Source of the DNA: a phage | Reading direction: 5' to 3' (one strand) | Sequence record: PZ386959.1 | DNA length: 64,000 nucleotides | In this document: positions 1 through 64,000 of the stretch, in pieces | Position numbering within the stretch: position 1 is the stretch's first letter | Layout: each line of letters opens with the position of its first letter | Notes under the pieces: model-generated | What the model was told of the DNA's origin: nothing | Database searches by the model: none | Seen by the model: the letters and a program-made list of their open reading frames with translations, nothing else | Program-made: the position numbers and the translations under genes

Positions 1-770
1 GTAGGTGCATGGAACTCTTCATTGTTCATCAGTTCATAAACCTGCTTCATATGGTTCTGGTAAATCTGAGTATCCCCAAAGACACCTATCAAGTATCGTG
101 GAGTGTATCCAGTCATCTTACAAAGAACTTCCAGAATAAAACCATAAGACGCAATATTAAATGGAAGCCCTAAAAAGGTGTCTACAGAACGCTGATACCA
201 TTGCAAGTCAACTTCACCTTCGTTGGTGATATAAATCTGAAACAGAACATGACAAGGTGCTAAAGCCATTGAGTTTGCTGCAATATCTGCTGCATTCCAA
301 GCATTAACAAGCATGTAACGGTCTGTGATATCACCTTTCATCTTCGTTACTAAGGTTTCTAACTGGTCTACAACACAACCATTATGACCTTCAAAGTTTC
401 TCCACTGAACCCCGTAGATTCTCCCACCTGCATCTTCTAACCAGTCTTGCTCAGAAGAATAGTTAGAGCTTAACCAACGTTTAAAATCATCTGACCAGAT
501 AGTCCAACGTTCTCCATCATTTTCACCCCAAGTGCGATAACGGAGTTCACCAAGTTTATTCTCACCGTTCAGGAACCATAAAGCTTCCCCAATAACTTGC
601 CGTGTAAACACCTGTTTAGATGTCAATAGTGGAAAACCAGTCCTCATATCAAAACGAAACTGAGGTGGAGCGAATGCAGAGATAACATCTCCAGTTCGTG
701 TAGTACGCAGTTCACCGACTGATAAAACATGGTTCAGGATATTTTTATAACTTGAATCTGCTTGTGACAT
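1..770 (-). CDS. thyA: thymidylate synthase (3' end runs off window start)
   Basis: Reverse-strand translation from ATG at 768-770 gives ThyA hallmarks: ALAPCH active-site motif and YQRSVDTFLGLPFNIASY; not in ORF track because it is edge-truncated. Confidence 0.85.
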   Translation of the reverse strand, partial: MSQADSSYKNILNHVLSVGELRTTRTGDVISAFAPPQFRFDMRTGFPLLTSKQVFTRQVIGEALWFLNGENKLGELRYRTWGENDGERWTIWSDDFKRWLSSNYSSEQDWLEDAGGRIYGVQWRNFEGHNGCVVDQLETLVTKMKGDITDRYMLVNAWNAADIAANSMALAPCHVLFQIYITNEGEVDLQWYQRSVDTFLGLPFNIASYGFILEVLCKMTGYTPRYLIGVFGDTQIYQNHMKQVYELMNNEEFHAP

Positions 771-771
771 A

Positions 772-1317
772 TCAAAAGTGTCCTTTTACTTGTGGAACAT
801 AAATTTCAAAGGTTGCTTTACCATCCTCTGATGGTTTTGACTGTACCTTTGTAAATACACGGTTATCATACAGCTTCTCAAAGAAGTTTTCAAAAGGTAA
901 ATGCACAGTGGCCTCTTCAGTAACTTTATGGAAGACTGTATGGAACACCACACCAGCATACGGTAAAGCATTGACAAGGACACCTGCACCACCAATTACA
1001 AAGACATCTTCATCAATAGAGCTATCAAGATACTTCAAAAATGCTCCAAATGACTCTTTACTGGCTTTAGCATACATTACATCATCTTTGCCAAAGTCTA
1101 TACCTAAGTATGGTACAGAATTTGTTAAGATGAGGTTTGCACGTTCTGGTAAAGGTTTACTACCCAGAGTCTTAAAAGTCTCATTACCCATGACTACTAA
1201 GTTATTTTTAGTGAGTCTCTTAAACTCTTGCATGTCCTGTTTATGTCGAGGCCACGGCATACCAGTTGGAGTACCAAACTCTCCATTTTCACCGCTTGCA
1301 AAGATTAATTTAATCAT
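772..1317 (-). CDS. frd: dihydrofolate reductase
   Basis: 181 aa ORF; MIKLIFA..GMPW..VVMG..FVIGG pattern typical of DHFR; adjacent to thyA. Confidence 0.8.
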   Translation of the reverse strand: MIKLIFASGENGEFGTPTGMPWPRHKQDMQEFKRLTKNNLVVMGNETFKTLGSKPLPERANLILTNSVPYLGIDFGKDDVMYAKASKESFGAFLKYLDSSIDEDVFVIGGAGVLVNALPYAGVVFHTVFHKVTEEATVHLPFENFFEKLYDNRVFTKVQSKPSEDGKATFEIYVPQVKGHF

Positions 1318-1574
1318 TTTGTAAATCCTCTCTTAATGAACCAGTTTATAACATTCTTCACAGCTTTATTACTATGGTAGATTAAGTGTGGTGTAGGTTG
1401 GTATGAACCATAAGCCCAGAATGATAGATGCTCACCGCAACCAACACATGTAGTACTCTCTTCAGCTATGTTCCCATTAACAATCACATGAACTTCACCT
1501 TGTAAGTCTGTACACCCACAATGTGGACAGCGGATAGGTGCTCCGTCAGGCTCATAGCAGTGTTCAATTTTCAT
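1314..1574 (-). CDS. small Cys-rich (zinc-ribbon-like) protein
   Basis: 86 aa ORF with CPHCGC and CVGCGEH pairs; start overlaps downstream gene by 4 nt. Confidence 0.4.
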   Translation of the reverse strand: MKIEHCYEPDGAPIRCPHCGCTDLQGEVHVIVNGNIAEESTTCVGCGEHLSFWAYGSYQPTPHLIYHSNKAVKNVINWFIKRGFTK

Positions 1575-2090
1575 CTATTTAACCTCAAAAACTGGCTCAA
1601 GAACTAATATAAAGTCTACACAGTCGTCTTCTTCATCCAGAATACCATCAAAATTCTTAGGAACGAAGTCGAAGAGGCTCATTGAGTAGCGGTCAGAAGT
1701 AACCCTGATAGCCCCTCCGATGTTCTCTACAGTTAATATTGTACGACTTTCTTTTACCTCATTCAGAAGATTACTCACAAAATCATCTAGGAAATACTTC
1801 ATCAGTGACTTGAAACCTTTAGGGTAATCTGTACCAGAGTATGTTTCAATCTGCGGTACAAGCTTAACATTTATACTAGTCTTTGTTAAGAACGTTTTAG
1901 AGAACATACTATCAGGTAACTTACAAACAGTCTTTCCAGTACCTTCATGCTCAATCTCAACAAAACCAGCTTCATCGCCACATGTAACTATTTTAAAAGA
2001 TGCTTCATTCTCATACTGTGAAGCCATAAACTTTTTAAGCATCTCTTTAAGGAAATCTGCATGAGCATCTTGTAAGTAGATATCAATCAT
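1575..2090 (-). CDS. hypothetical protein
   Basis: 171 aa ORF tightly packed in minus-strand operon. Confidence 0.45.
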   Translation of the reverse strand: MIDIYLQDAHADFLKEMLKKFMASQYENEASFKIVTCGDEAGFVEIEHEGTGKTVCKLPDSMFSKTFLTKTSINVKLVPQIETYSGTDYPKGFKSLMKYFLDDFVSNLLNEVKESRTILTVENIGGAIRVTSDRYSMSLFDFVPKNFDGILDEEDDCVDFILVLEPVFEVK

Positions 2091-2103
2091 AGTTAATCAC
2101 CTA

Positions 2104-2463
2104 TTATGGGAACAGACACTTAATGTCATCGTTTTTAAAAACAAAACTTGTGTAGTTGTGACCATCAACATCCAGCCAGACAGCCTGAACATCCACACCA
2201 TCAAGATTGTGGTAAAGCTCTTTGATGAAGTGGTCTTTCACAATCTGACTGCTGGTTGTTTCTAGCTTAATGTTCGAGATTGCTGAACCTACAGCCATAT
2301 AGCCCATGACCCGTTTCTTCTCAGTATGCTTAATCTTACCATCTTTGTAAGCCATAATGAGATTGGAAAGAATTTTTACACCATAATACTTTTCAAGGTG
2401 AGTAGGTACACCATAAAAGCCTAATGCGAAGTTTTCAGAGTGGATAATGTTTTCACGTTTCAT
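2104..2463 (-). CDS. hypothetical protein
   Basis: 119 aa ORF in same operon. Confidence 0.45.
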   Translation of the reverse strand: MKRENIIHSENFALGFYGVPTHLEKYYGVKILSNLIMAYKDGKIKHTEKKRVMGYMAVGSAISNIKLETTSSQIVKDHFIKELYHNLDGVDVQAVWLDVDGHNYTSFVFKNDDIKCLFP

Positions 2464-2464
2464 A

Positions 2465-2794
2465 TTAATCTGCCAACCTTAAATTGAAATTAACACCAAA
2501 TTTTTCACATACTCCCAACATATACTCAAGGGAGACATTACCAGTGAGATGGATTATGTTGGATACACGAGCCTGAGAGATACCACAAATTTTAGCAACT
2601 TGCTCTTGAGAAAGACCTCTGGATTTAATCTCTCTCTTAAAACGATGTGCAACGAAGTCTCTCATTTCGTCTACATCCATTGGACAAATATAACTCTCCA
2701 TTTCAGCCTCTCTATCAGCCTCCCAATCATCTTGTGGGGCATAAGGGTCAAAAACCTCATTCATCTTTCTTCTTCCGTTTGCGTGAAGTGTCAA
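2465..2794 (-). CDS. helix-turn-helix DNA-binding protein
   Basis: 109 aa; LSQEQVAKICGISQARVSNI resembles an HTH recognition segment. Confidence 0.45.
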   Translation of the reverse strand: MTLHANGRRKMNEVFDPYAPQDDWEADREAEMESYICPMDVDEMRDFVAHRFKREIKSRGLSQEQVAKICGISQARVSNIIHLTGNVSLEYMLGVCEKFGVNFNLRLAD

Positions 2795-2969
2795 TCAATG
2801 AATCTATGTTTGTAGCCCTAACCTTTTCACGTTCATCATTAAGATAATCATCAAGAGCCTTTTCAATCTGTGAATCATCTTGACAGATGACTGTAAAGAC
2901 TGTAAAGCCGTCTGTATCGTCAATTATCTTACCATAACCGCTTCTGGGATGTAACTTTTTAAGAGCCAT
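2757..2969 (-). CDS. hypothetical protein
   Basis: 70 aa ORF overlapping neighbour; weak. Confidence 0.3.
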   Translation of the reverse strand: MALKKLHPRSGYGKIIDDTDGFTVFTVICQDDSQIEKALDDYLNDEREKVRATNIDSLIDTSRKRKKKDE

Positions 2970-2970
2970 A

Positions 2971-3354
2971 TCAAATACCTGTGCAGCTTCTGTTTTCTAA
3001 GAAATACTCCACACCATACATAGCTTTTTGCATCAAATCTTCTTTAAACTGGATACGATGATTGAGCATAGCCTGTACATCAATATCATCAGGGTGCTTC
3101 TCTTTAATATTTGCAGATTGCAGGAAATACTCTGCAAGAACACGATACTGATAGTCAGTTACCTTATCAGTCATCTCTGTTAAAGACTCTTCAGAGATTG
3201 GTTTAAGTAGTTCACCTTTAGATAGGGCAACACCTTTAACAATCTGGCAAGTGTCTTCTGGAACACCTGATAAGTCCACATTTGGAAGTTCTGTTGCATT
3301 GACTGGTAAATTCATTGCCATAACCATTGCAGCAGCTAATAAAATCTTTTTCAT
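2971..3354 (-). CDS. secreted or periplasmic protein with signal peptide
   Basis: 127 aa; N-terminus MKKILLAAAMVMAMNLPVNA is signal-peptide-like; SD upstream. Confidence 0.5.
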   Translation of the reverse strand: MKKILLAAAMVMAMNLPVNATELPNVDLSGVPEDTCQIVKGVALSKGELLKPISEESLTEMTDKVTDYQYRVLAEYFLQSANIKEKHPDDIDVQAMLNHRIQFKEDLMQKAMYGVEYFLENRSCTGI

Positions 3355-3868
3355 AATGACCTCAAAGTTATATTAAATTTTGTATTACATTGAGTATAAA
3401 AATAAGCTATAACACCTGACTTGTCAACAGATTTTATAGCTTATTTGGCAGATTTTTTATAAGGCTACTGCCATCCTTCCATACCACACCTCACCCAACC
3501 ATACCATGCCTTACCAGACCGCACCTTGCCTTATTAAAAGACCCTGTTTAAAGACCTTTTAAAAAGGTGAGTCTCATTTTAATGTAGCTGAGACTAACTA
3601 CCCATACATTACCTCGCCTAACCGCACCCGAATCAACCGGACTAGACCAAGCCCCACTGCACATCACCGAACCAAGCATCACTTAAAAATCCTCTTAGAA
3701 GACTCTTAAGTGATGTAATCGAATTTTTATGTAGCTCCGATTAACTACCCGCACTTTACCAAACCTCACCCTACCCTACCAGACCTTACCTAACCGCGCC
3801 GTACCTCATTAAAAGACCCTCTTAAAGACCTTTTAAAAAGGAGCCTCCGAAGAGGCTACCTAGTCAAC
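3355..3868. repeat. ORF-free region with G-poor CA-rich tracts and repeated hairpin/AAAAGACCCT..TTTAAAAAGG modules
   Basis: Three related modules around 3530-3610, 3680-3760 and 3800-3868 with palindromes AGTCTCA..TGAGACT, AATCGGA..TCCGATT and CATCACTTAA..TTAAGTGATG; a near copy occurs at 5040-5230. Confidence 0.6.
3836..3868 (-). terminator. intrinsic terminator-like hairpin
   Basis: Palindrome GAGCCTCCGAAGAGGCTAC; on minus strand read as GTAGCCTCTTCGGAGGCTCC followed by TTTTT, immediately 3' of gene 3869..4309. Confidence 0.55.
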
Positions 3869-4309
3869 TTAGAAAGGTTTTCTACGTTGCTTGTTAATGT
3901 TAGCTTTCATAGCAGCTAAATGGTTTTGCTGTTCAATTAGTCGTGAACGTTCTTGATGACTAAGTGCCATAGTGTTCACATTCTCAATCGCTTGAGTGGC
4001 TTGCTTTAAAGCACGACCAATCTTACCAGACATTTTACGTTTTGCAATAGTTGCTTGATGCTTAGGTTCAACCACACGATAACCAACACCCATTGAAGCA
4101 ACCAGATAAATCTTCTCTTCTTTAAGAAGCTTCTCAATAAACTTCTCAAGTCGGTTTAGACGTGTAAGCGCATAAGCCTTCATTTCATCTTCGTACTTAA
4201 CAATGTCACCTTGATAAGTTGGTTTCACAATACCTAAGAAGGTATCCATCTCAGAATGTGATACAGTGTCACCGTAACTAAACTTTGCTGCTAATGCTTT
4301 TGTATTCAT
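3869..4309 (-). CDS. hypothetical protein
   Basis: 146 aa ORF. Confidence 0.45.
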   Translation of the reverse strand: MNTKALAAKFSYGDTVSHSEMDTFLGIVKPTYQGDIVKYEDEMKAYALTRLNRLEKFIEKLLKEEKIYLVASMGVGYRVVEPKHQATIAKRKMSGKIGRALKQATQAIENVNTMALSHQERSRLIEQQNHLAAMKANINKQRRKPF

Positions 4310-4311
4310 AA

Positions 4312-5444
<1,133 letters not shown>

Positions 5445-6581
5445 TTATTCATAATCCCTAATAACTAGCCCTACAGGGAACTGTAAAGACCCCTTACGAG
5501 TCATCTTCTGGAACTGAACCGTTAAAGGTTTCCCGATAAACTCTTCAGGATGTTCAGCAAGATACTGTTTCTTCTCGTGTGTAGTTTTCCATGAAACATC
5601 TACAAAGACGTTAGGAAGAGTCTCTACAACGAACTTACCATGACCACGCTTATCGGTCTTTACACCAGTCACTTTAAACTCTTCAGTGTGCATCTTCTTG
5701 TGCTTAATCAAGAAGTATGAACGGTGACAACACTCATAGAAGGAGTCTTCAGAGATTGAACGGTACATTGCACCTTCAAACTTAGCTTCAACCCACTTAT
5801 CATGAGCTTCATCAAACTCTTCCCAAGAATTTACACGGATAGTCTGTACAGGAACCACTCTACAGGTATCCCCAAGCTCAACAATAGGTGAGTTATCAAT
5901 AACTTCACGACGCTCAGGCCAAGATTTTGAATTGTCACAGATATCATACCAGTAGAATCTAAGAAGGTGACGGTCTGGATTGTCAGCATTCTTAATCATA
6001 GATACAATATCTTCTAAGTCCCAACCATGAGCATAAATCTCTCCGTCAAAGTCTTCAACTTGCGGATGTAATTTAAGCAACAAAAGCAAATCTGGGATTA
6101 GTTCTGTTGGAACGTTGTAAACAGTATTCTCACGAGAATAAGCTGTGAAACTGACTGAATCAGCATCTCTTGAAATTCTACAACGGACACCATCAAGTTT
6201 TGGTTGAGCATCAGCAGGGAACTTCAGATACTTTGCATGACTAACCTTTGCAGCATCATGAGCAAGCTGTACACCTACCTTCTCAGTATTCTGTGCAGAT
6301 TCTTTTGTGTAAGCATAACCTTTACGGTCAACTTGCTTTTTATACTTAGCAGCAACTTCAAAGAGAGCTTGCTGTTCAGCGTTACGCTCATTCTTTTTAC
6401 CGATGTTTTTAGGTTCTGCTGTATACTCTTCAAACATCATCTTGCCATTTTCTTTACCGTAGGTTGTAATAACTTTGTCACCTACAGCAACACATGACCA
6501 GACGTTGAAGGAACCGTCTTTATTTTGTTTGTACAGAATTGTCATTTTTAACCTCTGAGTGATACCAAGTGTCGCAAGCAT
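5445..6581 (-). CDS. ATP-dependent DNA ligase
   Basis: 378 aa; nucleotidyltransferase motifs in order: KLDGVR (motif I), DGEIY (III), EGAMYR (IV), LIKHKK (V). Confidence 0.65.
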   Translation of the reverse strand: MLATLGITQRLKMTILYKQNKDGSFNVWSCVAVGDKVITTYGKENGKMMFEEYTAEPKNIGKKNERNAEQQALFEVAAKYKKQVDRKGYAYTKESAQNTEKVGVQLAHDAAKVSHAKYLKFPADAQPKLDGVRCRISRDADSVSFTAYSRENTVYNVPTELIPDLLLLLKLHPQVEDFDGEIYAHGWDLEDIVSMIKNADNPDRHLLRFYWYDICDNSKSWPERREVIDNSPIVELGDTCRVVPVQTIRVNSWEEFDEAHDKWVEAKFEGAMYRSISEDSFYECCHRSYFLIKHKKMHTEEFKVTGVKTDKRGHGKFVVETLPNVFVDVSWKTTHEKKQYLAEHPEEFIGKPLTVQFQKMTRKGSLQFPVGLVIRDYE

Positions 6582-6738
6582 TACATGCGTAAAGCTCTAA
6601 GTCGTTTTTATCTGGTTTATGGAAACAGTTTGACCCACAACGACACCGGAATAACTTACCATCAACACGAAGAATGAATGTTTCAAGCTCACCATCTTCT
6701 GTAAGAACTGCGTTCTGAAATTTATTATCTTTACCCAT
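6520..6738 (-). CDS. small zinc-ribbon protein
   Basis: 72 aa with CRCGSNC and CNACD Cys pairs; overlaps ligase start, so true start may be internal. Confidence 0.35.
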   Translation of the reverse strand: MGKDNKFQNAVLTEDGELETFILRVDGKLFRCRCGSNCFHKPDKNDLELYACNACDTWYHSEVKNDNSVQTK

Positions 6739-6894
6739 TTGTACTCTCGCCTGTGTCAGATTTCATATAATACCTATCACTACGTCTTTTAATGAAATGT
6801 ACAACGCATTTTGGTGTATTTTTTGCATCTTTAATGTGCAACCTTTCGAAACTGTGTACTGTGAAGATTGCATCTGTCATTGTTTGCTTAGATT

Positions 6895-7200
6895 TCATTT
6901 TCTCTTACTGCCAATCTCTACGTCGATAACTTGAACATAACCAGCAACATCAAACTTATGAATGATGCTTTCCACAGTGTAAGTCCAACCATCAATGCGA
7001 ACCAACTCACCTTCTCGTGGGACGATGGGATTACGTTGAGCTAAGGTTGTAGTGGAGTGAACAACATCATAACAATAGATATAGTTTACTAGGACTTCCA
7101 TCGTGAAAACCTCACTCAATAACCGTAGTGTGTGATTGACCATTTTTGCCATAGCTATAAGATGTTGTTGTTTGGGAGTTTGGACATCTGACAACAACAA
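6895..7200 (-). CDS. hypothetical protein
   Basis: 101 aa ORF; overlaps 7112..7381 in another frame, so true start may be an internal Met near 7101. Confidence 0.3.
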   Translation of the reverse strand: MLLSDVQTPKQQHLIAMAKMVNHTLRLLSEVFTMEVLVNYIYCYDVVHSTTTLAQRNPIVPREGELVRIDGWTYTVESIIHKFDVAGYVQVIDVEIGSKRK

Positions 7201-7381
7201 TATCTCTGCTTATAGCATCACCATGTAACTTGTATACTCTGCAATCTTGCATCTCTGGTGGGAGACTGTAAGAAGCATTTTTATCTTCATAAGAAGGGTT
7301 GCAGCCAGATAGAAAAACAACACCAAGCGCAATTACTGCTTTCCACATAATACTCCCCCAGAGACTGTACATTTTCTTCAT
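7112..7381 (-). CDS. putative lipoprotein
   Basis: 89 aa; hydrophobic N-terminus ending LSGC (lipobox-like). Confidence 0.4.
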   Translation of the reverse strand: MKKMYSLWGSIMWKAVIALGVVFLSGCNPSYEDKNASYSLPPEMQDCRVYKLHGDAISRDIVVVRCPNSQTTTSYSYGKNGQSHTTVIE

Positions 7382-7611
7382 AGCAACTCCAGAATATCAA
7401 TACGTTCACCTTTGAGTACTCCAGTACGGTCTTTTGCAATCTTACCTTCAACAATAAGAATGTGTGCAGACCTTAAAGTGTCACTGTTAAAGGTTTTTAC
7501 GAACCTACTAGGCATGACTACAATGCACATCTCCTGAATCAGCTCTGGAGTATAGCAGTTATCATGAAGTTGCTGAATAACGTCTGCAAGTGTCATTTTT
7601 GATGTCTCCAA
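7378..7611 (-). CDS. hypothetical protein
   Basis: 77 aa ORF, 4-nt overlap coupling. Confidence 0.4.
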   Translation of the reverse strand: METSKMTLADVIQQLHDNCYTPELIQEMCIVVMPSRFVKTFNSDTLRSAHILIVEGKIAKDRTGVLKGERIDILELL

Positions 7612-7802
7612 TATTCAATGTCTATAAGCTCTTGTGCAATGCTTTTCAGATTACCTTTCAAGAAAACCTTCTCAGAACCTGAAAGAGATGAATTATCAAT
7701 TAGCCTGTTCATTCTCTCAAACAACTTCTGCTTACGATTCTTGATGGTTTCCTTTGAAGCACCTTTCATCATTGCTGCATGAGTTCTTCCACGGTGGCTC
7801 AT
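7593..7802 (-). CDS. hypothetical protein
   Basis: 69 aa ORF. Confidence 0.35.
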   Translation of the reverse strand: MSHRGRTHAAMMKGASKETIKNRKQKLFERMNRLIDNSSLSGSEKVFLKGNLKSIAQELIDIEYWRHQK

Positions 7803-7863
7803 AAGCCCTCCTATATAAGATACAGTATAAGGTACTCTTCCATGAGAACCTTGTCAATACTAA

Positions 7864-10563
7864 TCAGTGAACCTCAAGCCAACTCTTTCCAACCTTACCT
7901 GTACCAGTTACAAGTGTTTCTTTCTTAAGACCTAAGTTCTTAGAAGCTTGCCCGTAATACCAATCAGTAACTGCTTTTACTTCTGCCGTCATACTCTCTG
8001 GACATTCCCAGCTAGTCTCATCGTGATATGCGCACAATAAGCGAGCACCTATAGCTGGTTTACGCCCATTTAGCTTCATCAACCCTTCGTCAATCATGCG
8101 ACGACAAGCAAGGTTAATTGCCTCATTTTGAATCTGGGCCTCTGAACCCATCAAAAGGTAGTTCAACAGTTTGTGTGGAGATTTACACCACAACCAAGCT
8201 CCAGCAACCTTTACAAAACCCCCTTTAGAGATTGCAGCAGTCTTACCAAACACCTCTTCAAGTGCCTTTTTAGTTGCTTTGTAGTCAGCTTCCAAGTCAT
8301 CTAGTAGCTTCTTAATTTTAGGCAAACGAATAAAGTAAGTTTGTTTAGTCAGTGCACCTTCCTGAGTAGTTGCAGCTTTAATCGTCTTAGCAAACTTCTC
8401 ATCCCCTGCACCGAACAGCAGTGCATAGATACCATTCTTAGCTTTCTTACGGCCTTTGCTAATCTCATGAAGAAGGTTCTCATCCTGAGTAGCTCGACAA
8501 GTCAAGATGTCCTGCTCATCATTCAAGCTAAAGTAAATACTGTTCAGTGTATGTGCATCAGTCCCTGAATAGACAACGTACAGGTCATTCTCAGAGTCAT
8601 AGCGAAGGTACTTATCAATCTCTGGGTTGAGGTACTCATCAAAATGTTTGCAGTAATAGCGTCCATCTTCTTGACGAATAAACTCAATCTCTTCTTTACC
8701 TTGCGTTACCGCTTTGGTGAACTCTTTATCACCCATAAAGTTACAAAGAAGAACTAGCTGGGCTGAGTTCATATCTACAGAGACAACGTTAGTACCTTCC
8801 TCACAAATCCACACTGCCCTCATTGGTTCCCCATAGACAGCAGCACCAGACGGTACGTTTACAATACCATATTGTGTCATACGTCCAGTTGAAGTACCAA
8901 ACACCATTGCGCCAGCACTAAGGCGACCATCAGGACGAATCTGGTTCAACCAACCTTTTTCATCATCCTTTGAGTTCTCAATAGTTCTGCGTCTGTGCAT
9001 CAAAGTATAGTACTTAGCAATCTTCTGTCCAAGCTCACCTTCAATCGTATCATAAGATGATTCCGTAAGTTTTGGTGAAGTACGGATTAAGCAAGGTTCA
9101 AGCAAATCTGTGTACTTCTTCACAGACCAGTTATGCTCGATGTACTGGACGCCTTCATGCTCGACATAACTCAATCCACACCGTTCTACCATCTCCTGCC
9201 ACTTAGGATGTTTTGTAATCATCTTTTTATTGTCTTTGAAACGACAAACTTTGACAGGGCGACCGTCTGAGTCTTTCTTGTAGTTCCAGTCATCTGGAAT
9301 CCAACCAACTGATTTCAAGTAGTCTTTTACAACTGCTACCTGAGTCATACGAGAAACTTCAAACTCAATTGGTGTATATGGTGCATCAATCAATCCTGTG
9401 TAGCGACTTGACTCAAGTTCAAAGTGGTTAACAACGTGGCTGTTATAGTACTTCACAGTTTTGACTGTTTTTACTGGCTTCCAGTCTTTGCATTTCTTAC
9501 CAATCTTTGCATTCAACTCATTGCAAATTGCACGAGCATCCTTCATTGCTACAAAGCCTTCCTTGTACTCTTCACCAGTTACAGAGTTGGTTGGTGTATA
9601 GCAATTTCTCTTTTCAATGTTAAAAATCTTTGTAGTTGGCTTACCAAATGGTTTGATTTCATAAGTCTGCATCTCACCATTACGCACCTGCTGACGATAC
9701 TTCGTCTTAGGGTACTTGGTAATTCTTTTCAGTCCATCTGCATGACCAAATGCTTCAACATACTCATTCCAAGCTTTTGCAAACTCTTCTCCAGTGACTT
9801 TACCTTTGGTCTTAATAGTTGGAGGTAGATGTGGTTCAACCTCTGAAGCAAGCTCATTAGTCAACTTGTCAAGTTCCTTTACATGGAACTCCATAAGCTC
9901 TTTATCAGCTTTCCAACCATTGATAGCTTGTTGACTCATCCAGAAAGATGTTTCTTTAGCTCGCATATAGGTTTCATAAGTGTCTATACCACACTTCTTA
10001 AGCTTCAGGTATTCATTATCCAGTGCACGTTTAGTTTTGGCGTTAATACGGATATCTTCTACAACACGAGTGAAGATTTCTGCATTCCACACACCCCAAT
10101 GTTCAATCTCTGGTTTACGGACACCAACACGAGCACCCCATGCAGCCAAGCCATGAGCACCTTTATAGCCTTTTGGAGTTGGTCTATCCATCCACTGAAC
10201 ACGAGACTGGATAAGAGAATCCTGAAAGAAATTACTCCACGGTTTACACTTTGGATTATCAAAGTTCCACAAATCAGGTGCAATGTGATTGAAAACCCAC
10301 CAGTCATATCCTAGACCATTGTGGATGCAAAGTCGTTTTGCCTTTAACGCAAACTCAATACCTTCACGTAAGCCGCCCTTAATGTACTTGGTATACTTGT
10401 GACCGAGGATAGGCTCATCTGTAAAGACCCATACAGGTGGCTCTTCATCGTCAGATTTATAGTCTGCGAAAGCCATTACGTGCACTTTAGTGAACTCAAG
10501 GAGTAAACCATCAGTTTCTGTATCACCAACTAAATGTAAGTTTTTAAAATCTACGTTTTCCAT
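7864..10563 (-). CDS. DNA polymerase, family A with 3'-5' exonuclease
   Basis: About 900 aa; DTETDG exo motif near N-terminus, KAKNGIYALLFGAG (motif-B-like), YHDE (motif C); start placed at second Met (MENVDF) which has GAGGGAG SD upstream. Confidence 0.8.
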   Translation of the reverse strand: MENVDFKNLHLVGDTETDGLLLEFTKVHVMAFADYKSDDEEPPVWVFTDEPILGHKYTKYIKGGLREGIEFALKAKRLCIHNGLGYDWWVFNHIAPDLWNFDNPKCKPWSNFFQDSLIQSRVQWMDRPTPKGYKGAHGLAAWGARVGVRKPEIEHWGVWNAEIFTRVVEDIRINAKTKRALDNEYLKLKKCGIDTYETYMRAKETSFWMSQQAINGWKADKELMEFHVKELDKLTNELASEVEPHLPPTIKTKGKVTGEEFAKAWNEYVEAFGHADGLKRITKYPKTKYRQQVRNGEMQTYEIKPFGKPTTKIFNIEKRNCYTPTNSVTGEEYKEGFVAMKDARAICNELNAKIGKKCKDWKPVKTVKTVKYYNSHVVNHFELESSRYTGLIDAPYTPIEFEVSRMTQVAVVKDYLKSVGWIPDDWNYKKDSDGRPVKVCRFKDNKKMITKHPKWQEMVERCGLSYVEHEGVQYIEHNWSVKKYTDLLEPCLIRTSPKLTESSYDTIEGELGQKIAKYYTLMHRRRTIENSKDDEKGWLNQIRPDGRLSAGAMVFGTSTGRMTQYGIVNVPSGAAVYGEPMRAVWICEEGTNVVSVDMNSAQLVLLCNFMGDKEFTKAVTQGKEEIEFIRQEDGRYYCKHFDEYLNPEIDKYLRYDSENDLYVVYSGTDAHTLNSIYFSLNDEQDILTCRATQDENLLHEISKGRKKAKNGIYALLFGAGDEKFAKTIKAATTQEGALTKQTYFIRLPKIKKLLDDLEADYKATKKALEEVFGKTAAISKGGFVKVAGAWLWCKSPHKLLNYLLMGSEAQIQNEAINLACRRMIDEGLMKLNGRKPAIGARLLCAYHDETSWECPESMTAEVKAVTDWYYGQASKNLGLKKETLVTGTGKVGKSWLEVH

Positions 10564-10615
10564 TTTTACTCCCTCTAAAATCATTAACCTCATACATTAC
10601 TGCAAAAAATTATAA

Positions 10616-10645
10616 AAAGCAAGTTGACAATGTACTTGACAAGGT
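10616..10645. promoter_or_regulatory. conserved 30-mer AAAAAGCAAGTTGACAATGTACTTGACAAGGTG at divergent junction
   Basis: Contains two TTGACA hexamers; near-identical copy at 56351-56383, also between divergent transcription units. Confidence 0.45.
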
Positions 10646-10820
10646 GTTAATCTTTGCGAAGTGGGTTTTTACTTAAAAGGTTACTTAACAGTTTAACTAT
10701 ACAGATACTTTAAAACTCTTAAAAGATTATTTAATAGCTTTTAAAAAGCTTTAAAGTATAACGTATAGAATACGTTAAGATAAAAGATTAAAACTTAATA
10801 GTTACTTAAAAGAGGCTTAC

Positions 10821-11243
10821 ATGCAGAAAATGTTTGTTCACCCAGACATAGCTGACTTTGTTAGAGCTTTGCAGAAGTTGGAAGAACTTGACATTGCTGC
10901 TCAACGGGAATATGCTCACCATCACAGGAGAATGGTTGATATACAACATGAGATAGAGTTATCCGAAGACTATGAAGATGACTTAAAATGTTCTGTATTT
11001 GAGCATATGAAAGATGTTGCTACAGCTAGACGTAAAGCTAAAGATACAGTTGCTTTACTAGATTCTCTTAAAAAGAGGTTGCAAAGTGGTACAGACCTGT
11101 GTAACCTAGCATCACTGATTAACGATGTTGAAACGTCTTGGGACAGGCATTACTATCCACGTTCTGAAAAGACACTTGACTTTTCTTCATCTGAAAACTT
11201 AAAATGTTCTAGAAAGAAACTTAACCAACTGAGAGAGAAATAA
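10821..11243 (+). CDS. hypothetical protein
   Basis: 140 aa ORF. Confidence 0.45.
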   Translation: MQKMFVHPDIADFVRALQKLEELDIAAQREYAHHHRRMVDIQHEIELSEDYEDDLKCSVFEHMKDVATARRKAKDTVALLDSLKKRLQSGTDLCNLASLINDVETSWDRHYYPRSEKTLDFSSSENLKCSRKKLNQLREK

Positions 11244-11244
11244 T

Positions 11245-12057
11245 ATGAACATGACTGTAGACCAAATGCTTAAAGAAAAAGGTATTGATGAAGCATTTTT
11301 AATCAATGCTGTAGAAAGCATGGCTATGATTCTTCGTGGAAACAACTATACAGAACAGTTTATGCCAAAAAGCTATAACTTGCCTGAAGATAAAACTGAT
11401 AACGGTGCTTTTGCAGAGCAGGTTAATATGATGCTGTGCGACAAAACACTTGCTTTAGCATCTATCGTTGTAGGTGTTGATGCTCTTGCAGAGTTCATTT
11501 TTTATGAAATGCAGAAAAATGACTATGTTGCCATGACCTCTGAAGAGAAAGACCTGCTACTACTCGCAGGTAATGATGAACTAATTAACCTGTTAATTTC
11601 ATCAACGAGTGCTGTAATGGCTGCTCTTGAGAAGCGCATGGAAGAGAAACTTTCACGATATGAAAAACTTGATTGGGGCGTAGAAGAATTAAACCCACGA
11701 ATCAAAGAGATTATCCAGCAAACTAAAGAGTCTTTGGAAAAAGCTGTTGAAAATGACTCTGTAGCTGATATAGAACCACTTCAGGTGAAAGTTGCACTGA
11801 TGATTCCAGCTATCTCTACGATGATGAATATCGTTGCACTAATCCAACTTTCACAGATGATGGGTGTGAGTGTTGAGTTCATTGAGGAGATGACTGGTGG
11901 CGTTAGTATGCAAGCAATCAATGATGTTCTTATGAGCATCGGTGCATCAATTATTGAAGAGAAACTACGCATCAACTTTGGTGATGAGTTTGTGAAGCAA
12001 GTTGCAGAGATGGCTGAAAAAGAATCTTCTCAAGTGACTGCTAAACAATTGCACTAA
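11245..12057 (+). CDS. hypothetical protein
   Basis: 270 aa ORF, 1-nt gap from upstream gene. Confidence 0.5.
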   Translation: MNMTVDQMLKEKGIDEAFLINAVESMAMILRGNNYTEQFMPKSYNLPEDKTDNGAFAEQVNMMLCDKTLALASIVVGVDALAEFIFYEMQKNDYVAMTSEEKDLLLLAGNDELINLLISSTSAVMAALEKRMEEKLSRYEKLDWGVEELNPRIKEIIQQTKESLEKAVENDSVADIEPLQVKVALMIPAISTMMNIVALIQLSQMMGVSVEFIEEMTGGVSMQAINDVLMSIGASIIEEKLRINFGDEFVKQVAEMAEKESSQVTAKQLH

Positions 12058-12074
12058 TCATTTATAAACTTACA

Positions 12075-12098
12075 AGCCTCCTTAGTTGGGGGCTTTTT
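12075..12098 (+). terminator. intrinsic terminator
   Basis: AGCCTCC-TTAGTT-GGGGGCT followed by TTTTT; same hairpin sequence recurs on the minus strand at 48076-48101. Confidence 0.55.
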
Positions 12099-12117
12099 AG
12101 TAATTGATGGAGATAAA

Positions 12118-12861
12118 ATGAGTAATATCATTGCATTTACTGGAAAGGCACGTTCTGGAAAGGACACCTCTTGTTCTATTGTGAAGGCTATTTTGGAAGA
12201 TGAGTATGGTTACAATGTTGCAGTAATGGCCTTTGCAGATAACCTTAAGATATCTGCTTCCAAGATATTTGACCTTACTTGGAATGACCTTTATGGTGAA
12301 ACTAAAGAGACTCCACAAGTATTTGATTTATCATACCATGAACTTATGTTTAAAGTTGCGGAAGCTATGGAGTTCACCTTCAAAGATGAGAGATACCATC
12401 TTGACTTTAAGCTTATGTCAGAATTAACCGGACGATTAATTATGGAGCTTAAAAAGGTTGCTAAACCAACTTTATTAACACGTCTGGGGTTTAGTAAAAA
12501 ATATAAATTCTCATCAAGGCAAATCCAACAGATTTGGGGTACTGAAGTTATCCGTAAAGTTATGGGTGATAAATTCTGGTCTAAAGACCTTGAAAAAAGG
12601 ATGGTTAACTTCTTTGACGCTTGTGCAATAAGATATCAAGATGGTGTTGTTTTAATCAGTGATTTGAGGTTTGACTCTGAAGCTGAGTGGCTTGGAAGAT
12701 TTCCACACCAAACTATTGAAGTAAAAAGAGACAATGTGGATAAGATTTCGTCACATGTTTCAGAAAATGGTATTTCCACCAAATATGAGCGTGACATTAT
12801 TCATAATAATGGTACTCTTGCAGACCTTGAGAACAAGCTAAGAGCTATTCTGAAAATTTAA
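12118..12861 (+). CDS. deoxynucleoside monophosphate kinase
   Basis: 247 aa; N-terminal P-loop IIAFTGKARSGKDT closely resembles T4 gp1 dNMP kinase (GVKRSGKDT). Confidence 0.7.
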   Translation: MSNIIAFTGKARSGKDTSCSIVKAILEDEYGYNVAVMAFADNLKISASKIFDLTWNDLYGETKETPQVFDLSYHELMFKVAEAMEFTFKDERYHLDFKLMSELTGRLIMELKKVAKPTLLTRLGFSKKYKFSSRQIQQIWGTEVIRKVMGDKFWSKDLEKRMVNFFDACAIRYQDGVVLISDLRFDSEAEWLGRFPHQTIEVKRDNVDKISSHVSENGISTKYERDIIHNNGTLADLENKLRAILKI

Positions 12862-12869
12862 AAGAGAGA

Positions 12870-13070
12870 ATGAAGATGAGAGTAAAAGATAATTTTAAAG
12901 TTATTGACCATCGTTTAGTGGAACTCTCATCTCTTTCCAATGAAGTGATGTTTGAACGTCTTAAAAGAGTTGAATCACGAAGGAAAGAGATTGCAGATGA
13001 GATTTATGAACTGGACAAGATTGAGAATGGTTTAAAAGCAGAACTACAACGAAGAGGTGCTAATGTCTAA
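12870..13070 (+). CDS. hypothetical protein
   Basis: 66 aa ORF. Confidence 0.35.
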   Translation: MKMRVKDNFKVIDHRLVELSSLSNEVMFERLKRVESRRKEIADEIYELDKIENGLKAELQRRGANV

Positions 13071-15048
13071 AGGTCGTAAATTAAAAGAGGCTGGTCAGTT
13101 TGTAGGTCATTGTGCATGTCCACGTTGTGGTTCGTCAGATGCTGGTTCAATCTATCACCATGACGATGGCTCTTACTCAATGACTTGCTTTAGTTGTAAC
13201 AAAGGTTTCCCAGAATGGGATTTTGATAAAGGACAAATCGTGAGCACTTATTCTACTGGTTCAGATAGCAAAAATCGTACATTCCGTGGGATGGATTTAG
13301 ATGATGTAAAAGATAACCTTGAAGCTATGGACTTAAAAGACAGGAAGATTCCTGCAAAAGTCCTTGAGAGATTAGGTATCAAGGTTGATATTGATAGTGA
13401 TGGTGAAATTGATGCACACTTCTATCCAACTTACAAACGTAATGAAGATGGAAAGCTAGAGCATGTTGGTTACCGTGTTCGTCATCGTTATCCAGAAGAC
13501 CACCCAAAAGAACACCTACGTGGTAAGTTAAAAGATTTTTCAGGTGGCGTTGGAGACATCAAAGGTGAACTGGCAATGTTTGGTTCATGGATTGCTCCAG
13601 AAGGTGGTAATCGCCTATTTATCTGGGAAGGTGAGATGGAATGTGCTACAGCAATCTATATGACTTCTCTTGCGATTAAGGACAAATCTCGTCGTAAGAA
13701 TTACTGTCATGTGTCCGTTCCATCAGGTGCAAACATCAAGTCTATCAAAGATAATTATCAGTACATTACATCATTTGATGAAATTTACTTGTGCTTTGAT
13801 AACGATGAAGCAGGTGCTAAAGCTACTAAGGAGGCTGCTGGTATCTTACCTATTGAGAAGGTTCGTTTATTCCAGTATCCAGAGGGTGTAAAAGACCTTA
13901 ACGAATGGTGGACAAAGTTCTATAAAGAGAAAGACACAGTTCTGGAAGGGTTTAAGCAGCGTATCTACAATGCACCTCGTTATTGCCCTGCTGGTATCAA
14001 GAACTTTGCAGATGGTTTTGAGGCAATGAAGAATCGTGGCCAGATTCCATTGATTCCTTTCCCAGAGTCTTTCGGGGATTTGAACAGACTGACTTATGGT
14101 GGTTATGGTTTAGGTGAGATTACAACTATTGCAGCACCATCTTCAGTAGGTAAGTCAGCTTACACTCGTGAGATGATTTATTCAGCTTGGAAAGAAACTG
14201 ATTATAATATCGGTGTAATTCCTGTAGAAGATACTTATGAAGAACTTATGGAAATGCTCTGTGCAATCCACCTAAGTAAGCAGATTTCTGAGATTCCTTA
14301 TGACGAACGTGATTGGGATGAATTAAAAGGGGCACACGCAGAACTTTCAAAAGGTCGTCGTATCCACATCGTTGACCATCAAGGGGCAATTGACCAAGAT
14401 AACTTACTGGAGTTTGTTGACTATCTGGTTAACAGCCTAGATTGTAAGATTATCATTCTTGACCCTATTACATTGGCTCTGTCACGTTCCGATACGGATG
14501 AAGAGGAAGTTTTGTCTGAGCTATTGCGTCGTTGCAAACGCTACCAGTATGCACAGGTAAACGTCTGTCACGTTCGTAAGAGTGCAGGTGGTCAGAAAGC
14601 TAACTCTGAAGGTGGAGATATCTCTGAAGAGGATATTAAAGGCTCTGGTGCGTATTTCCAGATTTCTATGAACAACATTCTGTTAATGCGTAACAAGGTT
14701 GACCCAGACCCTGTTAAGAAAAACTTGACAAAAATCAAGTTAACTAAATGTCGTCGTCATGGTAAGTCAACGGGTATTGCTGGTCATACTTGGTACAATC
14801 CAGATACAGGACGTCTCATTAAAGCATCTGGTTGTGGAGTTGACATTGATGGTGCAGCAGAAAATATCCGTCAACAGTTTGGTATTGGTGAGGCTGAAGA
14901 CCATTACGATGACTCTTTGCCACATTATGAGGATGAAGTGTTTGACCGTGAGACTGGTGAAGTCTATACTGATGAGCAGCGTCAAAGTTCAACAATTCCA
15001 CCAGTCGTAAGTGAGGATGCAGATGACTGCCCGTTCGAAACTGAGTGA
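13057..15048 (+). CDS. DNA primase-helicase (T7 gp4-like)
   Basis: 663 aa; N-terminal zinc ribbon CPRCGSSD..CFSCNKGF, central acidic primase region, C-terminal DnaB-like Walker A (AAPSSVGKSAY). Confidence 0.8.
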   Translation: MLMSKGRKLKEAGQFVGHCACPRCGSSDAGSIYHHDDGSYSMTCFSCNKGFPEWDFDKGQIVSTYSTGSDSKNRTFRGMDLDDVKDNLEAMDLKDRKIPAKVLERLGIKVDIDSDGEIDAHFYPTYKRNEDGKLEHVGYRVRHRYPEDHPKEHLRGKLKDFSGGVGDIKGELAMFGSWIAPEGGNRLFIWEGEMECATAIYMTSLAIKDKSRRKNYCHVSVPSGANIKSIKDNYQYITSFDEIYLCFDNDEAGAKATKEAAGILPIEKVRLFQYPEGVKDLNEWWTKFYKEKDTVLEGFKQRIYNAPRYCPAGIKNFADGFEAMKNRGQIPLIPFPESFGDLNRLTYGGYGLGEITTIAAPSSVGKSAYTREMIYSAWKETDYNIGVIPVEDTYEELMEMLCAIHLSKQISEIPYDERDWDELKGAHAELSKGRRIHIVDHQGAIDQDNLLEFVDYLVNSLDCKIIILDPITLALSRSDTDEEEVLSELLRRCKRYQYAQVNVCHVRKSAGGQKANSEGGDISEEDIKGSGAYFQISMNNILLMRNKVDPDPVKKNLTKIKLTKCRRHGKSTGIAGHTWYNPDTGRLIKASGCGVDIDGAAENIRQQFGIGEAEDHYDDSLPHYEDEVFDRETGEVYTDEQRQSSTIPPVVSEDADDCPFETE

Positions 15049-15300
15049 TAGCTATAAAAGAGAGGGGTTCATACCCTTCTTTGAAGAAAAAAGTTTAAAT
15101 AAATTTCAGGAAGAGTGTTTGACAAAGGTTGATAGGTTCTATAGAATGCTCTACATGAAATGTGATGGGGGTGTCGAAGTAGAGAAAAAGTCCTATCACA
15201 ATACTGTCACAGTCATCATCACTATACCTGAACATAATATTGGTTGGCTGTTTGTAATAAAAGAAAATGTGTTTGAATATCAAGTATATCGGAGAATATC

Positions 15301-15450
15301 ATGAAACACTCTAAAGCATTTGAAAAAGTTTTTGGGGATTCCTTAAAAGCCACTGCTGGAAAACCAGCAAAATACTATGAAGAGAAGCGTGTAAGAACTG
15401 GAAAAACTGCACGCAAAGCATCTTCTAAAGATAAGCACAACTTCCAGTAA
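15301..15450 (+). CDS. small basic protein
   Basis: 49 aa ORF (MKHSKAFEKVFGDS...), below the ORF-track cutoff; GGAGA SD 5 nt upstream. Confidence 0.3.
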   Translation: MKHSKAFEKVFGDSLKATAGKPAKYYEEKRVRTGKTARKASSKDKHNFQ

Positions 15451-15457
15451 TTAATGT

Positions 15458-15486
15458 TTGACAATAGAGTATCAACAAATTAGAAT
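15458..15486 (+). promoter_or_regulatory. sigma70-like promoter
   Basis: TTGACA, 17 nt spacer, TAGAAT; upstream of 15523 gene. Confidence 0.55.
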
Positions 15487-15522
15487 TGGTACTCTTCATA
15501 AATTGAGATAGAGGTTTAAATA

Positions 15523-16380
15523 ATGTCTAAAGTTGTTAAAATGAAAGCTCCGGTAGAGAAGTACAACGGTACTGAACGTCAAACTCTGCGTTACCTTCTG
15601 AAAGATGTCTGGTTTTATTACCTGAACACTTCACCACGTCCGGGAAAAGGTAAGTCCATTGATAAGAAATTCCCAGGCAAAGACTGTAACTACAGCGTTT
15701 CAATTCTGGCAGAAGATGGTAACAAGCTGTTTAAAGAGTTTACTAAGTCTAAGAAAAACCCAGAAGGTTGGGATAAAGTTACTACTGAAGCAGTTGATGC
15801 AGATGACTTCGAAGAGAAGTTTGGTTGTAAACCACCTTTTGAAGCAGACACTTACTACATCTTGAAAGTAAGTCGTGCAGCAGCTTATAAAGACGGTGCT
15901 GTGTGGACAGCTAAACAGTCATTCCCTGTGATGCTGATTGAAGAAGTAAATGGTAAGCGTGTAGCTGTTAAACAGCCGATGAAGAAAATCAAAGCTCAAG
16001 CATCTGATAAACATGAAGATGACAAGAACTATGATGTAATTCATCCAGATATTGCAGTCGGTAACGGTTCTTTTGGTAGTGTGATTCTTTCTACTCACTT
16101 CTACACTTTTGAGAACAATGTTCTTACAAAACCTATTCAGGAACAGTTTATCATTGATACCCTTGTACCTTACACTGGTGGTAACGGTGCTAATGGTGAA
16201 CCTGAACTGGATGAAGATGAACTGGCTATGCTTGGTCTTGATGGTGTTGAAGATAACGGTGAAATCACTGAAGAAGATGCAACAGACCACAAACCTTCTA
16301 ATGCCTCTGATGATGGCGATGACGAAGACTTGCCAGACCCAGATGACGAAGAAGATGAAGACTTCGATACAGAAGACTAA
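15523..16380 (+). CDS. acidic-tailed protein, possible ssDNA-binding protein
   Basis: 285 aa; C-terminal tail DDGDDEDLPDPDDEEDEDFDTED resembles acidic C-termini of phage SSBs; function not established. Confidence 0.4.
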   Translation: MSKVVKMKAPVEKYNGTERQTLRYLLKDVWFYYLNTSPRPGKGKSIDKKFPGKDCNYSVSILAEDGNKLFKEFTKSKKNPEGWDKVTTEAVDADDFEEKFGCKPPFEADTYYILKVSRAAAYKDGAVWTAKQSFPVMLIEEVNGKRVAVKQPMKKIKAQASDKHEDDKNYDVIHPDIAVGNGSFGSVILSTHFYTFENNVLTKPIQEQFIIDTLVPYTGGNGANGEPELDEDELAMLGLDGVEDNGEITEEDATDHKPSNASDDGDDEDLPDPDDEEDEDFDTED

Positions 16381-16443
16381 TCTCTAAAAAGTTACTTTAA
16401 AGCCCTGTACTTAGTATGGGGCTTTTTCATATGGAGAGCCATA

Positions 16444-17484
16444 ATGGAGAAGTACACATTAACAAAACTTCCAGATTCAGTTACACATGTCTTTATTGAC
16501 TCTGACAGCATTGCCTATAAAGGTGCTTGTGTAGTTGAGAAAGCAAAGTATAAATACGTTAATAAACTCACAGCAGAAGAATCTGAACCATTTGATAATG
16601 CGAAAGATGCTGCAAGATGGTTAGCAGACCAGAGAATCCTTGTGGAAGAGCTTGGCCTGACATTTGATGAAGATGAATGGGAAAGACAAACTTGGAAAGA
16701 AGCTAAGAGTGAAAAAGAAGCTATCATGGCTACTCAACAGGTGCTTCAGGAATGGCTTAAGATTGTTGGTAAAGAAAGAACTTGGGTAGGTTATTTAACA
16801 GAGAAGGGTGTGCATAAACATAAAGACATTAAAGGTCTTGAGCACCAATATCAAGGTAACCGTAAAGATGCCGTCACACCAACACACTTAGTCGCTTGTC
16901 GTGAATACCTTTTATCCAGACCAGAGTTCAAGCTCTTAAAGGGGGGCTTCGAAGCCGATTCAATCGTAATTGCTAAAGCTGAAAATATGGGTAAGAAGGC
17001 TGCTCTTATGAGTATTGACAAAGACCTTCGACAAGCTGAAGGAACTTATTGTATTGATATGACTTATGAAAAATCACCACTAATCTTTATTGCTGATAAT
17101 AATGTTGGTGATATCTGGGATTGTCCTATCAAATCAAAACCAAAAGCTGCAAAAACAGTTGGTGTAGGTTTTAAATTCTTGTGCTATCAGGCTGTTGCTG
17201 GAGATAATGCAGACAACTACTTCGGACTTAAAGGTGCTGGTAAAGTAGCTGTGATGAATGCTTTAGATGGTAAAGAGACCTACAAAGAGTGTCTTGATGC
17301 TATCTATGAACTTTATGCTAAAAAAGACTCTTATACCTATGTGTCATGGGATGGACAGACTGTTACAAAGACACCGTTAGAGTTAATGGAACAGCATTTC
17401 TGGATAGCATATCAAGAGAGAAATCCAAAAGATAATTTCTCTTTTAAGAAATATAATTGGGAGCCGTGTATGAATGAAGATTAA
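16444..17484 (+). CDS. 5'-3' exonuclease / flap endonuclease
   Basis: 346 aa; VFIDSDSIAYKG (N-domain), ADSIVIAKAENMGKKAALMSIDKDLRQ (I-domain, EADD..DKD-like), GDNADNYFGLKGAGKVAVMNAL (H3TH-like). Confidence 0.65.
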   Translation: MEKYTLTKLPDSVTHVFIDSDSIAYKGACVVEKAKYKYVNKLTAEESEPFDNAKDAARWLADQRILVEELGLTFDEDEWERQTWKEAKSEKEAIMATQQVLQEWLKIVGKERTWVGYLTEKGVHKHKDIKGLEHQYQGNRKDAVTPTHLVACREYLLSRPEFKLLKGGFEADSIVIAKAENMGKKAALMSIDKDLRQAEGTYCIDMTYEKSPLIFIADNNVGDIWDCPIKSKPKAAKTVGVGFKFLCYQAVAGDNADNYFGLKGAGKVAVMNALDGKETYKECLDAIYELYAKKDSYTYVSWDGQTVTKTPLELMEQHFWIAYQERNPKDNFSFKKYNWEPCMNED

Positions 17485-17971
17485 AGGATTTGGCAATTGC
17501 CCCACCTATGGTCATTGGGTATCTTTATGTGGGGAAGTTGACCCCACTAAACATTTTGGTTTTGTATATTTAGTATATTGTAAGAAAACCAGACAATATT
17601 ATATAGGGAAGAAACAGTTTAATAGCGTGACCAAAAGAAAAGTTGCTGGCAAGACTCGGAAGAAGGTAGTCACTAAGGAGAGTGATTGGATGACTTACGA
17701 GACTTCTTCTGAGTATATTAAAAAAGATATTGAGAGCTTTGGAAAAGAATTTTTTGACTTTTACATTATCCAAACCTACTACACGAAAGGTGGCCTAGTT
17801 TATGGTGAAGCAAACCTCCAACATAAATTCGATGTAATGACAAAAAGGATTGACTCTAAGCTCAGACTCTTCTACAATGCCAACATTGCAGCAATTAAGT
17901 TTATCACTAAAGAAACTTATGAGGATGCTGAAAAAAGAATCCATAAGGTAATGAAAGCAAATTGTGCTTGA
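17474..17971 (+). CDS. GIY-YIG homing-endonuclease-like protein
   Basis: 165 aa; GFVYLVYCKKTRQYYIGKK fits the GIY..(10 aa)..YIG motif. Confidence 0.45.
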   Translation: MKIKGFGNCPTYGHWVSLCGEVDPTKHFGFVYLVYCKKTRQYYIGKKQFNSVTKRKVAGKTRKKVVTKESDWMTYETSSEYIKKDIESFGKEFFDFYIIQTYYTKGGLVYGEANLQHKFDVMTKRIDSKLRLFYNANIAAIKFITKETYEDAEKRIHKVMKANCA

Positions 17972-17977
17972 TAACTA

Positions 17978-18223
17978 TTGAGAGAGAATAAAATGTTTAA
18001 CAAAAGTAAAGCTGTGAGTCATGTAGCAAAAGTTGACAGCAAGATTGAAGAACTTGAGCGCATCCTTGCAAATGCCAGAGAGGCAATAATTAAAGAAGTT
18101 GAAGCTGTTGAATCTCAAATGCAGCACCTAATGCTTAAACGTCAAGAGTTACGTGAGCATCTGGAATATATTGAAACACGAGAGCTAAAAGTTAACAGAT
18201 TTTTAAGGAGTCCGAATGTTTAA
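17978..18223 (+). CDS. hypothetical coiled-coil protein
   Basis: 81 aa ORF. Confidence 0.4.
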   Translation: MRENKMFNKSKAVSHVAKVDSKIEELERILANAREAIIKEVEAVESQMQHLMLKRQELREHLEYIETRELKVNRFLRSPNV

Positions 18224-18971
18224 CTCAAGAGAATCAGTAAAAAACTGGAATCTTCGTTGCGGAAACACCCAAAAGCAACCTTACAGTGATGAGTATTGGG
18301 AATCTTTGAAATCCCAGTCTCTGTGTATGCTTGAAGAAGCAAAAGAGCTTGTAAAAGCAATTGAAGAGAAAGACCCCATTGAGACACTGGATGCTCAGGC
18401 AGATTTACAATATGTTCTTGACGGTTTGATTTACCTGTCACAACATGACCATAACGGTGCTATGGAAGCTGTTTGCCATAATAATGACCTGAAGTACACA
18501 GATGACTATGAAGAAGCTTTAAAACGTCTTGCAGATATTGAGAAGCGTACTGGTCAAGAGTGTATTATCAGAATGTCAGTAGTTGATGGTAAAGAATGGT
18601 ATGCGATTGTTCGTGCAGCCGATGGGAAGATTATGAAGCAATCAAATCTCCCTAAAGTACAGCTTGGTGAATACATTGTAGAACTTGAAAGCCAAGAACT
18701 TTTTGTGGTAGTATCTGAGACATGCGTTATCTGCAAAGGTATTGTAGATAGCTTAAAGGATTTGGGTGTAGATGGTTTTGTAGAAGTTAATCCAATTACC
18801 TCTAAAGCAGATAAAGATTTCTGTAAAGAGAATGGACTATGGATTGCAGATATTGTCTACTATAATGGTGAGCAGTTCCATGTAACCTCATACCCGAAAC
18901 TGAATTATGATGCTAATAACCTGAAGTGCTGGTTAAAAGGGGTTGGTTATAATGGATTCACAGAACATTAA
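18216..18971 (+). CDS. hypothetical protein
   Basis: 251 aa ORF. Confidence 0.5.
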   Translation: MFNSRESVKNWNLRCGNTQKQPYSDEYWESLKSQSLCMLEEAKELVKAIEEKDPIETLDAQADLQYVLDGLIYLSQHDHNGAMEAVCHNNDLKYTDDYEEALKRLADIEKRTGQECIIRMSVVDGKEWYAIVRAADGKIMKQSNLPKVQLGEYIVELESQELFVVVSETCVICKGIVDSLKDLGVDGFVEVNPITSKADKDFCKENGLWIADIVYYNGEQFHVTSYPKLNYDANNLKCWLKGVGYNGFTEH

Positions 18972-19275
18972 TAAAGAAGGTGTGGCTCAGAAGAGCCACT
19001 TCTCAAACTACAATATTTCTATGACGGTGTTTATGAATGACCCGTTACTAGAAAAGTACGGAGAAACTCCAGATACACTTCTGGATAATGAACAAGTTTT
19101 AAGAGCAGTTCTGTACAAATACGGGATTGATATTGAAAAAGAGTATTCTTTTGAAATTTGCCAACATAGAAATACTTTTGGTAAAGTTGTAGTCGCCCCC
19201 CTATTCATGGGTGTAGAAAGAACTGACTATGGTTGGTTGTATCTAAAAAGAAACTTGGAGAAATACCGTGTCTAA
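18943..19275 (+). CDS. hypothetical protein
   Basis: 110 aa ORF. Confidence 0.4.
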   Translation: MVIMDSQNINKEGVAQKSHFSNYNISMTVFMNDPLLEKYGETPDTLLDNEQVLRAVLYKYGIDIEKEYSFEICQHRNTFGKVVVAPLFMGVERTDYGWLYLKRNLEKYRV

Positions 19276-19603
19276 AACAAAAAAGCTATCTTATGATGAC
19301 ATCATCTCAGGTGCTAAGTTAGGTGTTGACAGTATCGGACAAGATATCAAGCACGGGGACACAGTGATGTACTGTGATGACCGAAGAGGAAGAAGTGCAA
19401 TCTTGTTTGGAAGAATTGTTTGCAAGATGCGAGGTAATTACGTTGTTGCAGACATGGATGAGAACACTACACAAGAGCTTGAAGCAATTATGAATGGCAA
19501 CACCTCATCGTGGTTCCTGAATTGTATGCACACTGCTTCAGTCACAAAGGTAAGTGATAAGTTTTACGACATGTGGCAGAATGAGCAAATTTTCAAGATT
19601 TAA
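19268..19603 (+). CDS. hypothetical protein
   Basis: 111 aa ORF. Confidence 0.4.
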   Translation: MSKTKKLSYDDIISGAKLGVDSIGQDIKHGDTVMYCDDRRGRSAILFGRIVCKMRGNYVVADMDENTTQELEAIMNGNTSSWFLNCMHTASVTKVSDKFYDMWQNEQIFKI

Positions 19604-19609
19604 ACTAGG

Positions 19610-19631
19610 GAGCCTCTTCGGAGGCTCTTTT
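19610..19631 (+). terminator. intrinsic terminator
   Basis: GAGCCTC-TTCG-GAGGCTC followed by TTTT. Confidence 0.7.
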
Positions 19632-19649
19632 CATCTGTAGGATTTAAAA

Positions 19650-21884
19650 ATGATTAAGACAATTAAAAAATCAAACGGTACAGTAGTAAGCTTTGACCCA
19701 GAAAGACTGAATAAGTGGGCATCATGGGCAGATAAACGTGGAATTATCTGGTCAGAAGTCACTATGGAAGCTATGAAACGTGTCTATGAAGGTTGCACTA
19801 CAAAAGAGATGCACCAAGCCATGATTGATGTTTGTGTTGATAAACAAACTCAAGAGTACTCAGATATGGCTGGACGGCTACTTCTGGGGATTATCTACAA
19901 AGAAGCCTTTGGAGGCTTTACTAAGGTTCCTACGCTGATTACCTTCGTTAAAAATATGGAGAGAGCAGGACTTTGGGAGAAGATGGACTATTCACAGGAA
20001 GAGCTTGAATACCTGCAAGGTTACATCGTGCACTCAAAAGATATCTCCTACGGTTATGCAGTCTTGAAACAGTTCAGAGACAAGTATGGCATCCGTGATA
20101 TTAAAACGGGAAGACTTTTTGAGTCACCACAATTTATGTTCATGGGTATGGCTATGAAAGCCTTTGAGAAGCAACCAAAGCACCGTAGACTGCAAGATGT
20201 TATCAAGCTGTACACTTACCTATCTGACCTAAAGATTAACGCCCCTACACCTTATTTAAACGGTTTAAGAGCTACTAAATCAGGTTATGCGTCATGTTGT
20301 TTGATTAAGGCGAACGATACTGCCGAATCACTTGGTATTGCTGCAAAGGTTGCTTATGACATGACTACAAAGCAAGCTGGTATCGGGATGCTGATGGAGA
20401 CTCGCACTATTGGTGATGGTATCCGTCAAAACACGATTGAGCACATGGGTAAGCTGCCTTATTATAAGCTTGTACGTTCATCTGTAGAGGCAAACAAACA
20501 GAAGAGTCGTGGTGGTTCAGCTAATAACTTCTACACTGCTCTAGACCCGCAGATTGAAGATTTACTGCGTTTGAAGCACCCGACAACGGTTCCTTCTAAA
20601 CGTATTAATGAGATGGACTACTCATTCGGCACAAACGATTATTTCTGGCAGTGTGTTCAGTATGATACAGACTGGTTGCTATTCTCTTACAAAGATGCAC
20701 CAAAACTCTATGACATGTTCTACACAGCATCTGCTGATGAGTTTGCTATGGCAGTTGGTCACGCAGTACATTCAGGAGTCAAGCACAGACGAGTCAAGGC
20801 TCGTGAAATTGCTAAGCTGTTTATTCAACAGCGTTATGCTACAGGTCGTGTGTATCCATTCTTCACTAACAATGCAAACACACATACACCATTTAAAGAA
20901 CCATTGAAGATGTCAAATCTTTGCATGGAAATTGTGTTGCCAGTGTATGGTTTTGAGAAAGAGACAGACCTTTACAGAGACGATGCTGTGAAAGAGGATG
21001 GTGAGGTGGCTCTTTGCTTCCTAGCTAGTTTGGTTGCAGGGAGAATTTCAGAAGATGAATACGCTGACGTTGCTTATTATGCTCTTGCAATGGTTGACTC
21101 CGTTATTGACCTTATGGATTATCCGTATCCGTCGATGCGTAACCATGTTCAGAAGCGTCGTTCTGTTGGGATTGGCCTTACAAATGTGGCTCATTACCTT
21201 GCGAAGAACTACGTGAACTACTCTTCACGAGCAGGTAAGACAAAGCTTCATGAGCTTGCTGAAATGCACTCTTACTATCTACATGAAGCCTCTCTGAGAC
21301 TTGCTAAAGAGCGTGGAGTTCCAGAGTACATGAAGTTCACTAAGTACCCTGAAGGCTGGGTTCCTCCAAAGACAGCTAACAAGAAGATTGATGAAAAGCA
21401 TGATGCAAAACTACGATATGATTGGGATAACTTAGCACAACGTATCAAAGAAAATGGTGGAATCCGAAACTCTGTATTAGAAGCTTACATGCCTAATGAG
21501 AGTTCTTCACTAGCAACTAATACGACAAATGGTTTGTACCCAATTCGTGACTTTATTTTAACTAAAAAGTCTGCAACTGGTAACGTACTGTTTATTGTTC
21601 CAGATTATGAAGAGTTGAAGTATGTCTATGAAATTGCTTGGGATATCGACACCTTTGATATGATTGACTGTTATGCAATTGTTCAAAAGTTCACTGGTCA
21701 AGCTATCTCTTCAGACTTCTATGTTGACTATGCAAAGTCTAAGAAGGTATCATTGGCTCAAGCTCTGAAGTACATGATTTATGCCAACTCGGTAGGTATG
21801 AAAACCATGTACTATCTGAACAGCCGTATCGGTGTAGGTAAATCTGCACTGCAAGATGCTTATTGCGAGGGTTGTGGTGTTTAG
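19650..21884 (+). CDS. nrdA: ribonucleoside-diphosphate reductase large subunit
   Basis: 744 aa; N-terminal ATP-cone (IKKSNGTVVSFDPERL), class I RNR alpha body with C-terminal CEGCGV tail. Confidence 0.9.
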   Translation: MIKTIKKSNGTVVSFDPERLNKWASWADKRGIIWSEVTMEAMKRVYEGCTTKEMHQAMIDVCVDKQTQEYSDMAGRLLLGIIYKEAFGGFTKVPTLITFVKNMERAGLWEKMDYSQEELEYLQGYIVHSKDISYGYAVLKQFRDKYGIRDIKTGRLFESPQFMFMGMAMKAFEKQPKHRRLQDVIKLYTYLSDLKINAPTPYLNGLRATKSGYASCCLIKANDTAESLGIAAKVAYDMTTKQAGIGMLMETRTIGDGIRQNTIEHMGKLPYYKLVRSSVEANKQKSRGGSANNFYTALDPQIEDLLRLKHPTTVPSKRINEMDYSFGTNDYFWQCVQYDTDWLLFSYKDAPKLYDMFYTASADEFAMAVGHAVHSGVKHRRVKAREIAKLFIQQRYATGRVYPFFTNNANTHTPFKEPLKMSNLCMEIVLPVYGFEKETDLYRDDAVKEDGEVALCFLASLVAGRISEDEYADVAYYALAMVDSVIDLMDYPYPSMRNHVQKRRSVGIGLTNVAHYLAKNYVNYSSRAGKTKLHELAEMHSYYLHEASLRLAKERGVPEYMKFTKYPEGWVPPKTANKKIDEKHDAKLRYDWDNLAQRIKENGGIRNSVLEAYMPNESSSLATNTTNGLYPIRDFILTKKSATGNVLFIVPDYEELKYVYEIAWDIDTFDMIDCYAIVQKFTGQAISSDFYVDYAKSKKVSLAQALKYMIYANSVGMKTMYYLNSRIGVGKSALQDAYCEGCGV

Positions 21885-21939
21885 TTTTAACAACTATGAG
21901 GGTCGTAAAAGACCCTCTAAAAATAACTTTGGAGAGAGT

Positions 21940-22197
21940 ATGAAGGACTTAATAGCAAATCATGAGTGGCCAATTTATCTGCTCTACAAACCTCGGAAAA
22001 CGTTGTACTATGTAAGTAGTACAGATATGATGATAAAACAAAATGATGACTCATGGGTCGATGGTGTGTCATACATCTCTACAGCAGATGGTAAAATCTA
22101 TGCAAGACCATATGAGATGTTCAATGAAGAAAATTGGGAAGTTCTAGACCGAAAACAAGCCTTAGAAATGATAAAGAAAGGAGAAATCACACTATGA
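21940..22197 (+). CDS. hypothetical protein
   Basis: 85 aa (start moved to ATG with GGAGAGAG SD); lies between nrdA and nrdB. Confidence 0.4.
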   Translation: MKDLIANHEWPIYLLYKPRKTLYYVSSTDMMIKQNDDSWVDGVSYISTADGKIYARPYEMFNEENWEVLDRKQALEMIKKGEITL

Positions 22198-23267
22198 TTA
22201 ACCAACACCCAATCTTTTTAGGTGGTGAGAGAAAGACATTTGACTCACTTAATAAACACTACCCAAAAATCTTTGAGCTTTATAAACAACAAAAAGCACA
22301 AGATTGGTCAGAAGATGAGTTCCCTTTTGAACAATCACGTCTTGATTTTGAGAGTGTCCCAGCATCAATGTCAGGTGTAATGCTTGAGATTCTTAAGTGG
22401 CAGTGGGAAGCAGATACCCAAGTTGCTAAGAGCTTGGCATTCGCCTTTGCACCATTCATCTCTGATGACATCTATGCAACTGCAATTATGAAGCAGTCTG
22501 AGATTGAAAACCTACATGCTCTTACTTACTCAGAGATTGTAAGGCAATGTATTAAAAACCCTGAAACAATTTTAGATGAGATTAACCAGAATGTTGCTGT
22601 ACAAGACCGATTAAAAACTGTGAATCGTGTTCTTGAAGAATTACTGGATGAAGGTATAAACTACCGCCTGAGTTATGTCCGTGATTCACTTCTGGACAAA
22701 GACCCTTTACACTTCCATAAAGTGATTCTGAAAGGGCTGTTTGCAGTGACTGCACTTGAAGGCATTTCCTTCATGGCATCCTTTGCATGTACCTTTGCAC
22801 TTGATGCTCAGGATAAATTTCAGGGTATTGCTCAAGCTGTCCAGAAAATTATGCTTGATGAAATCCTTCACACCAAAATTGATATTGAAGTTTTAAAAGA
22901 AACTTTAAGAGATGATGAGTGGCAGAAAGCTTTTCAACAAATTCTTCCAGAGATTAAAGTAATCTTAGATGAAGTAGTTGAAAGTGAAGAGAAATGGTCG
23001 TATTATATCTTCTCCGAAGGACGTGCTGTAGTTGGCTTAAACACAAAACTTCTTCATGAGTGGGTTTACTATAATGCTGCCCCACTGTATGATATGTTTG
23101 GCATTCCCAGAGATTTTGTAGCTCCTAAAGAACCACCTTTGAAGTATATGATTAAGAAGATGGAAATTGATAAAGAGCAGAATGCTAATCAGGAGCAACA
23201 GAACGGTGCGTACCTGTTGAATACTGTTGTAGATGATTTGAATAGTGGATTTTTAGAGGTTCCTTAA
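22194..23267 (+). CDS. nrdB: ribonucleoside-diphosphate reductase small subunit
   Basis: About 357 aa from MINQHPIF; ferritin-like di-iron helices (LEGISFMASFA), immediately after nrdA. Confidence 0.85.
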   Translation: MINQHPIFLGGERKTFDSLNKHYPKIFELYKQQKAQDWSEDEFPFEQSRLDFESVPASMSGVMLEILKWQWEADTQVAKSLAFAFAPFISDDIYATAIMKQSEIENLHALTYSEIVRQCIKNPETILDEINQNVAVQDRLKTVNRVLEELLDEGINYRLSYVRDSLLDKDPLHFHKVILKGLFAVTALEGISFMASFACTFALDAQDKFQGIAQAVQKIMLDEILHTKIDIEVLKETLRDDEWQKAFQQILPEIKVILDEVVESEEKWSYYIFSEGRAVVGLNTKLLHEWVYYNAAPLYDMFGIPRDFVAPKEPPLKYMIKKMEIDKEQNANQEQQNGAYLLNTVVDDLNSGFLEVP

Positions 23268-23509
23268 TGACTTATGTGATTTACTCCAAAACTGGATGCC
23301 CTCAGTGTGAGACTGCAAAGAATTTTGCAAAAGCTCGTGGTATTGACCATGTTGTGAGAATGTTAGGGCAGGATTATGAACTGTCAGACCTGATGGATAT
23401 TGCACAGATGCCAGTTCGTCAGATGCCATTCATCATGAAAACTGATGGACAAAACCTAAAACCTGTTGGAACGCTACAGAATTTTATGGCAGAGGTGAAT
23501 AATGCTTAA
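23267..23509 (+). CDS. nrdH: glutaredoxin-like (NrdH-like) redoxin
   Basis: 80 aa; N-terminal CPQC active site (YSKTGCPQCETAK); overlaps nrdB stop (ATGA). Confidence 0.65.
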   Translation: MTYVIYSKTGCPQCETAKNFAKARGIDHVVRMLGQDYELSDLMDIAQMPVRQMPFIMKTDGQNLKPVGTLQNFMAEVNNA

Positions 23510-23708
23510 ACGCCTTTGGGAAGGTCTGGTTGTTGATGCACCAGCCATTGTGATTGGTATGCTGATTGTTAACCTATTTACTGATTTTGAACAAGGTTCA
23601 TTGTTTGGGGCCATGTTACTATGGGTTATCTTTGAAATATTAGAGATACAGTTAGGCATCACTGAAAAACTAAGAAAACTCGTTTCGAAGTTTTCTAAAA
23701 AGATTTAA
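23502..23708 (+). CDS. small membrane protein
   Basis: 68 aa, two hydrophobic segments. Confidence 0.35.
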   Translation: MLKRLWEGLVVDAPAIVIGMLIVNLFTDFEQGSLFGAMLLWVIFEILEIQLGITEKLRKLVSKFSKKI

Positions 23709-23716
23709 AATGAAAG

Positions 23717-23737
23717 GGTCTCTTCGGAGACCTTTTT
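23717..23737 (+). terminator. intrinsic terminator
   Basis: GGTCTC-TTCG-GAGACC followed by TTTTT. Confidence 0.7.
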
Positions 23738-23756
23738 AGCATGTAAAGGGGCAATA

Positions 23757-25901
23757 ATGAACAAAGTACAGATTATTAAAAAGAATGGCTCACTCGAAGA
23801 ACCTGATATCAAAAAAGTTTTAGCAGCAGTCACAAAGTCAGCTAATAGGGTTGGGTATAAAGAACTCCCACCAGATGTTACTCAAGCTCTTGAGTCAGCA
23901 TTTATGAGGATTCTGGTAAAATCTACTAAACAGAATAATTTACTAATTTCGGTAAACGATATTCACAGTATTGTTGAAGGTGCTTTGGCAGAGGTCAATC
24001 ACGAGATTTATGAGTCTTACTCAACATACAGAAATTACCGTAAAGAGGTTGCTCAAAATTGGGATGAACTTTACCAAAAGACTAGAGACACACTCTTCTT
24101 AGGTGACCGTGAAAATGCTAACTTTGACAGCAGTTTAATTTCTACGAAAGGTTCAATTATCCGTGGTTACCTGACTAAAGAAATCTTTAAACAGTATCAT
24201 CTAACACCAGAGGAACTTGAAGCCATTGAGAAAGGCTTTATCTATATCCATGATTTGAGAGACCTGATTTTTGGTGGTATTAACTGTTGCCTGTTTGACA
24301 TTGGTAAAGTACTAAAAGGCGGCTTTGAAATGTCCGGCATTGAGTACTGTGAACCTAAATCTGTACTGTCAGCGTTGCAGGTTATTGGTGACGTAGTACT
24401 TTCAGCAACTGCACAGCAATTTGGTGGTTTTACTTTAGCAGAGATTGATAAGGTACTTGTACCGTATGCTAAGAAGTCTCTACGCTATCATGCTGAGAAA
24501 GCATCATCTTATGGTATTCCTAAAGAGCATTACCACAATTATGTAATGGAGCAGTTACAAATTGAACTGACTCAAGGTTTTCAGTCACTTGAGATGAAAC
24601 TAAATACCGTACCTTGTAGCCGTGGTGATTTTGCATTCACAACTTTAACATTTGGTTTACTTGACTCAGATATGTCTAATGATGATAATCGACTACAATA
24701 CATGATTGCAAGTACTCTCCTAGATGTTCGTATGAATGGACAAGGCAAGAGCAAAAAACCTGTTGTATTCCCTAAACTGGTTTATATTTATGACCAGAAG
24801 AGACATGATGAAAATATCTGTCAAGGTCACCTGTACAGTAAAGCTATTGAGTGTTGCTCTAAAGCAATGTACCCAGATTTCTTAAGTGTGTCTGGTCATG
24901 GTGCTGTAGCAGAGGCTTTTGAGCGTTCTGGTAAGGTAATTTCACCGATGGGTTGCAGAGCCTTTTTATCTCCATATCTTAATGAGGGTGGAGAAGAGTT
25001 CTACGTTGGTCGTGCTAACATTGGTGCTGTATCTTTGAACTTACCAATGATTTACCAGTATTCTAAAGAGAATGGCTTAGATTTCTGGAAAGAGCTTGAT
25101 AAGTACCTAGAGATGATTCGTAGTTTCCATAAGAAACGCTACGAAATGATTGCTAATATGCCAGCAAGCTCTAACCCTCTTGCATTCACACAAGGTGGTC
25201 TGTACAAAGGAACTAAGAAACCTACTGACAAGGTTGGTTGGGATATTGTGAAGTCCTTCACAGCTTCTTTTGGTGTTACTGCGCTTGATGAGTTGTCTGT
25301 TCTTGCTGAAGGTAAACGACTGCATGAAGTTGGAAGCTATAGTTTTGCATATGATGTTCTGGCATACATTAACATGAAAACCGAAGAGTTTAAAAATGAA
25401 GATGGCTTCTTATATGCCGTCTATGGTACTCCAGCAGAATCACTTTGCGGAACTCAACTAAAACAGTTCAGAGATATGTTTGGCGTTATCAAAGGCGTTT
25501 CTGACAAGGAATACTTTACAAACAGTTTCCATATGAATGTTGCAGCAGACATCTCACCATTTGAGAAGCAGGACTTAGAAGAACCATTCTTCCATATCTG
25601 TAGAGGCGGTAGAATCCAGTATGTAAGAGTAGCTAACCCAGAAAACTTATCAGCACTTAAGAGCTGTATTACAAGAGGGATGTTGAAAGGTTTCTATCAG
25701 GGACTTAACTTTGACTTAGCAATCTGTGAGCATTGTGGTAACAGACCAAAATCAGATGTTGAAGAGTGTGAAGTTTGTCACTCACATGATATCTCTGTGA
25801 TTAACAGGGTGTGTGGGTATCTTGGGTGGACTAAGATTAAAGGTGAATCCCGAATGAACGATGCAAAAATCGCTGAGATTCGTGACAGAGTTTCTATGTA
25901 A
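23757..25901 (+). CDS. nrdD: anaerobic ribonucleoside-triphosphate reductase
   Basis: 714 aa; ATP-cone N-terminus, C-terminal Zn site CEHCG..CEVC and glycyl-radical motif RVCGYLG. Confidence 0.9.
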   Translation: MNKVQIIKKNGSLEEPDIKKVLAAVTKSANRVGYKELPPDVTQALESAFMRILVKSTKQNNLLISVNDIHSIVEGALAEVNHEIYESYSTYRNYRKEVAQNWDELYQKTRDTLFLGDRENANFDSSLISTKGSIIRGYLTKEIFKQYHLTPEELEAIEKGFIYIHDLRDLIFGGINCCLFDIGKVLKGGFEMSGIEYCEPKSVLSALQVIGDVVLSATAQQFGGFTLAEIDKVLVPYAKKSLRYHAEKASSYGIPKEHYHNYVMEQLQIELTQGFQSLEMKLNTVPCSRGDFAFTTLTFGLLDSDMSNDDNRLQYMIASTLLDVRMNGQGKSKKPVVFPKLVYIYDQKRHDENICQGHLYSKAIECCSKAMYPDFLSVSGHGAVAEAFERSGKVISPMGCRAFLSPYLNEGGEEFYVGRANIGAVSLNLPMIYQYSKENGLDFWKELDKYLEMIRSFHKKRYEMIANMPASSNPLAFTQGGLYKGTKKPTDKVGWDIVKSFTASFGVTALDELSVLAEGKRLHEVGSYSFAYDVLAYINMKTEEFKNEDGFLYAVYGTPAESLCGTQLKQFRDMFGVIKGVSDKEYFTNSFHMNVAADISPFEKQDLEEPFFHICRGGRIQYVRVANPENLSALKSCITRGMLKGFYQGLNFDLAICEHCGNRPKSDVEECEVCHSHDISVINRVCGYLGWTKIKGESRMNDAKIAEIRDRVSM

Positions 25902-25924
25902 AACTTGACATGGTGGTGTGAGTC

Positions 25925-26308
25925 TTGATAGGCTTACATCACCTTTTTTATTGGAGTTGTATCATGGACTTGTGGCTTTATGTAGCAGTTTGTGGCCTTG
26001 CATGTCTCATCATATTAATCATTATCGGTGTCATGCGTTTTAAAGACATTATTTGCTCAGATTTTTGGCCTGAGTTTATCTTTAAAGCTATGGTAGTGGT
26101 ATTCCTTATATTTTGTGCTTTTGTTGTATATGATTCGTATAAGGTAATGGCATGGATGGATGCAAACAATTGTGTAAAAACCTCTCAAAACCGTGAGGTC
26201 ACTTATTTTGTGAGCGTGCTTAGTGGGAGTACCACTATACTTGTTCCACAAACTTCTGTAGAATATCTTTACACATGTGATAATGGGAAAACTATATGGT
26301 GGAATTAA
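25925..26308 (+). CDS. membrane protein
   Basis: 127 aa, two TM-like segments. Confidence 0.35.
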   Translation: MIGLHHLFYWSCIMDLWLYVAVCGLACLIILIIIGVMRFKDIICSDFWPEFIFKAMVVVFLIFCAFVVYDSYKVMAWMDANNCVKTSQNREVTYFVSVLSGSTTILVPQTSVEYLYTCDNGKTIWWN

Positions 26309-26511
26309 TTATGTCTAAGCTTTTAAAGGTGTCGATACCCATACTGCATATAGCGGTATTCTTCATTGGGGTTAGTGTCACAGTATGGGGTTTCTCAGAC
26401 CCACAATGGGAGTTTTCATATCAGGGTCAGATGGATTTGTGGTCATGCTTCAAACCATTTTTAGGGTTAACTATTGCATTTTCTGCAATACCAACTAAGG
26501 TCAAATTATGA
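26296..26511 (+). CDS. small membrane protein
   Basis: 71 aa, hydrophobic. Confidence 0.35.
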   Translation: MVELIMSKLLKVSIPILHIAVFFIGVSVTVWGFSDPQWEFSYQGQMDLWSCFKPFLGLTIAFSAIPTKVKL

Positions 26512-26903
26512 TTAAGTTAAGCCAAAAACAATTAGAGTGGATTAAAGATTACGCCTCAGAGTGTGGCTCTTGCGAAAAGAATCACGTAAAATACTCAACA
26601 TTTCATACGACCTTCACATTGTATGTTGGTGACAACGTTCTAAGTGATTCCGTAGAAGATGGTGTAGCTTTGCCTAATGAATTACTTGACAAATTAGCTG
26701 TAGTCACTGGAACTTGGTCTGAAGAAGATGGTCACGGGCTATCTGACGATGTTGTCTTCTACAGTCTTGAAAATATTATGAATCCAGAGTACATTATGCT
26801 AATGACTTGTGCACAAGACTGTGTGCCATTACAAAACTTCATTAAAGAGCACTGCGAAGAGTTTATTACTAAACAGGTTCCTTGTCAGGTGGTGTTTGAA
26901 TGA
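26508..26903 (+). CDS. hypothetical protein
   Basis: 131 aa ORF, 4-nt overlap coupling. Confidence 0.45.
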   Translation: MIKLSQKQLEWIKDYASECGSCEKNHVKYSTFHTTFTLYVGDNVLSDSVEDGVALPNELLDKLAVVTGTWSEEDGHGLSDDVVFYSLENIMNPEYIMLMTCAQDCVPLQNFIKEHCEEFITKQVPCQVVFE

Positions 26904-27199
26904 GTAAAACAATTCGAAGAAAAGGTTTGAAGAACGTTCATGGACTCTATGAGTGGAGAAATGAGGTACGTAACAGAGAAAATGCTTCAGATGTCTACTT
27001 CCATTCTGATATGATGTCCAGAAAAGGTGGCTCTTATGACTTCACAAGCCAGCCTTGTAGGGAGATTAAGAAGGCTACTAAACGTCTTACAAGAACACAA
27101 ATCAGGCAGCTTTCTAAGACATCCTTCTTAGACGAAGACTTTGACATTGATAGTAAGTCTCCAAAGAAAGCCGCTAAGAACACTTATATGTATTGGTGA
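26900..27199 (+). CDS. hypothetical protein
   Basis: 99 aa ORF. Confidence 0.4.
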   Translation: MSKTIRRKGLKNVHGLYEWRNEVRNRENASDVYFHSDMMSRKGGSYDFTSQPCREIKKATKRLTRTQIRQLSKTSFLDEDFDIDSKSPKKAAKNTYMYW

Positions 27200-27208
27200 G
27201 GTAACTAG

Positions 27209-27694
27209 ATGAATTACATGGAGATTCGACCATTTGACACAGCTAATGGTGAAGGGGTTCGTGTAAGCCTCTTCGTAGCTGGTTGTAAGCATCACTGTGA
27301 AGGCTGCTTTAACAGGGAGTCTTGGAAGTTTAATGCTGGTAAAGTGTTTACTTATGCAAACCTCTACGGCATCATTAAATTAATGGATGATGAGGCCATC
27401 AGTGGGTTGTCAATACTTGGTGGAGAGCCTCTGGATGATAGAAATATTCAAGAGGTTACCAACATATGCAAACGTATTAAAACAGTTTACCCAGAGAAGT
27501 CTATATGGCTCTGGACAGGTTTTCAACTACACGAAAAAATTCACTTAGATGTGATGAAATATGTTGACGTGGTGATTGATGGTAAGTATGATTCATCTAA
27601 ACCAACAGTCAAACCTTATCGTGGTTCTGATAACCAAAACCTCTGGAGAAAAGAGTATGGGTGGCAAGGTGATTGTCAATGGCGAGCAGAATAA
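27209..27694 (+). CDS. nrdG: anaerobic RNR activating protein (radical SAM)
   Basis: 161 aa; CKHHCEGC = CxxxCxxC radical-SAM cluster motif near N-terminus; same operon as nrdD. Confidence 0.8.
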   Translation: MNYMEIRPFDTANGEGVRVSLFVAGCKHHCEGCFNRESWKFNAGKVFTYANLYGIIKLMDDEAISGLSILGGEPLDDRNIQEVTNICKRIKTVYPEKSIWLWTGFQLHEKIHLDVMKYVDVVIDGKYDSSKPTVKPYRGSDNQNLWRKEYGWQGDCQWRAE

Positions 27695-27775
27695 ATTTAA
27701 ATGTTGGTGACAGTATTGTTGGTGTCACTGAAAAGAACTTAAAACATTTTGTGAAAAGATTGAGAGAGATATGAA

Positions 27776-28033
27776 ATGGGACTCTGGAATAGTTTTAAAT
27801 CAAAAGTAAAAGCAGCACTAGCTTCATTAGGTATGCTCACTGGTGTTGATGTGGCTCATCTTATGCAGAACTTCAAGATGGATGAGAAGCTGGCTAATGA
27901 GATTATGAAAAGTATCTATGTAGGCCGTGGTAAAGGTGGTAAGAAACAAGCACATCGACCAACTGGTGCAGCAGCAATTAAACGTGCAGCTAAGAAAGCT
28001 CGTAACCGTAAACGTAACAAGAAGGCTAAATAA
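27776..28033 (+). CDS. small basic protein
   Basis: 85 aa; Lys/Arg-rich tail AKKARNRKRNKKAK. Confidence 0.4.
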   Translation: MGLWNSFKSKVKAALASLGMLTGVDVAHLMQNFKMDEKLANEIMKSIYVGRGKGGKKQAHRPTGAAAIKRAAKKARNRKRNKKAK

Positions 28034-28035
28034 TC

Positions 28036-28356
28036 ATGAGCAAAGTTTATAACACTCGTAAATTACAGATTTTCGTACTGTGCCAGTTTATGGCTAAAGA
28101 GCATAACTACTACTATTGTGGTACAGGATTCATTAGTGATAATGACGGCTCATATCTACCATTCAAAGAGGCTGTAAAGCTCTTCAATGAAGAGAAAAGC
28201 TCTAAGAAAGATATTGAAAAGGTTAAGCTAACCTACAGCAAGAAAGACAAGAAGATTATCTGCCTAGATAACTTTGTAAAAGTTACTGGAGAAGCAAAAG
28301 AGTTTATGGATGAGAGTGAGATTTCATTCACAAGCATCTTGAAAGTAGCTCAGTAA
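28036..28356 (+). CDS. hypothetical protein
   Basis: 106 aa ORF. Confidence 0.4.
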   Translation: MSKVYNTRKLQIFVLCQFMAKEHNYYYCGTGFISDNDGSYLPFKEAVKLFNEEKSSKKDIEKVKLTYSKKDKKIICLDNFVKVTGEAKEFMDESEISFTSILKVAQ

Positions 28357-28410
28357 AAAGATACTATAAGGGGACTGTAAAGGTTCCCTTTTTATTTTTG
28401 TGGAGATACT

Positions 28411-28926
28411 ATGTACCTGTCAAACCTGAAACGTTCTGCTGCAATATCTGTTCTGAGACTAAGCTTTGAAGAGCGTCAAGAGTTCATTGATTCTCACCAA
28501 TATGACCCTTCCAATTCCAATCACATGATTCTCTGGAACCGTGATAACTTCCGTGAAAGAGCACTTGTCCGTTATTACCCACACTACACAATAGATAACC
28601 TGTATGAATGGTGTGTTGTGAAGAACACTATTGCAACACTTAACAATCTTTGCAGGTATACAGGCAAGCAAACATTTACACTAGGTCACCACAAGCCTGT
28701 TACAAAAGGTGGTGAACATCACTGTGCAAACTGGTTTATCCAAACTAAAGCTGATAACCAGAAGCAAGGAGATAGACTCCTAAGCATCCCTAAGATGACC
28801 TATGAAGAGCAAGAGAGATATATCAAAAATAATATGCCAGATGTGCTTGACAACAACTATACAGATTTGGCAATATCTCTCCTGTTGAAGTTCGAGACAG
28901 TTTATAGGGCAACTTACAATGGCTAA
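28411..28926 (+). CDS. HNH endonuclease-like protein
   Basis: 171 aa; LGHHKPVTKGGEHHCANWFIQTKADNQKQGD resembles HNH core (HH..N..N). Confidence 0.45.
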   Translation: MYLSNLKRSAAISVLRLSFEERQEFIDSHQYDPSNSNHMILWNRDNFRERALVRYYPHYTIDNLYEWCVVKNTIATLNNLCRYTGKQTFTLGHHKPVTKGGEHHCANWFIQTKADNQKQGDRLLSIPKMTYEEQERYIKNNMPDVLDNNYTDLAISLLLKFETVYRATYNG

Positions 28927-29197
28927 AGAGAAGTGGGAAATTTTACCATTAGTGAGTGAAGGCGGTAACGGTTGTGAGATGTACATGATACGTGGTCATG
29001 TACCAGAACCAATTGCACTTGAGATGGTAAACAATTTTACAGATGGCTCTTACAAAGATTTAGGAGAGCCAACTATAAAGCATCAATGGGTCAAACCTGT
29101 ACCAGACAGCACAGGTAACTGTAGTGTACTTTATCACGTTGTAGACCCTGCAAAATGCAAATCTGCAATGGCAGTAACAAACGTAACTTTTGATTGA
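28919..29197 (+). CDS. hypothetical protein
   Basis: 92 aa ORF. Confidence 0.4.
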   Translation: MAKEKWEILPLVSEGGNGCEMYMIRGHVPEPIALEMVNNFTDGSYKDLGEPTIKHQWVKPVPDSTGNCSVLYHVVDPAKCKSAMAVTNVTFD

Positions 29198-29208
29198 GAG
29201 AGAAAACT

Positions 29209-30090
29209 ATGAAAACTGTTATTGAAGTCGTTGTCACCGCACAAGAGAAATTCTTCCACACAGAAAAATTTAATATCATCCAATTCCCATCTGGAGAAAT
29301 TGGTGGAAACTTCTCTGAAGAATTTGTTAAGTTTACTGAGCGTAATGCTGGTAAGATTGACAATGTTATACTTACTGTGCAGGGATATGATAAAGATACT
29401 CTGTTTGCATTAGCTTTGGCTAAGGATGCCGTTGACAGTCTTGTTCCATATAAGTCAGCGATGAAAACCGTTGTTTTCGGGTTCTTACCAAATGCTCGGT
29501 ATGACCGCCATATGTTCAAAGGTGATTCAGCAGCACTGAAAGCTTTTGCCAACCTCGTTAATGCAATGGGTTTTGATGCAGTATGTGCTCTTGACCCTCA
29601 CAGTAATGTTGCAGAAAACTTATTTAAGTGCTTTCAGAGCATGAAGCAAAAAGATGTAGCAGTACACTTTGCAAGTGACCCACGCATTGATTTCTTGGTA
29701 GCCCCAGATGCAGGCGCAGCTAAGAAGACTGAAGAGGCTGCTAAAGAGGTGGATAAACCATATATCACAATGTCTAAAGTGCGCAATCTTAAGACTGGAG
29801 AAATCACTGGTATGCGAATCCTTGACGATGTTGATTTGACCGATAAAACTGTCATGATTCTCGATGATATCTGTGATGGTGGTCGAACCTTCATAGAGGC
29901 AGCTAAACATCTTCGTGAAGCAGGTGCAAAACGTGTGGAACTCTATGTAACTCATGGCATTTTCTCTAAAGGGGTTGAAAACTTACTTGACAATGGTATT
30001 GACCATATCTACACTACAAACTCTTTAGGAGAAGCTAAAGACCGTGGCTTAACACATTATGCCCAAGTTACTGTAATTACCATTGATTGA
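29209..30090 (+). CDS. ribose-phosphate pyrophosphokinase family protein (Prs-like; candidate ADP-ribose pyrophosphokinase)
   Basis: About 293 aa; PNARYDRH (Prs YARQDR-like) and PRPP-binding loop MILDDICDGGRTF (DDxxDxGGT); directly upstream of Nampt-like gene. Confidence 0.6.
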   Translation: MKTVIEVVVTAQEKFFHTEKFNIIQFPSGEIGGNFSEEFVKFTERNAGKIDNVILTVQGYDKDTLFALALAKDAVDSLVPYKSAMKTVVFGFLPNARYDRHMFKGDSAALKAFANLVNAMGFDAVCALDPHSNVAENLFKCFQSMKQKDVAVHFASDPRIDFLVAPDAGAAKKTEEAAKEVDKPYITMSKVRNLKTGEITGMRILDDVDLTDKTVMILDDICDGGRTFIEAAKHLREAGAKRVELYVTHGIFSKGVENLLDNGIDHIYTTNSLGEAKDRGLTHYAQVTVITID

Positions 30091-30136
30091 AACTTTATAG
30101 GGGCTTCAAAGCCCCATTTTGAGAGAGATTAAAAAG

Positions 30137-31918
30137 ATGACTAAATCACTTTATGCAGTACCAGCAGGTTTAAACGCAGATGCTTACAAATCTGGTCACA
30201 TTTACCAGTACCCTAGTGCAACAGAGTACTTGATGTTTAACCTGACACCACGTAGTGACAAATGGTTTAACAGTCCCTTAGCAATTGATGGTGTGGTTGC
30301 TTTTGGTATTCAACGTTTTGTTAAAGATTACTTGATAGACCACTGGAACGCCACCTTCTTTGAACGTGACAAAAAAGAAGCAATTGACGAAATCTTAGAA
30401 GTCATGAACGGTGTTCTGGGTAAAGATGCTATTGGTCGAGAACATTGGGAAGCACTCCATGACTTAGGTTATCTTCCAGTTGAAGTATACGCTGTAGAAG
30501 AAGGCACAGTTGTCCCTATGCGTGTACCAATGATTGTCTTCCAGAACACTGTCTCAGGTTTCCATTGGGTAGCGGGGTATCTGGAAGATGCTTTCTCTGC
30601 TGAGATTTGGAAGGCTTGTACCATTGCAACTATTGCATTGCACTACAAACGTATTTGTAAGAAGTGGTCTGACCTTACTTGTGACAATGACTTACATTTG
30701 CCTTATCAGTGCCATGACTTTGCTATGCGTGGTATGTCTGGCTTTACTGATGACGCATTTAATGCTGTAGGTCACTTAACCAGCTTTAAAGGGACTGATA
30801 GCTTCCCTGCTGTATACACGGCTAAACGCATCTATGGGCAGTCCTACCCAATCTCTGATATTGGTAGTTCTGTACCAGCCACTGAACACTCTGTAATGTG
30901 TGCAAACATTGCTTGGGAAGGTGGTAATGAGTTGATTGAAGAAGAAAGACGCTTTAAAGGTGAGTTACAAACCTTCCGTCGTTTCTTAACAGAAACTTAC
31001 CCAACTGGTATTGCAAGTGTTGTTTCAGATACTTATAACTTCTGGAGAACTGTATCAGTTATATTACCAGAACTTCGTAAAGAGATTATGGAACGTGATG
31101 GTAAACTGGTAATTCGCCCTGACTCTGGAGACCCTGTACATATTGTCACAGGTTATAAAGCAATCCACTTAGAATGTGCTAAGAAGGCTTATTACGAGCA
31201 CCTAAGCAAGCTGGAAGCTAGTGACACAATGTTGAATGCTGTTCTGAACATGAAGCTTGAAAACATCAACTATGGCATTGCTGGATGGCTACTGTCAGAA
31301 GGATACGAAATGGTTGTTGACAGAGAAGACTTTGAAGTTGCTGATACAGTGATGTTGAAAAATGCTTATATGGTTGGTTCTGCAAACGTTGTAACACGTC
31401 CTGTAGCTGAGATTGATGGAGCTATTAAGACACTGTACAACATCTTTGGTGGAGCTATTAACTCTAAAGGGTTTAAGGTACTGGATGAGCATATCGGCCT
31501 TATCTATGGTGACTCTATCACTCTGGAACGTGCAAACGAAATCCTGAAGCGTCTGTATGAAATGGGTTTTGCAAGCTCTAACGTAGTGTTTGGTGTAGGC
31601 TCTTACACTTACCAGTACATGACTCGTGACACCTTTGCATTTGCTGTCAAAGCAACTCTTGCAAGCATTGGTGGTAAAGAGATTATGCTTGCAAAAGACC
31701 CTAAAACAGATAGTGGTGTTAAGAAATCTGCCTTTGGTGGTGTAGCACCTATGTGGGATGGTGATAAGCTGAAAGCTGTAGATGGCTATGGATTCCAGAG
31801 TTTTGCAGATGTACTTGACCACCCAGCTTGTGCTTTACGTTTAGTCTTTAGTGACTCTGAGCAGTTTGGTTACACAACTCTTGGTGATATTCGAAATAAT
31901 ATTGACAAGCAGCTTTAA
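30137..31918 (+). CDS. nicotinamide phosphoribosyltransferase family protein (Nampt/NadV-like)
   Basis: About 593 aa; family-level resemblance only (N-terminal DAYKSGH; length and placement next to a Prs-like gene); no catalytic motif verified. Confidence 0.55.
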   Translation: MTKSLYAVPAGLNADAYKSGHIYQYPSATEYLMFNLTPRSDKWFNSPLAIDGVVAFGIQRFVKDYLIDHWNATFFERDKKEAIDEILEVMNGVLGKDAIGREHWEALHDLGYLPVEVYAVEEGTVVPMRVPMIVFQNTVSGFHWVAGYLEDAFSAEIWKACTIATIALHYKRICKKWSDLTCDNDLHLPYQCHDFAMRGMSGFTDDAFNAVGHLTSFKGTDSFPAVYTAKRIYGQSYPISDIGSSVPATEHSVMCANIAWEGGNELIEEERRFKGELQTFRRFLTETYPTGIASVVSDTYNFWRTVSVILPELRKEIMERDGKLVIRPDSGDPVHIVTGYKAIHLECAKKAYYEHLSKLEASDTMLNAVLNMKLENINYGIAGWLLSEGYEMVVDREDFEVADTVMLKNAYMVGSANVVTRPVAEIDGAIKTLYNIFGGAINSKGFKVLDEHIGLIYGDSITLERANEILKRLYEMGFASSNVVFGVGSYTYQYMTRDTFAFAVKATLASIGGKEIMLAKDPKTDSGVKKSAFGGVAPMWDGDKLKAVDGYGFQSFADVLDHPACALRLVFSDSEQFGYTTLGDIRNNIDKQL

Positions 31919-31933
31919 AAGTATATGATAAGA

Positions 31934-31954
31934 GGCTCCTACGGGAGCCTTTTT
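31934..31954 (+). terminator. intrinsic terminator
   Basis: GGCTCC-TACG-GGAGCC followed by TTTTT. Confidence 0.7.
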
Positions 31955-31971
31955 AATTTCTGGAGAAGACT

Positions 31972-32307
31972 ATGAAAATCAAAGAAATGAACATCAACAT
32001 TGTCTTAGAAGAACGTTGGGAGAACATCAAGAAGACTGAAGATGGTCATAAGTTCCTCAACAAAATTTTAGTAGCAGCTAAAGAAGAACTGACTGGAAAG
32101 GTTGCAGCAGCAATCACAATAAAGGTTTGTGTAAAAGGTCTTCCACAACATCACCAGTTTGCGCTTGACGAGTTTAAAGAAAGCTTCTACAATCCAAACA
32201 AACAGATGCTTGAAAGTAACTTTGCAGTGTCTACAAGTATCGTCCATGACAGAAGCTTTATCCTTTACAAGAATATGAGAGGTGAGTCATGCAAGCATAT
32301 TGGATAG
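31972..32307 (+). CDS. hypothetical protein
   Basis: 111 aa ORF. Confidence 0.45.
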   Translation: MKIKEMNINIVLEERWENIKKTEDGHKFLNKILVAAKEELTGKVAAAITIKVCVKGLPQHHQFALDEFKESFYNPNKQMLESNFAVSTSIVHDRSFILYKNMRGESCKHIG

Positions 32308-32465
32308 AAATTTTACTGTCACTTGGTAGTGTAGCAGTATTTGTCTACCTCCTTTGTAAGTACTTTGCAGAGCACAAAAAATGTGACTACTGTAATGGAG
32401 AGGGGTACATAAGGGCAGGTTGTTGCCCTATGTGTGGTGGTTCTGGTAAAATGTTTAATAAGTAA
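32289..32465 (+). CDS. small membrane protein with CxxC..CPxC
   Basis: 58 aa ORF (below track cutoff): MQAYWIEILLSLGSVAVFVYLLCKYF..CDYCNGEGYIRAGCCPMCGGSGKMFNK. Confidence 0.35.
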   Translation: MQAYWIEILLSLGSVAVFVYLLCKYFAEHKKCDYCNGEGYIRAGCCPMCGGSGKMFNK

Positions 32466-32493
32466 TTTAACAGTAAACTAAGAGGAAAGTATT

Positions 32494-34860
32494 ATGCGCA
32501 TGGTAAACGACCACGCAGAAGTGATTAAGAGTTCAACTTCTTTAGAGACGTCTCAAGCACAGATTACAATGACACCTGAAATGTTCAGCCTTTTGAGTTC
32601 CGGTGTATACACATTTAAAGAAAGGGCAGTGATTCGTGAACTGTCATGTAACGCAGTAGATGCTCAAAAAGAAGCTGGAAAAGAGAACATCCCGTTCCAT
32701 GTGCATTTACCTACTCGATTTGAGCCTTACTTTGAAGTCCGTGACTTTGGAACTGGTTTAACCCATGACAAAGTAATGAGTTTGTATCTGAACTATGGGG
32801 CTTCTACGAAGAATGACTCTAATGACTACATTGGTGCAATGGGTATCGGCTCAAAGTCACCGTTTGCGATTGCTCAGTCATTCACAGTGTCTAGCTATGT
32901 TGATGGTGTTGTTAATAAGTACTCTGTTTACCTTGAGAATGGTATTCCTCAAGTAACTAAGCTTACTACTAACCAAACAAATGAACCTAATGGTTTAGCT
33001 GTACGTGTGGCAGTTGCTGACCACCGTATTTCAAAGTTCTTTGAAGAGGCTGGTAATGTATACTCATACTTTGCTGTAAAACCAGAGAGTAATGTGGAGT
33101 ATAATGATATATTAGCAGATATGGATGTGATTGCTCGTGAAGAAGGTGTCTATGATGCCATGACTCATAAGCATAGCTGGCGTTCAAGCAGCAATAGAAC
33201 AGAGTTTAACGTGGTTATGGGTAATATTGCCTACCCAGTTAATATGGAGGCATTACTTGGTGATGATTTCTTCAAAGTATTACCAGAATTTTTCCGCAGG
33301 AGCATAGACCTTGTAAACATCTACATGCCTATTGGTTCAGTTGCTATTGCAGCTTCTCGTGAAGCATTGCAGATGAATGACACGACAAAAAATGTTATCA
33401 TCGAGGCTACTAAAAAGATAACTGAAGCAATTACAAAGGATGTTATCAAGAAAGTTAATAGTCAACCTACACTCATGGATGCTGCACAGGCTTATGCTGA
33501 GTTACGCTTGAACTCACGAGAGATGTTTAATGCTGTGTGTCCAAAGCTAGAGTGGGGAGGCGTTAAGCTTGATTCTCTGGAAGAAGAATTACTAAACATT
33601 CGTCGTGGGATTATCTACGCAGAAGACGGCTCAGTCATTTATGAACGTGACGGCAAAGGCAATATTAAGGTTGACAGCAAAGGAAACAATATCCCTAAAG
33701 TTGACTACCTATACAATCCAGTTGCTTATGTCAAGTTCAACTCTTTAGAGAGTAAGATTCGTGCAACAGCACTTTCCTACACTCAAGAGGCAAGTATGTT
33801 CAATATCTTTGGTGCAATGCGTAAAAGTCAAATTGAACAGTTTTTGTTTGTTATTAATGACCGTCGCAATAAAAACGGTACTGAGAAGACTGTAGGCCGC
33901 AATCAGATTCTGCGTGGTGCATGTCGAGACTACGCCAGTGAGTCCAGTCTGTTTCACAGATATAATGGCATTGTGTTTGTATTCTCGACTGAAAAAGAGT
34001 TAGATGATTTAATCAATCTACACAAACTTGATAAAAGCTTGTTAAAGATTGTGAAAATGTCTGATAAGGAGCACCATTACCAGCGTAAAGAAGCTGTAAG
34101 GGGTGTTGTAAAACTCTGGAAAGCTGTTCCAGCAGAAGGTGTAGCTTCCTATAAAGAGGTTTCAGAGGACTTTGATACAATTGAAGAGCCTCAGCTTTAC
34201 ATTAAGGCAGTTGGCGACACAGTTGATGGCGAATGTTTTTGCTCATCTCCAGAAGATGTAGCCAAGTCAGTTGCTAATGTTACAGGGAAGACAGTCTATG
34301 TTTTCCGAAAAGCAAATTGGAAAAAGATACCAGAAGACTGGATTGAAGTAGATGAGAAACTCTTGAACGACAGCTTAACTGATGTTCATTGGATTAATCA
34401 TAACAGATATATGACACGCATCTACATGAATGGTGTTCTTGACCTGACAAGCAGTTGGATTATTGCCAGAAACTTTACGTTCAATAACAGGAAGATTTCT
34501 CGTGGCTATTGCTATTCACGGGATACAAACAAAACTATCTTCCTAGAAGGAAATGAAGATGCTGTAGAGGCAATGTTTGGTAAAATCCAATACGTTGCTG
34601 CACCATTTGCATACACTTATACTATTAGTGTATTGAAAACTTTGAAAGACTGTCTTGACAATGATACAAAGCTTTACAAGAAAATTAAGAAAGCTGGTGA
34701 CCGTATGGTCATTAAGGTGACAAACTACCTTTCAAAAAGAAAACAAGAAAACTTCTTGCTTTCTCATTTGGATTGGAATAAAGTGTCACCCATCGAAGTG
34801 AGTAAGTTCTTAGGCTTTGATGTAAAATGTGTTCCAGAAGGGACTACAATTTACGATTAA
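32494..34860 (+). CDS. GHKL-ATPase domain protein, rIIA-like
   Basis: 788 aa; N-terminal Bergerat-fold motifs IRELSCNAVDA (N-box ExxxNAxDA) and RDFGTGL (G1 box). Confidence 0.45.
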   Translation: MRMVNDHAEVIKSSTSLETSQAQITMTPEMFSLLSSGVYTFKERAVIRELSCNAVDAQKEAGKENIPFHVHLPTRFEPYFEVRDFGTGLTHDKVMSLYLNYGASTKNDSNDYIGAMGIGSKSPFAIAQSFTVSSYVDGVVNKYSVYLENGIPQVTKLTTNQTNEPNGLAVRVAVADHRISKFFEEAGNVYSYFAVKPESNVEYNDILADMDVIAREEGVYDAMTHKHSWRSSSNRTEFNVVMGNIAYPVNMEALLGDDFFKVLPEFFRRSIDLVNIYMPIGSVAIAASREALQMNDTTKNVIIEATKKITEAITKDVIKKVNSQPTLMDAAQAYAELRLNSREMFNAVCPKLEWGGVKLDSLEEELLNIRRGIIYAEDGSVIYERDGKGNIKVDSKGNNIPKVDYLYNPVAYVKFNSLESKIRATALSYTQEASMFNIFGAMRKSQIEQFLFVINDRRNKNGTEKTVGRNQILRGACRDYASESSLFHRYNGIVFVFSTEKELDDLINLHKLDKSLLKIVKMSDKEHHYQRKEAVRGVVKLWKAVPAEGVASYKEVSEDFDTIEEPQLYIKAVGDTVDGECFCSSPEDVAKSVANVTGKTVYVFRKANWKKIPEDWIEVDEKLLNDSLTDVHWINHNRYMTRIYMNGVLDLTSSWIIARNFTFNNRKISRGYCYSRDTNKTIFLEGNEDAVEAMFGKIQYVAAPFAYTYTISVLKTLKDCLDNDTKLYKKIKKAGDRMVIKVTNYLSKRKQENFLLSHLDWNKVSPIEVSKFLGFDVKCVPEGTTIYD

Positions 34861-34939
34861 AGTGTTTGACAAGGGGCTTCAAAGCCCCTTAAAATGGCAT
34901 CACAAAATGATTTATTAACTAACAAGAGAGAGTAATAAG

Positions 34940-36049
34940 ATGACTACTAAAACTAAAGCACAGATTGACGCAGAAATTTACAAACTGGTTAAAGAGGGCA
35001 AGCTGACTAAAACCGCTATTGCACAGAAATTTAACACCTCAACCCGTTCAGTCGGTCGTGCTGTAGAGCGTCATGAAGCAACCTTAAAAGGGAATAAGAA
35101 GGTGACTTCTACACCAGCTACGAAGACTTTGAAGCAAGTTGCTAAGACCTTTAAAAAGAAAGCTGACAAACCAGTTGAAAAGGTTGTTAAAGATGCTGTA
35201 CAGAAAGCTCCAGTAAATAAACTGCATGAAGCTATGCAGAAAGATGACAAGATTGAGTACATGATTACTGGTGACTCTGTAATTATGACTTACGGTTCAG
35301 AGTCTGAAATTGTTGAATCTACTCATCCGAACTATCAAGAGATTGTAGTTCATGTTGTGAAAGGTGAGTTTAAGAAAGCCTTTGAACTGATGAACATTCG
35401 TAAGTCTATCGAAAACTTCACTCAGGGTGCTATCACAATCAAAGGCGACAAACTATTCTACGGTGCTGTTGAGATGCGTTCTACTCTGGTTGACCGTATT
35501 CTTCACATGATGAAGACTGGAGATAAAGGTTTCGAACGCCTTGTGATGTTCTTCGAAAAACTGATGGAAAACCCATCTAAAGATTCCGTAGAACAACTTT
35601 GGGGCTTCGTATCTCACCTTGATGTTGAAATTGATGAAGAAGGCTACATCATTGGTTGGAAGAAAGTATCTACTCGTGAAGGCAAGCTGGTTGACTCCCA
35701 CACCTACAGAGTACCTAATGATTTGGGTAACATTGTAGAAATGCCACGTTGGATGGTTGATAATAACCGTAACGTGACTTGCTCTCAAGGTCTTCATGTT
35801 GGTGCTTGGGATTATGTTCGTTGTTTCTCAGGTGATACAATTCTGAAGGTTCGTGTCCATCCACGAGACGTTGTATCCGTACCAACTGATTACAACGATA
35901 TGAAGATGCGCTCGTCTCGTTATGAAGTTGCAGCAATCGTTGATAATCAACGTAAAGTGCTGAAAGCATGGGATGGCAAGACTGAAGCTTTACATGTCAT
36001 CGTTGGTACTGCTGGAGAACTTATCTCCCAACGTAAACGTGAAATCTAA
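34940..36049 (+). CDS. hypothetical protein (possible rIIB-like partner)
   Basis: 369 aa ORF directly downstream of the rIIA-like gene; no motif recognised. Confidence 0.3.
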   Translation: MTTKTKAQIDAEIYKLVKEGKLTKTAIAQKFNTSTRSVGRAVERHEATLKGNKKVTSTPATKTLKQVAKTFKKKADKPVEKVVKDAVQKAPVNKLHEAMQKDDKIEYMITGDSVIMTYGSESEIVESTHPNYQEIVVHVVKGEFKKAFELMNIRKSIENFTQGAITIKGDKLFYGAVEMRSTLVDRILHMMKTGDKGFERLVMFFEKLMENPSKDSVEQLWGFVSHLDVEIDEEGYIIGWKKVSTREGKLVDSHTYRVPNDLGNIVEMPRWMVDNNRNVTCSQGLHVGAWDYVRCFSGDTILKVRVHPRDVVSVPTDYNDMKMRSSRYEVAAIVDNQRKVLKAWDGKTEALHVIVGTAGELISQRKREI

Positions 36050-36065
36050 TAAGTAATTTCTTAAA

Positions 36066-36088
36066 AGGCTGCTTCGGCGGCCTTTTTT
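36066..36088 (+). terminator. intrinsic terminator
   Basis: AGGCTGC-TTCG-GCGGCCT followed by TTTTTT. Confidence 0.6.
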
Positions 36089-36149
36089 ATTTGTATTTTG
36101 TGCAGAGTGCTGTATAATTGTTGTCACGATAAACTAAACAGGAGAACCA

Positions 36150-36698
36150 ATGAAGAAATTGATTCTAGGTTTGTGCTTAATGTTTACAGCACACTTATCT
36201 TATGCAGTTGACTGCCCAGAGCTATCAATTAGCCAAAAAGTAAACATGTTAAAAGCTTACCAGTATGGTGAGAATAACATGGGTAAAGGTTGGGGTATCA
36301 CTCTAGCTGCTATAGCCTTACAAGAGTCAGAGTTAGGTCTGAAGGTAGAGAATAAAAAGACACATGATTATGGTATTTTCCAGAATCACTTGAAGACTGT
36401 TGTAAAGCGTAACAAAATTAGTCCTAATGTGGCTAAAAAGAAACTCTTAAGAGACTTTGACTATGCTGCAAAGGAAACGCACAAAGAACTTGAATTTTGG
36501 ACAAAGGTGCATGGTCAGCCAAAGTCAAAGAAAACTTTACAAAAAGTTTTAGCATCATATAATGCTGGGTATTCGTACAGAATCCCTAAAGCTAAAAAAT
36601 ATTCTCAAGATGTCTATAACAACATGAAAGTTATCGCTCAATGTGAATTTGCAACAAACATTTCTAAGGTAAATCATGAAAAAATTAAGAAAGTTTGA
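36150..36698 (+). CDS. lytic transglycosylase (SLT domain) with signal peptide
   Basis: 182 aa; signal peptide MKKLILGLCLMFTAHLSYA; AIALQESELG and DYGIFQNH match SLT catalytic E-S and DYGxMQ motifs. Confidence 0.5.
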   Translation: MKKLILGLCLMFTAHLSYAVDCPELSISQKVNMLKAYQYGENNMGKGWGITLAAIALQESELGLKVENKKTHDYGIFQNHLKTVVKRNKISPNVAKKKLLRDFDYAAKETHKELEFWTKVHGQPKSKKTLQKVLASYNAGYSYRIPKAKKYSQDVYNNMKVIAQCEFATNISKVNHEKIKKV

Positions 36699-37371
36699 TG
36701 AAGTACTGTGTCATGCTTATGACTTACATCCTCATGAGTTAGGTCTTGATTCCTGTGTATGGACTCCAGAACAGTGTAGGGATTTTGAAGACACTGCAAG
36801 AGAAGTTGTATGTTCACTTGAAGAGTTTCACACATCAGAGCCAATTGTGAATGTTGTAGATAAAGAGACTGGACAAACTATAGGGGTAAGTCGTGATAGT
36901 TTAGTCATAGTCAATAAAGACCTTGTAGAAAAAGGTAACCTCATCTTAGCAGATATTGATGGTGTTCTTACAAATTTTAATCACGAAGATTGCTCAACGG
37001 AATTGACTGATGGGTCATTCTCACAGTACACTAATCTTCTTGACTCTGTAAGAGCAAAACCAACGTATGTTTTTAGTATTATTGATGCAATTGCTAATCA
37101 TGCTGCCATTGGACTCTTGACAGCGAGAGGTGAATCTCAGAGAATACCTACTGAGATGTTTTTAAGGCATAACATAGAGCATGATTACTTGCTTTTTATG
37201 CGTGGTTTTGGAACTAACTCTATAAGTGCAGAAAGTTTGAAAGTGAGGATGATTCAGTCTTGCATTCTTCCTTACTTTAATATAGTATGCTTTATAGAAG
37301 ATACAGAGAAGAATGTTCAGAAGGTAAACAGAATCCTTCCACACATTAAAACTATGTTAGTTAAACATTGA
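36676..37371 (+). CDS. hypothetical protein, possible HAD-like hydrolase
   Basis: 231 aa; LADIDGVLT resembles HAD motif I (DxDGV) but the motif is not N-terminal; weak. Confidence 0.3.
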   Translation: MKKLRKFDEVLCHAYDLHPHELGLDSCVWTPEQCRDFEDTAREVVCSLEEFHTSEPIVNVVDKETGQTIGVSRDSLVIVNKDLVEKGNLILADIDGVLTNFNHEDCSTELTDGSFSQYTNLLDSVRAKPTYVFSIIDAIANHAAIGLLTARGESQRIPTEMFLRHNIEHDYLLFMRGFGTNSISAESLKVRMIQSCILPYFNIVCFIEDTEKNVQKVNRILPHIKTMLVKH

Positions 37372-37382
37372 GAGAAGAACTT

Positions 37383-37847
37383 ATGAACAATATCATTACG
37401 GTAGCACTGGACGATACGGCAAACAAATCTGAAGTAGTTCGTAAAATGATTCAAGGTAACTTTGAAGGTAAAATTTTCCGTGCTGTTAATGTAAAAGCTG
37501 ATGGTAGCATTCGCGAATATCGTGCATTGTTGAACGTTAAGAAGCACGTAAAAGGTGTTGGTTCAACGACTGCACACAAAGAAAACCTGATGACTATCTA
37601 TGATATGGGTAAGGCTTCAGAGTTAGGTGCTGAAGGTATCGTTAAAGAAGGCGCTCCGTATCGCTCTTTCAATCTGGAAACTACTCTTATGCTTTCCTTT
37701 ACAAGTGGTTCCAAAACAATCACTTATCTCTTTACTGATGCTGCAACGGTATCTGCTATTAAGGATAGTACTGTCAAAGCTGGCGTAGTTGCTGCTGCAA
37801 AAGCTTCTTCGATGGCTGCGAATATCCTTGCTAAAGTCCTCGGTTAA
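37383..37847 (+). CDS. hypothetical protein
   Basis: 154 aa from MNNIITV. Confidence 0.45.
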   Translation: MNNIITVALDDTANKSEVVRKMIQGNFEGKIFRAVNVKADGSIREYRALLNVKKHVKGVGSTTAHKENLMTIYDMGKASELGAEGIVKEGAPYRSFNLETTLMLSFTSGSKTITYLFTDAATVSAIKDSTVKAGVVAAAKASSMAANILAKVLG

Positions 37848-37868
37848 GGTTAAGATACAGGCTCCTTC

Positions 37869-37890
37869 GGGAGCCTTTTTCATTTTAGGA
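37869..37890 (+). terminator. intrinsic terminator
   Basis: AGGCTCC-TTCG-GGAGCCT followed by TTTTT. Confidence 0.7.
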
Positions 37891-37899
37891 GATTGTTAA

Positions 37900-38247
37900 A
37901 TGACATTTAAAGAGTTCTGTCAAGCTACTTTCATAATTGTTTTCTTAGTTGGGGCGGGTGTCTGGGGAGGGTACTCTTACAGAGACTACCAAGTTGCTGA
38001 AACTGAGCTAAACAATCAAAAGCTCATAAGTGTTGCTAAAGATGCTTATCAGGAAGGATTAGTTACACTGAGCACCAATTACAAAAATGATTTGAAAGAT
38101 GTGCTTGCTAAGAATAAGCACACAAAAGAGGTACTAACATATGAAAAAACTAAGCCAGAGTTTTATAATGTTTGTGTTACTGATAATTATGTCAGGGTGT
38201 TCAACGAACAAAGTGAACAGTACATTCAAAAACTCCCAAGTAAGTGA
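37900..38247 (+). CDS. membrane-anchored protein
   Basis: 115 aa, N-terminal TM helix. Confidence 0.4.
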   Translation: MTFKEFCQATFIIVFLVGAGVWGGYSYRDYQVAETELNNQKLISVAKDAYQEGLVTLSTNYKNDLKDVLAKNKHTKEVLTYEKTKPEFYNVCVTDNYVRVFNEQSEQYIQKLPSK

Positions 38248-38410
38248 GAGTGATAAGTACACTCAAGAAGAGTCAAGATTCACTGTCAAAGGTAATACTG
38301 GTAGTGATGTGGCAGCAGCCCTTGAGTTTTATCGTGATGGTTTTTACCAGTGCACAATTAAAGCTAATAACCTTATTGACATGATTTTATTAGGGAATAA
38401 GCAGCAATGA
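38141..38410 (+). CDS. putative lipoprotein
   Basis: 89 aa; MKKLSQSFIMFVLLIIMSGC lipobox-like; overlaps previous ORF in another frame. Confidence 0.35.
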   Translation: MKKLSQSFIMFVLLIIMSGCSTNKVNSTFKNSQVSESDKYTQEESRFTVKGNTGSDVAAALEFYRDGFYQCTIKANNLIDMILLGNKQQ

Positions 38411-38676
38411 CAGAGAATCAAGACACTTTCTATGTAGAAGGTTACTTACTGTTGCCACGACCAAAAGAAACTTATATGCGAATTGATTTCTTACCAACCA
38501 TTATGGATAATGTGATGTGCCATATCTTTATGCAAGGTGTCACAGCACAGCTTAAACATGTTGGTAAAGAGTGCAAAATAAAGGTTGACACTCATCCAGA
38601 AATCAAAGAGAATCACTACACATGGTTCTTACCAGATTCTAAAGAAATCTTAGCAGTTCTTAAAACGAGGAAGTAA
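38407..38676 (+). CDS. hypothetical protein
   Basis: 89 aa ORF. Confidence 0.4.
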   Translation: MTENQDTFYVEGYLLLPRPKETYMRIDFLPTIMDNVMCHIFMQGVTAQLKHVGKECKIKVDTHPEIKENHYTWFLPDSKEILAVLKTRK

Positions 38677-38678
38677 CT

Positions 38679-39005
38679 ATGCAGATTAATGGAAGAGACT
38701 TTGTAGCCGTTTACTACGAGAAAGATAAAGAAGTTGGCGTAGCACAAGTGTCTTATGGCAATGGTAAGTGGCTATATGGAACAATCGCAGTAGTTGGAAC
38801 AAGAAGTGATACAAAAACTTTTAAAGATTGTGTTGACCTTCTTGAAGAATCCATTCAGAATCATTGGTGTCTGATATGGATGACTGACAATGAAGTGATA
38901 GAACGCTTCAAAAAGATTGATATCAACATTGATAGTATTGAGCATGTTGATTTATATGAGCTAACTGAGAAGGTAAACTATGAGAGTAATTCTAGCCAGA
39001 GATAA
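38679..39005 (+). CDS. hypothetical protein
   Basis: 108 aa ORF. Confidence 0.4.
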   Translation: MQINGRDFVAVYYEKDKEVGVAQVSYGNGKWLYGTIAVVGTRSDTKTFKDCVDLLEESIQNHWCLIWMTDNEVIERFKKIDINIDSIEHVDLYELTEKVNYESNSSQR

Positions 39006-39207
39006 AAAGACACGGAAACTCATCCGGTCAGCAGTATTCATTGGAAGAAATGAAGTCATCCCGTTTACAGCAAACGATGTGATAGCCTACAGGAAAAACT
39101 TAGTATTTAGTGATTGCTTGCGTGGCTTCATCTCCCAACCGTTGGAAGACTTTAAAAGCCGTTGTGGTAAAGGTATCATCATTCAAGAGGCAATTATCAA
39201 TGGCTGA
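38980..39207 (+). CDS. hypothetical protein
   Basis: 75 aa ORF. Confidence 0.35.
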   Translation: MRVILARDKKTRKLIRSAVFIGRNEVIPFTANDVIAYRKNLVFSDCLRGFISQPLEDFKSRCGKGIIIQEAIING

Positions 39208-39400
39208 CTTCTGCAAAGACTGTTCTATAGAAATGTTTGGACGTGATACAGGTGACTTAAAAGGTCTTATCACTGAAGATGACTTTAAAGCTGGCTATGC
39301 AATGCCAGTAATCTGTGAAGGTTGTGGATGTATCTGGGTAGACCACGAAGGACAGCGTGTAAAACCTTCAGAAGATAAAGAGTCTTGGGAGAGATGTTAA
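39200..39400 (+). CDS. small Cys-rich protein
   Basis: 66 aa from internal Met (MADFCKDC...CEGCGC); track ORF 39110..39400 trimmed to avoid overlap. Confidence 0.35.
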   Translation: MADFCKDCSIEMFGRDTGDLKGLITEDDFKAGYAMPVICEGCGCIWVDHEGQRVKPSEDKESWERC

Positions 39401-48706: not shown

Positions 48707-49139
48707 ACTTGTTGCCGTTGTTCTTAATGAGGTCTTCTTCTGTTACTAAGAATGTAATCCCACATAAGTGTGTGTAGTGGCTATCATACTCAAATATTTT
48801 AAGTAAGTATTTACCATCGTGATAAACAGATTCTACTACACCTTTTGCAACAATCTTTCCAGTCTTGAAGTCTTTAAGACGGTATACATTACCAACTTTG
48901 GGGACTGTTTTCACTTCAGGTTCTTTTAGCTTCTCACCAACTTCTACATCACCTAGTAAGTGAGAACTCTCAAACGCTACATATTGCATATAAGTTTCTG
49001 AGCATTCCCAGATAAAACAATGTACAAGAACCTTAGCAGCATGTCTTGAGCAATTCAACTTATCACAAATTTCTGTGTACATCTCATCTTTAGTTGAGTT
49101 GTTAAGCATTGCTTTTTGAACTACTTCTTTAATTTTCAT
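48675..49139 (-). CDS. hypothetical protein
   Basis: 154 aa ORF. Confidence 0.45.
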   Translation of the reverse strand: MKIKEVVQKAMLNNSTKDEMYTEICDKLNCSRHAAKVLVHCFIWECSETYMQYVAFESSHLLGDVEVGEKLKEPEVKTVPKVGNVYRLKDFKTGKIVAKGVVESVYHDGKYLLKIFEYDSHYTHLCGITFLVTEEDLIKNNGNKFAVPAYQVLR

Positions 49140-49557
49140 AAGCTCTCCGAATAACCCTATTAAGCATCTCTAAAGTCAGCTTTCCAGATTCTAAATGCGG
49201 CATAACAAGCTTTAAAGCTTTTTCAACATCATGCACAACAGCTATTATACCTTCTTCATAGGCTTCTACAAGGATATCTTTTACGTTTTGTTGGTTATCT
49301 TTTTGTGGTATTGCTAGACGCATATTAAACTCATTTGCTTGAGGGTGGTCACTACCACGCCAGTAACCATCTTTGTTAAAGCTGATGTAGTCACCGTGGT
49401 AAAAGTGTACACCATTAGCTTTAAACTTCTCCAGCACAAGGCATTGAATTGGGTATTCAGTATTCCACTCCCTGACTCCTATAACCTTCACTGTTGCGAT
49501 GTACTCCTGTGTTTTTGCATCTATGATGTCAAGTTCTTGACCAGCTATGATTTGCAT
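49129..49557 (-). CDS. hypothetical protein
   Basis: 142 aa ORF. Confidence 0.45.
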   Translation of the reverse strand: MQIIAGQELDIIDAKTQEYIATVKVIGVREWNTEYPIQCLVLEKFKANGVHFYHGDYISFNKDGYWRGSDHPQANEFNMRLAIPQKDNQQNVKDILVEAYEEGIIAVVHDVEKALKLVMPHLESGKLTLEMLNRVIRRAYEN

Positions 49558-49610
49558 ATTCGCTACCTTCTAAGTTTCTACAAAGGGGCTATCAAGTAAC
49601 CCCTAAGTTA

Positions 49611-49835
49611 TTACTCAGACTTTTCAGTCTTCTTATCGGATTTCTTACTAGTCTTCTTCTCAGCTTTCTGTTCAGGCTCCTTCTCAGAAGTTGCCTTGAT
49701 AACCATATCAAGAAGCTCTGATAAGTCACTCTTCAGCAAAGTAACAGGCTGCTCGTTGTAGAAGTTTTTGTCAAGATAAACTTTGAACTCTTCTATAGAA
49801 GGAAATCCAAAAATTGGTACAGGTGTCTTAATCAT
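49611..49835 (-). CDS. hypothetical protein with Lys-rich tail
   Basis: 74 aa ORF. Confidence 0.4.
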   Translation of the reverse strand: MIKTPVPIFGFPSIEEFKVYLDKNFYNEQPVTLLKSDLSELLDMVIKATSEKEPEQKAEKKTSKKSDKKTEKSE

Positions 49836-49911
49836 TACTTAGTCTCTCCATAGGCATCTTTCAAGATTGCCTTGTTAATCATTTCAGCGATTGCAAAACG
49901 AACACATACAG

Positions 49912-50445
49912 CTATAATTGTAGGTTGCATTCTTTACTTACCTCTTCAAGTTTAACCTCAGAGTCCTTAAGTCGTTTCTTATGAACTCTGAATCTTATTA
50001 GTGAGATGATGATACCAGCTAAAGGAACAGCATACAAGTACCAGATATCATGTAGCTTTGCAGTAATCTGTGTAATTGTCAAATCTTGAGCTATGTAGCT
50101 GATTGCTGATACTGCTAGTAATGTTGCTAAGAAAAACACTAGTATCATTGCAATATTCATACAACCTCTGGCATGGTACTCATGCTTAATACACTTATTC
50201 TTTTCGTCAACAACCCTGTTGTAGTCGTTTGTAAAGTCTCTGTAGAAAGCTTTCAAGTATTCTTGACTGTAGCCTTCAAAGCAACCTGTACCGTACCAAT
50301 AATCACCACCAAAATGTGCTATGATACCAGTATCCCCATTTGGTTTGGTTACTCTTAGTGAAGTATGATGACCAGTCTTCTGATAATCTATCTTGTATCT
50401 TTCTTCGTAAATCATTTCCCAACCCCTCTCAATCGTTTGTTCCAC
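49912..50445 (-). CDS. membrane protein
   Basis: 177 aa; central TM segment MNIAMILVFFLATLLAVSAISYIA. Confidence 0.45.
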   Translation of the reverse strand: MEQTIERGWEMIYEERYKIDYQKTGHHTSLRVTKPNGDTGIIAHFGGDYWYGTGCFEGYSQEYLKAFYRDFTNDYNRVVDEKNKCIKHEYHARGCMNIAMILVFFLATLLAVSAISYIAQDLTITQITAKLHDIWYLYAVPLAGIIISLIRFRVHKKRLKDSEVKLEEVSKECNLQL

Positions 50446-50630
50446 TCAAGGTCAACAAGTCTTTGCAGGACTTTCCCTCTAGGTGTTACACCTTTTAAAT
50501 CTGCATCGTAGCAACGGTAAAAGTCACCTTCAGCGTGTTTACCGTAGCATTTTCTGATATTCTGGCTCCTACGATACTGCTCTAACAGGGACAGTTTGTA
50601 GTAGTCTTCAACTGTAGTTAGTTTTTTCAT
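50412..50630 (-). CDS. hypothetical protein
   Basis: 72 aa ORF. Confidence 0.35.
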   Translation of the reverse strand: MKKLTTVEDYYKLSLLEQYRRSQNIRKCYGKHAEGDFYRCYDADLKGVTPRGKVLQRLVDLEWNKRLRGVGK

Positions 50631-51172
50631 TCTTTCACCATAGCGTTTCTGAACTGGCGTTGTGTTTCTCTTGTAATTTCGTTTGGGGTAAACCCTGCTT
50701 TTAGCATATCTCTGAAAAGAACTTCTAAATGGTTCCTCTCAATGATGTAAATGGCATTCTGAATAGCTGTTTTGCGCTCCTTCAGGTCACTACTAATCTC
50801 TTCGCACTTACTGGTAAGCTCTGTGTCAACTTTCTTATAGACTGGCATAACATGTGCGTAGCAACCTTTATTAGTCTCCATGAAAAATTTAAAAGATTCT
50901 TCAGAGTCCTTTAGGGCAATCCCTATAAAGTTTTTGTAAGCACCTGTGAAAGATAAGGAATCAATCTCAGCAGTTGAGTATACAGTCCCTGCACACAGTC
51001 TTGCAGAAGTACTGAATGTGTGGTTTGGTGTTGTGTCAAAGTCTAAGTTCTTCAGTGGTCGGAAATAAACTGTACCATTGTGTGAGATGTGTGTTACAAC
51101 AGCCTCAACACTCTTTGAAGGATTCTGTTTAACATACAAAATAATTTTATCGTGCTCTTTCACTTTAGCCAT
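50627..51172 (-). CDS. hypothetical protein
   Basis: 181 aa ORF. Confidence 0.5.
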   Translation of the reverse strand: MAKVKEHDKIILYVKQNPSKSVEAVVTHISHNGTVYFRPLKNLDFDTTPNHTFSTSARLCAGTVYSTAEIDSLSFTGAYKNFIGIALKDSEESFKFFMETNKGCYAHVMPVYKKVDTELTSKCEEISSDLKERKTAIQNAIYIIERNHLEVLFRDMLKAGFTPNEITRETQRQFRNAMVKE

Positions 51173-51244
51173 AACTATTCTCCAGAAACTAAAAAGGGAA
51201 CTACCTCTCGATAGCTCCCATCATAGTCAATATTGTATACTCGG

Positions 51245-51826
51245 TCAAGAGTATTTTTTAGGCAGCAATGCACTGCGCTTGTTACTCTCTTCACTCAATA
51301 GTGCAATGAAATCATCACTTTTACCTTTCCACGGGCTGAATGAAGGGATATGCTCACGAATGGCTTCAATCACCGTTTTCAGTGCTGTATTTTTCATCCA
51401 CCAATCAGAATCTGCTGATGCTACCACGTAGTATCCACCGTCATCAGTTAAAATTGGCTCTGAAATACATGGTGAAATCAAAGTGGTGATGATTGAACCG
51501 TTGTTCATGTAGTATGTGCGCTTCATAACCTTTTCAAGAAGCTTGTGAAGGTCACCAAACAGTGTTACAAGCTCTTTGTGGTCAATGTCTTTTTCGAGGT
51601 TTGCTCGATACTTCAATAGTGCGGCATCAACCTCTCTGTCATTGAACTTGAAATATTGAACTTCTTCAACAAGGCAAACACTGATGTTGTTAACATTCAT
51701 AGTCAACTTACAAACTTTTACAGGAGAGTTGATATTTGGTTGAAAAAGTGCAATACACCCTTCAATATTTCCAAAATGCTGTACCAGTGTTACTTGTGGC
51801 GTGATATTCTGTTGCTCTTCGGACAT
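51245..51826 (-). CDS. hypothetical protein
   Basis: 193 aa ORF. Confidence 0.5.
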   Translation of the reverse strand: MSEEQQNITPQVTLVQHFGNIEGCIALFQPNINSPVKVCKLTMNVNNISVCLVEEVQYFKFNDREVDAALLKYRANLEKDIDHKELVTLFGDLHKLLEKVMKRTYYMNNGSIITTLISPCISEPILTDDGGYYVVASADSDWWMKNTALKTVIEAIREHIPSFSPWKGKSDDFIALLSEESNKRSALLPKKYS

Positions 51827-52170
51827 TACAGTTTCCTCATTAAATACTTTTTAAGTTGTGTGTTAGGTTTCTCAAAAACTTCTATAGAAGATATCTTGAC
51901 AGACTCACCACGCATACCAGTATGTTTGAATATGTAGTACTCTAACATCCCTATATACTTTGCTGGTAAGTCATATTTTACATACACCGTCACAGAATCT
52001 TCAAACTCAACAACCTTTGTACCATCTTTGTAGTTAAACTCTTTAGGATGGTTGTAGTTGTCTATGTCATACATTAAAAAGAGTCTTTTCCGTTGCATAT
52101 CAAGCTTGTTTGTTAAAGACTCTTTGATATCTGAGAAGTTTTTGTAAACTGTGACATGGAGCTTACTCAT
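51826..52170 (-). CDS. hypothetical protein
   Basis: 114 aa ORF. Confidence 0.45.
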   Translation of the reverse strand: MSKLHVTVYKNFSDIKESLTNKLDMQRKRLFLMYDIDNYNHPKEFNYKDGTKVVEFEDSVTVYVKYDLPAKYIGMLEYYIFKHTGMRGESVKISSIEVFEKPNTQLKKYLMRKL

Positions 52171-52456
52171 CGTTAAACTCTCTGACGAAGAAATAGTTGA
52201 CTTTGTTATTACCTACCATAAGGTCAAAGCAGGTATTTTCAAAAGGCTTGTTGCAGGCATCGTATGAAACATATGGGTCAGCTACTTGCTTAGTGCTTAA
52301 CTTCTTACTTGATGGATTTAAGAGGCCACCATACAGCTTCTTGATAGCCTCTTCTACAACAGACCAGATAATTTCGTCAGTAATTTCTTCGTACAGGTCA
52401 AGTTCACGCTCTAGTGAGAAGTCACAAATAGGGAAAACAACCTGTACTTTACTCAT
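52163..52456 (-). CDS. hypothetical protein
   Basis: 97 aa ORF. Confidence 0.45.
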   Translation of the reverse strand: MSKVQVVFPICDFSLERELDLYEEITDEIIWSVVEEAIKKLYGGLLNPSSKKLSTKQVADPYVSYDACNKPFENTCFDLMVGNNKVNYFFVREFNDE

Positions 52457-52845
52457 TAACGAACAACCTGTGAGACTTGAATTGCTTCAGTTACAGACAA
52501 ATCACCAACTTTCTCTTCTTTGATAAAAGTGAAGGTGAGTTCAACAGGCTCTTGCTCTTCTTGCTCAACTGGAATGCCATTAAGCTCATCGCGGATTGAT
52601 TGAGTTGTCCAGTCTTCTCCACCATCTGGATAATGGATGGCGTAAAGAGGAAACTCCATGTCATACCAGCCAAATACAGGGCAACCATCTGCATCATCTC
52701 GCATTCTGCGAAGGGTGCTACCTGAGCCTGTAAAGCGAAGACTAATATTCCCATTACACTCAAAAATCACTGCGTCAGCAAGTCCAGCATCTTCTCGACC
52801 ATCATGGCCAAAGGTGTCAACTTTTACTTGAATCTCTTTATTCAT
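52456..52845 (-). CDS. hypothetical protein
   Basis: 129 aa ORF. Confidence 0.45.
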   Translation of the reverse strand: MNKEIQVKVDTFGHDGREDAGLADAVIFECNGNISLRFTGSGSTLRRMRDDADGCPVFGWYDMEFPLYAIHYPDGGEDWTTQSIRDELNGIPVEQEEQEPVELTFTFIKEEKVGDLSVTEAIQVSQVVR

Positions 52846-53236
52846 AAAAACCTCTCTCTGCTTGTTCTATTTTTGCTCTTAAAGCTTCGCAATGTTGTAA
52901 ATGATAGTTAGCTTCTTGTTCATGTGTTGCTAACTGCCTTTCCAGAACAGTTTTATAATAACTTGCGAGTTGCTCTTTTGTCAATGGGTGCTCTGAAATA
53001 ATATCAAGTCCACTTTCACCAAGAGGGTTGAATTGCCCATGTTCATTGACATTGTAAGTCTCAAACTTGAAGAGGCCATTGTTCACAGACTCGATAGGTG
53101 ACAGTTCAACAAGCTCTACAGTAAACCGTGTATATACCTTGTCACCTCTTGAAACCACATTGTTTCCGACAATACGTACAAGCGAGCCATTACGAGTGTA
53201 CTTAAAAGTTCCAAAGTCACTAGCCCAAAGTTTCAT
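52838..53236 (-). CDS. hypothetical protein
   Basis: 132 aa ORF. Confidence 0.45.
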   Translation of the reverse strand: MKLWASDFGTFKYTRNGSLVRIVGNNVVSRGDKVYTRFTVELVELSPIESVNNGLFKFETYNVNEHGQFNPLGESGLDIISEHPLTKEQLASYYKTVLERQLATHEQEANYHLQHCEALRAKIEQAERGFYE

Positions 53237-53250
53237 AGTTTTCTCCTTAG

Positions 53251-53277
53251 AAAATAAAAAAGGCTCCCGAAGGAGCC
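53251..53277 (-). terminator. intrinsic terminator (minus strand)
   Basis: Palindrome GGCTCC-CGAA-GGAGCC with T-run on minus strand, 3' of endolysin gene. Confidence 0.6.
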
Positions 53278-53287
53278 TATGAAGATA

Positions 53288-53752
53288 TTACTTTGGATAT
53301 ACACTGTCAAGATAAATGTTAGCTTCCATTCTACGTCTATTTTTCAGGCCGTTTGAAGTGACCTTCTCACCTTTGACTGTAATCTTGTTCCACCACTGCA
53401 TAGCTTCTGCACAACCTACCTTATTACCAGCATTGTGGCGCTTAATAAATGTAGAATCCTGCATAGCTGTGATACCAATGTTGTATGTTTCACTTACAAG
53501 TGCATCGAACTCATTCTGAGAGGTTGGAACCTTGATAGCTTTGTTCACTGCTGCAACAAACTTTTCAACATCTGCGAGAAGATACTGTTCAGCTTGTCCA
53601 GCCGTGATTTTCATACCCATCTTAACAGGTTTTCCGTCAATACGGATTGTACCATACCCGATTGTTGGGATTCCGGCAGAGTCTTTGTAAGCCTCTAACT
53701 TCAGACCTTCAAAGAACTTAATGGCTTCTAAGCCTTTTCTTGAGAGTTGCAT
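53288..53752 (-). CDS. endolysin (lysozyme, GH24-like)
   Basis: 154 aa; LEAIKFFEGLKLEAYKDSAGIPTIGYGT is the canonical phage lysozyme N-terminal catalytic motif (E..AY.D..G..TIGYG). Confidence 0.85.
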   Translation of the reverse strand: MQLSRKGLEAIKFFEGLKLEAYKDSAGIPTIGYGTIRIDGKPVKMGMKITAGQAEQYLLADVEKFVAAVNKAIKVPTSQNEFDALVSETYNIGITAMQDSTFIKRHNAGNKVGCAEAMQWWNKITVKGEKVTSNGLKNRRRMEANIYLDSVYPK

Positions 53753-54885
53753 TATGCCTCCCCTGTTGGGTTAACTGTAACTGTTGCCGCATTAGATGTT
53801 ACAGAGCCACCTGCACCAGTCACTACGCAAGTGTAGCTTCCTGCATCAGCAGCAGTTGCACCTTCTTTGGTGTAAGTTGCAGTCATTGCGTCTGGGATGT
53901 TTTCCTCACCCTTCTTCCACTGGTAACCTGTCGCACCTGTTGCCACAACGTTGAGTGTCAATGTCTCACCTTCAGTGATTTCTTGATTAGTTGGCTGTTG
54001 AGTGATTACAGGAAGTGCTTTAACGGTTACTGTTGCAGGGCTAGAAGTAACGGAACCACCTGCACCTGTTACAACGCAAGTATATGAACCTGCATCTGCT
54101 GGTAGTGCGCCAGACTTGCTATAAGTAGCGTTTGTAGCTGAAGGAATATTAGAGCCATCTTTCTTCCACTGATAGCCCGTTGCACCTGTGGCAGTCACTT
54201 CCAAGCTAATGTTGCCACCTTCATTGATGGTCTGGCTAGAAGGTTGTTTGGTAATCACTGGTAAAGCGTTCACAGTAACTGTTGCTTCATCTGAGGTAAC
54301 GCTTGTTCCAGCCTCTCCAGATACAACACAAGTGTATGAGCCAGCGTCAGAAGGTACTACAGATTGTTTTGTGTAAGTTGCAGAAGTGGCACTGGGGATA
54401 TCCTCACCATCCTTCTTCCACTGATATCCAGTGGCGTTAGTTGCTAGAACACTTAGAGTAAGTGTGCCACCCTCATTGACTGTTTGTCCTGTTGGTTGCT
54501 GAGTAATTGCTGGTGGCTTAATAGCATCCTTCAGCTTAGCATTCAACATTGAGAATGGCTTCACTCTTGCCAGCCATTCACAGTAAATTGTGTCAACATC
54601 TTTACCGTTGATAATTGCATACTGTAAATCCATGAAGAAATCAGCAGTTCTCATCTGCGCGCCGACGCTGTAAAGGAGTTCATCACTAAATGGAACTTTG
54701 TAGTCTGGTTTGTAATCAAACTTCTCAACTTCTGCAATATCAGCTTCAGGCCAATATGAACTATAGGTAAGTGGTAAAATAGCTTCTTGATATGTTCTAA
54801 AATCATATCTCTTACCAGCCTTTACATTTGCAATGAAGCCCTTTACAAATTCTTTGAAGTCTGGGTAAGTCTTTGCTTTAATCAT
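53752..54885 (-). CDS. protein with three tandem Ig-like domains
   Basis: 377 aa; N-domain about 130 aa followed by 3 repeats of about 84 aa each containing GYQWKKDG and GSYTCVV (Ig Y-x-C signature). Confidence 0.6.
   Translation of the reverse strand: MIKAKTYPDFKEFVKGFIANVKAGKRYDFRTYQEAILPLTYSSYWPEADIAEVEKFDYKPDYKVPFSDELLYSVGAQMRTADFFMDLQYAIINGKDVDTIYCEWLARVKPFSMLNAKLKDAIKPPAITQQPTGQTVNEGGTLTLSVLATNATGYQWKKDGEDIPSATSATYTKQSVVPSDAGSYTCVVSGEAGTSVTSDEATVTVNALPVITKQPSSQTINEGGNISLEVTATGATGYQWKKDGSNIPSATNATYSKSGALPADAGSYTCVVTGAGGSVTSSPATVTVKALPVITQQPTNQEITEGETLTLNVVATGATGYQWKKGEENIPDAMTATYTKEGATAADAGSYTCVVTGAGGSVTSNAATVTVNPTGEA
53755..54510 (-). repeat. 3 tandem copies of a ~252-bp coding repeat (Ig-like domain units)
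   Basis: DNA-level periodicity visible (CTTCCACTG.TA.CC.GT.GCACCTGT recurs at about 252-bp spacing). Confidence 0.6.
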
Positions 54886-55253
54886 TTCTTTTTAGCCTCT
54901 AAACGTGCGTTTAATCTAAAATAGCCTTTATGTTGTGGAGACACATCACTAACAACAATACCTTCAACTTTATAGCCCTTACCAATTACATACTGGATAT
55001 CCATAAGAAACGTACCAAGCCCAACAATGTGGAACATCGGGTATAGTAACTTATCTGAATCTGGGAGTTTAATTTCTGGGTTATAGGCGGGTTGTTCGGC
55101 AGTTGGTGTAATATCCTCTTCAGGCCATTTACTCATTCTCCATGTTAAAGGTGATGCAATAACATCGTTGAGATTATATCTTTCACCATTCTCCACGGAG
55201 TGGATATAGGATTGTAGGAAGCAGTAAAAGTCTTTTGCACTCTTAGCCTTCAT
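54882..55253 (-). CDS. paralogue of the N-terminal domain of the Ig-like protein
   Basis: 123 aa; aligns with residues 1-125 of 53752..54885 (KDFYCFLQSYI.. vs PDFKEFVKGFI.., FLMDIQYVI vs FFMDLQYAI). Confidence 0.5.
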   Translation of the reverse strand: MKAKSAKDFYCFLQSYIHSVENGERYNLNDVIASPLTWRMSKWPEEDITPTAEQPAYNPEIKLPDSDKLLYPMFHIVGLGTFLMDIQYVIGKGYKVEGIVVSDVSPQHKGYFRLNARLEAKKK

Positions 55254-55300
55254 TAAATATCCTTATAAATAGAGAAAGGGGCATCAGCCCCTGTTTATAC

Positions 55301-55891
55301 TTAAGCTTTGGTCTTAAGTAGGTTCTTAAGTTTTTTGAGATTCATGCTCTCGTCAAACTTAAAACCAAATCCATTGACATAATCAATGAACTCGGATTTC
55401 TTACTCAGTGATAGTGCGTAACTCATATCGAAGTTATTACTTGTTTCTGCATCTGGACTAGAGTTCACATCAAATGAAATTTCTGTAGGCTCTTGCTTGC
55501 TACTTCTCATATTATCAATCAATAGACAGGTATAGTTTGCTGGATAGAAGTTAACACTACCATCAACATATCCATACTTGTTATTGTGAATAAGGCTGGA
55601 AAATACCTTAAGAAATGTTTCTGATTCGTGGCATACAAGTTTGAATTGACTGCATTCTCCAAGAGCCACTAAAGAGTAAGGACTTTCACTATCAATGTCG
55701 TAGTTTGGGTTTGATGTTGTAACCGTCACACGCATCAGGTTATTTGCAATAGTCTTCTGCTTGAAAGAATTTGGAACATAGTGAAGACCTCTATCACACT
55801 GATTAACTAGCTCTTTCAATAGGTCATTTGCATATGGTGAATTAATTGATACAGAGCCATCACTATTATAATTAAAACTTACTGTTAACAT
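55301..55891 (-). CDS. hypothetical protein
   Basis: 196 aa ORF. Confidence 0.5.
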   Translation of the reverse strand: MLTVSFNYNSDGSVSINSPYANDLLKELVNQCDRGLHYVPNSFKQKTIANNLMRVTVTTSNPNYDIDSESPYSLVALGECSQFKLVCHESETFLKVFSSLIHNNKYGYVDGSVNFYPANYTCLLIDNMRSSKQEPTEISFDVNSSPDAETSNNFDMSYALSLSKKSEFIDYVNGFGFKFDESMNLKKLKNLLKTKA

Positions 55892-56118
55892 TTTTCAGTT
55901 CTCCTGCGATTTATGATTTTGCTGCAATAGAGAAACGAAGTAAACTCACTGGAAGAAACCATTAAGTGTTGTTCACTAGATTGAGCCATTGCCCTGAAAT
56001 ACATTCCAGTCAAAGCATCGTAGTGACTATTCTTTCCAATTGAGGTTATATAGCCATGACTCTTTGCAGTTTTATATAAATCTATAATATCTGCGATTTC
56101 TAATTGGGAACTACACAT
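55885..56118 (-). CDS. hypothetical protein
   Basis: 77 aa ORF. Confidence 0.4.
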   Translation of the reverse strand: MCSSQLEIADIIDLYKTAKSHGYITSIGKNSHYDALTGMYFRAMAQSSEQHLMVSSSEFTSFLYCSKIINRRRTEKC

Positions 56119-56282
56119 AGATAATCCTCTTGTCTTCTGTAATTTTGAAAGAACAGGTACAGACCAATTTCAGAGGATGAATAGTAGAGTAACTCTACCC
56201 TTTTTGATTCCTTACAGTGATTGGTATTTTTACCTTTCTTCGGGTTATTTGATTTTCTCATTAAGTCTCCTTTGTAGAACAA
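56100..56282 (-). CDS. hypothetical basic protein
   Basis: 60 aa ORF. Confidence 0.3.
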   Translation of the reverse strand: MFYKGDLMRKSNNPKKGKNTNHCKESKRVELLYYSSSEIGLYLFFQNYRRQEDYLCVVPN

Positions 56283-56350
56283 GGCAGACCTACAGCTTTA
56301 AGTAAGATGGTACAGTAATCCATACAACAAGTCAAGAACTATTGCAAGTT

Positions 56351-56383
56351 AAAAAAGTTGTTGACAAAGTACTTGACAAGGTG
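56351..56383. promoter_or_regulatory. second copy of conserved element AAAAAAGTTGTTGACAAAGTACTTGACAAGGTG
   Basis: Near-identical to 10616-10645; followed by TATAAAT; sits at a divergent junction. Confidence 0.45.
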
Positions 56384-56510
56384 TAGGCTTATAAATACTT
56401 AGAAGATAACTTAAAAGGTTCCTCTAAAAAGGCTATTTAAACAGATATCTTTCTGGATATCTATCTTTTATCTTAAAAGCCTTTTAAGAGGTCTTATAAG
56501 AGGCATACCA

Positions 56511-56882
56511 ATGAAAAACAGAACAAACAAAGGCCAGTTTAAAAAAGGCCAGTCTGGTAACCCATCTGGAAGACCGAAAGGTTCACGTAACAAAAGCTCA
56601 CTCGTAAAAGCTCAACTGACCATTGATAATTCTGCTGAGTTCGCTGCAAAGCTGTTTGAGGCGATTGTTACAAGGGATGCGGCTAAGCTTGCAGAGTTCG
56701 GGTTAAACACAGATGACGTAACCATCAAGAGTATGATTGAGGTCGGTAAAACTATCTTTACTCACTCAGCAGGTGAGATGAAAGCACTTGCAGCAGACAC
56801 TAAGAAGACTCCTGATAATGGTGGTCAACAACAGACAGATAACAAACCAACGTTCTCTGCTGTAGCGACTCTCAAAAAATAA
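56511..56882 (+). CDS. hypothetical protein with GNPSGRPKG motif
   Basis: 123 aa; N-terminal basic Gly-rich segment KGQSGNPSGRPKGSRNK. Confidence 0.45.
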   Translation: MKNRTNKGQFKKGQSGNPSGRPKGSRNKSSLVKAQLTIDNSAEFAAKLFEAIVTRDAAKLAEFGLNTDDVTIKSMIEVGKTIFTHSAGEMKALAADTKKTPDNGGQQQTDNKPTFSAVATLKK

Positions 56883-56963
56883 TTTTAAAAGGTGTTGACA
56901 GACTCTACAAAGTTGCTCTAAAGTCTGTCACATCAAACAATAAATGAGAGAAGAGAGTAAAAT

Positions 56964-58379
56964 ATGAGCGAGTTATTTAAACATGCGCACCTTCATGCAG
57001 GTCGAACTGAAAATGGTGCTGTAAACCATACTTCATCAATGTCTGCTCTGGTAGACTTCTACAAAGCCGCTGGCTCAAGCCGTAGCAATGTAGAAATCTT
57101 ACCAGACCTGTTCTACAAAGCTTTGCGTGAGGATGTTGATGTTGCAGTTCGTATTTTACTGCATATGCGAGATGTACGAGAAGGTATGGGTGAGCGTAAA
57201 GCTTTCAGAACTGTTTTACTTCAAGCAATCGAAGACAAAGTTTTAGAACCTACACAGGTACTTCGTATTATGGATAAGGTTGCAGAACTTGGTCGTTTTG
57301 ATGACTTCAAAATCTTCGTAGGCACTCGTTTTGAGACAGATGCCTTCAAACATTTAGAAGCAGCGTTACTAGACCCTGCAACAGCAGGTTTAGCAGCCAA
57401 GTGGCTACCACGAGTAAAACCACGCCACAAACAGTTTGTAAAACGTTTCTGTAAGTTTGCAAACTTAAGCGAGAAAGAGTACCGAACACTGTTATCTGCA
57501 CTGTCTGATACGGTTGAGCAAAAAATCTCTGCTAATGAGTTTGGTAAGATTGACTACAGCAAGATTCCTTCACTCGCTGCTGCACGTTACCAAAAACTCT
57601 TTAACCGTAAAGATGGAGAACGCTACAAAGCTTACATCGAGTCATTATCAAAAGGTGAGGCTAAGATTAACGCTGGTGCTATTTACCCATACGATGTGAT
57701 TAAATCTATTAAGTATGGTAATGCAGATGTTGCTAATGAACAGTGGAAAGCACTTCCAAACTGGATGGCAGAAGGTGAGAACATCTTGTGTATGACTGAT
57801 GTCTCAAGCTCAATGTCTTGGGTGAATTTCGGTTCAATCACGGCTCTTGATATTGGTGTATCTCTTGCCCTGTATGTAGCAGAACGCAACACAGGCTGCT
57901 TTAAGAATGAGTTAATGGTTTATTCAACAAACCCTCACTTCATCGAACTGAGTGGTGATTTACGAAACCGTCATCGTCAGGTAATGCGTTATACTGAATA
58001 TGGTTCAACTAACTTGCAAGCAGCTTTTGACCGCATTCTTGAGACAGGTAAGAGAAACAACTTGACTCAGAAAGATATGCCAAGTAAGCTTATCATCTTC
58101 TCTGATATGGAGTTCAATCAGGTTGACGGTGCAAATGGTTGTACAAACTTTGAAGCAATTCGTAGTAAGTACAAAAAAGCTGGATACGAAATGCCACAAC
58201 TGGTATTCTGGTACTTAGCAAACCGTAATGGTACTTGCGAAGTGTCTGTTAAGGATAACGGTGTAGCAATGGTATCAGGGTTCTCTCCAGCCACTTTAAA
58301 AGCTCTGCTTGGTGGTGAGAAGTTTGACCCAACCAGCGTAATGCTCAAAGCAGTAATGATTGACCGTTACATCTGGTAA
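56964..58379 (+). CDS. vWA-domain protein (possibly TROVE/DUF2828-like)
   Basis: 471 aa; MIDAS-like DVSSSMSW (DxSxS) in C-terminal half; N-terminal half with TENGA motif; family assignment from memory only. Confidence 0.35.
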   Translation: MSELFKHAHLHAGRTENGAVNHTSSMSALVDFYKAAGSSRSNVEILPDLFYKALREDVDVAVRILLHMRDVREGMGERKAFRTVLLQAIEDKVLEPTQVLRIMDKVAELGRFDDFKIFVGTRFETDAFKHLEAALLDPATAGLAAKWLPRVKPRHKQFVKRFCKFANLSEKEYRTLLSALSDTVEQKISANEFGKIDYSKIPSLAAARYQKLFNRKDGERYKAYIESLSKGEAKINAGAIYPYDVIKSIKYGNADVANEQWKALPNWMAEGENILCMTDVSSSMSWVNFGSITALDIGVSLALYVAERNTGCFKNELMVYSTNPHFIELSGDLRNRHRQVMRYTEYGSTNLQAAFDRILETGKRNNLTQKDMPSKLIIFSDMEFNQVDGANGCTNFEAIRSKYKKAGYEMPQLVFWYLANRNGTCEVSVKDNGVAMVSGFSPATLKALLGGEKFDPTSVMLKAVMIDRYIW

Positions 58380-58544
58380 AAAGTTTTAAAAAGGGTATTG
58401 ACAATATGTTTAATACCCTTTAATATGTTCTACATAGAAACGAAATGAGAGCTTTTCTAAGATACTGAAAAATATTTTAAAAAAGTTCTTGACAACCACT
58501 AAAAAATAATGTTAAAGTGGTTACATAGAGTTTGAAAAGTTTAT

Positions 58545-64000: not shown

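Follow-up and report, generated by a model that had tools for sequence, protein, structure and literature searches.

Strong early phage promoters of the sigma-70 type, such as T7 A1/A2/A3, lambda PL/PR and the early promoters of T5, are accompanied by UP-like A/T tracts, and the UP consensus of Estrem et al. reportedly has A/T-rich sequence between -40 and -60, including a run of A at about -46 to -41. The lambda CII promoters PRE, PI and PaQ carry a TTGC-N6-TTGC direct repeat with a 10-nt period that flanks a poor -35 box. The Pho box, bound by the OmpR-family protein PhoB, is made up of two 7-nt repeats with an 11-nt period that replace the -35 box. Salmonella typing and biocontrol both make wide use of Felix O1-type phages. 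The transcription programme of these phages has hardly been mapped, and the analysis reported here offers concrete promoter assignments for it.

For Felix O1 itself, a promoter named P41 was predicted as TTGACA(N15)TATAGG, nothing similar was reported in the region of genes 96-97, and the start points of the divergent units as well as the control of timing were left open (Whichard 2010, PMC3185647). RT-PCR in the same study grouped ORFs 41, 42 and 96-99 in one class that peaked at 25 min and assigned ORF22 to the 5-min class. Beyond this 2010 RT-PCR table, no start-site mapping or RNA-seq for Felixounavirus was found in the literature searched.

The window analyzed in this study is the whole stretch of 64,000 nucleotides of the record PZ386959.1. 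A megablast search with positions 9500-12500 returned a total of 261 phage records, nearly all of them from Felixounavirus or close relatives, the closest being Escherichia virus TH10 with 98%. Judging from such matches, the source of the window is a Felix O1-like myovirus of the genus Felixounavirus. The map of open reading frames (ORFs) and the annotation of relatives agree with the four "transcriptons" of Felix O1 (Whichard et al. 2010, PMC3185647), and the blocks are as follows.

Window 1 to ~10563, minus strand: block with the DNA polymerase at its end
10821 to ~46500, plus strand: block of genes 97-131 and 1-23
46.5-48.1 kb: ORF-free convergent region
48113 to 56261, minus strand: block of genes 40-24
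From 56511, plus strand: block of genes 41 and 42, then 24 tRNA genes

Such a layout leaves only two divergent junctions per genome of the Felix O1 type, both of which lie within the window. At junction 1, the DNA polymerase on the minus strand faces away from ORF 10821-11243 on the plus strand (Felix O1 gene 97), and at junction 2, a 53-aa ORF ending at 56261 on the minus strand faces away from a DUF5681 ORF at 56511-56882 on the plus strand (Felix O1 gene 41). The DNA polymerase ORF has three in-frame ATGs at 10593, 10584 and 10563. A good Shine-Dalgarno sequence (GAGGGAG) is present only at the last of these and distant homologues align from residue 11 on; the real start is probably ATG 10563 and not 10593, and the start differs between public records. 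The DUF5681 protein, which is the first in the packaging/morphogenesis unit, has a basic N-terminus (GNPSGRPKG), and since to our knowledge no small terminase subunit has been recognised in Felix O1-type phages, it is a possible candidate for this role.

The element TTGACAA[T/A]GTACTTGACAAGGTG was found at 10624-10646 (site 1) and at 56361-56383 (site 2). With their upstream flanks, the 33-mer of site 1 (AAAAAGCAAGTTGACAATGTACTTGACAAGGTG, 10614-10646) and that of site 2 (56351-56383) share 28 of their 33 positions; within the 23-nt core TTGACAAnGTACTTGACAAGGTG, 22 positions are identical. A search that tolerated three mismatches found the core exactly twice in the window and not once in 100 shuffles. 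The initial annotation had described two near-identical elements placed where minus-strand and plus-strand blocks diverge. Both statements are borne out, as no such pair is expected by chance and the copies occupy the only two divergent junctions. Its coordinates were exact for the second copy and off by 1-2 nt for the first (10616-10645 against 10614-10646), and the two hexamers that it called overlapping are in tandem, with their TTGACA starts 12 nt apart and a 6-nt gap between them. Both copies point rightward, so the element itself serves plus-strand units only.

A 34-nt query retrieved 285 phage records and matched exactly two places in nearly all complete Felixounavirus genomes. The search for further copies that had been proposed yielded a third, looser copy (TTGACAATACCCATTGACA) at 45087-45105 on the plus strand, which is not at a divergent junction and is kept in Felix O1 upstream of ORF22. 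No further TT[GT]ACA-N3-9-TT[GT]ACA was found in the remaining 23.7 kb outside the window, as read from TH10. Both divergent junctions and one further site therefore share one promoter architecture, the parts of which are listed below together with the leaders that follow them.

10614-10623, plus strand: A-tract of site 1 (AAAAAGCAAG), similar to the proximal subsite of an UP element, with an upstream profile common to 25 sites
10624-10629, plus strand: hexamer 1 of site 1, TTGACA, putative -35 box for ORF 10821-11243 (gene 97); score 11.5, rank 48
10636-10641, plus strand: hexamer 2 of site 1, TTGACA, within the spacer (about -24 to -19); best -10 partner AAGTGG, rank 5023
10645-10653, plus strand: TGn and putative -10 box TAATCT of site 1, with an 18-nt spacer
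10660-10820, plus strand: noncoding leader of site 1, 77% A+T, with TTACTTAAAAG-type words
45076-45115, plus strand: third double-hexamer promoter, TTAAAAAAGTG-TTGACA-ATACCCA-TTGACA-TTGG-TAACTT; rank 25
56335-56307, minus strand: candidate leftward promoter TTGACT-N17-TACCAT for the unit of genes 40-24
56351-56360, plus strand: A-tract of site 2 (AAAAAAGTTG)
56361-56366, plus strand: hexamer 1 of site 2, TTGACA, putative -35 box for the DUF5681 ORF (gene 41); score 13.0, rank 17
56373-56378, plus strand: hexamer 2 of site 2, TTGACA, within the spacer (-23 to -18); best partner AATACT with a 15-nt spacer, rank 277
56384-56389, plus strand: putative -10 box TAGGCT of site 2, with a 17-nt spacer
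56396-56510, plus strand: noncoding leader of site 2, in which ACTTAGAAG / ACTTAAAAG words pair with CTTTTAAG / CTTATAAG

On the basis of this geometry and of the comparative conservation described below, the two elements are probably the upstream halves of two host sigma-70 promoters that head both rightward units, a reading to which we give a probability of about 0.72. Several features of the sigma-70 type are present at all three places, namely an exact TTGACA at 10624, 56361 and 45087, the bases T-12, A-11 and T-7 at a spacing of N16-18 (TAATCT, N18; TAGGCT, N17; TAACTT, N17), and the right orientation, with plus-strand ORFs that begin 115-160 nt downstream and no ORF in between. In the third promoter the hexamers are offset by 13 nt, a TGn is present, TAACTT follows after N17, and the ORF downstream is 45274-45804 (Felix O1 ORF22). 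The -10 boxes are weak, each of them matching the consensus at 3 of 6 positions, and it is for this reason that a stricter consensus scan called no plus-strand promoter at site 1 or site 2.

Promoter-like sites were scored over 640,000 positions in the window with a simple position weight matrix built on approximate Harley-Reynolds frequencies. The pairings of hexamer 1 rank 48 (site 1), 17 (site 2) and 25 (45087) of 640,000, whereas the best pairings of hexamer 2 rank 5023, 277 and 2162 respectively. Hexamer 1 is thus best read as the putative -35 box. Hexamer 2 was also considered as the true -35 box and was rejected, since its partner at site 2 is not conserved and sites 1 and 3 offer it no TAnnnT. 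The same observations bear on the possibility of two overlapping promoters, in which each TTGACA would be a -35 box with a -10 box of its own and the starts would lie ~10-12 nt apart. The site 2 pairing of hexamer 2 with AATACT over N15 does have a rank of 277 among 640,000 and was the one chosen by the annotators of phage ASO1A; however, hexamer 2 lacks a TAnnnT at 15-19 nt at site 1 (best AAGTGG) and at 45087 (best GGGGGT), and AATACT is replaced by AACACT in Suspvirus and Mooglevirus and missing in a Hafnia phage. We consider this arrangement improbable.

Earlier promoter calls at these places are of the same general kind. Hexamer 1 of site 2 corresponds to Felix O1 position 21515, which is where the predicted P41 begins (PMC3185647), and Felix O1 does carry the element at its 96-97 junction (DNA polymerase), where it was missed in that study. 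In GenBank MZ726791 (vB_EcoM_ASO1A), promoters are annotated at both junctions as TTGACA(N15-18)TATAAT-like, with hexamer 1, N16 and GTTAAT paired at site 1, and hexamer 2, N15 and AATACT paired at site 2. The public promoter calls disagree over which hexamer is the -35 box. Predictions of sigma-70-like promoters were already known here, and what is new is the double hexamer as a shared feature.

A total of 25 TTGACA-N16-18-TAnnnT sites were found in the window, many of which are intergenic and on the coding strand. Across these sites the upstream profile consists of an A-run at -55 to -52, a T-run at -49 to -46 and an A-run at -45 to -40, followed by GTTG, a tract whose layout resembles that of an UP element. 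The register of the A-tract before hexamer 1 matches that of the other ~25 TTGACA promoter-like sites. Since AAAAAG..GTTGACA is common to ~25 sites, it represents the general promoter signature of the phage and not one specific to the junctions. The promoter assignment of the initial annotation has support from sequence and comparison, although as a promoter of the host sigma-70 type and not as a class-specific one. More TTGACA-N17/18-TAnnnT sites were observed among the tRNA genes, at 56895, 58398, 58489, 59991 and 60400, the 24 tRNA genes themselves being located at 58545-63553 on the plus strand, downstream of the site 2 promoter.

The sites resemble the T7, lambda and T5 early promoters in several respects, as they have a consensus or near-consensus TTGACA, a spacer of 17-18 nt, an A-tract upstream and a location at the start of phage transcription units, and their imperfect -10 boxes retain T-12, A-11 and T-7. 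Unlike those promoters, they contain a spacer TTGACA that is kept across genera, -10 boxes that match at 3 of 6 positions, and AT-rich leaders of 115-160 nt.

The leftward candidate at site 2 stands back-to-back with the rightward promoter with a common A/T tract between them. Within 56323-56385, the leftward TTGCAATAGTTCTTGACTTGTTGTA and the rightward TTGACAAAGTACTTGACAAGGTGTA, each read on its own strand, match at 18 of 25 positions (72%). If this mirror similarity were taken at face value, the leftward promoter may also carry an upstream hexamer, TTGCAA, at a 12-nt spacing; the similarity is indistinguishable from chance combined with a shared -35 consensus. At site 1, no convincing leftward promoter of the sigma-70 type was found for the DNA polymerase (best score 7.3). 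A perfect leftward TATAAT at 10614-10609 was considered as a -10 box and rejected, because no -35 box stands at a workable distance from it (the reverse-strand TTGTCA boxes are 9 or 21 nt away) and because it is not kept in Suspvirus or Mooglevirus.

The comparison across Ounavirinae lineages showed a TAnnnT 17-18 nt after hexamer 1 at both orthologous junctions of all the lineages sampled. The -10 boxes found at site 1 (96/97 junction) and site 2 (40/41 junction) are given below.

Suspvirus (EcSzw_1): site 1 TAATCT, site 2 TAGCCT
Mooglevirus (HP1): site 1 TAGTCT, site 2 TAGCCT
Hafnia phage SarahDanielle: site 1 TAATGT, site 2 TACTCT
Pectobacterium phages: site 1 TAGGCT (Arno162), site 2 TACCCT with TGn (Arno162, Wc4-1)
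Kolesnikvirus: site 1 TACATT (SE5), site 2 TACACT after TTTACA (phiEa104)

The substitutions in these boxes leave T-12, A-11 and T-7 intact, as in the changes from TAATCT to TAGTCT and from TAGGCT to TAGCCT.

Natural variants of the element were gathered from IMG/VR with flank-anchored patterns in which the hexamers were left free. Six variants were found among 28 sequences for site 1 (IMG/VR, the window and relatives), with all the differences located in the 6-nt gap, and three variants among 19 sequences for site 2, with differences only at one gap position and at -13. Hexamers 1 and 2 of site 1 are invariant in six taxa whereas the gap (10630-10635) varies, and across genera both hexamers remain invariant around gaps that read ATGTAC, ATTCAC, AATCAC, AAGTAC, AATGAC and TTCCTC. 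The intergenic regions of the distant Hafnia phage can hardly be aligned, but each junction has two exact TTGACA, with offsets of 10 and 11 nt, and the sole other exact TTGACA double of that genome lies within the tail-fibre gene. The second hexamer is missing in Kolesnikvirus, which has single hexamers, and at site 2 of the Pectobacterium phages; in Arno162, one of these, site 1 has TTTACA at a 14-nt offset and site 2 has just the one hexamer.

A second exact TTGACA within the spacer occurs in three of the 25 promoter-like sites of the window against 0.12 expected, and none of 5000 spacer shuffles reached three. Together with the variants, this points clearly to selection on hexamer 2 in the Escherichia / Salmonella / Citrobacter / Hafnia lineages. 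An origin of the likeness by duplication or gene conversion of one junction promoter, with hexamer 2 functionless, was weighed against these data. In Felixounavirus the cores match at 22 of 23 positions and ACTTAAAAGGTT lies downstream of both at an almost equal distance. However, the Mooglevirus copies differ in gap and flanks with both hexamers kept, the Hafnia phage retains both hexamers at altered offsets, and the independent third promoter likewise carries a second hexamer, and we regard such an origin as very improbable.

As Kolesnikvirus lacks hexamer 2, and the Pectobacterium phages lack it at site 2, it is not required for promoter function. Its offset floats between 10 and 14 nt across the lineages, which makes a rigid two-site binding protein unlikely and argues against a fixed contact of hexamer 2 with RNA polymerase. 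A floating offset is compatible with a spacer site that is read independently, such as an operator site or a sigma region 4 decoy. An operator-like role for hexamer 2 is the inference that we prefer, although it is speculative and should be taken as tentative. The suggestion of a shared operator or class-specific promoter made at first is plausible only for hexamer 2 and its flanks, which are clearly constrained and define a subclass of three promoters (10624, 56361 and 45087). In biological terms, the most likely reading of the element is a host-type promoter of the ordinary sort that has one additional regulatory site.

In the mechanism that we propose, unmodified host sigma-70 RNA polymerase would read both promoters through the UP-like A-tract, the consensus -35 box (hexamer 1) and the spacer. 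The site 1 promoter would start the gene 97 unit, which leads on to the dNMP kinase, primase/helicase and nucleotide metabolism genes, and the site 2 promoter would start the gene 41 unit, which leads through gene 42 and the tRNA cluster to the morphogenesis genes farther downstream. Transcription is predicted to start near 10660 and 56396 and to pass into AT-rich noncoding leaders of ~115-160 nt. Hexamer 2 has no usable -10 box and would not act as a -35 box; it is a separately selected site that marks the three-member subclass. As an operator or a sigma region 4 decoy, it could allow a phage or host factor to modulate promoters that otherwise bind strongly, which is a speculative step.

A stronger version of this last step is that a DNA-binding protein of phage or host origin recognizes the TTGACAA repeats or the hexamer 2 core CTTGACAAG and turns the three promoters on or off jointly. 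Lambda CII at TTGC-N6-TTGC would be the nearest parallel in mechanism, and such a protein would provide the unexplained temporal control of Felix O1. This is in keeping with the invariance of hexamer 2 and its flanks around a variable gap, with the three members having the weakest -10 boxes of the TTGACA promoter-like sites, with the downstream leader containing CTTAAAAG words that is common to all three, and with the placement of ORFs 41, 42 and 97-99 in one RT-PCR class. In the Hafnia relative, many intergenic TTTACA doubles with a 10-nt period also suggest a family of protein-bound words. On the other hand, the offset is not constant even within one phage (12, 12 and 13 nt in the window, 10 and 11 nt in the Hafnia phage), the first downstream genes yielded no regulator, and ORF22 behind the third copy belongs to the 5-min class and not to the 25-min class. 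The hexamer is moreover identical to the sigma-70 -35 consensus, so that its sequence is explained without an extra factor. We therefore hold a common protein switch to be possible but doubtful.

The search for a regulator (Pfam, PHROGs and PDB sequence) covered the gene 97-like, DUF5681 and ORF22-like proteins and two small leftward ORFs, in which no DNA-binding domain was detected; these proteins are not paralogues. The known binding sites that come closest differ from the element in defined ways. Like the lambda CII promoters, it is a phage site that has short direct repeats spaced by about one turn of the helix together with a weak -10 box, but its period is 12 nt (10-14 nt among relatives), the repeated unit is the -35 consensus and the second copy is in the spacer. 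No CII-like gene was identified, and a CII-type activator site was rejected on its period (12 against 10 nt), on the repeat being TTGACA and on the presence of the -35 consensus. The opposite strand of the element, TGTCAA-N6-TGTCAA, is similar to the Pho box CTGTCAT-N4-CTGTCAT; the Pho box was rejected because the element has a period of 12 nt and not 11, runs in the opposite orientation and contains a consensus -35 box. A T4-type late promoter was rejected in turn, with TATAAATA found only at site 2 (56391-56398) and TAATAAAA in its place in Suspvirus and Mooglevirus. Likeness to half-sites of sigma-32, sigma-E, FNR, TrpR and ArcA was set aside as it depends on gap bases that vary between genera.

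The leaders after all three double-hexamer promoters are ~115-160 nt long and rich in CTTAAAAG, CTTAACAG and CTTTTAAG, and they contain no ORF of at least 20 aa. The site 1 leader exceeds every other 160-nt stretch of the window in A+T content (top 0.05%). As RNA, it has a fold z-score of -2.2 against shuffles and three compensatory pairs with four sequences aligned, and the site 2 leader has a fold z-score of -2.7 and six compensatory pairs with four sequences including the Hafnia phage. An Rfam scan of the whole window matched only the 24 tRNA genes, leaving the leaders without a known RNA family.

These leaders are also relevant to a transcription-primed replication origin comparable to the T7 primary origin or T4 oriF/oriG, which would apply especially to site 1 by the DNA polymerase gene. 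The A+T content of the site 1 leader and the lack of ORFs in the leaders would suit an origin, as would the cumulative GC skew, which has its minimum at ~11 kb and a local minimum at ~55-56 kb. However, GC skew tracks the direction of transcription too, so minima are expected at any divergent junction; in addition the leaders end in a Shine-Dalgarno sequence and start codon and show covariation of the RNA type, and DnaA boxes and long iterons are absent. An origin at these sites is accordingly judged to be highly improbable, and host sigma-70 promoters followed by noncoding leaders remain the preferred reading.

Both the site 1 and site 2 leaders fold as extended hairpins. In the site 1 leader, a small stem at 10759-10777 shows covariation when genera are compared, and in the site 2 leader, compensatory changes preserve the outer stem in the Hafnia phage. 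The segment GUGGGUUUUU at the 5' end of the site 1 leader is able to pair with the Shine-Dalgarno region.

The ORF-free convergent region at 46500-48110 (1.6 kb) is dense in CTTGTTAG, CTGTTAAG, CTTAAAAG, CTATAAAG and TATAGAG on both strands, and these words are often spaced at 10-11 nt. Of these, CTGTTAAG is the reverse complement of the leader word CTTAACAG. The region, which is not discussed in the Felix O1 paper (PMC3185647), may be an origin, an array of protein-binding sites or a region involved in packaging. It is conceivable, though unlikely, that hexamer 2 and the CTTAAAAG / CTTAACAG arrays in the leaders and at 46.5-48.1 kb together form the cis part of an undescribed regulatory system of Ounavirinae. 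If so, a phage DNA-binding protein in the spacer of three host-type promoters with strong binding and on the downstream arrays would time the rightward units, which would answer how Felix O1, encoding no RNA polymerase or known sigma modifier, orders its expression.

In the Hafnia phage MW749010, many TTTACA-N4-TTTACA doubles with a 10-nt period occur at 41100-43600 and at 28235. They read TTGTAAAG-N2-TTGTAAAG on the coding strand, are intergenic and lie in the early-gene block. These doubles often adjoin GGGG...CCCC hairpins, and an array at 41123-41160 contains four to five tandem TTTACA.

Two further families of repeats with promoter-like sites were observed in the window. The first is a ~57-bp repeat, TACTTTACAAGGGGCTTA-N-TAAGCCCCAGATAAAGAGCTTTACC, with five copies on the plus strand at 41093, 41473, 42548, 43344 and 43678, each of which contains a promoter-like TTTACA-N17-TAAAGT and an 8-bp hairpin over the spacer and the -10 box. 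These correspond to the "57 bp direct repeats" of Felix O1, and their -35 context (GTACTTTACAAGG) is closely similar to that of hexamer 2. The second, TTGACACTGATTTTTAGATAGATTAAATTACACATCAAC (TTGACA-N17-TAAATT), is present in two copies on the plus strand at 42179 and 43045, is followed by a GGGGAGG...CCTTCCCC hairpin and corresponds to the "39 bp repeats" of Felix O1.

Follow-up and report, generated by a model that had tools for sequence, protein, structure and literature searches.

A Felix O1-like phage locus that very probably encodes the two-gene NAD+-rebuilding system NARP1

Introduction

NARP1 allows phages to rebuild NAD+ from the products of host defence by means of two previously unknown enzyme reactions. 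It was discovered in the genes gp79/gp80 of phage Bas63 (Osterman et al., bioRxiv 10.1101/2024.02.11.579819). In the same study, Bas63 lacking gp79/gp80 was sensitised to SIR2-HerA and showed lower NAD+, ADPR-pyrophosphate (ADPR-PP) accumulated only when the wild-type phage met a defence system and was abolished by the deletion, and the protection was independent of the host genes pncC and nadR. Its supplementary tables assign the proteins of AYO145A, Felix O1 and Bas63 to the Adps clade or to the Adps-associated Namat proteins and list these phages as NARP1, and the Bas63 Adps is among the sequences by which the Adps clade is defined. In vitro reactions have been published for the enzymes of SPbetaL1, DyoEdafos and Paenibacillus (P. 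foliorum), and for Bas63 the published data are in vivo metabolomics only; we found no in vitro characterisation of a Felixounavirus Adps or Namat in the NARP1 literature. The SPbetaL1 pair (PDB 9w5w, 9w5x; PMC12774641) is characterised both biochemically, including K162A and R306G knock-outs, and structurally. A related class, NARP1-AP, has the organization Adps-Adpp-Namat, as in Vibrio phage Gary, and its in-operon Adpp removes the phosphate from ADPR-1″-phosphate and so counters aRES (bioRxiv 10.64898/2026.01.28.702374).

According to the proposed mechanism, once a host defence system (SIR2-HerA, DSR1/2, type I Thoeris, SEFIR or others) splits NAD+ into ADP-ribose and nicotinamide, Adps would move pyrophosphate from ATP to the 1″ position of ADP-ribose to give ADPR-PP. 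Namat would then swap the pyrophosphate for nicotinamide and thereby yield NAD+ directly, with neither an NMN intermediate nor an adenylyltransferase; at the entrance of its active site, one subunit would contribute Trp43 and its partner Tyr490 and Tyr494 to a clamp that stacks the adenine. Since such a pathway feeds solely on what the defence leaves behind, it would lie idle in undefended hosts. Here, we describe a gene pair of this kind in a 64-kb stretch of phage DNA (hereinafter the window).

Results

Layout of the locus and its transcription unit

The window is part of a Felixounavirus (Felix O1-like) phage genome, which as a whole measures about 87 kb. Genes for an Adps and a Namat lie adjacent and co-oriented on the + strand, in the order NrdD, NrdG, small ORFs, adps, namat, small ORFs, rIIA, rIIB, and the region also encodes further nucleotide metabolism (NrdAB, NrdDG, DHFR and a dNMP kinase). 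A program-made ORF list gives both genes TTG starts (29194..30090, 298 aa; 30119..31918, 599 aa); in orthologues, translation is annotated to begin at ATG codons that correspond to 29209 and 30137 and give proteins of 293 and 593 aa, and an identical 10-mer, TTGAGAGAGA, precedes both of these ATGs. The original prediction of a same-orientation pair separated by 28 bp thus stands as regards orientation, and its spacing holds for the TTG starts (30091-30118), whereas between the adps end at 30090 and the orthologue-type namat start at 30137 the spacer is 46 nt.

Upstream, the terminator scan detected a hairpin of nine stem pairs followed by a T-run (28368..28390, + strand), at a position where a rho-independent terminator is annotated in AYO145A; this is likely to be the 5′ boundary of the transcription unit holding adps-namat. 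Between it and adps, the ORF list has two small overlapping ORFs of 171 and 92 aa (28411..29197, + strand), which are conserved in Bas63 as bas63_0077 and bas63_0078 and show no Pfam match above the cut-off, including no Macro and no RyR domain. They may be co-transcribed with adps, and they stand outside NARP1 as published. At the other end, the terminator foreseen after the pair is indeed present as a hairpin with a 10-bp stem and a T-run in the terminator scan (31930..31953, + strand; folding energy −17.1 kcal/mol, z −3.2).

A further hairpin, GGGGCT-TCAA-AGCCCC followed by ATTTT, lies between the adps stop and the namat start (30100..30115, + strand). Its fold (−12.6 kcal/mol, z −2.1) falls under the threshold of the terminator scanner, and the AYO145A annotation calls the equivalent hairpin a rho-independent terminator; it may terminate transcription weakly or influence the stability of the RNA. 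As an observation in its own right, which may be new, the adps-namat spacer that holds this hairpin in the window is occupied by an HNH endonuclease gene in relatives.

A divergent Prs-family protein of the Adps clade

The first gene (29209..30090, + strand) encodes a divergent Prs-family protein of 293 aa, which is identical to Bas63 gp79 at 280 of its 293 positions (96%). It matches the TIGR01251 ribose-phosphate diphosphokinase model with 134 bits (cut-off 113) and phrog_619 with E 1e-98, and it contains both anticipated motifs, PNARYDRH (residues 94-101) and DDICDGGRTF (residues 219-228). However, the broad subfamily model TIGR01251 is the only one of the NCBIfam Prs models that it passes; it lies below every housekeeping-Prs equivalog cut-off, the best being NF002095 with 112 bits against 296. 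The closest relative is the AYO145A Adps (99.3% identity), and identity is 29% to the SPbetaL1 Adps and 27% to the E. coli Prs. The protein has relatives of 96-99% identity that published work assigns to the Adps clade, and on sequence grounds it is a member as well.

The alignment reveals invariant residues R97, D99, R100, H131, K190, R192, D219 and D220, of which K190 aligns to K162 of SPbetaL1, the flexible-loop catalytic Lys that corresponds to K197 of the B. subtilis Prs. In the ribose-phosphate-binding loop DDICDGGRTF (29863..29892, + strand, from the alignment), the position after DDxx[D/S] is Gly or Phe in Adps, as against Thr (DTxGT) in the E. coli, human and Sulfolobus Prs. This replacement of DTxGT by DGGRT (or SFGGT) may have a bearing on the binding of ADPR; no Adps structure in which ADPR binding could be compared with that of ribose-5-phosphate was found in the PDB or in the literature searched. 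The enzyme would catalyze the reaction ADPR + ATP → ADPR-PP + AMP.

A Nampt-fold protein with the adenine clamp of Namat

The second gene (30137..31918, + strand) encodes a 593-aa protein of the Nampt fold, identical to Bas63 gp80 at 583 of 593 positions (98%). Its assignment to the Nampt family, originally proposed from overall resemblance for a protein of about 590 aa, is borne out by matches to NF006629 (464 bits; cut-off 405) and phrog_448 (E 1e-200), and its catalytic motif can now be verified. The AF2 model (pLDDT 92.9) finds its best solved match in the SPbetaL1 Namat (9w5x; TM 0.95 over the target, 38% identity). Conserved catalytic residues comprise D15, Y17, F195, R198, D221, H251, R327, D329, G458 and D459; among these, H251, R327, D329, D221, F195 and R198 align to the catalytic residues of Nampt and of the SPbetaL1 Namat (in the numbering of the latter, the catalytic His, Arg306, Asp308, Asp215, Phe189 and Arg192).

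Both elements of the clamp can be recognized. The selectivity-clamp loop (SCL), S40-D41-K42-W43 (30254..30265, + strand), aligns to T38-S39-R40 of SPbetaL1 and is identical to that of Bas63. The criterion for this loop is an Arg as the third residue, or a Lys/Tyr followed by a stacking residue; according to the Namat structure paper, where the third residue is Lys it is the fourth that stacks on the adenine, the Bas63 Namat being the example. The fourth residue here is Trp43, and the published AF3 model suggests that it would stack on the adenine. The selectivity-clamp helix (SCH) motif GSYTYQYMTRD (residues 488-498; 31598..31630, + strand) matches the published Namat signature GS-X-Phi-X-Phi-X-Phi-TRD, with aromatics at motif positions 3 and 7. 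The equivalent segment is GSFTYQYNTRD in the SPbetaL1 Namat, GAQTYQRNTRD in the Haemophilus ducreyi NadV and GGALLQKVDRD in the Xanthomonas Nampt; thus, the SCH aromatics are present in the window protein and absent from NadV and Nampt. We infer that the protein carries out the reaction ADPR-PP + nicotinamide → NAD+ + PPi.

As a side observation that may be new, the model contains a confidently folded mini-domain of about 85 aa (residues ~340-427; 31154..31417, + strand), which is inserted directly after the strand bearing the ribose-binding Arg327/Asp329. Neither the SPbetaL1 Namat nor any solved Nampt structure has this insertion, no structural relative of it was detected, and it goes unmentioned in the text of the paper on the Namat structure. 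The Bas63 Namat has the same domain, and the insert is lineage-specific, of the Ounavirinae type. It could serve in docking or regulation, for example, by helping Adps to pass the labile ADPR-PP on to Namat.

NAD+ reconstitution versus conventional salvage

The NARP1-like Adps and Namat module originally predicted proves to be the orthologue of Bas63 gp79/gp80 in the same genomic position, and we consider it very probable that the two genes constitute NARP1 in this Felix O1-like phage. The most obvious rival is conventional salvage, wherein a PRPP synthetase and a NadV-type transferase would supply NMN for completion to NAD+ by the host NadR or PncC. This is how the annotated public records examined name the pair, the Pfam and NCBIfam family names agree with it, the surrounding NrdAB, NrdDG, DHFR and dNMP kinase genes speak of nucleotide metabolism, and the SPbetaL1 Namat still forms NMN from PRPP in vitro, keeping about half of the NMN-forming activity of human Nampt, so some conventional activity is conceivable. 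Nevertheless, Namat offered both substrates makes NAD+ only, and the Bas63 genes, at 96-98% identity, still confer protection when the host lacks both pncC and nadR and yield ADPR-PP only under an active NADase defence. The proteins themselves also argue against it: a first gene product that clusters with housekeeping Prs and a second that groups with NadV would be expected for salvage, but the former, 27% identical to the E. coli Prs, reaches no Prs equivalog cut-off, and the latter has the Namat-specific adenine clamp, which is missing from NadV and Nampt. We accordingly rejected the housekeeping Prs/NadV reading, which is very improbable.

A NARP2-type pathway, in which a phage Nampt works with a phage NMN adenylyltransferase/Nudix protein as in Vibrio phage KVP40, would likewise employ a Nampt-family protein, and some 23 kb of the genome lie beyond the window, where such a partner could be encoded. 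Yet, here the Namat gene adjoins a gene of the Adps clade, its SCH motif matches that of Namat proteins, and in the published work no phage was found to combine NARP1 with NARP2. The initial impression that an NMN adenylyltransferase is missing from the window was also correct: neither CTP_transf_like (NMNAT, PF01467) nor Nudix (PF00293) was found in window ORFs of at least 45 aa, and no NMNAT is annotated within the 35 kb of Bas63 that were examined. With an Adps present and no NMNAT/Nudix in the 64-kb window, NARP2 was rejected as hardly conceivable. NARP1-AP was rejected too, as no Macro gene lies inside or next to adps-namat; indeed, a Pfam search of the flanking ORFs found neither a Macro nor a RyR gene in or beside the operon. 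The absence of NMNAT/Nudix genes from the 64 kb and of Macro/RyR genes from the operon thus points to a plain two-gene NARP1.

For the two-gene NARP1, the enzymes assayed in vitro are distant from those of the window (29% identity for Adps, 38% for Namat). The window phage’s own Adps and Namat would perform the reactions of the Bas63 type, and the 96-98% identity to Bas63 suggests that the pair would counteract NAD+-depleting defence during infection.

A distal Macro-domain gene

We also observed, as a side finding that may be new, an Adpp-like Macro-domain gene in the same genome as NARP1. It codes for a 261-aa protein and is situated 7.5 kb downstream of the pair (39401-40186). One could imagine an extended NARP1 in which this protein dephosphorylates ADPR-1″-phosphate in trans and so counters NAD+ phosphorolysis of the RES type (aRES). 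A Macro domain makes up its N-terminal 160 residues (Pfam E 1.5e-7), this region is 27-35% identical to the Adpp of Vibrio phage Gary (E 4e-14) and of a Pseudomonas phage (E 5e-18), hhalign against the Adpp alignment gives a probability of 99.6%, and the gene is conserved in Bas63, where it is annotated ‘putative phosphatase’. On the other hand, it lies outside the operon, its ~100-aa C-terminal extension is uncharacterised, and the solved proteins closest to it in sequence are deacetylases of the OARD1 type and not Poa1p. The published table of Adpp proteins, which covers only genes adjoining adps/namat, has no Escherichia or Salmonella phage. Moreover, Macro proteins with the same degree of similarity are encoded in about 2,800 phage records, among them that of T4, a phage not known to carry NARP1; hence, homology alone does not link the Macro gene to NARP1. 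We find an action in trans doubtful and, in view of these thousands of equally similar proteins, T4 included, rejected the gene as a member of the module.

It is likewise rather unlikely that the module exceeds the published two-gene NARP1, be it through a role of the Namat insertion, an unlinked Macro protein that channels ADPR-1″-phosphate into it, or both, roles to which homology and predicted fold alone would point; the text of the NARP1 papers mentions neither. With such a Macro protein, Felix O1-like phages would possess the NARP1-AP capability without operon linkage.

Comparison with known systems

The E. coli Prs (b1207) shares with the window Adps the fold family, RxDR, the His, the flexible-loop Lys/Arg and the DD motif, but differs in overall sequence, as noted above, and in having DLHA where Adps has DPHS and DTGGT where it has DGGRT. 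NARP2 and conventional salvage (KVP40 Nampt and Nmnat; H. ducreyi NadV, PDB 9ke8) have the Nampt fold and nicotinamide-binding core in common with the window, which, unlike them, has an Adps and no NMNAT partner, and shows Y and Y in the SCH in place of the Q and R of NadV. A core of Adps and Namat is shared with the NARP1-AP loci and with the RyDEP-containing NARP1 loci (bioRxiv 10.64898/2026.05.28.727677). However, the latter have a RyR gene that is missing from the window operon, and in the former the Macro gene is in the operon and codes for about 160 aa, as opposed to 261 aa and a distance of some 16 genes in the window.

SPbetaL1 resembles the window in having two adjacent, co-oriented genes, the catalytic His/Arg/Asp core, the SCH GS[FY]TYQYxTRD and the Adps Lys (K162 = K190). 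In addition to the low identity of both proteins, it differs in the SCL (Arg40 as opposed to Lys-Trp), in its overlapping genes, which in the window are 46 nt apart with a hairpin, and in its Namat, in comparison to which that of the window has the extra folded domain of ~85 residues and a loop 14 residues longer near residue 260. In place of the domain, the SPbetaL1 Namat has a linker of 15 residues, and it does not bind Adps.

The closest system is that of Bas63 (JohannRWettstein, MZ501086, bas63_0079/0080), a phage of the same genus with the same gene order and protein lengths (293 and 593 aa), a downstream terminator at the same position, and identical catalytic and clamp residues throughout. 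Adps differs at 13 positions and Namat at 10, none of them a known functional residue, and nrdD, into which a homing endonuclease gene has intruded in Bas63, is uninterrupted in the window. The DNA around the pair is ~93-96% identical to that of other Felixounaviruses, and there are about 250 near-identical copies of the pair in public phage records; those examined label it ribose-phosphate pyrophosphokinase/nicotinamide phosphoribosyltransferase or leave it unannotated. The practical value of the present comparison lies in annotation, the current database labels being misleading; the pair is no new system but one already known, a near-identical copy of the founding example of NARP1.

Gene models, family assignment and identity with the Bas63 prototype

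We found the two co-oriented ORFs of the original prediction on the plus strand, where a mechanical ORF list gives both a TTG start (29194..30090, 298 aa; 30119..31918, 599 aa). Orthologous records place the starts at the ATGs at 29209 and 30137, resulting in proteins of 293 aa and 593 aa. A 10-mer, TTGAGAGAGA, is found upstream of both ATGs, at 29194-29203 (5 nt away) and 30119-30128 (8 nt away), and is probably a ribosome-binding context common to the two genes; its presence ahead of both ATGs accounts for the TTG starts given by the mechanical caller. Thus, the predicted 28-nt gap holds for the TTG starts, but moving to the annotated ATGs makes the spacer 46 nt. The first gene (adps), which contains both of the predicted motifs, PNARYDRH and DDICDGGRTF, codes for a ribose-phosphate diphosphokinase family protein (TIGR01251, 134 bits with a cut-off of 113; phrog_619, E 1e-98). 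The second (namat) codes for a Nampt/NAPRTase family protein (NF006629, 464 bits against a cut-off of 405; phrog_448, E 1e-200), and these matches bear out its earlier Nampt-family call.

NARP1, a two-step reconstitution of NAD+ from ADPR and nicotinamide by Adps and Namat, was discovered in the BASEL phage Bas63 (JohannRWettstein) as genes 79-80 (bioRxiv 10.1101/2024.02.11.579819). Bas63 (MZ501086), also a Felixounavirus, shares the window's gene order: NrdD, NrdG, small ORFs, 79, 80, small ORFs, rIIA and rIIB. The products align without gaps to gp79 (280/293 identical, 96%) and gp80 (583/593, 98%), and the nearest Adps is that of phage AYO145A (99.3%). The supplementary tables of the same study list AYO145A, Felix O1 and Bas63 as carrying an Adps-clade protein with an associated Namat. 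There, Bas63 lacking genes 79-80 formed ~20-fold fewer plaques on SIR2-HerA cells, with a deeper NAD+ collapse, and an m/z 720.010 ion, identified as ADPR-pyrophosphate, was seen only with the defence system and both phage genes (bioRxiv 10.1101/2024.02.11.579819). Loss of both pncC and nadR from the host did not stop wild-type Bas63 from escaping; therefore, NMN-based host salvage is not needed. In the literature examined, the enzymes assayed in vitro come from outside Felixounavirus. For those of SPbetaL1, Adps pyrophosphorylates ADPR and Namat converts ADPR-PP and nicotinamide to NAD+; the latter accepts PRPP when this is the lone donor, yet yields only NAD+ when both donors are present. 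That pathway is abolished by K162A in Adps and by R306G in Namat.

Active-site residues and the selectivity clamp

The Adps reading is supported by comparison with housekeeping Prs profiles, as the protein falls far below every equivalog cut-off. E. coli Prs is just 27% identical to it. Where a residue choosing ADPR over ribose-5-phosphate might be sought, the sole consistent difference seen between the two kinds of sequence is in the phosphate loop, which is DTxGT in Prs as against DGGRT or SFGGT in Adps. In the alignment, R97, D99, R100, H131, K190, R192, D219 and D220 are invariant, with K190 matching SPbetaL1 K162 and E. coli Prs K194. The PDB copy searched holds no Adps structure.

Namat retains every contact residue described for nicotinamide or the NMN moiety in SPbetaL1 crystals (D15, Y17, F195, R198, D221, R327, D329, G458 and D459, along with G488, S489, T496, R497 and D498), together with the catalytic His251. 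The Namat-specific selectivity-clamp helix has the motif GS-X-Phi-X-Phi-X-Phi-TRD with aromatics at motif positions 3 and 7 (PMC12774641). It reads GSYTYQYMTRD in the window and GSFTYQYNTRD in SPbetaL1, whereas the equivalent position is GAQTYQRNTRD in Haemophilus ducreyi NadV and GGALLQKVDRD in a Xanthomonas Nampt. The variable clamp loop is S-D-K-W, as in Bas63, a type in which the fourth residue provides the stacking (PMC12774641). Among solved structures, the best match to an AlphaFold2 model of the protein (37 homologues; pLDDT 92.9) is SPbetaL1 Namat (TM 0.95 over the target), with NadV and mammalian Nampts ranking behind. We also observed chromosomal homologues of 495-496 aa (P0069, P0072, P0086 and similar proteins; 46-48% identical) in Klebsiella, Cronobacter, Erwinia and related enterobacteria, which are annotated as nicotinate phosphoribosyltransferase and bear the Namat-type clamp GS[YF]TYQYNTRD; they fit the reported bacterial NARP1 homologues.

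A predicted insertion domain in Namat

The window Namat is ~100 residues longer than that of SPbetaL1, and the bulk of this excess is a block of ~85 residues (~340-427; 31154-31417) directly after the Arg327/Asp329 strand. Among the 37 homologues this site (reference residues 340-430) ranges from 19 to 99 residues, and a second variable site near residue 260 from 10 to 48. Structure prediction confidently folds the block into a separate alpha/beta mini-domain, whether within the full protein or on its own (pLDDT 94.1, pTM 0.83), and no structural relative of it was found in PDB or BFVD. By tblastn the insertion is lineage-specific, being confined to Felix O1-like phage records, and Namat homologues of 590-610 aa in a protein search reach Yersinia, Pectobacterium and Salmonella SB18-type phages. 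The text of the Namat structure paper does not mention it, though Bas63 Namat is aligned and modelled there (PMC12774641).

Operon anatomy and genome setting

A terminator-like hairpin (28368-28390) lies 5' of two small ORFs with no assigned function, followed by adps and namat, between which there is a short GC hairpin (30100-30115; -12.6 kcal/mol, z -2.1). The terminator predicted to follow the pair is present as a sequence feature, a strong one with a 10-bp stem and a T-run (31930-31953; -17.1 kcal/mol, z -3.2). Just upstream of it, spanning the last namat codons, is a near-consensus plus-strand sigma-70-like promoter facing the downstream genes (31902-31929; TTGACA, 16-nt spacer, TATGAT; 11/12 matches). 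Curated annotation of AYO145A has terminators at the equivalents of 28368-28390 and 30100-30115, and a promoter at that of 31902-31929. In VpaE1 the adps-namat spacer (30091-30136) is occupied by a gene for a 163-aa HNH endonuclease (L008:1115-1606), and an annotation note records an HNH endonuclease gene there in Felix O1; the spacer looks like a site of homing-endonuclease insertion within the operon.

Many Felix O1-like phages infecting Escherichia, Salmonella and Shigella match the region at 95-96% DNA identity, and ~250 records hold the pair. Typical Felixounavirus genes in the window code for DNA polymerase A, primase-helicase, NrdAB, NrdDG, DHFR, dNMP kinase, rIIA and lysozyme. Two adps allele classes were seen among Felixounaviruses, with ~50 records at 95-99% protein identity to the window and ~200 at 77-82%. 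The megablast match of the second class starts only at query base 291, which points to mosaic recombination inside adps (5' third, 29209-29500).

Elsewhere, nrdD (23757-25901, +) is a single uninterrupted ORF of 714 aa; the Bas63 annotation instead joins it from two segments on either side of a homing endonuclease gene (bas63_0067/0068). Amid the replication genes (17474-17971, +) lies one for a SegE-like GIY-YIG homing endonuclease (PF19835, E 2e-25). Adjoining the phage lysozyme gene (53288-53752) is one for a 377-aa protein (53752-54885, -) that bears three immunoglobulin-like domains in tandem. Finally, 26 tRNA genes, likewise part of the typical Felixounavirus content, are clustered at 58545-63556 (+), across which the short opposite-strand ORFs called are probably spurious.

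Pathway variant and relation to known systems

We scanned every window ORF of at least 45 aa, run as concatenates, against Pfam. As predicted, no NMNAT (PF01467) was visible among these ORFs within the 64-kb window, out of a genome of ~87 kb, nor was a Nudix domain; for the part of the genome covered, NARP2, which combines Nampt with Nmnat, is therefore ruled out. The ORFs flanking the pair contain no Macro or RyR domain, which likewise rules out both an operon-linked NARP1-AP, the form with an in-operon phosphatase, and a RyDEP-containing locus. The pair is thus the plain two-gene form of NARP1.

The gene at 39401-40186 (+), 7.5 kb from the operon, encodes 261 aa, comprising an N-terminal Macro domain and a C-terminal extension of ~100 aa; its Bas63 counterpart is Bas63_0095, a 'putative phosphatase'. 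In NARP1-AP, ADPR-1''-phosphate is dephosphorylated by Adpp (bioRxiv 10.64898/2026.01.28.702374), to which this Macro domain is homologous, with 27-35% identity and an hhalign probability of 99.6%. Macro proteins of equal similarity occur in ~2,800 phage records, T4 included; therefore, homology alone gives no tie of this gene to NARP1, and such a link is absent from the text of the NARP1 literature examined.

Taken with the gene order and the clamp motif, the 96% and 98% identity to Bas63 gp79 and gp80 supports the NARP1-like reading originally proposed: the pair is very probably NARP1, and we infer its enzyme activities in this phage from sequence. The Namat insertion domain and the distal Macro-domain gene go beyond the text of the NARP1 literature examined; the system itself is already known, being the published prototype re-identified in a sister phage.

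Follow-up and report, generated by a model that had tools for sequence, protein, structure and literature searches.

The 64-kb stretch of DNA that was analysed as a whole (the window) derives from a Felixounavirus, and two open reading frames on its plus strand, at 32494-34860 and 34940-36049, were confirmed to encode proteins of 788 and 369 aa. The first gene, rIIA, specifies a protein of 89 kDa and pI 6.5, and the second, rIIB, which begins 79 nt 3' of rIIA on the same strand, specifies one of 42 kDa and pI 9.3; rII proteins have been called 'membrane integrity protectors', and a search for transmembrane segments predicted none in either protein, the highest 19-residue Kyte-Doolittle hydropathy in rIIA being 1.31. 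The pair is the FelixO1-type counterpart of the classic T4 rIIA/rIIB genes, and it is widespread and already known, in that deposited relatives annotate both genes as rIIA/rIIB.

The features that delimit the locus are likewise on the plus strand. The Namat gene upstream is followed by an intrinsic terminator (31930-31953), which sets the upstream limit of a unit in which rIIA is preceded by two small open reading frames (31972-32307 and 32289-32465) that match the conserved families phrog_4262 and phrog_3931 and that, judged by their spacing, would be part of the rII unit. A second intrinsic terminator, a 10-bp GC-rich stem followed by a T run (36063-36086), closes the unit, and the spanin genes lie approximately 1.8 kb downstream, past this terminator and in a separate unit. 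A NARP1 pair is situated just upstream of the rII locus, so that the neighbourhood fits a counter-defence context.

The spacer between rIIA and rIIB contains a sigma-70-like promoter consensus (TTGACA-18 nt-TAAAAT, 34866-34895, 11/12 consensus match), within which lies a GC-rich hairpin with an 8-bp stem (34871-34878 paired with 34883-34890) and the loop TCAA, predicted to fold as RNA at -17.1 kcal/mol (z = -2.4). Both LinBro and Bas63 carry this stem unchanged, but in LinBro the loop is different. This predicted element may serve as an internal promoter for rIIB, as a stabiliser of the RNA 3' end of the rIIA message, or as both. A repeated regulatory cassette composed of a hairpin within a promoter was considered and rejected, as this is the sole GC-rich example among the promoter-like spacers of the window, where all other hairpins have AT-rich stems or stems of 5-7 bp.

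Domain architecture of rIIA and rIIB

The N-terminal part of rIIA comprises a GHKL (Bergerat) ATP-binding domain (approximately aa 25-200, 32566-33093) with a full set of motifs: an N-box of the form ExxxNxxD (E49, N53 and D56; nt 32638-32661), a G1 box of the form DxGxG (D84 to G88; nt 32743-32757) and a G2/ATP-lid of the form GxxGxG (G114 to G119; nt 32833-32850). The GHKL motif residues are invariant in 40 diverse homologues. A second, transducer-like domain follows (approximately aa 201-330, 33094-33483) and carries an invariant A-S-R289-E290-x-L motif, and the C-terminal region (aa 331-788, 33484-34857) consists of confidently modelled alpha/beta domains that are specific to the rII family. 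This arrangement fits the layout that Iyer et al. (2021, PMC7824862) describe for the rIIA family, in which an N-terminal GHKL ATPase domain precedes a C-terminal domain that varies.

Assignment to the family is based on a full-length match to the phrog_612 'RIIA' profile (protein 1-770 versus profile 1-716/725, E = 8e-189) and on BLASTP similarity to T4 rIIA (31% identity over aa 24-317, E = 5e-37); BLASTP returned no pairwise alignment of the C-terminal part with T4 rIIA. Structure comparison places the N-terminal portion in the Bergerat fold, the best matches being Hsp90/TRAP1, MORC, MutL and topo II at 10-19% identity, limited to the first ~340 residues, and the top two being chaperone-type Hsp90s. 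A profile of the rIIA family searched against PDB sequences reaches Hsp90/TRAP1, single-sequence searches of the same sequences gave nothing meaningful, and NCBIfam yields weak matches to the HSP90 family. Full-length rIIA has no match to any Pfam family, HATPase_c and HATPase_c_3 included, at E <= 0.01; its N-terminal fragment, searched up to E 10, scores 13.9 bits against HATPase_c (E = 0.077), below the 26.4 cut-off, and PF13589 is carried by some rIIA homologues. Because the Pfam HATPase_c threshold is not reached, GHKL membership of rIIA rests on the motifs, the profile search and the fold. Hydrolysis of ATP and ATP-driven dimerisation would be expected of a protein so built; a literature search found no report of ATPase activity, or other biochemical data, for any rIIA.

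The smaller protein begins with a three-helix HTH domain (aa 5-51, 34952-35092), continues through a Lys-rich disordered linker (aa 54-91, 35099-35212; pLDDT <50; 14 Lys within aa 46-100) that is of variable length, with insertions of up to ~180 aa at this site in other phages, and ends in a conserved core, the Phage_T4_rIIB domain (aa 94-345, 35219-35974). Core residues F204, G235, K241, C281, G284, L285, H286 and P308 are all present and are invariant in 43 sequences, and several of these fall within an invariant T-C281-S-x-G284-L285-H286-V motif (nt 35777-35800), at the position of which T4 rIIB has TCSRGLHV. The protein matches the phrog_609 RIIB profile (E = 1e-88) and aligns with T4 rIIB along almost its entire length (BLASTP, 38% identity, aa 11-339, E = 2e-60); it is 100% identical to rIIB of phage ULIM3, and precomputed PF26926 Phage_T4_rIIB matches are recorded on homologues that are 98% identical as well as on more distant ones. 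Searches of the full-length protein against Pfam, and of its profile against PDB, return weak HTH matches only, the C-terminal fragment has no Pfam match at E up to 10, and a structure search of BFVD recovers rIIB-family proteins only. The core also looked ART-like, at marginal scores and without sequence support. The HTH is absent from a number of distant homologues that retain the C-terminal domain, and thus it is not the conserved core of rIIB.

The sequence-only reading of this locus had proposed a 788-aa protein with N-box and G1 motifs of the Bergerat fold, similar to rIIA and followed by a possible rIIB counterpart; the motifs are confirmed and joined by G2, and both identities are borne out by the profile and T4 matches. 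It had set against itself a best structural match to GHKL proteins of the Hsp90, MutL or topoisomerase type coupled with the lack of an rIIB-like partner. Such folds do match best, as would be expected of rIIA, yet a genuine rIIB adjoins, and the objection fails.

Pairing of the two genes

As with the identity, fold and motif conservation of the two proteins, the strict co-occurrence and gene order of rIIA and rIIB are directly observed. Of 50,697 phage records, 2,915 contain rIIA and 2,869 rIIB; the genus counts match, and the host breakdown is the same for both genes. Two distant metagenomic phages likewise have rIIB adjacent to and co-oriented with an upstream rIIA homologue (E = 2e-25 and 6e-35). 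In RB43 the two occur as a natural rIIA-rIIB fusion (YP_238977, 1,049 aa). A physical association of rIIA with rIIB is probable.

A probable counter-defence module and its alternatives

The rII genes are among the oldest genetic systems of molecular biology. As a whole, the locus is best explained as a counter-defence module of this Felixounavirus, to which we assign a probability of about 0.88. In the proposed mechanism rIIA would be a soluble or peripheral protein in which the residues up to ~330 make up a two-domain ATPase, of gyrase/Hsp90/MutL/MORC type and with the full catalytic and nucleotide-binding motif set, and the other ~450 residues are family-specific; rIIB would contribute a basic protein with its N-terminal helix-turn-helix, flexible Lys-rich linker and Phage_T4_rIIB domain. 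Acting jointly at an early stage of infection, and probably in a complex, the two would prevent the triggering of abortive-infection systems, namely QatABCD in the case of this phage lineage and lambda RexAB in that of T4, N4, SUSP1 (a related phage of the Ounavirinae) and a Vequintavirus. Candidate targets are the membrane, a nucleoprotein or a defence protein, and the pair would be dispensable on hosts without such defences. On defence-carrying hosts both genes would be conditionally essential, as published work has established for proteins that are near-identical or homologous.

The suggestion that the pair is relevant to host defence is upheld by published genetics, both for an orthologue that is 97.5% identical (PMC11482910) and for other rII modules (PMC11879866, PMC10312443). 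In Bas63, deletion of rIIA (g84) or rIIB (g85) cuts plating 1e4-1e5-fold on qatABCD, and complementation restores it (PMC11482910). Knock-down of rII in T4, MM02, EdH4, SUSP1 and N4, five phages that span four subfamilies, one of them the subfamily of the phage described here, results in sensitivity to RexAB and has no effect on Rex-free hosts (PMC11879866). The PhageMaP result, in which insertions in T4 rIIA/rIIB are depleted on RexAB, is a preprint (bioRxiv 10.1101/2025.11.20.689424); direct comparison, which gives 31% and 38%, does not bear out the '>80% homology' to T4 RIIA/B that it states.

It is possible, though unlikely, that the site of action is DNA or nucleoprotein and not the membrane, with rIIB serving as a transcription factor of the HTH type or as an adaptor that binds DNA, and rIIA as an ATP-driven DNA clamp resembling MORC, MutL or topoisomerase, in which case escape from RexAB and QatABCD would be indirect, through hiding or remodelling of a replication or recombination intermediate that they sense. 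The several distant rIIB homologues with a C-terminal domain and no HTH argue against this, as do the top two structural matches of rIIA, which are Hsp90 chaperones and not DNA enzymes, and the classical and recent literature, in which the rII proteins are said to be associated with the membrane and to counter its depolarisation. Such a mode of action would refine the mechanism and leave the identity of rIIA and rIIB unaffected.

The sequence-only reading had also held that rII proteins modulate lysis as well as abortive-infection exclusion, and here the part concerning exclusion stands, whereas action through the T4 lysis-inhibition machinery does not. Literal lysis inhibitors that act in holin/antiholin timing and delay lysis on superinfection would account for the names given to the products in deposited records, the PHROG category 'lysis' and the rapid-lysis plaques historically given by T4 rII mutants, but we consider this role highly improbable. 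Members of that machinery are membrane or periplasmic holin-binding proteins, and neither rIIA nor rIIB has a transmembrane, signal or periplasmic segment; rII knock-downs are without phenotype on defence-free hosts (PMC11879866), and the spanins, past the rII terminator, form part of another unit. According to a review, rII acts by a mechanism unrelated to T4 lysis inhibition (T holin, RI/RIII antiholins), and the label 'lysis inhibitor' is historical (PMC6832632). Least credible, and already refuted by the matches to the rIIA profile, T4 rIIA and T4 rIIB, is the reading of rIIA as some generic GHKL enzyme, whether chaperone (Hsp90-like), repair factor (MutL-like) or topoisomerase subunit, beside an unrelated gene: the structural and weak NCBIfam HSP90 matches that recommend it are confined, for the structures, to 10-19% identity in the first ~340 residues, while the full-length match is to rIIA (E = 8e-189) and the downstream protein is rIIB (E = 2e-60 versus T4).

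If the pair is a counter-defence module, Felixounaviruses with the rII pair and adjacent NARP1 genes should resist defences of the QatABCD, RexAB and NAD-depletion types; conversely, defence systems that detect rIIB may sense such phages. Correct annotation of rII matters for phage therapy and for host-range prediction.

Comparison with known systems

The closest characterised locus is that of Bas63 (Escherichia phage JohannRWettstein), a member of the same genus whose record was identified by tblastn and in which bas63_0084 and bas63_0085 are rIIA and rIIB. The two phages have a common gene order (NARP1 pair, two small open reading frames, rIIA, rIIB, SLT-like gene, PNK-like gene, spanins), Bas63 having an extra small open reading frame (bas63_0081) between Namat and the rII unit. 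Against Bas63 and its relatives the locus shows no departure from the family and no new component, architecture or context. While rIIA is 97.5% identical to bas63_0084, rIIB is a different allele, 83% identical to bas63_0085, with the divergence mostly in the last ~120 codons (58-80% nucleotide identity). Since rIIB differs by 17% from the tested Bas63 protein, above all at this 3' end, its defence specificity could differ.

The T4 proteins rIIA (NP_049616) and rIIB (NP_049889) are homologous and share with the proteins described here the GHKL motifs and, in rIIB, the TCSxGLHV motif; their genes are adjacent and co-oriented as they are here, with a role in protection against RexAB-type abortive infection. 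T4 rIIA can be aligned over the N-terminal ~300 aa only (BLASTP, 31%), the C-terminal ~450 aa having diverged past pairwise detection, and the Lys-rich linker is longer in the rIIB described here than in that of T4 (proteins of 369 versus 312 aa). The documented defence target is QatABCD in this phage lineage, in contrast to RexAB for T4. The RB43 fusion contains both modules, its residues 763-1038 aligning with rIIB at 33% identity (E = 4e-49), but it is a single polypeptide, whereas here there are two genes with a 79-nt spacer that contains the promoter-like element and hairpin.

With the GHL-type ATPases (Hsp90/TRAP1, MORC, the MutL N-terminal domain and the ATPase domain of type II topoisomerases) rIIA shares the Bergerat fold, a transducer-like domain and the N-box, G1 and G2 motifs. 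Beyond the low identity to these enzymes, it is without the Hsp90 middle/C-terminal domain, the MutL endonuclease, TOPRIM or CW/coiled-coil elements and has in their place a C-terminal region of ~450 aa peculiar to its family, along with rIIB as an obligate partner. GHL enzymes are ATP-driven dimerising clamps and, by analogy, a clamp of this kind would be the likeliest working model for rIIA.

Identity and architecture of rIIA and rIIB

The 788-aa ORF at 32494-34860 (+) and the 369-aa ORF at 34940-36049 (+), each with a purine-rich ribosome-binding site upstream, lie exactly where the sequence-only reading placed them, and its proposal of an rIIA-like GHKL ATPase followed by a possible rIIB counterpart is accurate for both proteins. 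rIIA matches the RIIA profile phrog_612 end to end (E = 8e-189; protein 1-770 on profile 1-716/725) and T4 rIIA at 31% identity over aa 24-317 (BLASTP, E = 5e-37), the C-terminal 450 aa being too diverged from T4 rIIA for pairwise detection by BLASTP. rIIB matches the RIIB profile phrog_609 (E = 1e-88) and T4 rIIB at 38% identity over aa 11-339 (E = 2e-60). Homologues of rIIB carry Pfam PF26926 (Phage_T4_rIIB), and the Pfam search with rIIB gave no match to this family because the model was apparently absent from the copy searched.

The N-box and G1 motifs claimed for rIIA are present as E49-LSC-N53-AV-D56 and D84-F-G-T-G88, together with a G2/ATP-lid motif, G114-AM-G-I-G119. E49, N53, D56, D84, G86, G114, G117, G119 and K121 do not vary among 40 aligned homologues, whose identity goes as low as 23%, so that these motifs are intact and are not chance matches. 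The Pfam HATPase_c cut-off is not reached (13.9 vs 26.4 bits), so that membership of the superfamily rests on motifs, profile and fold. From sequence alone the rIIA family profile reaches the TRAP1/Hsp90 N-domain (E = 4e-5), and sub-threshold NCBIfam matches are to HSP90-family and sacsin ATP-binding domains. Structure matches (paired match values in brackets) were to TRAP1 (Hsp90; 17.4, 343), GRP94 (16.9, 319), MORC3 (15.4, 265), the MutL N-terminal domain (14.7, 245) and the T6 topoisomerase II ATPase domain (14.5, 261), and indicate that the N-terminal ~330 residues, as modelled, make up a gyrase/Hsp90/MutL/MORC-type ATPase module with two domains. A kinase-type GHKL reading was rejected, with histidine kinases matching at 8 or less (about 100) as against 17.4 for TRAP1.

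In the predicted structure of rIIB (pLDDT 82.1), a disordered, Lys-rich linker of variable length (aa 54-91) precedes a conserved core (aa ~94-345) with the motif TCSxGLHV and, in the alignment, invariant residues F204, G235, K241, C281, G284, L285, H286 and P308. The last ~350 nt of the gene (35694-36049) are 58-80% identical in nucleotide sequence to Bas63, the Felixounavirus JohannRWettstein; rIIA is about 94-97% identical to Bas63, with a divergent patch (84-85%) in codons ~200-267 (33094-33293). Across the genus, identity bands of 80-95% are found in 88 records for rIIB vs 5 for rIIA. This mosaic divergence of rIIB suggests, at the sequence level, allele exchange or diversifying selection.

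Coupling of the two genes

rIIA and rIIB are co-oriented with a 79-nt gap between them, and a strong intrinsic terminator at 36063-36086 closes the unit. Two small conserved ORFs directly upstream of rIIA probably, to judge by spacing, share this terminator-bounded unit: 31972-32307 (+), a 111-aa protein (phrog_4262), and 32289-32465 (+), a 58-aa protein (phrog_3931) that has a hydrophobic helix at its N-terminus and a zinc-ribbon-like CxxC...CxxCxGxG motif and is annotated 'putative membrane protein' in Bas63. In two distant metagenomic phage contigs an rIIA homologue is the ORF just upstream of rIIB (E = 2e-25 and 6e-35), and of 50,697 phage records 2,915 contain rIIA and 2,869 contain rIIB, the two being distributed over genera in practically the same way. 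RB43 (NC_007023.1, 1-3150, minus strand) encodes a natural single-ORF rIIA-rIIB fusion of 1,049 aa, to residues 763-1038 of which the window rIIB aligns (E = 4e-49), and the existence of such a fusion explains why the 1,055-position phrog_609 'RIIB' profile matches both window proteins. The fusion is, on sequence grounds, Rosetta-stone evidence for the two working together, and rIIA and rIIB form one functional unit.

The spacer between them holds a near-consensus candidate sigma-70-like promoter, TTGACA-18-TAAAAT (34866-34895, +), whose 18-nt spacer forms a GC-rich hairpin with a perfect 8-bp stem (34871-34890). That stem is kept in the related genome LinBro and in Bas63, and the loop varies, differing in LinBro. 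Since this is the sole GC-rich hairpin of its kind within the 64-kb window, it is not a repeated cassette. Judged from its sequence, the element may act as a promoter internal to the unit, protect or stabilise mRNA 3' ends (or do both), or be a weak attenuator.

Defence escape and mode of action

The function of the window proteins is drawn from the literature on relatives, in which conditional essentiality has been demonstrated for near-identical proteins. The window rIIA is 97.5% identical to bas63_0084 and the window rIIB 83% identical to bas63_0085, both from Bas63 (MZ501086.1). By PhageMaP both genes counter QatABCD, and deletion of either lowers the efficiency of plating 1e4-1e5-fold, with complementation largely restoring it (PMC11482910). 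That study, a preprint, gives the Bas63 proteins '>80%' homology with T4 RIIA/B, a figure not borne out by BLASTP of the window proteins (31%, in the N-terminal 300 aa only, and 38%). Knock-down of rIIA/rIIB by CRISPRi-ART sensitises T4, MM02, EdH4, SUSP1 and N4 to lambda RexAB and is without effect on Rex-free hosts (PMC11879866); SUSP1 shares the subfamily Ounavirinae with the window phage. HIDEN-SEQ confirmed the T4 RexAB result and found the Bas37 RIIA/RIIB orthologues important on clinical isolates (bioRxiv 10.1101/2025.11.20.689424). A bacterial CARD-gasdermin system senses T6 RIIB, which is toxic if expressed alone (PMC10312443); the mosaic divergence described above is in rIIB, the protein that gasdermin defence is known to detect. 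The name 'lysis inhibitor' has only historical reasons: in T4, lysis inhibition depends on the T holin together with RI and RIII, while the effect of rII on it comes about 'by an otherwise unrelated mechanism' (PMC6832632).

All GHL-type ATPases that have been characterised are ATP-driven dimerising clamps; rIIA would by analogy be one too, and we infer that it hydrolyses ATP. Fusion, strict co-occurrence and co-essentiality suggest that it acts in complex with rIIB, the two together presumably engaging a target so as to prevent abortive-infection systems from activating. Against the traditional picture of a membrane protector, action on DNA or nucleoprotein is a live alternative, favoured by the HTH (aa 5-51) and basic pI of rIIB, by the similarity that rIIA shows to MORC, MutL and topoisomerases and by the lack of membrane segments in the rII proteins, although some distant rIIB homologues are without the HTH.

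Genomic setting and relatives

Just upstream of the rII unit, a Prs-like and NAMPT-like pair (29194-30090 and 30119-31918, +) is the counterpart of genes 79/80 in Bas63, the founding case of NARP1 (Adps + Namat), a phage pathway in which NAD+ is rebuilt from ADP-ribose and nicotinamide and which beats SIR2-HerA, Thoeris, DSR and similar NAD-depleting systems; two counter-defence modules therefore adjoin. Downstream of the rII terminator, 36150-38410 (+) carries a secreted SLT-like transglycosylase, which some relatives annotate as 'putative lysin', a polynucleotide-kinase-like ORF that shares 23 nt with the gene before it and, at 37900-38410 (+), overlapping genes for an i-spanin and an o-spanin. 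Farther on, 26 tRNA genes cluster at 58545-63556 (+), covering 19/20 amino acids, with Trp absent and two tRNA-Met(CAT), a set that fits a FelixO1-like phage.

A 4.5-kb nucleotide query spanning rIIA-rIIB matched 278 phage records, the top matches being Felixounavirus genomes at 95-98% identity (Andreotti, LF110P2, LinBro and others), and the window belongs to this genus. One record, MG065668.1 'Campylobacter phage A126' (43 kb), has an rIIA 97.1% identical to the E. coli Felixounavirus protein and is probably not from a Campylobacter phage at all but a Felixounavirus sequence, either mislabelled or a contaminant. Annotated relatives already bear the rIIA/rIIB names on both genes, with products labelled 'lysis inhibitor', 'membrane integrity protector' or 'protector from prophage-induced early lysis'. 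LinBro differs from the window in an HNH homing endonuclease inserted between the NARP1 genes, and Bas63 in one additional small ORF, bas63_0081, upstream of rIIA; the gene order of the rII region is the same in Bas63 as in the window. The locus shows no departure from the rII family and is already known, annotated as it is in dozens of near-identical genomes and genetically tested in a congeneric phage.

Follow-up and report, generated by a model that had tools for sequence, protein, structure and literature searches.

The 64-kb window (the whole stretch of phage DNA that was analysed) is 96% identical at the DNA level to Felixounavirus genomes, and on this basis it is assigned to a Felix O1-like myophage of that genus. 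The locus described here lies on the minus strand and comprises the following features, each given with the evidence used.

53261..53278, minus strand: terminator-like hairpin downstream of the endolysin, downstream cassette boundary (sequence)
53288..53752, minus strand: endolysin, a phage lysozyme (PF00959, E 3.2e-40; phrog_7)
53752..54885, minus strand: predicted Hex-Dec/gp20-type, Hoc-like capsid decoration gene, 377 aa, CapBD plus three Ig-like domains (phmmer against the PDB, phrog_3995, Pfam)
53764..54012, minus strand: Ig-like repeat 3, aa 292-374, near-identical to Ig4 of Bas63 Hex-Dec (motif positions and Pfam)
54013..54261, minus strand: Ig-like repeat 2, aa 209-291 (motif positions and Pfam)
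54265..54513, minus strand: Ig-like repeat 1, aa 125-207 (motif positions and Pfam)
54517..54885, minus strand: predicted capsid-binding domain (CapBD), about aa 1-123, with R79 and R107 (residue-for-residue alignment to 9c2d_S and 9ncf_S)
54882..55253, minus strand: stand-alone CapBD paralogue without Ig domains, 123 aa, phrog_4463 (BLASTP, AF2/Foldseek, dN/dS)
55277..55292, minus strand: terminator-like hairpin, GGGGCTGATGCCCC with a T run after it, a short way upstream of the paralogue, upstream cassette boundary (sequence)
55301..55891, minus strand: conserved neighbour, 196 aa, phrog_4034 (PHROG match and synteny)

Both open reading frames singled out by the first-pass annotation, of 377 and 123 aa, are present on the minus strand at these positions. 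They overlap by 4 bp (ATGA), which suggests roughly equimolar synthesis of the paralogue and Hex-Dec. The endolysin said to adjoin the Ig-repeat gene is indeed found directly downstream by its PF00959 match, and its start codon has one base in common with the Hex-Dec stop codon (junction TAATG). The hairpin upstream of the paralogue has a counterpart in Felix O1, for which a terminator of identical hairpin sequence is listed at the equivalent position, with end coordinate 20445. No sigma-70-like promoter was found in the 47-bp gap that separates this hairpin from the start of the paralogue, and a late-promoter-like candidate in this gap, CTATTTATAAGG, does not recur significantly, with 2 matches in the window against 0.5 expected, a count reached by 8 of 100 shuffles. 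In every one of the Ounavirinae that were compared, outgroups included, the phrog_4034 gene stands before the decoration locus. Elsewhere the window contains genes of replication and nucleotide metabolism, rII and tRNA genes, in agreement with the earlier placement of the locus in a non-structural region.

In phmmer searches of the PDB, the 377-aa protein aligned from residue 1 with 9ncf_S (Bas63 Hex-Dec; E 1.5e-297) and with 9c2d_S (Sf14 gp20; E 3.8e-170), and it matched phrog_3995 with an E value of 1.8e-207. From these matches it is identified as the orthologue of Bas63 Hex-Dec and Sf14 gp20, a Hoc-like head decoration protein. Both orthologues have been located at hexamer centres by cryo-EM (PMC12609058, PMC11821841), and an identity of about 95% to the orthologues points to the same position on a T=9 capsid for the window protein. 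In Sf14 gp20, Arg79 and Arg107 are salt-bridged to Asp221 of the MCP (PMC11821841). The window CapBD has both arginines, and among close Hex-Dec orthologues R79 occurs in 42 of 42 and R107 in 41 of 42. Mass spectrometry detected gp20 in Sf14 virions (PMC11821841), and in CsCl-purified Felix O1 virions Gp36 was identified by 14 peptides covering 44% of it (PMC3185647). The position in a non-structural region does not make the protein non-structural; its orthologues are capsid decoration proteins, as seen by cryo-EM for Bas63 and Sf14 and in virion mass spectrometry of Felix O1 and Sf14. Judged by these orthologues, the 377-aa protein belongs on the virion surface although its gene lies outside the structural module, and proteins of this kind are already published (2025); the place of the decoration gene outside that module had been remarked on for Bas63 (PMC12609058).

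The CapBD of the window protein is nearly identical to that of Bas63 Hex-Dec (9NCF chain S, PMC12609058) and approximately 86% identical to that of Sf14 gp20 (9C2D/9C3A chain S, PMC11821841). All three proteins have both anchoring arginines and the same kind of Ig array, and in all three phages the decoration gene adjoins the endolysin outside the structural module. Bas63 Hex-Dec has four Ig domains, whereas the window protein has three, equivalent to Bas63 Ig1, Ig2 and Ig4; the second phmmer alignment stretch pairs window residues 201-375 with residues 284-458 of 9ncf_S. T4 Hoc is, like Hex-Dec, a monomeric, non-essential decoration protein of hexamer centres with an Ig-like string, and the Ig regions of the window protein match Hoc-like PHROGs (phrog_2973, E 4e-42), although coverage begins only at about residue 120. 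However, the capsid-binding domain of T4 Hoc is C-terminal, following N-terminal Ig domains, whereas that of the window protein is N-terminal, and the binding domains of Hoc and Hex-Dec have distinct topologies and minimal sequence conservation (PMC12609058). The window protein is not in the T4 Hoc family; the resemblance is functional. T5 pb10 has a similar Ig domain (5lxk and 8zvi, E about 1e-11), but only one, joined to an unrelated capsid-binding domain, and no stand-alone paralogue of pb10 was found in the literature searched.

Three C-terminal repeats had been noted in the 377-aa protein, and GYQWKK and GSYTCVV are each found three times, spaced by 84 and 83 aa (252 and 249 bp). Their Ig-like nature is supported by three matches each to Pfam Ig_3, Ig_2 and I-set (E 5e-33 to 5e-25), far over the curated cut-offs, and three such domains fall within the 1-4 of the Ounavirinae Hex-Dec/gp20 proteins. 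The further claim that the repeats are visible in the DNA stands insofar as the periodicity is real, but the signal is weak, with an autocorrelation peak of 0.50 at lag 249, where the background lies near 0.33. Pairwise DNA identity between repeats is 55-63%, and only 33-41% at third codon positions. A repeat search of the DNA gave one 33-nt family with a spacing of 249 bp, and Tandem Repeats Finder reported no array in the Ig region because the repeats are too diverged in DNA. The weak DNA signal and the low third-position identity therefore indicate that the repeats are old and maintained at the protein level.

The upstream ORF had been described as a diverged copy of the N-terminal domain of the 377-aa protein, and BLASTP bears this out (36% identity over 121 aa, E 4e-18). 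Over its whole length the 123-aa protein aligns with residues 2-119 of its larger neighbour, and PHROG cross-matches between the two are reciprocal (about 1e-16), a similarity well above what chance would give. In phmmer it matches 9ncf_S with an E value of 1.3e-12; no family in Pfam matched it. An AF2 model based on a 30-sequence alignment reached a pLDDT of 77.7, and in Foldseek searches of the PDB it recovered only 9c2d_S and 9ncf_S (TM 0.72, probability 1.0), the next match having an E value of 0.5. The AF2 alignment included CapBD sequences, and the fold match is thus partly dependent on sequence homology; an earlier model from a 12-sequence alignment had a pLDDT of 54.6 and returned only noise in Foldseek. 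The positions equivalent to the capsid anchors are occupied by G78 (G in 46 of 47 paralogues) and Q107 (Q in 42, H in 3 and R in 2). By whole-domain sequence and predicted fold, the 123-aa protein belongs to the CapBD domain family and is devoid of the anchoring Arg79 and Arg107, a loss that would leave room for another capsid-binding mode; the distant CapBD homologues P0104 and P0105 are also without R79. A further 45 positions are conserved inside the paralogue family yet unlike CapBD, and the pI of the paralogue is 7.8, versus 5.5 for CapBD. The paralogue terminates exactly at the CapBD boundary and has no outward displayed domain, Ig-like or other. Its 51 relatives are all 88-124 aa long, and the intact ones 122-124 aa. 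Word-indexed protein searches gave close relatives only, and it took an exhaustive profile search to show the limits of the family. CapBD is narrowly distributed: 1.84 billion representative proteins include 12 clusters of it at 50% identity.

The dN/dS of the paralogue is 0.08-0.17, like that of adjoining genes, which marks it as a real gene under purifying selection. Of 253 related phage records, 233 have an intact copy, and an orthologue of 46% identity occurs in a divergent metagenomic phage of identical gene order. The first-pass annotation made its reading depend on expression of the upstream ORF, and transcripts of the Felix O1 equivalent, ORF37, were detected by RT-PCR, with levels highest at 60 min for ORF36 and ORF37 alike; these timings come from Felix O1, a phage other than that of the window. 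Losses of the paralogue were also found. One 192-bp remnant is common to six phages, five of which have an intact Hex-Dec, and a geographically widespread lineage (mio, REP5, FGS030, fBSPA4 and P54) is without the paralogue. The Hex-Dec genes of paralogue-less phages have dN/dS values of 0.09-0.17, with dS of at most 0.8 between members. We interpret this pattern as an old lineage that lost the paralogue in a single event and retained Hex-Dec under purifying selection, although phage recombination could blur the inference of long Hex-Dec maintenance without the paralogue.

Kolesnikvirus Hena2 and Hafnia phage SarahDanielle, which serve as outgroups, each have one gene in which CapBD is fused to an Ig-type domain. 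It sits between the phrog_4034 gene and the endolysin, as in the window, and there is no free copy. Fusion was therefore the ancestral state, and the free copy arose by partial duplication of the 5' part. The order of events proposed at first, in which a duplication came before fusion of the repeats, runs the wrong way. Going by this comparison of gene content, the 123-aa gene is an ancient partial tandem duplicate consisting of CapBD alone.

The paralogue is encoded in both phages solved by cryo-EM (bas63_0125 and Sf14_gp21), and neither structural paper mentions it (PMC12609058, PMC11821841). A phmmer search of the PDB gave no entry with a paralogue chain. The Felix O1 virion protein list, with its threshold of at least 25% coverage, does not include the paralogue (PMC3185647), and the text of the VpaE1 paper implies that it is absent from the VpaE1 virion list too. 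No density was reported on the other hexamers of Bas63 (PMC12609058); icosahedral averaging could hide a low-occupancy binder. A search of the virion proteomic literature found nothing on the paralogue, the wV8 paper being on the tail fibre only and STGO-35-1 being an unrelated siphovirus. The absence of the paralogue from virions rests on negative data.

Hex-Dec is confined to pentamer-proximal hexamers in Bas63, and its distribution in Sf14 is the same (PMC12609058, PMC11821841). In this arrangement 60 of 80 hexamers are decorated, and the 20 on the icosahedral three-fold axes are left empty by Hex-Dec. The Sf14 authors explain the empty hexamers by a shift of the Asp221 residues there (PMC11821841). 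A precedent for a pair of related capsid-binding proteins is found in P4, in which the paralogues Sid and Psu, encoded in one late operon, each attach to the outer face of MCP hexamers; mature capsids are decorated by Psu, which is dispensable, and Sid acts transiently, on procapsids only (PMC7552001). The precedent holds by analogy for the role proposed for the 123-aa protein, which has no sequence or fold relationship to Sid or Psu; Foldseek did not recover Psu. A further difference is that Sid and Psu act as dimers.

It is hypothesized that the locus is a late-expressed capsid-decoration cassette made up of Hex-Dec and a partial-duplicate CapBD paralogue that serves as a non-virion accessory protein, and we consider this likely. 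The Hex-Dec CapBD would sit on the capsid hexamer, anchored as in Sf14 via Arg79/Arg107-Asp221, and would hold the Ig-like string (three domains here) out from the capsid, much as T4 Hoc does. Capsid binding and Ig display are proposed for the window protein because it is near-identical to orthologues in which both were demonstrated, and the displayed Ig domains are supposed to serve adhesion or environment sensing. The paralogue would be co-transcribed late and translationally coupled to Hex-Dec; it keeps the modelled CapBD fold, with both anchoring arginines replaced. It is probably a non-essential accessory protein and no stable virion component. Most plausibly its action would be a transient one, with capsid hexamers or procapsids as the target, and it and Hex-Dec would divide their tasks much as Sid and Psu do; it may instead be re-purposed toward another partner. 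A more specific proposal is that the paralogue transiently binds hexamer centres, in procapsids or at the three-fold hexamers, and helps set where or when Hex-Dec attaches, hence the 60 of 80 decorated hexamers. This we put forward as speculative and rather improbable.

Re-purposing away from the capsid, for example to bind a host protein, is a possibility that we entertain tentatively. The loss of both capsid anchors, the 45 family-specific conserved positions, the shift in pI and the absence from virion lists would all fit such a change, and Psu, which also inhibits Rho, shows that a hexamer-binding decoration protein can have a second cellular target. However, neither positive evidence of another partner nor a Pfam match was found, and late expression alongside morphogenesis genes in Felix O1 speaks against it. 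It is unlikely that the paralogue is an overlooked virion component, an Ig-less second hexamer-centre cap present on the 20 three-fold hexamers, for instance, or at low occupancy. The modelled CapBD fold, late transcription in Felix O1 with translational coupling to Hex-Dec, and the three-fold hexamers left free by Hex-Dec are consistent with such a cap, and a paralogue without the arginines would be independent of the Asp221 residues that are shifted there. Yet Bas63 and Sf14 both encode the paralogue and have the same Hex-Dec distribution, and the gene product is in neither the Felix O1 virion list nor, as the VpaE1 text implies, that of VpaE1, nor in any PDB chain.

A dedicated chaperone or escort, which would keep the CapBD of Hex-Dec soluble or deliver it to mature capsids, has very little probability in our view. 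The roughly equimolar synthesis suggested by the ATGA overlap and the conservation of the gene pair over deep divergence agree with it, but the mio/REP5/FGS030/fBSPA4/P54 lineage has an intact Hex-Dec and no paralogue, and no such partner occurs in the outgroups, whose CapBD-Ig gene is fused. An obligatory chaperone is rejected because this lineage retains Hex-Dec. That the upstream ORF is a functionless duplication relic is just as hard to credit: about 8% of relatives are viable after losing it, but its dN/dS resembles that of adjoining genes, intact copies occur in the 233 records and in the lineage of just 46% identity, and where it is truly unconstrained it decays to the 192-bp remnant.

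The Ig-repeat protein itself is not new, being a close orthologue of a decoration protein with a 2025 structure, and its widespread label of 'tail protein' is wrong. The conserved stand-alone CapBD copy appears not to have been described previously. CapBD is of relevance to phage display as a compact and narrowly distributed domain, whose natural display modules include I-set-like Ig domains, Big_2-like domains and a Lys/Ser-rich tail. The paralogue could bear on the occupation of only some hexamers by Hex-Dec. If it acts on capsids, the pair would follow P4 Sid/Psu as the second case in which a decoration protein has its fold in common with a paralogue outside the virion. If it is a transient binder, a Sid/Psu-like division of labour would have evolved independently in an autonomous lytic phage.

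The window encodes, immediately upstream of the gene for a known capsid decoration protein, a real gene whose product is a true paralogue of the capsid-binding domain (CapBD) at that protein's N terminus. Both ORFs lie on the minus strand where the first-pass annotation had placed them. The features of the locus are:

53752..54885, minus strand, ORF of the decoration protein Hex-Dec, 377 aa
54882..55253, minus strand, ORF of the paralogue, 123 aa
53288..53752, minus strand, endolysin gene, adjoining the Hex-Dec stop codon
55277-55292, minus strand, upstream terminator-like hairpin, G+C-rich, followed by a T run
53261-53278, minus strand, downstream terminator-like hairpin, G+C-rich, followed by a T run

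The whole region matches more than 200 Felix O1-like myophage genomes (genus Felixounavirus, subfamily Ounavirinae) at 93-96% identity. One matching record is called 'Staphylococcus phage', and phage P54, with a Felixounavirus-like locus, is filed as Tequatrovirus. The remaining genes of the window encode DNA ligase, DNA polymerase, primase/helicase, ribonucleotide reductases, NAMPT, rIIA/rIIB and many small ORFs. No further virion gene was found among the annotated large ORFs and the neighbours of the locus, which therefore lies outside the structural module, in a non-structural region as first proposed. Downstream on the opposite strand, a 471-aa DUF2828 + DUF7788 protein (56964-58379, plus strand; 'RNA-binding protein' or 'vWFA protein' in related records) directly precedes an array of 26 tRNA genes (58545-63556, plus strand). 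The intergenic gap that separates the minus-strand block from a divergently oriented plus-strand DUF5681 gene contains two 12-bp tandem repeats, GATATCTATCTG x1.9 at 56444-56466 and CTTATAAGAGGT x1.9 at 56481-56503; these repeats may be regulatory sites. The 196-aa phrog_4034 protein (55301-55891, minus strand) has no Pfam match; its gene precedes the decoration locus in all Ounavirinae genomes examined, including outgroups lacking the paralogue, which suggests a conserved link to the Hex-Dec/endolysin block.

The paralogue, Hex-Dec and endolysin genes are tightly coupled: the first two overlap by ATGA, and at TAATG the Hex-Dec stop codon and the endolysin start have one base in common. Terminator-like hairpins (55292..55277 and 53278..53261) bracket the three genes; over 3.8 kb there are seven such sites, where 2.2 would be expected. 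The upstream hairpin is identical in sequence and position to a terminator tabulated for Felix O1 (PMC3185647), and no sigma-70-like promoter was found in the 47 bp between it and the paralogue start. In Felix O1, transcription of ORF37 (paralogue) and ORF36 (Hex-Dec), classed with the morphogenesis genes, is maximal at 60 min (Table 3, PMC3185647), and RT-PCR differs across the upstream hairpin, ORF38 peaking at 25 min.

The three Ig-like repeats of about 84 aa proposed for the end of the 377-aa protein were borne out; they make up its C-terminal two thirds. Three copies each of GYQWKK and GSYTCVV are present, at intervals of 84 and 83 aa, and Pfam returned three matches each to Ig_3 (E 5e-33), Ig_2 (3e-28) and I-set (5e-25), far over the curated cut-offs. 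The claimed DNA periodicity of about 252 bp is present (252/249 bp) but weak: autocorrelation at lag 249 is 0.50 versus about 0.33 elsewhere, Tandem Repeats Finder gave no match in the repeat DNA, and a repeat search found one 33-nt family spaced at 249 bp. Repeat pairs share 55-63% of DNA positions and 33-41% of third positions; the repeats are therefore old and have been maintained at the protein level.

This protein is not new: it is a decoration protein of the virion surface that has been characterised before. A PDB sequence search returned chain S of 9NCF from phage Bas63 ('immunoglobulin-like domain protein', E 1.5e-297) and chain S of 9C2D/9C3A from Shigella phage Sf14 ('putative tail protein', E 3.8e-170); the alignments to 9NCF_S and 9C2D_S, both from cryo-EM capsid models, start at residue 1. 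Hex-Dec of Bas63 (PMC12609058), or gp20 of Sf14 (PMC11821841), is a monomer that binds centrally to those hexamers of a T=9 head that are pentamer-proximal, which by our arithmetic would be 60 of 80 hexamers (540 major capsid protein (MCP) positions). It carries one to four flexible Ig-like domains after the CapBD and was compared functionally to T4 Hoc by the authors of both papers. The rule that Ig-like domains usually occur on the virion surface thus holds for this family, and published work accounts for the odd gene location; the Bas63 gene had already been noted to lie more than 10 kb outside the structural module (PMC12609058). The Sf14 anchors, Arg79 and Arg107, form salt bridges to Asp221 of three MCP subunits (PMC11821841); the window protein has both, and they are found in 42/42 and 41/42 close orthologues, respectively. 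Orthologue lengths form a series of 210, 294, 377 (window) and 460 aa, and the window protein corresponds to Ig1, Ig2 and Ig4 of Bas63. From its near-identity to these orthologues, Hex-Dec here is expected to decorate hexamer centres and to display three Ig domains.

In other lineages the same CapBD carries other outward modules (proteins P0101, P0102, P0105 and P0104; positions 2941-3561 of related locus L005). Kolesnikvirus-like phages join it to Ig domains that, by eye, appear to be of Big_2 type, and P0104 to a Lys/Ser-rich low-complexity tail without an Ig domain. The CapBD behaves as a general display anchor. 'Tail protein' is a mislabel of Hex-Dec in most genomes (PMC12609058) and appears to trace to Felix O1 Gp36, which was found in CsCl-purified virions (14 peptides, 44% coverage; PMC3185647) and named 'major tail protein' in 2010. 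The name has spread to Hex-Dec and, through similarity, to the 123-aa paralogue; annotation problems affect PV390658.1, NC_005282.1 and UniRef names.

The upstream ORF is, as first described, a diverged copy of the N-terminal domain, aligning end to end with Hex-Dec residues 2-119 (36% identity, E 4e-18). It belongs to its own family without assigned function, phrog_4463 (E 1e-77), which cross-hits the Hex-Dec PHROG family reciprocally at about 1e-16. An AlphaFold2 model from a 30-sequence alignment that included CapBD sequences (an earlier shallow-alignment model was unusable) had a mean pLDDT of 77.7 and a pTM of 0.76. In the PDB it significantly matched only the CapBDs of 9c2d_S and 9ncf_S (TM 0.72-0.73, probability 1.00; next best E 0.5), and among predicted viral structures only Ounavirinae proteins. 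By tblastn, 233 of the 253 related phage records hold an intact copy; all database relatives are stand-alone, the intact ones being 122-124 aa. Compared pairwise with UAB_Phi87, Felix O1 and Sf14, the gene has a dN/dS of 0.08-0.17, similar to that of its neighbours.

The CapBD family is very small: a two-family profile run against 1.84 billion representative proteins recovered 12 clusters at 50% identity. The gene order is conserved in a divergent metagenomic phage of 87 kb, with a 195-aa gene followed by a paralogue of 122 aa, a Hex-Dec of 298 aa and lysozyme. Its paralogue is 46% identical to that of the window versus 35% to its own CapBD, and the two CapBDs are 57% identical; the duplication is therefore older than this split, and the rate of evolution is somewhat higher for the paralogue. 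The first-pass proposal that a duplication came first and fusion of the repeats later does not agree with the outgroups: in Erwinia Kolesnikvirus Hena2 and Hafnia phage SarahDanielle, the phrog_4034 homologue and the endolysin flank a single fused gene (206 and 321 aa, respectively), with no free copy. The ancestor was thus a CapBD with an Ig-type domain, and the stand-alone gene arose through a tandem duplication that took in only the 5' part.

The paralogue lacks the anchors: the Arg79 equivalent is Gly in 46/47 sequences, and the Arg107 equivalent is Gln in 42, His in 3 and Arg in 2. The alignment has 120 columns; both families conserve the same residue in 36 of them, and 45 are conserved within each but different between them. 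Net charge differs too (pI 7.8 versus 5.5 for the CapBD). This pattern is that of a copy under its own constraint rather than in decay. No PDB entry contains the paralogue, and it is absent from the Felix O1 virion list (PMC3185647). Of 22 VpaE1 virion proteins only gp54, gp58 and gp68 are new relative to Felix O1, so by implication the paralogue is not among them. Neither cryo-EM paper mentions it (PMC12609058; PMC11821841); both phages encode it (bas63_0125; Sf14 gp21).

Intact copies are missing from 20 of the 253 records. Six Felixounaviruses share one remnant, which lacks a start codon and has an internal deletion common to all of them:

L004 2307-2497 and L010-L014 ~705-900 (related phage loci), 192-bp paralogue remnant in mio, Z31, REP5, FGS030, fBSPA4 and P54

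These phages come from Denmark, China, the USA and India, one having no recorded country, and the shared remnant points to a single ancient loss that persists in a widespread lineage. Five of these phages retain an intact Hex-Dec (in Z31 a stop codon breaks it), which has evolved within the lineage at dN/dS 0.09-0.17, with members differing by a dS of as much as 0.8. Plaque formation therefore does not require the paralogue, and Hex-Dec is independent of it.

We tentatively favour a non-essential late accessory protein that would not be a stable virion component and would act transiently, or as a regulator, on capsid hexamers or procapsids; the likelihoods given here are rough and apply within this overall explanation. 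The precedent is the P4 paralogues Sid and Psu, which share a fold and an operon; Sid serves transiently as an external scaffold, and Psu decorates hexamers but is dispensable (PMC7552001). Re-purposing for another, non-capsid partner is possible and almost as likely as this transient capsid role. An overlooked low-occupancy or minor virion component is improbable, given the 'no density' reported on Bas63 hexamers free of Hex-Dec (PMC12609058) and the Felix O1 virion list. An obligatory chaperone of Hex-Dec is very unlikely, being disfavoured by the maintenance of Hex-Dec in the remnant lineage, and a functionless relic is equally hard to credit against the 45 family-specific columns.

The paralogy of the CapBD with a stand-alone, anchor-less copy is not described in the Bas63 and Sf14 structural papers, and full-text literature searches found no paper on it; the automated UniRef name 'Tail protein' shows only that pipelines caught the similarity. 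The stand-alone, anchor-less CapBD poses a modest yet genuine question for phage capsid biology.

What the first reader, a model, noticed from the sequence alone, without database searches (positions are those of the whole stretch)
56964..58379. vWA-domain protein directly upstream of the tRNA cluster: possible Ro60/TROVE-like RNA-binding protein
This 471-aa protein has a MIDAS-like DxSxS motif (DVSSSMSW) in its C-terminal half and an N-terminal region with a TENGA motif, which I recall from TROVE/DUF2828-type proteins. Ro60-family proteins bind tRNA-like Y RNAs that are encoded next to them, and this gene sits immediately before a tRNA cluster containing unexplained tRNA-like and spacer RNAs. 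The family assignment rests on motif memory and is uncertain.
Basis: inference. Interest (0 to 1): 0.5.

Follow-up and report, generated by a model that had tools for sequence, protein, structure and literature searches.

The report
Phage Ro60-like protein with Y-like RNAs
The gene encodes a phage version of the ring-shaped RNA-binding protein Ro60, already reported in a near-identical phage as a counter-defence factor, and four previously undescribed small structured RNAs hidden between the neighbouring tRNA genes are its likely RNA partners.

Summary
The 471-aa ORF at 56964-58379 carries the TENGA and DVSSSMSW (MIDAS) motifs and ends 165 nt before a 26-tRNA array. The window is a Felix O1-like phage.

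The idea is not new. The protein is 97% identical to Bas63 gp130. A 2024 preprint reported gp130 as Ro60-like, sitting upstream of the tRNAs, and countering the Ppl defence.

What is new is the RNA partner. Four unannotated elements in the tRNA spacers (58711-58789, 58878-58943, 59292-59374, 59382-59520) share a covarying closing helix followed by an invariant CAGCAA box. The fourth encloses a permuted tRNA-like module of the YrlA type.

Covariance models find the same "handle" beside homologous genes in 49 of 77 phage loci and 44 of 80 bacterial-assembly loci. Every hit is on the gene's strand. None fell in 94 unrelated contigs.

Binding of these RNAs by the protein is inferred, not shown.

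The parts
56895..56924 (+). Promoter-like site (TTGACA-18-TAAAGT) 40 nt upstream of the Ro60-like gene
   Evidence: Consensus scan, 10 of 12 matches. The number of such sites in the region is not above shuffles, so this is position-based inference only.
56964..58379 (+). Ro60-like protein gene (471 aa; Pfam DUF2828 + DUF7788; PHROG 850); ortholog of Bas63 gp130
56964..57758 (+). N-terminal all-helical half (about residues 1-265), the TROVE-like helical-repeat part of the ring; includes the invariant TENGA and RDVRxGxGER motifs
57786..58376 (+). C-terminal vWA domain (DUF7788, residues 275-456 matched) with a complete MIDAS: D279-x-S281-x-S283 (nt 57798-57812), T349, D381
   Evidence: MIDAS residues are invariant in 51 homologs. 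VWA_2 hits occur in 32 of 51 relatives and vWA_Ro60 (PF25045) hits in 11 of 51, though not in the window protein itself.
58398..58518 (+). Two promoter-like sites (58398-58426 and 58489-58518) directly upstream of tRNA-Pro; likely start of the tRNA/Y-like RNA transcription unit
   Evidence: 10 of 12 matches each. Inference from position.
58711..58789 (+). Y-like RNA c1 (79 nt, short class). Outer helix UGAC/GUCA, internal loop AGA/G, inner helix AGACCAA/UUGGUCU, linker UUA, CAGCAA box at 58728-58733. It fills the spacer between tRNA-Glu and tRNA-Met.
   Evidence: Model R1 scores 45.1 bits, E 3e-7, but c1 is a seed member. Conserved in Bas63, Moogle, Sf17 and CHB7. Helix covariation.
58878..58943 (+). 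Y-like RNA c2 (66 nt, short class). Outer helix UUGC/GCAA (UUAC/GUAA in Bas63, Moogle, Sf17), inner helix AGACCGU/ACGGUCU, CAGCAA at 58895-58900. It fills the spacer between tRNA-Met and tRNA-Asn.
   Evidence: R1 scores 44 bits (seed member).
59292..59374 (+). Y-like RNA c3 (83 nt, short class). Outer helix GAGC/GCUC, inner helix AGACCAA/UUGGUCU, CAGCAA at 59309-59314.
   Evidence: R1 scores 37.5 bits (seed member).
59382..59520 (+). Y-like RNA c4 (139 nt, long YrlA-type class). It has the same handle (outer UUAC/GUAA, inner AGACCGUU/AACGGUCU, CAGCAA at 59399-59404). The handle encloses a V hairpin (59421-59437), a T-arm GAAGG-UUCGAUU-CCUUC (59442-59458), a closed 7-bp acceptor-like hairpin (59459-59476) and a D-arm (59478-59494).
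   Evidence: Fold. Ortholog alignment A2: 98.9% of cells paired against 41-55% when slid, and 3 of 7 acceptor-like pairs covary. Model R2, built from it, finds full-length matches in distant phages with 32 of 34 pairs covarying. It is not a canonical tRNA: ARAGORN makes no call and Rfam tRNA gives 22 bits, below the 29-bit threshold.
58545..63556 (+). Array of 26 tRNA genes on the same strand. It provides the context and the presumed processing framework for c1-c4.

Best explanation
The gene encodes a sequence-divergent Ro60: a ring of helical repeats closed by a MIDAS-bearing vWA domain. In infected cells it forms ribonucleoprotein particles with four phage-encoded Y-like RNAs (c1-c4). These RNAs are transcribed as part of the adjacent tRNA array. 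RNase P and the 3'-end tRNA processing enzymes probably release them, because c1 and c2 exactly fill inter-tRNA spacers. The protein is proposed to recognise a common 'handle' made of an outer helix, an asymmetric internal loop (5' AGA / 3' G), a 7-8 bp inner helix of free sequence, and a single-stranded CAGCAA box just 3' of the 5' strand. The part enclosed by the handle (the payload) varies: a short hairpin in c1-c3, a permuted tRNA mimic in c4, and a normal-order tRNA-like body in some other phages. By analogy with Ro60/Y RNA particles, the RNP would tether or sequester RNA-handling host factors, such as exoribonucleases or tRNA-binding enzymes and nucleases, to protect phage RNA metabolism. 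One experimentally shown output, in the 97%-identical Bas63 gp130, is protection against the Ppl (ATPase + PHP) defence system. What is shown here by computation: the fold, the MIDAS residues, the existence, structure and covariation of the RNAs, and their family-wide same-strand linkage to the gene. What others have shown by experiment: the anti-Ppl phenotype of the ortholog. What is inferred: protein-RNA binding, release by tRNA processing, and the downstream mechanism.

For: RNAs in the window. The 5' box occurs 4 times at 0 mismatches and nowhere else in 64 kb, with 0 of 100 shuffles reaching the count. All four copies fold to the same closing architecture. They keep their positions across three Ounavirinae genera, with compensatory changes. 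For the closing stem, 5 of 11 pairs covary, with 100% pairing against 19-45% when slid. For c4, 98.9% of cells are paired.

Family-wide linkage. A strict pattern scan gives 76 elements on the gene strand against 6 on the opposite strand, and 41 of 75 loci have one within 600 nt of the gene. Model R1 gives 59 hits at E <= 0.05 in 49 of 77 loci, all on the gene strand, and 27 of those loci were not in the seed. R1 gives no hit in 94 unrelated viral contigs. In 80 bacterial-assembly loci it gives 53 hits in 44 loci, all on the gene strand. The c4-derived model R2 finds full-length matches, including mycobacteriophage Rumpelstiltskin at 45 bits, and 32 of 34 pairs covary. Long elements of relatives hit Rfam YrlA at E 4e-5 to 2e-6, and their T, acceptor-like and D arms align to it.

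Other points. No protein neighbour is conserved across the family, so the RNA is the only constant companion. The elements occur beside the gene in at least 18 loci that have no tRNA at all. Same-strand adjacency within 4 kb is the criterion by which bacterial Y RNAs were defined (PMC4201824).
Against: No binding data exist for any DUF2828 protein and these RNAs. Bas63 gp130 alone, from a plasmid or inserted in T7 (which lacks these RNAs), is enough to counter Ppl. So that phenotype does not need c1-c4, or host RNAs substitute for them. The window's c4 gets no Rfam YrlA hit even at E <= 10, and the YrlA GNCGAA motif is absent from the handle. 23 of 77 phage loci and 36 of 80 bacterial-assembly loci show no element with the current models. 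The percent-paired figures for A3 and A4 are partly circular, because pairing was a collection criterion, and A6 was fitted to the model. Model E-values are rough because calibration was shortened. Expression and the ends of the RNAs are unverified.
Confidence: 0.65

Rival explanations
1. The protein is Ro60-like but acts without dedicated phage RNAs, for example by binding host RNAs or Ppl directly through its MIDAS face. On this view c1-c4 are structural or processing spacers of the tRNA operon that merely happen to lie nearby.
For: gp130 alone rescues T7 on Ppl hosts. c1 and c2 sit exactly between tRNAs, where processing signals would be expected.
Against: The same handle flanks the homologous gene in at least 18 loci with no tRNA within 5 kb. 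It also does so in Clostridia, Chloroflexi and Spirochaete assemblies. It is absent from 94 unrelated viral contigs. It is the only conserved neighbour of the gene. An invariant single-stranded box next to a freely covarying helix is typical of a protein-recognition site.
Confidence: 0.17
2. The elements are cis-acting parts of the Ro60-like gene's own transcript. They would be autoregulatory binding sites or UTR stabilisers rather than trans-acting Y-like RNAs.
For: In many distant loci the element lies 18-30 nt after the stop codon or within 200 nt upstream of the start codon, which is compatible with a UTR.
Against: In this window the elements start 332 nt downstream of the gene. They lie behind two promoter-like sites and two tRNAs. 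They occur in four copies, and one carries a full tRNA-like module with tRNA-type T and D loops. Loci often hold 2-5 copies. Known bacterial Y RNAs are likewise co-oriented and adjacent to rsr, yet act in trans (PMC4201824).
Confidence: 0.1
3. The repeats act at the DNA level, as promoters (TTGACA overlaps the 5' end of c1) or as recombination or mobile-element sites.
For: The outer-helix 5' strands TTGACA (c1) and TTTACA (c4) resemble -35 hexamers.
Against: The '-35-like' bases covary with a partner 60-135 nt downstream: UGAC/GUCA, UUGC/GCAA, GAGC/GCUC. G-U pairs occur, which is consistent only with the + strand RNA. All 138 model hits are on one strand. The promoter scan did not call these sites.
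Confidence: 0.03
4. The protein is a generic vWA/MIDAS protein, such as a MoxR-type co-chaperone or a Ku-like or midasin-like module, with no Ro60 relationship.
For: No HMMER hit to any solved Ro60 at E <= 10. No Pfam TROVE hit.
Confidence: 0.03

Closest known systems
Bas63 (Escherichia phage JohannRWettstein, MZ501086) gp130, the Ppl counter-defence protein from the PhageMaP preprint (PMC11482910)
   Same: Ortholog: 457 of 471 residues identical, and the same position directly upstream of tRNA-Pro. The authors already noted structural similarity to Ro60 and suggested Y RNAs among the neighbouring tRNA genes.
   Different: They named no specific RNA and suspected annotated tRNAs. Here the candidates are four unannotated spacer elements, which are also present in Bas63 at L001 22066-22144, 22233-22302, 22688-22767 and 22775-22912.
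Ro60/Rsr with YrlA and YrlB Y RNAs of bacteria and mycobacteriophages (Chen et al. 2014, PMC4201824; Rfam RF02553)
   Same: The protein fold (ring plus MIDAS vWA). ncRNA genes on the same strand within 4 kb. One RNA per locus with a permuted tRNA-like domain in the order V, T arm, closed acceptor-like stem, D arm, plus shorter companion RNAs. The tRNA-like core of relatives aligns to the YrlA model.
   Different: No sequence-detectable TROVE domain. The handle is a covarying helix plus CAGCAA rather than GNCGAA(N)G. All scores fall below Rfam's 69-bit threshold: relatives reach at most 39 bits and window c4 gets no hit. The RNAs are embedded in a tRNA array.
Thermus phage phiLo phiRo60 with Yrl1 and Yrl2 (Hu et al. 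2025, PMC12135203; PDB 9KOP, 9L5Y)
   Different: About 15% identity and no HMMER similarity. phiRo60 is deposited as a TROVE-domain protein. Its RNAs carry a CGAA motif in a bulge and lie upstream of the gene, and no tRNA array is involved.
Mycobacteriophage cluster L 'Ro-like RNA-binding protein' (Rumpelstiltskin gp54, LeBron gp53)
   Same: The same DUF2828 family, at about 34% identity over 98% of the length. Three handle RNAs (short, long tRNA-like, short), all with CAGCAA, follow gp54 and end at a terminator-like hairpin: L206 4441-4505, 4502-4638 and 4637-4705.
   Different: No tRNA array is present, and the closing-helix sequences are different (GGACGC, GGACUCC, GGUCAC). LeBron gp53 is moderately toxic when overexpressed (PMC13148394). 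The papers found do not mention the RNAs.

Membership tests
Pfam DUF2828 + DUF7788 / PHROG 850 | Profile match above the curated cut-off | tested here: met
   DUF7788 scores 147.9 bits (cut-off 27.1) and DUF2828 scores 102.5 bits (cut-off 29). phrog_850 matches at 7.7e-183 over the full length.
Ro60 / Rsr (TROVE + vWA) | Closed ring of helical (HEAT-like) repeats capped by a vWA domain | tested here: met
Ro60 / Rsr (TROVE + vWA) | Sequence-profile match to the TROVE domain (Pfam PF05731) or to solved Ro60 sequences | tested here: not met
   No TROVE hit at E <= 1 for the window protein or for any of 51 relatives. phmmer and profile hmmsearch against PDB sequences give no Ro60 hit at E <= 10.
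Ro60 / Rsr (TROVE + vWA) | Ro60-type vWA domain (Pfam PF25045) with a MIDAS motif | tested here: inconclusive
   The MIDAS set D279, S281, S283, T349, D381 is invariant. PF25045 is hit weakly by 11 of 51 relatives (best E 1.7e-4) but not by the window protein.
Ro60 / Rsr (TROVE + vWA) | Candidate Y RNA gene(s) on the same strand within 4 kb (criterion of Chen et al. 2014) | tested here: met
   c1-c4 lie 332-1141 nt downstream on the + strand. The same holds family-wide.
Ro60 / Rsr (TROVE + vWA) | Physical binding of Y RNA on the ring surface and of single-stranded RNA ends in the central hole | not testable with these tools
   Needs RIP/CLIP, EMSA or an experimental structure.
YrlA (Rfam RF02553) | Score at or above Rfam's gathering threshold (69 bits) | tested here: not met
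   Window c4 gets no hit at E <= 10 in a 971-nt search. Relatives score 39.2, 38.9 and 28.7 bits.
YrlA (Rfam RF02553) | Permuted tRNA-like domain: V, T arm, closed acceptor-like stem, D arm, enclosed by the paired 5' and 3' ends | tested here: met
   c4 fold. 34 pairs are 98.9% paired across orthologs, with covariation in the acceptor-like stem. 32 of 34 pairs covary across distant phages.
YrlA (Rfam RF02553) | GNCGAA(N0-1)G motif near the 5' end (the putative Ro60-binding site) | tested here: not met
   The 5' box is CAGCAA. The only GGCGAAG in c4 is the T-stem 5' strand, and it is not conserved: Moogle has GAGAGAAGG and L129 has GGAGAAGG. YrlA's outer stem does not pair when aligned to the L200 elements.
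Canonical tRNA | Cloverleaf with open acceptor stem and anticodon arm; detected by ARAGORN or at Rfam's 29-bit threshold | tested here: not met
   c1-c4 are not called by ARAGORN. c4 scores 22 bits on Rfam tRNA, over model positions 7-64 only.
Anti-defence proteins (Ppl counter) | Loss reduces, and expression restores, phage growth on hosts carrying the defence | not testable with these tools
   Shown experimentally for the 97%-identical Bas63 gp130 (PMC11482910). Not tested for this phage.

The most novel reading that the evidence does not exclude
The helix + CAGCAA handle is a modular address tag. It lets a very large, unrecognised branch of Ro60 (DUF2828/DUF7788, in phages of Proteobacteria, Actinobacteria and Firmicutes) load interchangeable RNA payloads: hairpins, permuted tRNA mimics, or whole tRNA-like bodies. 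The resulting RNPs would be a general phage counter-defence device, for example decoys or shields against tRNA- or RNA-targeting immune nucleases, or platforms that hijack host exoribonucleases or RNA repair. tRNA arrays would serve as their production line.
Probability: 0.25. Interest if true: 0.8.

Novelty: new variant of a known kind. Interest (0 to 1): 0.62.

Why it matters
Bacterial and phage Ro60/Y RNA particles are widespread, but their function is poorly understood. This work gives a tractable E. coli/Salmonella phage system in which the protein already has a genetic phenotype (anti-Ppl), and it now adds four concrete, mutable candidate RNA partners.

It also recasts a large domain-of-unknown-function family as a Ro60 branch with its own RNA family, one that Rfam's YrlA model misses. 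The family has more than 2,300 detected homologs, 710 phage records, and many Clostridia assemblies.

It shows that phage tRNA arrays carry non-tRNA passenger RNAs. It also flags small ORFs annotated over these RNAs as probably spurious.

Tried and rejected
- Sequence searches against solved structures, with a single sequence and with a 51-member profile, found no Ro60. NCBIfam found nothing.
- Rfam at E <= 1 over 56000-64000, and at E <= 10 over 58700-59670, gave no Y RNA or YrlA hit in the window.
- The supplements of Chen et al. 2014 (YrlA alignments, phage table) are not held. I therefore could not check whether any DUF2828-encoding phage was in their list of 22.
- A scan of viral contigs for the exact 5' box returned mostly single chance matches. 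Only six Felix-like contigs were real. These loci were reused as a negative control.
- The strict Ounavirinae regex found nothing in Yersinia P778 or L131. Relaxing the helix sequence, and then using covariance models, did find elements there.
- A MAFFT alignment of long elements from distant phages (A5) was too poor in the interior to model, and it showed that payloads are heterogeneous. I used the reciprocal model from Ounavirinae orthologs instead.
- Conserved protein neighbours as functional clues turned out not to be general. RNA ligase 1 occurs in 2 of 77 loci, metallophosphoesterase in 4 of 77, and DUF5681 only in close relatives.
- I found no mechanistic paper on Ppl and no paper describing RNAs next to phage Ro-like genes of this family.
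- One megablast call duplicated and added nothing.
- Correction to my notebook: tRNA or tmRNA genes lie within 5 kb in 23 of 60 distant loci, not 27.

Full report
**Observation.** The ORF is real: 56964-58379 on the + strand, ATG start, 471 aa. It contains TENGA at residues 15-19 and DVSSSMSW at residues 279-286. In an alignment of 51 homologs at 43-88% identity, T15, N17 and G18 are invariant. So is the full MIDAS set D279, S281, S283, T349 and D381. The gene ends 165 nt before tRNA-Pro, the first of 26 same-strand tRNA genes between 58545 and 63556. The window is a Felixounavirus, about 97% identical in DNA to Escherichia phage JH2. Records annotate this gene variously as hypothetical, "vWFA protein", "DUF2828 family protein" or "RNA-binding protein".

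**What the protein is.** Pfam assigns DUF2828 (3e-29) and DUF7788 (3e-43). PHROGs assigns phrog_850, "RNA-binding protein", at 8e-183 over the full length.

No sequence method links the protein to Ro60. phmmer and a 51-sequence profile against all PDB sequences give nothing at E <= 10. No member of the alignment hits Pfam TROVE. Only 11 of 51 members, not including the window protein, weakly hit the Ro60-specific vWA model.

**Prior art.** The protein is 457/471 identical to bas63_0130 of phage Bas63, which has the same position before tRNA-Pro. The PhageMaP preprint (PMC11482910) reports three things about gp130. Deleting it shrinks Bas63 plaques on hosts carrying the Ppl defence, a single protein with ATPase and PHP domains. 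Expressing it, from a plasmid or from the T7 genome, restores T7 plaquing on Ppl hosts.

Homologs are common: 710 phage records and more than 2,300 database proteins. In mycobacteriophages they are annotated "Ro-like RNA binding protein". LeBron gp53 is moderately toxic on overexpression (PMC13148394).

**The RNAs in the window.** Reading the tRNA spacers shows a recurring element, which the repeat finder confirms (families D5, D13, D17, D18). The 5' box CAGAAGACC-N5-CAGCAA occurs four times at zero mismatches and nowhere else in 64 kb. None of 100 shuffles reaches the observed count. Each 5' box is followed 60-130 nt later by GGUCUGG.

All four copies fold to the same closing architecture:
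- an outer 4-bp helix: UGAC/GUCA, UUGC/GCAA, GAGC/GCUC, UUAC/GUAA;
- an internal loop, 5' AGA and 3' G;
- an inner 7-8 bp helix: AGACCAA/UUGGUCU or AGACCGU/ACGGUCU;
- a 2-3 nt linker followed by a single-stranded CAGCAA.

c1 (58711-58789) and c2 (58878-58943) exactly fill the tRNA-Glu/tRNA-Met and tRNA-Met/tRNA-Asn spacers. c3 (59292-59374) and c4 (59382-59520) lie between tRNA-Asp and tRNA-Lys.

c4 additionally encloses a V hairpin, a T-arm (GAAGG-UUCGAUU-CCUUC), a closed 7-bp acceptor-like hairpin and a D-arm (U8, A14, G18G19 and A21 equivalents). This is the V-T-AS-D order that defines YrlA-type bacterial Y RNAs (PMC4201824).

**Conservation within Ounavirinae.** An unfiltered scan finds the four elements at the same positions in Bas63, Moogle, Sf17 and CHB7. 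Every true copy shows 4/4 outer pairs and at least 7/8 inner pairs, whereas chance hits show 1-2/4.

Differences between orthologs are compensatory. The outer helix of c2 is UUGC/GCAA in some phages and UUAC/GUAA in others. The acceptor-like hairpin of c4 is ACUCG.../...CGAGU in Felixounavirus, ACACG.../...CGUGU in Sf17 and CHB7, and a completely different ACCCUUC/GAAGGGU in Moogle.

On 8 c4 orthologs, 98.9% of cells pair against 41-55% with slid partners, and 3 of 7 acceptor-like pairs covary. On 25 distinct closing stems, 5 of 11 pairs covary, and pairing is 100% against 19-45% when slid. Pairing was a collection criterion, so only the covariation counts as evidence there.

**A family-wide partnership.** I fetched 75 viral loci encoding homologs at 38-47% identity. 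In 23 of the first 60, tRNA or tmRNA genes lie within 5 kb, and every one is on the gene's strand.

Orphan T-arms near the gene led to the general architecture. It consists of a 7-bp helix of arbitrary sequence, a 2-4 nt linker, a CAGCAA box (variants CCGCAA, CUGCAA, CAGCAU), a variable payload, the complementary strand, and then G.

A strict scan counts 76 such elements on the gene strand against 6 on the opposite strand. 52 of 75 loci have at least one, and 41 have one within 600 nt of the gene. Distances cluster at +18 to +30 nt and at -27 to -200 nt.

A covariance model of the short class (R1, from 33 sequences, in which all 7 helix pairs covary) gave these results:
- In the window it finds only c1-c3, plus the 5' part of c4.
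- In 774 kb of homolog loci it finds 59 hits at E <= 0.05 in 49 of 77 loci, all on the gene strand. 27 of those loci had not contributed to the seed.
- In 948 kb of other viral contigs it finds hits only in six Felix-like contigs, and none in the other 94.
- In 80 loci from bacterial assemblies (Clostridia, Chloroflexi, Spirochaetes and others) it finds 53 hits in 44 loci, all on the gene strand and mostly just upstream of the gene.

A second model (R2) was built only from Ounavirinae c4 orthologs. It finds full-length matches in distant phages: L149 at 59 bits, L200 at 52 bits, mycobacteriophage Rumpelstiltskin at 45 bits and Yersinia P778 at 37 bits. All 26 hits are on the gene strand. On the resulting alignment, which is fitted to the model, 32 of 34 pairs covary and 90% of cells pair, against 37-44% when slid.

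In Rumpelstiltskin, three elements (short, long tRNA-like, short), all with CAGCAA, follow gp54 and end at a terminator-like hairpin. No protein neighbour is conserved across the family, so the RNA is the protein's only constant companion. The element accompanies the gene in at least 18 loci that have no tRNA at all. It is therefore not simply a tRNA-operon processing signal.

**Relation to known Y RNAs.** Rfam holds YrlA (RF02553, gathering score 69 bits). Long elements of relatives hit it significantly but below that threshold: 39.2, 38.9 and 28.7 bits, with E values from 4e-5 to 2e-6. The alignment shows that the T arm, the closed acceptor-like stem and the D arm correspond. YrlA's outer stem, which carries the GNCGAA motif, does not pair in these elements. 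The CAGCAA box sits at the equivalent 5' edge. The window's c4 gets no YrlA hit even at E <= 10.

So the tRNA-like core is shared and the protein-binding handle is different, as expected if a divergent Ro60 recognises a divergent site. In a few phages the handle encloses a normal-order D-anticodon-T body, which ARAGORN calls as a tRNA (L162 4727-4841, L169 4751-4861). That fits the preprint's guess that some "tRNAs" are Y-like. In this window, however, the candidates are unannotated spacers and the 26 tRNAs look canonical.

**Mechanism, with its status.** The following is shown computationally here: the Ro60 fold, the intact MIDAS, four structured RNAs, and their evolutionary coupling to the gene. 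The anti-Ppl activity of the ortholog has been shown experimentally by others.

The following is inferred:
- The protein binds the handle.
- The RNAs are made from the tRNA-array transcript. Promoter-like sites lie at 58398 and 58489.
- RNase P and the 3'-end tRNA processing enzymes release the RNAs.
- The RNP acts as in Ro60/Y RNA systems, by tethering or sequestering RNA-handling factors. In Deinococcus and Salmonella, Y RNA tethers PNPase. Thermus phage phiRo60-Yrl binds and attenuates host PNPase (PMC12135203).

The main caveat is that gp130 alone suffices against Ppl in T7. The RNAs may therefore serve other functions of the RNP, or host RNAs may substitute for them.

**Verdict.** The protein-level claim is already known. 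The specific RNA partners, and the recognition of DUF2828/DUF7788 as a large Ro60 branch with its own Y-like RNA family, appear to be new. I found no description in Rfam or in the searchable literature.

Noticed in passing
window 59976-60221 (tag frame 60069-60098, stop codons 60099-60104): A tmRNA-like region lies between tRNA-Ile and tRNA-Arg. A reading frame encodes ANDNVFLAVA followed by two stops, resembling the E. coli tmRNA tag. Rfam gives sub-threshold hits (tmRNA_permuted 29 bits at 59917-60101; tmRNA 16 bits at 60033-60221), and ARAGORN makes no call. The peptide is conserved in Bas63, Moogle, Sf17 and CHB7, with only synonymous (GAC>GAT) and stop-to-stop (TGA>TAA) changes. A strong promoter-like site (11 of 12 matches) sits at 59991.
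   Followed up: partly
window 60443-60517: An uncalled tRNA-like sequence, ending in ...GGGGUUCAACUCCUCCGUCCCAUGCCA. It scores 23 bits on the Rfam tRNA-Sec model and ARAGORN makes no call. It is conserved at 84-97% in Ounavirinae and at 78% in Yersinia phage P778.
   Followed up: partly
window 59519-59662: A very stable 144-nt hairpin with a 22-bp basal stem lies immediately after c4 (-49.6 kcal/mol, z = -6.4). Its apical stem-loop CAGACC-UUAAGCAA-GUCUGG (59621-59642) looks like a payload-free miniature of the handle. BLAST finds it in Bas63 but not in Moogle, Sf17 or CHB7.
   Followed up: partly
window 59396-59614 (-); L001 22749-22901 and 22913-23023 (bas63_0137, bas63_0138): Small 'hypothetical protein' ORFs on the opposite strand overlap c3 and c4. 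Given the conserved RNA structure on the + strand, these annotated CDSs are probably spurious.
   Followed up: no
L162 4727-4841; L169 4751-4861 and 4859-4968: In some distant phages the helix + CAGCAA handle encloses a normal-order D-arm, anticodon-arm and T-arm body. ARAGORN calls two of these as tRNA-Thr(tgt) and tRNA-Asn(att). They look like tRNAs with paired leader and trailer sequences that carry the box.
   Followed up: partly
L207 4279-5391 and 7842-8555; also L133, L144: In one lineage the Ro60-like gene is flanked by a T4-type RNA ligase 1 (the tRNA-repair ligase) and a metallophosphoesterase. This echoes the bacterial rsr-yrlA-rtcBA RNA-repair operon. The arrangement is not general: 2 of 77 and 4 of 77 loci respectively.
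   Followed up: yes
L003 (Citrobacter phage Moogle NC_027293) 5082-8404; L002 (Yersinia phage P778 PP693300): There are annotation problems in public records. Moogle's tRNAs are annotated on the strand opposite to the one used in Sf17 and CHB7 at the same coordinates. The P778 record lists no tRNAs in the fetched stretch although ARAGORN finds 26 there, and it has small ORFs annotated across that array.
   Followed up: no
window 56511-56882: The upstream gene (123 aa, DUF5681, phrog_4114) has a very basic, glycine-rich N-terminus (KGQFKKGQSGNPSGRPKGSRNK). It is conserved next to the Ro60-like gene only in Ounavirinae, Yersinia P778 and L131.
   Followed up: partly
L143 10696-10922: A group I intron (Rfam 71.5 bits, above threshold) lies in a distant phage locus that also carries the Ro60-like gene and three handle RNAs.
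   Followed up: no
window 61639-62196 and 62585-63382: Two protein genes are embedded inside the tRNA array. One is a 185-aa protein with a hydrophobic N-terminus (phrog_2143). The other is a 265-aa protein (phrog_2114) with weak similarity to tape-measure and GTP-binding-domain families.
   Followed up: no
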